From: an uncultured Pseudomonadota bacterium
GTDB lineage: Bacteria > SAR324 > NAC60-12
Direction: 5' to 3'
DNA length: 10,090 nt
Assembly (NCBI GenBank): GCA_913020725.1
Contig: CAJWCD010000124.1
Span: 1 to 10,090 of the forward strand
A model generated the notes under the pieces. The model was not told where the DNA came from. It searched no databases and was given only the letters and a program-made list of their open reading frames with translations. Shown piece after piece: positions 1 through 10,090 of this stretch. The position numbers and the translations under genes were made by a program. Within the stretch, counting starts at the first letter, position 1; every line of letters starts with the position of its first letter.

Positions 1-135
1 CCGTTAGTGTCACATGCTTCAGGATGAGACGGCAAACGCTTGCGAATGTAAACACGCCCTAGTGACAGGAAATTTCTGCGCTGCGGAGGTGATCCAAAGG
101 CACGGGCATCACTCAAAACCCAAAAACCAACAGAG

Positions 136-1023
136 GTGATTTTGCAGAACATCGGTTGTCAAAACATGGTGGATCCCATCCGGCGGATTCTCATCAAGCA
201 TCCCCGGCAGGCGTATCGAGATGAAGCCAACTTGGCCGCACAGTGGCAGGCTCTGAATTATCTGGGGCTTCCAGATTTCGCAAAGGCGATTGCCGACTAT
301 GACCACTTCGTGGAACTGCTGGAGTCCTCCGGAATGGAAATCCATTTCCTGCCCGAAAACACCACTACCACGTTGGATTCGATCTACACGCACGACCCCT
401 GTGTGGTTTCCAACAAGGGGGCGATCCTCTGCACGATGGGGAAAACAGAGCGGCTTCCGGAACCGGAGGCAATGGCTATATTTTTCGAGGAAATCGGCGT
501 GCCTGTCCTTGGGCGCATCGAAGCACCCGGAACCTTGGAAGGTGGGGATGTGGTCTGGATCGACGAGCGCACGGTTGCAGTGGGAGAGGGCTACCGCACC
601 AACGCCGAGGGCATCCGGCAGTTTGGGGAGTTGCTCGGAGATTTGGTGGACGAGGTGATTTCAGTGCCCCTGCCGCACTGGACGGGTTCAGGCGATTGCC
701 TGCATCTCATGTCCAACGTCAGTCCGCTTGACCACGACCTCCACCTCGTCTATTCGCGGCTGCTGACCGTGCCCTTCCGTCAATTCCTCTTGGGACGCGG
801 CATCACCTTGGTGGAGGTTCCGGACGAGGAGTACGACTCGATGGGCTGCAACGTGCTGGCGGTCGCGCCCCGCAAGGTGATCCTGCTGACAGGGAATCCG
901 GAAACTCGACGCAGGCTTGAAGCCGAAGGCGTGGAGGTGCAAACCTACGACGGCTCCGAGATTTCTTTGAAAGGCTCCGGTGGCCCCACTTGTCTGACGC
1001 GCCCGCTGCAGCGCTGCGCCTGA
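136..1023 (+). CDS. Amidinotransferase / dimethylarginine dimethylaminohydrolase (pentein, guanidino-modifying) superfamily enzyme
   Basis: 295-aa ORF with pentein motifs DSIYTHDP, LEGGD, CLHLM, GCNVLAV and C-terminal KGSGGPTCLTRP (catalytic Cys). Start uncertain: GTG136, TTG142 or ATG166. Confidence 0.88.
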   Translation: MILQNIGCQNMVDPIRRILIKHPRQAYRDEANLAAQWQALNYLGLPDFAKAIADYDHFVELLESSGMEIHFLPENTTTTLDSIYTHDPCVVSNKGAILCTMGKTERLPEPEAMAIFFEEIGVPVLGRIEAPGTLEGGDVVWIDERTVAVGEGYRTNAEGIRQFGELLGDLVDEVISVPLPHWTGSGDCLHLMSNVSPLDHDLHLVYSRLLTVPFRQFLLGRGITLVEVPDEEYDSMGCNVLAVAPRKVILLTGNPETRRRLEAEGVEVQTYDGSEISLKGSGGPTCLTRPLQRCA

Positions 1024-1042
1024 GCTTTTGCGCTGGGCCATT

Positions 1043-2287
1043 TTAACGAACGCCCATCCCGGAAATGTCGAACTCCGGAGTGCGGCCACCCACCAGATCC
1101 GCAGTGATACGCGCAGCCCCACAGGACATCGTCCAGCCCATGTGTCCGTGCCCCGTGTTGTAGATCAGGTTCTGGTGCCTGCCTTTGCCGAAAATGGGCG
1201 TGCCCTCCGGAGTCATGGGCCGCAAGCCCGCCCAGTACTGCGGCTTGTCGTAGTCACAGGCGTCTGGAAACAGCGTCTTCGCCTTGGCGATCATCGGTGC
1301 AAAATCCTCTGGAGTGTGCTTGCGGTCGTAGCCTGCAAACTCCGCAATCGAAGTCAGCCGCAACCGCTTGCCCATTGGAGCATAGGCAAGCAAGTGATCC
1401 TCGTCCACCCCGCCAATCTTGGGGGCAAGTCCCCCTTTTTTGATGGGAAGCGTGGCCGAGTAGCCCTTCACAGGATAGACTGAAAGATGCACCCCAAGAG
1501 TGCGGGCCAGCAACGGACTCCAGCAGCCGAGGCACAGAATGTAGAGGTCGGCAGTGTAGTCGCCTTGGTTGGTGATCACCCGCTCCACGCGCGCTCCGGT
1601 GGCAGCGATCCGTTGAATCTCCGGGCCTAACACAAAGTTCCCGCCCATGGATTGGCAGACGGACACCAGCTTTTCTGTGAAAATTCGGGAATCGCCGGAC
1701 TCGTCCGCCGGAATGTAGATGCCTCCGGCAAAGCGGTCCCGGACGGGTTGCAAGGCGGGGTCGATCTCAGCGGCGCGGTCGGGGTCCACCACCTCCACCG
1801 CTTGCCCATCCTCCTCAAGAATCCGCATGTGATTTACTCCGGCCTTAAGGGTTTCCGGACTGCGGTGCAGGTAAAGCAGTCCCCCAATTTTGCGGTCGTA
1901 GGCAATGCCCGTTTCACGCACCACCTCGTGCAGCACCTGCTGGGAGTAGGCGCAGAGTTGGTGCTTGGCAAGGGTGTTGCGCCGTGCTGCTTCCGTGGTG
2001 CATTGCCCCAGAAATTGCAAACCCCAGCGCAGCAGGCGACGATCCGGAGGAAACTTCATCCGGAAGGCTTGATCATTGCGGTAGAGCGACTTGAACAGCA
2101 TCGTCACCGCCTTTGGCGAGGCCCACGCAAAGGAATGCCCCGGCGCAATCAACCCGGCGTTGCCAAAACTCGCCCCGCCCTGCGCCGGAGGTTCGCGGTC
2201 CAACACCGTGACCTCATGCCCCTCTCTCAGCAGGTGCCACGCGGTCGTTGTGCCAATCACCCCGCAGCCAAGAATCAAGACCTTCAT
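1043..2287 (-). CDS. dadA: FAD-dependent D-amino acid dehydrogenase (DadA-like, DAO family)
   Basis: N-terminal MKVLILGCGVIG Rossmann motif, GASFGNAG, YPVKGYS, WAGLRPMTPEGTP, NTGHGHMGWTMSCG; 414 aa. Substrate not determinable, so the symbol is family-level. Confidence 0.9.
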   Translation of the reverse strand: MKVLILGCGVIGTTTAWHLLREGHEVTVLDREPPAQGGASFGNAGLIAPGHSFAWASPKAVTMLFKSLYRNDQAFRMKFPPDRRLLRWGLQFLGQCTTEAARRNTLAKHQLCAYSQQVLHEVVRETGIAYDRKIGGLLYLHRSPETLKAGVNHMRILEEDGQAVEVVDPDRAAEIDPALQPVRDRFAGGIYIPADESGDSRIFTEKLVSVCQSMGGNFVLGPEIQRIAATGARVERVITNQGDYTADLYILCLGCWSPLLARTLGVHLSVYPVKGYSATLPIKKGGLAPKIGGVDEDHLLAYAPMGKRLRLTSIAEFAGYDRKHTPEDFAPMIAKAKTLFPDACDYDKPQYWAGLRPMTPEGTPIFGKGRHQNLIYNTGHGHMGWTMSCGAARITADLVGGRTPEFDISGMGVR

Positions 2288-2317
2288 GGCATCTCCTGCA
2301 AAGCTTCTGGATTCAAC

Positions 2318-2671
2318 TCACCGTGCCGCAATCACTCCGATTTCCACCGTGAACTGCGGTGCCGCCAGCTTCGATTCCACGCAGGCTCGGCAGGGCGTGT
2401 TTCCGGGGGACACCCAAGCGTCCCAAATCGCGTTCATCTCATTGAAATCGTTGATATCTGTGAGCCAGATCGTTGCCGAAATCAACTTCGATTTGTCGGT
2501 TCCGGCTTCGGTCAACAGGCCATCAATTTGGGCGAGGATGGCTTCGGTTTGCTTGGTGACGGACGCTCCGGGAGCGGATTGAGCCACCTGTCCGGCGGTG
2601 TAAACGGTGTCTCCGTGTACCACGGCCTGAGTCATGCGGGGGCCAACCTGAATACGTTTGATCTCTGGCAT
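2318..2671 (-). CDS. Rid (RidA/YjgF/UK114) family imine/enamine deaminase, YoaB/Rid2-like
   Basis: Probable start ATG2671 (MPEIKRIQVGPRMTQAVVHGDTVYTAGQV), 117 aa; FNEMNAIWDAWV, TPCRACVE with the catalytic Arg, VEIGVIAA. The ORF-track extension to 2950 is not family-like. Confidence 0.92.
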   Translation of the reverse strand: MPEIKRIQVGPRMTQAVVHGDTVYTAGQVAQSAPGASVTKQTEAILAQIDGLLTEAGTDKSKLISATIWLTDINDFNEMNAIWDAWVSPGNTPCRACVESKLAAPQFTVEIGVIAAR

Positions 2672-2846
2672 GTTCGTTCCTTTATAGAGTGTGCAAAAAA
2701 CTGTGAATCGCAGCCCACCAAACGGTCGGCTGGAAAAACCAAGTTTCAAGCATAGCGGAAACTTTGGCTGGAACCAACCCCAAGTTAAAACTTCAAAAAA
2801 AATTTCTGAAAATACAATTGATAATTTTATCGTAAATAAGTGACGC

Positions 2847-2987
2847 CTTATCGAAGTCTGTCTTGAAGTTACGATAAATGTCACGGACGCTACGGAAGAC
2901 CTTGACTCCGGCGATACTGTGCTCGACGCGCACCCGTAGCTTGGAGACACGCCGATTGGCCTCCTTCTCTTCGGGGTGGATTTCGTC
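2847..2987 (-). mobile_element. Transposase remnant: C-terminal fragment of a DDE transposase (IS5/ISL2-like, DDE_Tnp_4 type)
   Basis: Translates to DEIHPEEKEANRRVSKLRVRVEHSIAGVKVFRSVRDIYRNFKTDFDK, containing the N..(S)..R..VEH.I...K.F catalytic-Glu helix. No N-terminal domain or terminal repeats seen; boundaries approximate. Confidence 0.75.
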
Positions 2988-3105
2988 CTTGCACAGTACC
3001 CTCATTCTTCGGCAGAGCCCTTGACCTCGCGGCCAAACTGGAGATGCTGCGCTTCATGCTCAATGTTCTGGGCAAGACTCCGGAAGTCTTCAAGGACAGC
3101 ACCGA

Positions 3106-4077
3106 CTAATAACCCAGCAGTTGCTCTGCCGCTTGAGTGGGCAGCAGCGTTCCGTCCGACACCGCCTGCTCACAGTCCTGAAGCTGACTCTGCATGTCCG
3201 GGCGGCTTCTGAATTCGCGCAGCAGCCCTTCTTCCACCAGTGTCCAGAGCCACTGTCGCGCTTGGGTTTTGCGTTGCCGTTCCCACACTCCGGAATGGCG
3301 TGCATGCTGCTCGAATGCCTGCACGGCCTGCCAAACTAAATCTAGCCCGCTCCCTTCTAGGGCACTGCACGTCAGCACCGACAACGCCCCTCCGGACACT
3401 TCGGAACGCACCAACCGCAACGCTTGACGATACGCCTGCTGCGTACTTTTTGCCAGCGCAACTTGCTCGCCGTCGGTTTTGTTCACCACCAGCAAATCCG
3501 CGACCTCCAGAATGCCCTTCTTGATGCCCTGCAACTCGTCCCCTGCGTTGGGCAGCAACAGCACGAGGAAGCAATCGACCATCGAGGCCACCAGTGTTTC
3601 GGATTGCCCGACCCCAACGGTTTCGACCAGCACGACATCGTAGCCTGCGGCTTCACACAGCAAGAGGGTTTCGCGGGTACGGCGGGCCACCCCACCGAGG
3701 ACGCCGGACGAGGGCGAGGGCCGGACGAAAGCATCGGGATGACGCGAAAGTTCGGGCATTCGCGTTTTGTCCCCAAGGATACTGCCGCCCGTGACGGGAC
3801 TGGTCGGATCGACCGCAAGGACGGCCACGCGGCGCCCCTGCTCGATGAGGTGCAACCCGAAGGCTTCGATGAAGGTGCTTTTGCCAACTCCGGGAACCCC
3901 CGTGATGCCGAGCCGCAGGGCGTTTCCGGAATCAGGCAGCAGGGTTTCCAGCAACTGCTGTGCGGCGGCTTGGTCTTGGGAGCGGGAGCTTTCGAGCAGG
4001 GTGATCGCCTTGGCGAGGGCGCGGCGGTTTCCGGAACGGAGCGCGTCCGGAACAAGGTTGGAACTGGCGCGGCTCAT
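3106..4077 (-). CDS. meaB: Methylmalonyl-CoA mutase-associated GTPase MeaB (ArgK/MMAA family)
   Basis: [26 protein letters not shown]-loop, [41 protein letters not shown]; start overlaps the mutase stop (ATGA, 4074-4077). Confidence 0.96.
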
Positions 4078-6230
4078 GCCGCCTGCCGCGTCGATTCCTG
4101 AATCGCGTGTAACACCTCTTGAGCGGCTTGCGGGATGGGGGTGCCGGGACCGAAGATGCAGGCGACCCCCAAACTGCGCAGATAGTCGTAATCCTGTGGA
4201 GGGATGACCCCGCCGACCACCACACGGATGTCCTCGGCATCCTGCGTCCGGAGTGCGGCCATGAGGTGTGAGACCAGCGTTTTGTGCCCGGCGACTTGGC
4301 TGGAAACCCCAATCGCGTGAACGTCGTTTTCCACCGCCTGCTTGACGACTTCCTCCGGAGTTTGGAAGAGCGGGCCGATGTCCACGTCAAAACCGAGGTC
4401 GGCAAAGGCGGTCGCAATGATCTTCGCCCCCCGGTCATGACCGTCCTGCCCCATCTTGACGACGAGCAACCGGGGGCGTCGTCCTTCGTGTTCAGCAAAT
4501 TTTTCGATGTCAGTTTTGACGGCGGACAACTCGTTCGGATCGGGATAGCTTCCGGCATAGACACCGTAGGATGCACGGATCGGCGCATTGTAACGGCCCC
4601 AAGCACGTTCCATTGCATCAGAAAGCTCGCCGACGGTGGCACGGGCGCGGATGGCCTCGATGCTCAGTGCGAGCAGGTTGCCCGTTCCGGAAGCAGCGGC
4701 TTGCTGAATCGCGCCCAGCGCAGATTCGACTTGCGTGGAATCCCGACAATCCCGGATTTGCTGCAAACGTTGGATTTGCGTGTCGCGGACGGCAGTGTTG
4801 TCAATGTCCCGGACTTCAACGGGTTCGGCTTCCTTTGCTTGGTACTTGTTGACTCCAACGATGACCTCCTTGCCTTGATCAATGAGTGCCTGTCGTCGTG
4901 CGGCAGATTCCTCAATGCGCTGCTTGGGCATTCCGGACTCGACTGCCTTGGTCATGCCGCCGAGGGTTTCGATTTCTTCCAGTAGCTTGCGGGCTTCCGT
5001 GGCGAGCGAGTGCGTGAGCGATTCCATGAAGTAGGAACCGCCAAAGGGGTCAATCACGTTCGGAATTCCGGTTTCCTCCTGCAAAATGAGTTGCGTGTTG
5101 CGGGCGATGCGGGCGGAGGTTTCCGTGGGCAGGCCGAGTGCTTCGTCAAAGGAGTTGGTGTGCAACGACTGCGTTCCGCCTAGCACGGCGGCCAGTGCTT
5201 CAATCGTGGTGCGCACGATGTTATTGTAAGGATCCTGTTCAGTGAGGCTCCACCCGGAAGTTTGGCAGTGGGTGCGCAACATCAGCGACTGCGGGTTTTC
5301 GGGTTGGAAGGGTTGGAGCAGTTGAGCCCAGAGCAGACGGGCGGCCCGGAGTTTGGCGACTTCCATGAAGAAGTTCATGCCAATCCCGAAGAAAAATGAA
5401 AGCCTTGGCGCAAACTGGTCAATCGCCATGCCCCGTGCAATGGCGGTGCGGACATATTCCAGTCCGTCGCCGAGCGTGAACGCGAGTTCCTGCACTGCCG
5501 TCGCGCCTGCTTCCTGAATGTGATAGCCGCTGATGCTGATGGAGTTGTAGCGCGGCATGTGCTCGGCGGTGTGGGCGATGATGTCGCCGACGATGCGCAT
5601 GGAGGGCGCAGGCGGGTAGATGTAGGTGTTGCGGACCATGAACTCCTTGAGGATGTCATTCTGGATGGTCCCGCTGAGCTTGGCCTGTGGCACGCCCTGT
5701 TCTTCCGCCGCGACGATGTAAGCCGCCAACACAGGCAAGACCGCGCCGTTCATGGTCATCGAAACCGACATCTCATCGAGTGGAATCTCGTCAAAGAGCA
5801 GCTTCATGTCTTCCACCGAATCAATAGCGACTCCGGCCTTGCCCACGTCTCCGACCACACGCGGATGATCCGAATCGTAACCCCGGTGCGTGGCAAGGTC
5901 GAAAGCGACGCTCAGCCCCTTTTGGCCCGCCGCAAGGTTCTTGCGGTAGAAGGCATTGGATTCCTCGGCAGTCGAAAACCCCGCATACTGCCGGATGGTC
6001 CACGGACGGTTCGCGTACATCGTCGCCCGTGGCCCGCGCAGGAACGGAAAGCAACCCGGAAGCGTGTCGGTGAATTCCAGTCGTTCCAAATCTGCGGCGG
6101 TGTAGAGCGGCTTGAGTGTGATGCCCTCCAGAGTGTTGCAGTTCAACGAATCCACTGCTTGGCCCCGGAGTTCCCGCTCAGCTTGCGCGGCCCAGATTTT
6201 CAGATCAGGTGGTGCAGCGTGGTCAAGCAT
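4074..6230 (-). CDS. scpA: Methylmalonyl-CoA mutase (adenosylcobalamin-dependent; catalytic and B12-binding domains in one chain)
   Basis: 718 aa; [13 protein letters not shown] (Tyr typical of MCM), [45 protein letters not shown]12 motif [20 protein letters not shown]. Confidence 0.97.
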
Positions 6231-6242
6231 TGCCCGGCGAGG

Positions 6243-7178
6243 TTAACTACAAGAGGCTTCAAACTTTCCTCCGGATTTACAGGCAGAGTAGTCGTTGATG
6301 TCACAGAGACCTGCATCAGAGAGGCATTTGATGGCTTGACAGGTGGCTTGCGCGGCGGTGTTCATTAAATCGGAAACTCCTGAGGAGCCAAAGGAGCCAT
6401 AGGTGAAGCCGTCCGCAGCTTGAGAGAGGTAGGTTATGCTGTTGGTGAAGGGGGTACACGCAGATCCACTGCACGAACCATCTGATGCAGTAAAGTCTCC
6501 ACACGCAGCATCAAAGGCTTTGCGCTTCTCGCCCTTTTGCAGGAACCCATCATTTTTTCGGAAGGCTGGGTTGTTGGAAGAGGGAATAGTTGTGTTGCTT
6601 GTGAGTCCAGAGCAGGAAAATTCACTGGTAGCGGCGTTCGAATCGTTATCCACGCAGGAGACGGCCCCGGCGGAGTCGAGTTCGATGGACTCGTCGAGCT
6701 TGAGTGCCAGCAAGTTGGCGATCGCGTAGTTGGTGGCGGCGTCCTTGTCAGTCGAATAGACGGGCTTGAGCTGTGAGATGGCACTGTTCAGATTGGTGAG
6801 TGCCGACTGGACTGAAGTCTTACGGGTGGTCTCGTTATTGATATCGTCGTAGGTCAGCTTGAGAATTTTGAAGAAGGTCGCACCCCCGGTGTCAGTGCCG
6901 ATGTCATCAGCTCCAAGACTTTCGCTATCGGTTCCGGCAGTGGGGGTACTTCCGGAGTTGTCGAGCAGGTTAATGTAGTCGTAGCCCGCCTTGCCCATGT
7001 ACGCGGAAGCCTTGTCCTTGTAGCTGGTGCAGGCGGTGAGGGCGCTGTCGTAGTCGCGGGAGCTGAGGTAGCTCGTGCAGTCTCCGGAATCGGAGTCGGA
7101 AATGAGGTTGTTGCCGCAACTGCCCAGCGTGAGGGTGAGTGCGATGCCCAGAGTGATGAATCGGAGAGGATGCGCCAT
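6243..7178 (-). CDS. Predicted Cys-rich lipoprotein of unknown function
   Basis: Probable start ATG7178 with GAGG upstream. MAHPLRFITLGIALTLTLGS-C21 gives a signal peptide with lipobox; 311 aa, Ser/Thr/Asp/Gly-rich, 12 further Cys; TPR-like segment DYDSAL...ASAYMGKAG. Confidence 0.8.
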   Translation of the reverse strand: MAHPLRFITLGIALTLTLGSCGNNLISDSDSGDCTSYLSSRDYDSALTACTSYKDKASAYMGKAGYDYINLLDNSGSTPTAGTDSESLGADDIGTDTGGATFFKILKLTYDDINNETTRKTSVQSALTNLNSAISQLKPVYSTDKDAATNYAIANLLALKLDESIELDSAGAVSCVDNDSNAATSEFSCSGLTSNTTIPSSNNPAFRKNDGFLQKGEKRKAFDAACGDFTASDGSCSGSACTPFTNSITYLSQAADGFTYGSFGSSGVSDLMNTAAQATCQAIKCLSDAGLCDINDYSACKSGGKFEASCS

Positions 7179-7185
7179 GACGACC

Positions 7186-8361
7186 TCAGAACTCAAGTGT
7201 GAACTCGATGGCCTTGCGTTGCTCGGCAACTCCGGAGGGAGTGCCCGTTTCGACCTTGTAATCAGCATAGCGGATGACCGGCACGAAGGGGAGGCTTAAT
7301 TCCCAGCCGAAGGTGGGGTAGCCCTGATTGTAGCCGGAGCGCAGGATGATCCAGTCGGCAAGAAAGCCCAGTTCCAGCCCAAGGTGCAACCGCTTGTACC
7401 AACAGTTGGTGCCACTTGCGCTCTTGCAGGCGGTGTCGTCCACGCTGTCCTTGGTCAAGTCCCGCAGATCCGCAACGATGAGTGTGCGGGCAATGCCGAT
7501 CTTGGGTTGCATGGACAAGCCAACGTTGATCTCCTGCTTCTCGTCCTGCGGGGTGGTTTCTCCGGAATTGCGAGCAAACTTGAGTCCTCCGGCGTTGAGG
7601 ATGGACATCCCCCAGGACATGCGCAGGAACCGCAGCGAGGACATGCGCTGCTGAAAACCGAGGGTGTAGCCCGTCCCCTTGCGCATTTTGCTGGTGGTGC
7701 AACTGGCATCGGTCACGAAGGTGGAAAAGCCGGAACTGATGCCCGACACACTGCTGGTGCTGGTTTTGTCGCAGCGTTCAATCTGCATGGCGCTGAAGCC
7801 GATGTTGTAGCGCCCCTTGAAAATCGGCATTCCAAAACCGATGGTGGTGAACTGATCGAGACGATCCGCAACGGTGAGGTTAAGATTGACGGCGTCCGAA
7901 ATCCCGATGCGCAGGGTGCGCTCCCCTCCCATGACGGCAGCGAGTGTGAATCCGGAATATTGTTTTCCGAACGGATACACCAAGTGAACGTTGAGGAAGC
8001 TGGTGGGCTTAGAGATGTAGGGGATGCGCAGGTGGATCGTCTTGCCCAGCAGGTTCTGGGCGACGGTCGCGGTGCTACCACTGGTGGAGATTTTTCCGTT
8101 GGCGATGTCAAAAGTGGTTTGTGAGCCCTCGAACACGAAAGGAGTGACGAAGAGGAACTCCTTGGCGTCTCCCAACCCGGCGGGGTTGTAGAAGAGGGCG
8201 AATTCGTCTTGGGAGTAGGCGATGCCCGCATTGCCACGCGCAAGGTACGCCAGCCCCGGGTAGAGCCTGCGGATTTCCCCGGCGCCCACCTCCAGAACCG
8301 TTGCCAGCAGCAGCGTGGGCAGGAGCAGAGTGAAGAGAAAAAGGCGCATTTGTGTGGGCAC
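7186..8361 (-). CDS. Predicted outer-membrane beta-barrel protein (FadL/TraF_2/PorV-like N-terminal motif)
   Basis: AGGAG then GTG8361 (alternative ATG8349); hydrophobic signal peptide; ARGNAGIA...D.FALFYNPAGL motif; alternating strands (RYNIGFSAMQ, YTLGFQ, LHLGLELG, LRSGYNQGY); C-terminal IEFTLEF ending in Phe. Confidence 0.75.
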   Translation of the reverse strand: MPTQMRLFLFTLLLPTLLLATVLEVGAGEIRRLYPGLAYLARGNAGIAYSQDEFALFYNPAGLGDAKEFLFVTPFVFEGSQTTFDIANGKISTSGSTATVAQNLLGKTIHLRIPYISKPTSFLNVHLVYPFGKQYSGFTLAAVMGGERTLRIGISDAVNLNLTVADRLDQFTTIGFGMPIFKGRYNIGFSAMQIERCDKTSTSSVSGISSGFSTFVTDASCTTSKMRKGTGYTLGFQQRMSSLRFLRMSWGMSILNAGGLKFARNSGETTPQDEKQEINVGLSMQPKIGIARTLIVADLRDLTKDSVDDTACKSASGTNCWYKRLHLGLELGFLADWIILRSGYNQGYPTFGWELSLPFVPVIRYADYKVETGTPSGVAEQRKAIEFTLEF

Positions 8362-8486
8362 AGGAATCTCCTGAGTTTCAGAACGGTCAGAAGGAATGCA
8401 CTTGATGTGCAAATTCCGGCTTGCGCCCCCGATCCCATCGACTACGCTTTCCACAGAGCAACTCCGCCCTCACGTCATTTCTGCTT

Positions 8487-9356
8487 ATGTCCATGCCAAA
8501 ACTGTTCGCTGTTGACTCGATGGCCGTCCTCTACCGAGGTTACTTCGCCATGATCCGCAACCCGCTGATCAACTCGAAGGGTCTCAACACCAGTGGTGTC
8601 CGGACAGTCCTCATGCAACTTCTGAAAATTTTGGAGGAAGAACGCCCCGACTACCTCGCGGTCGCCTCGGATTCAAGCGAGCCGACCTTCCGGCACAAGC
8701 GTTTCCCGGAGTACAAGGCAACGCGGGAGAAGATGCCGGACGATCTTGTGGCGCAGCTTCCGTACCTGCCGAGACTGATGGCTGCACTGGGGCTACCCTA
8801 CCTGATCCTGCCCGGATACGAAGCGGATGACATCATCGGCACCCTTTCAAAGACATATAAGGATATCGTCATCGTGAGCGGCGACCGTGACCTGCTCCAG
8901 CTTCTGGATGAAGACAATGCATTATGGCTCACCAAGAAGGGCTATACAGTGTATGACCAATACACGAAGGCCCGGTTTGAAGCGGAGCACGGCATCACAC
9001 CCGACCAGTTCGTCGACGTCAAGGCGCTGATGGGGGATGCCAGTGACGGATACAAGGGCGTCAAGGGCATAGGGGAGAAGACGGCCTTCAAGCTCATCCG
9101 TGAATTCCAGAGGGTGGAGAACCTCCTTACGAACCTCGAACAGCTGACCCCTGCTGTGCGCACGAAGATCGAGGCGGATATCGACTCCCTGAAGATCTCC
9201 CACAGGCTTGCCAGAATCATCACCGATGTACCGATAGACCTGGACTTCGTTGAATCACGCAGCACCCTGAACATTTCAAAACCTGAAATCCAGACCATCC
9301 TGGATGCACATGACCTCAAGATCAGCAGCAAATATGTGCAGACCCTGGATCTATAG
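8487..9356 (+). CDS. 5'-3' exonuclease / flap endonuclease; apparently hybrid (PolA-type N-half, Staphylococcaceae/Bacillales stand-alone ExnP/YpcP-type C-half)
   Basis: Start ATG8487 or ATG8493. Motifs VDS..LYRGYF, FRH..FPEYKATR, GYEADDIIGTL, SGDRD, LMGDASD, GVKGIGEKTA. Ends at ~289 aa with no polymerase domain. Confidence 0.9.
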   Translation: MSMPKLFAVDSMAVLYRGYFAMIRNPLINSKGLNTSGVRTVLMQLLKILEEERPDYLAVASDSSEPTFRHKRFPEYKATREKMPDDLVAQLPYLPRLMAALGLPYLILPGYEADDIIGTLSKTYKDIVIVSGDRDLLQLLDEDNALWLTKKGYTVYDQYTKARFEAEHGITPDQFVDVKALMGDASDGYKGVKGIGEKTAFKLIREFQRVENLLTNLEQLTPAVRTKIEADIDSLKISHRLARIITDVPIDLDFVESRSTLNISKPEIQTILDAHDLKISSKYVQTLDL

Positions 9357-9360
9357 GAGG
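9355..9360 (+). promoter_or_regulatory. Shine-Dalgarno AGGAGG for the RNase HI-family gene, overlapping the exonuclease stop codon
   Basis: ctaTAGGAGGtggggcaGTG; 7 nt to GTG9368. Confidence 0.85.
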
Positions 9361-9367
9361 TGGGGCA

Positions 9368-9763
9368 GTGGCAAGAGCATATATAGACGCCGCCGCATCG
9401 AAGAATCCTGATATGGCCGCCGGCGCGGTTGTCTTCAAGGATGAAGGGACCACCCTCGAGTTCACCCTATTCCTTGGGGAGATGGACAACCATGAAGCGG
9501 AATGGGCTGCATTGGCGTTTGCAGTGGAGAAGGCGCTGGAGCATTCCCTTAACTCGCTGATTGTCCATACGGATTCAAAGGTGATCGCAGACAGTTTCGA
9601 CAGGAATCATGTAAAAAATCCGGTATTCAAAAAATACTTCGAGCAGATTTCACAGCATCTTGATGAATTCGACCTGTTCATCGTCAGCTGGACGCCTAGG
9701 GGCAGTAACCGGCGGGCAGACGAACTGGCGAAGGAAACCTTGTACAGGCACAGAAAAAGCTGA
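9368..9763 (+). CDS. Ribonuclease HI family protein (Bacillales YpdQ / staphylococcal EbsB-like)
   Basis: 131 aa; YIDAA...NP..AAGAV, MDNHEAEWAAL, HTDSKVI, NRRADELAK supply the D-E-D-D acidic residues. Confidence 0.9.
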   Translation: MARAYIDAAASKNPDMAAGAVVFKDEGTTLEFTLFLGEMDNHEAEWAALAFAVEKALEHSLNSLIVHTDSKVIADSFDRNHVKNPVFKKYFEQISQHLDEFDLFIVSWTPRGSNRRADELAKETLYRHRKS

Positions 9764-9785
9764 TCCAGGAGATCAGCCTTTTTTT
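9759..9785 (+). terminator. Intrinsic terminator
   Basis: GCTGATC (9759-9765), loop CAGGA, GATCAGC (9771-9777), then C and T7; an A5 run before the stem makes it possibly bidirectional. Confidence 0.85.
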
Positions 9786-9801
9786 ATACAGGACATTTCG
9801 G

Positions 9802-9819
9802 TATAATTGAAAAAGGAGG
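9802..9819 (+). promoter_or_regulatory. Consensus -10 TATAAT (9802-9807) and Shine-Dalgarno AAAGGAGG (9812-9819) for the zinc-finger gene
   Basis: Both motifs read directly. No good -35 hexamer, so the promoter part is tentative. Confidence 0.55.
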
Positions 9820-9826
9820 TTGAAAA

Positions 9827-10000
9827 GTGAATATCGAAGTATTGGATAAGATCAACGCCCTTGAAGAAAAGTATTGCCAAGGCTGTCTTCTTAAGGAACT
9901 GAACCGTTCTGAAGGCACCCGGACGGCTGCACATAATTTCTGCATCCACGAGTGTTCTGTAGGCATCGCCATACGGTCACACGGGAATAAGCTGCAATAG
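9827..10000 (+). CDS. Small Bacillales-type zinc-finger protein (zf-C2HCIx2C-like), 57 aa
   Basis: Not in the ORF track. GTG9827 to TAG10000 = MNIEVLDKINALEEKYCQGCLLKELNRSEGTRTAAHNFCIHECSVGIAIRSHGNKLQ, pattern YCxxC...HxFCIxxCxVG; perfect SD 7 nt upstream. Confidence 0.88.
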   Translation: MNIEVLDKINALEEKYCQGCLLKELNRSEGTRTAAHNFCIHECSVGIAIRSHGNKLQ

Positions 10001-10010
10001 GAGGATTACA

Positions 10011-10067
10011 ATGGAAAGACAGCAAATCACCAGGAAAGACTTTTCGGTTGGCACAAACCCTGAATGA
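10011..10067 (+). CDS. Possible 18-aa small ORF (MERQQITRKDFSVGTNPE)
   Basis: TAGGAGG overlapping the zinc-finger stop, 6 nt before ATG10011; no recognisable family. Confidence 0.35.
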   Translation: MERQQITRKDFSVGTNPE

Positions 10068-10090
10068 TCCTGTGGTTATATATTCAACTG

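Follow-up and report, generated by a model that had tools for sequence, protein, structure and literature searches.

Contig C124, the whole stretch of DNA analysed here (10,090 bp, referred to below as the window), was in all probability joined in silico from two unrelated genomes. The hybrid exonuclease encoded across the join (positions 8487 to 9356) is correspondingly not a real feature; the probability of the in silico reading was put at about 0.86. An earlier reading made from the sequence alone had proposed the same thing, namely that two unrelated genomes were mis-joined, most likely in a de Bruijn graph. The proposal was supported by a switch of parent within the open reading frame, by the existence of both native parents and by a second contig of the same assembly, C43. 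When the two halves were compared separately, as had been set beforehand, they were assigned to different lineages; the native parents were continuous genes and the hybrid had no full-length homologue.

The genome concerned, that of a marine member of the SAR324 lineage (G000), comprised 204 contigs (3.45 Mb, 56.7% GC) and was scored at 93.3% completeness and 0.59% contamination. From its left end, C124 carried genes for an amidinotransferase/ADI-like protein, a DAO-type oxidoreductase, a RidA-like protein, MeaB and methylmalonyl-CoA mutase. Two further SAR324 genes without a Pfam family were found on the minus strand. One occupied positions 6243 to 7268. The other, an outer-membrane-like gene at 7186 to 8454 (probable start 8349, giving 7189 to 8349), was the nearest complete SAR324 gene to the left of the join. 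Both were syntenic and conserved in the same-genus genome G002 with 84-85% amino acid identity, and the second (84.9% identical to its counterpart) was likewise located upstream of polA there. Atlas look-alike clusters of this second gene bore the names DUF5723 or TraF-family (scores 0.97-0.99), a lead only, and one that would fit the outer-membrane guess of the sequence-only reading. A low-GC patch was observed at positions 2551 to 3000 (0.47-0.50 relative to approximately 0.59 around it), separating the RidA-like gene from meaB. Within this patch was a 70-aa open reading frame on the minus strand (2793 to 3005), which we take to resemble the C-terminal remnant of a transposase.

The open reading frame at 8487 to 9356 encoded 289 amino acids and, as had been claimed for it, read without interruption through positions 8811 to 8846, PGYEADDIIGTL. 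The translated protein carried PF02739 (residues 5-165, 9e-48) and PF01367 (residues 170-256, 6e-28). Its membership of the two-domain 5'-3' exonuclease/FEN family is a property of the composite sequence and not of a real protein.

To the left of the join, the frame comprised the true 5' end of a SAR324 polA gene (codons 1-111, positions 8487 to 8819, plus strand), assigned by identity to the PolA proteins of the same-genus genomes G001 and G002, to the public protein P0121 and to six metagenome contigs. The whole frame was searched in 31 genomes (G000 and 30 relatives) and matched in 30 of them, with the match in the relatives located within a PolA frame of 900-1050 aa. Identity to the PolA proteins of G001 and G002 was 96.2% over residues 1-108 and 39.8% over residues 121-289. 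Across the loci of nine relatives, the N-terminal half showed 75.7-96.2% identity and the C-terminal half 33.5-39.8%; in a sliding comparison with the relatives' PolA, identity dropped right after the motif. At the DNA level, positions 7000 to 8845 were 87% identical to G002, in an alignment that takes in both upstream genes in conserved order and ends at 8845. Named relatives of the N-terminal half were PolA proteins of the SAR324 cluster or of 'Deltaproteobacteria' MAGs. P0121 is a 936-aa PolA from a cluster of 93 members (NCBI, JGI, Tara, ENA and Logan). It was identical to the window frame at every compared residue before the motif (109/109, residues 3-111) and matched C43 at 814 of 818 residues after it. 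The description of the left half as the N-terminus of a full-length PolA was thus borne out by the 96.2% identity to G001 and G002 and by the complete match to P0121. The public proteins used for this comparison may include assemblies of related samples.

Metagenome contigs were scanned with the 40 nt lying just to the left of the join. Six contigs were found, and these too may include assemblies of related samples. To the left of the join, all six were identical to the window at 1029-1039 of 1040 nt. To the right of the join, all six followed C43, with matches ranging from 309/311 to 998/1000 (99.4-99.8%). None of the six followed the window to the right of the join; the corresponding matches ranged from 94/311 to 253/1000, about 25-30% and near chance.

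To the right of the join, the window was assigned to Salinicoccus. Three Salinicoccus genomes (L098-L100) matched positions 8814 to 10017 at 95.8% DNA identity, the three genes, their order and the spacers included. The right part was matched by all 17 genomes of the genus, three of them at 96% DNA identity. In the scan of genome contigs with the right half, the top nine among the 80 matches listed belonged to Salinicoccus, Jeotgalicoccus and Aliicoccus. The best match in that scan was S. cyprini (79%), and genomes of the S. roseus group surfaced only through the search of the genus.

The first of the three genes is the 3' part of a stand-alone 5'-3' exonuclease gene of the Salinicoccus roseus group (8843 to 9356, plus strand), with base 8843 in the Salinicoccus state. 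Residues 121-289 were 95% identical to protein cluster P0001 (48 members, the named ones from Salinicoccus roseus), whose native gene is continuous and has its own Salinicoccus-type N-terminal half. The N-terminal half of the window frame was only about 30% identical to that of the Salinicoccus exonuclease. The second gene is a Salinicoccus RNase H-like gene (RVT_3/RNase_H; 9368 to 9763, plus strand; PF13456, 4e-18) and the third a Salinicoccus zinc-finger gene (zf-C2HCIx2C; 9827 to 10000, plus strand; PF10782, 9e-20). Both lay within the 95.8% DNA match, and their products were 72% and 91% identical, respectively, to those encoded at the same positions in S. cyprini. The sequence-only reading had called the right half and these two genes typical of Staphylococcaceae/Bacillales, and the comparison narrows this placement to the Salinicoccus roseus group, with the same gene order. 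Since Salinicoccus belongs to the Staphylococcaceae (Bacillota) and SAR324 is a separate deep lineage, the label 'cross-phylum' given to the junction is correct.

The position of the crossover was determined by aligning the six native SAR324 contigs and the three Salinicoccus genomes with the window. Salinicoccus DNA differed from the window at positions 8816 and 8819, where the window carries the SAR324 base, and was 100% identical to it from 8820 to at least 8900. The six SAR324 contigs matched the window up to 8842 and differed from it from 8843. With the SAR324 state kept through 8842 and Salinicoccus identity beginning at 8820, the crossover therefore lies within the 23 nt from 8820 to 8842, which code for EADDIIGT. 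A shared motif of approximately 30 bp had been proposed at the join; a shared stretch was indeed present there, and its length was corrected to 23 nt. Three 21-mers and a single 23-mer are contained in this stretch, 23 being the largest k that it can accommodate. The frame remains open across the join simply through the homology of the two genes, in which the shared stretch has the same codon register. A further discontinuity was found close to the right end of the contig. The last 73 nt (10018 to 10090) departed from Salinicoccus, the match to four Salinicoccus genomes stopping at 10017, and these four genomes share another conserved continuation after the ATG at 10012. With a second break at this end of the contig, the paths here seem to have been poorly resolved.

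Differences in composition across the join had also been reported from the sequence alone, and every one of these cues was recovered in the counts. GC content was 0.577-0.59 to the left of the join, and to the right was 0.529 (8847 to 9356), 0.519 (9357 to 9770) and 0.428 (9771 to 10090). ATA and AGG codons were counted 2 and 6 times, respectively, in the 2731 codons on the left and 4 and 5 times in the 360 codons on the right. AGGAGG was absent from the left and present three times on the right (9355, 9814 and 9999), each 7 nt ahead of a start codon (9368, 9827 and 10012), and TCCGGA occurred 26 times on the left and not at all on the right. The assembly itself was divided into segments of 1244 nt for comparison. 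At least three AGGAGG on one strand were found in 102 of 2875 segments (3.5%), TCCGGA was absent from 265 of 2875 (9.2%), and 54 of 2671 (2.0%) were as far from the tetranucleotide mean of the genome as the right part. The cues of GC, tetranucleotides, AGGAGG and TCCGGA are real and are not decisive alone. The switch of parentage is decided by homology, as judged from the alignments described above.

Outlying composition was also seen at other contig ends of G000. Terminal 1244-nt segments made up 25 of the 58 top-2% tetranucleotide outliers, relative to 14% of all segments (odds ratio 4.8, Fisher p 6e-8), and many of these terminal outliers were low in GC (0.25-0.40). They could be islands at which the assembly broke, or further chimeric ends.

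The remainder of the SAR324 polA gene was located on contig C43 (locus L016) of the same assembly. G000 contained one DNA_pol_A domain (PF00476, 9e-143), in a 938-aa frame of C43 whose start is 233 nt away from the end of the contig. Before the motif, this protein was about 42% identical to native SAR324 PolA (46/109). After the motif, it showed close to 90% or more identity to G001 in most positions of a sliding comparison. Its first 108 residues were 96% identical to a PolA from JGI, with the next matches to Verrucomicrobiales (94%) and Verrucomicrobiaceae (93%). When placed on G002, the C43 alignment began at C43 position 566 and overlapped the end of the window alignment (window position 8845) by 26 nt. 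By these comparisons C43 is a second chimeric contig, foreign from position 1 to approximately 590 and of SAR324 origin after the EADDIIGTL motif. One SAR324 gene was thus broken at a single conserved motif and both of its stumps were extended into the genes of other organisms. In both cases the foreign piece was located at a contig end, taking up the final 1.25 kb of C124 and the opening 0.57 kb of C43. Exact runs common to C124 and C43 in the motif were 11 nt at most; the pattern is therefore that of a tangle of at least three alleles and not of a simple swap.

The hybrid 289-aa protein was recorded from a single 10,090-bp contig among about 15 billion proteins, and its sole cluster mate, an N-terminal fragment of 99 aa, stops short of the join. 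Neither the public protein clusters nor the six metagenome contigs contained a continuous homologue spanning the full length of the hybrid, and the hybrid join was present in neither of the two same-genus genomes (G001 and G002). Exact matches in the protein collection were found neither for a 311-aa version of the frame with a TTG start nor for the C43 PolA taken from its ATG, and these two results are uninformative for either reading. Sequencing runs were compared by the share of window words that they contained. Two runs of one study gave shares of 0.74 and 0.61, sixteen gave 0.46-0.48 and one gave 0.20. The expected shares were 0.482 for the left part only and 0.512 for the right part only, in a measure that does not distinguish which words each run has.

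The following course of events would account for these results. The sample probably contained three organisms, the binned SAR324, a member of the Salinicoccus roseus group and a marine member of the Verrucomicrobiales, whose polA or 5'-3' exonuclease genes are nearly identical in DNA where they encode the catalytic motif EADDIIGT. Within a de Bruijn graph built with a short k, these genes would meet at shared nodes, and the assembler would leave the tangle by a wrong exit twice. C124 would result from passage from the 5' end of the SAR324 polA into the 3' part of the Salinicoccus exonuclease gene and the two genes downstream (crossover within 8820 to 8842). C43 would result from passage from the 5' end of the Verrucomicrobiales polA into the remainder of the SAR324 polA (crossover near C43 positions 566 to 590). 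Joined in frame between homologous genes, the first product would then be called as a plausible 289-aa 'hybrid flap endonuclease'. Sequence comparison shows both parentages, the 23 nt common to the two genes, how C124 and C43 tile the native gene, and that each parent has a continuous native form. What we infer is that the assembler, at k of about 21-23, produced the join, rather than a reaction in the tube. An overlap of 23 nt explains the join only at k of 23 or less, or by way of an overlap or scaffolding step.

Wrong-path assembly was preferred because a single assembly contains two differing wrong joins at one motif, because both foreign pieces are located at contig ends, because a 23-nt identity is bridgeable only by small k and because a further discontinuity is present at 10017 on the same end. 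Much of this bears on the improbable alternative that the molecule was formed in vitro, by template switching at the 23-nt stretch during PCR or whole-genome amplification, and was then faithfully assembled. An identity of 23 nt would be sufficient for template switching, and the two runs of one study with word shares of 0.74 and 0.61 appear to contain words from both halves. Any one such molecule is rare, however, and the native path, being abundant, should prevail over it. The two differing joins on C124 and C43 follow the pattern of a graph tangle, and template switching at 8820 to 8842 is further countered by the break at 10017.

A real and very recent recombinant, in which SAR324 took up Salinicoccus DNA through the 23-nt microhomology and so acquired a hybrid exonuclease and a truncated polA, is highly improbable. 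The open frame, the good scores of both Pfam domains and the homologous register of the join would agree with it, but the rest of that polA gene was found elsewhere in the assembly, its product identical to the native protein at 814 of 818 residues. The suggestion, made from the sequence alone, of a real microhomology recombinant that had lost the Pol I polymerase domain was contradicted by this polymerase part on C43. The join was also absent from all six contigs of this SAR324 species, and in a collection of about 15 billion proteins the hybrid was recorded from a single contig. The transferred block keeps its 96% identity to Salinicoccus, its GC content and its AGGAGG sequences, with no sign of residence in a genome of 57% GC; it measures just 1.2 kb and lies at the end of the contig, with a second break following at 10017. 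As a softer point, 16 of the 18 sequencing runs with a word share of at least 0.46 lay at about 0.48, the value expected from the left part only (0.482). In the most far-reaching version of this reading, a SAR324 cell of the source sample would have carried a Salinicoccus insertion in polA only days old, caught by the assembly as a rare variant beside the wild type; we regard this version too as very hard to credit.

As an artefact, the junction has no biological meaning and is a database error to correct. A genome scored at 93.3% complete and 0.59% contaminated carries at least two cross-phylum chimeric contigs, and the 289-aa hybrid protein is already present in public protein collections (NCBI and ENA). 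Read alone, C124 would suggest a SAR324 organism without the PolA polymerase domain, or the gain of an operon from the Bacillota. For correction, C124 should be cut within 8820 to 8842 and C43 near 566 to 590, with removal of the foreign ends. As a worked example, the case also illustrates cleanly how believable fusion proteins arise when a join falls in frame at a catalytic motif.

Three known systems were compared with the window. The first part of the frame resembles DNA polymerase I of SAR324 (P0121), with which residues 3-111 are identical, and the genes upstream of the frame are syntenic with G002; it differs from that protein by being without the 3'-5' exonuclease-like and polymerase domains, both of which are located on C43. 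The second part resembles the stand-alone 5'-3' exonuclease, or flap endonuclease, of the Bacillota (P0001) in the 95% identity of residues 121-289, and differs from it in its N-terminal 111 residues, which are foreign to the P0001 protein and about 30% identical to it. As in Salinicoccus genomes, an RNase H-like gene and then a zf-C2HCIx2C gene are found downstream, in the same order. Taken as a whole, C124 corresponds to an inter-genome translocation misassembly of short-read metagenomes and MAGs, with two genomes in one contig joined at a shared conserved sequence. Joins at conserved sequence common to distinct organisms are a class of error described in the metaMIC paper and in the DeepMM preprint. 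According to the latter (2026), on CAMI data 69.4% of the near-complete MAGs from MEGAHIT and 20.5% of those from metaSPAdes contain interspecies chimeric contigs. The C124 join is like such misassemblies also in escaping marker-based quality control (93.3%/0.59%). It differs from them in nothing essential, but is unusually neat in being in frame, within a catalytic motif and cross-phylum, and in that its reciprocal half, C43, is likewise chimeric, with a third phylum.
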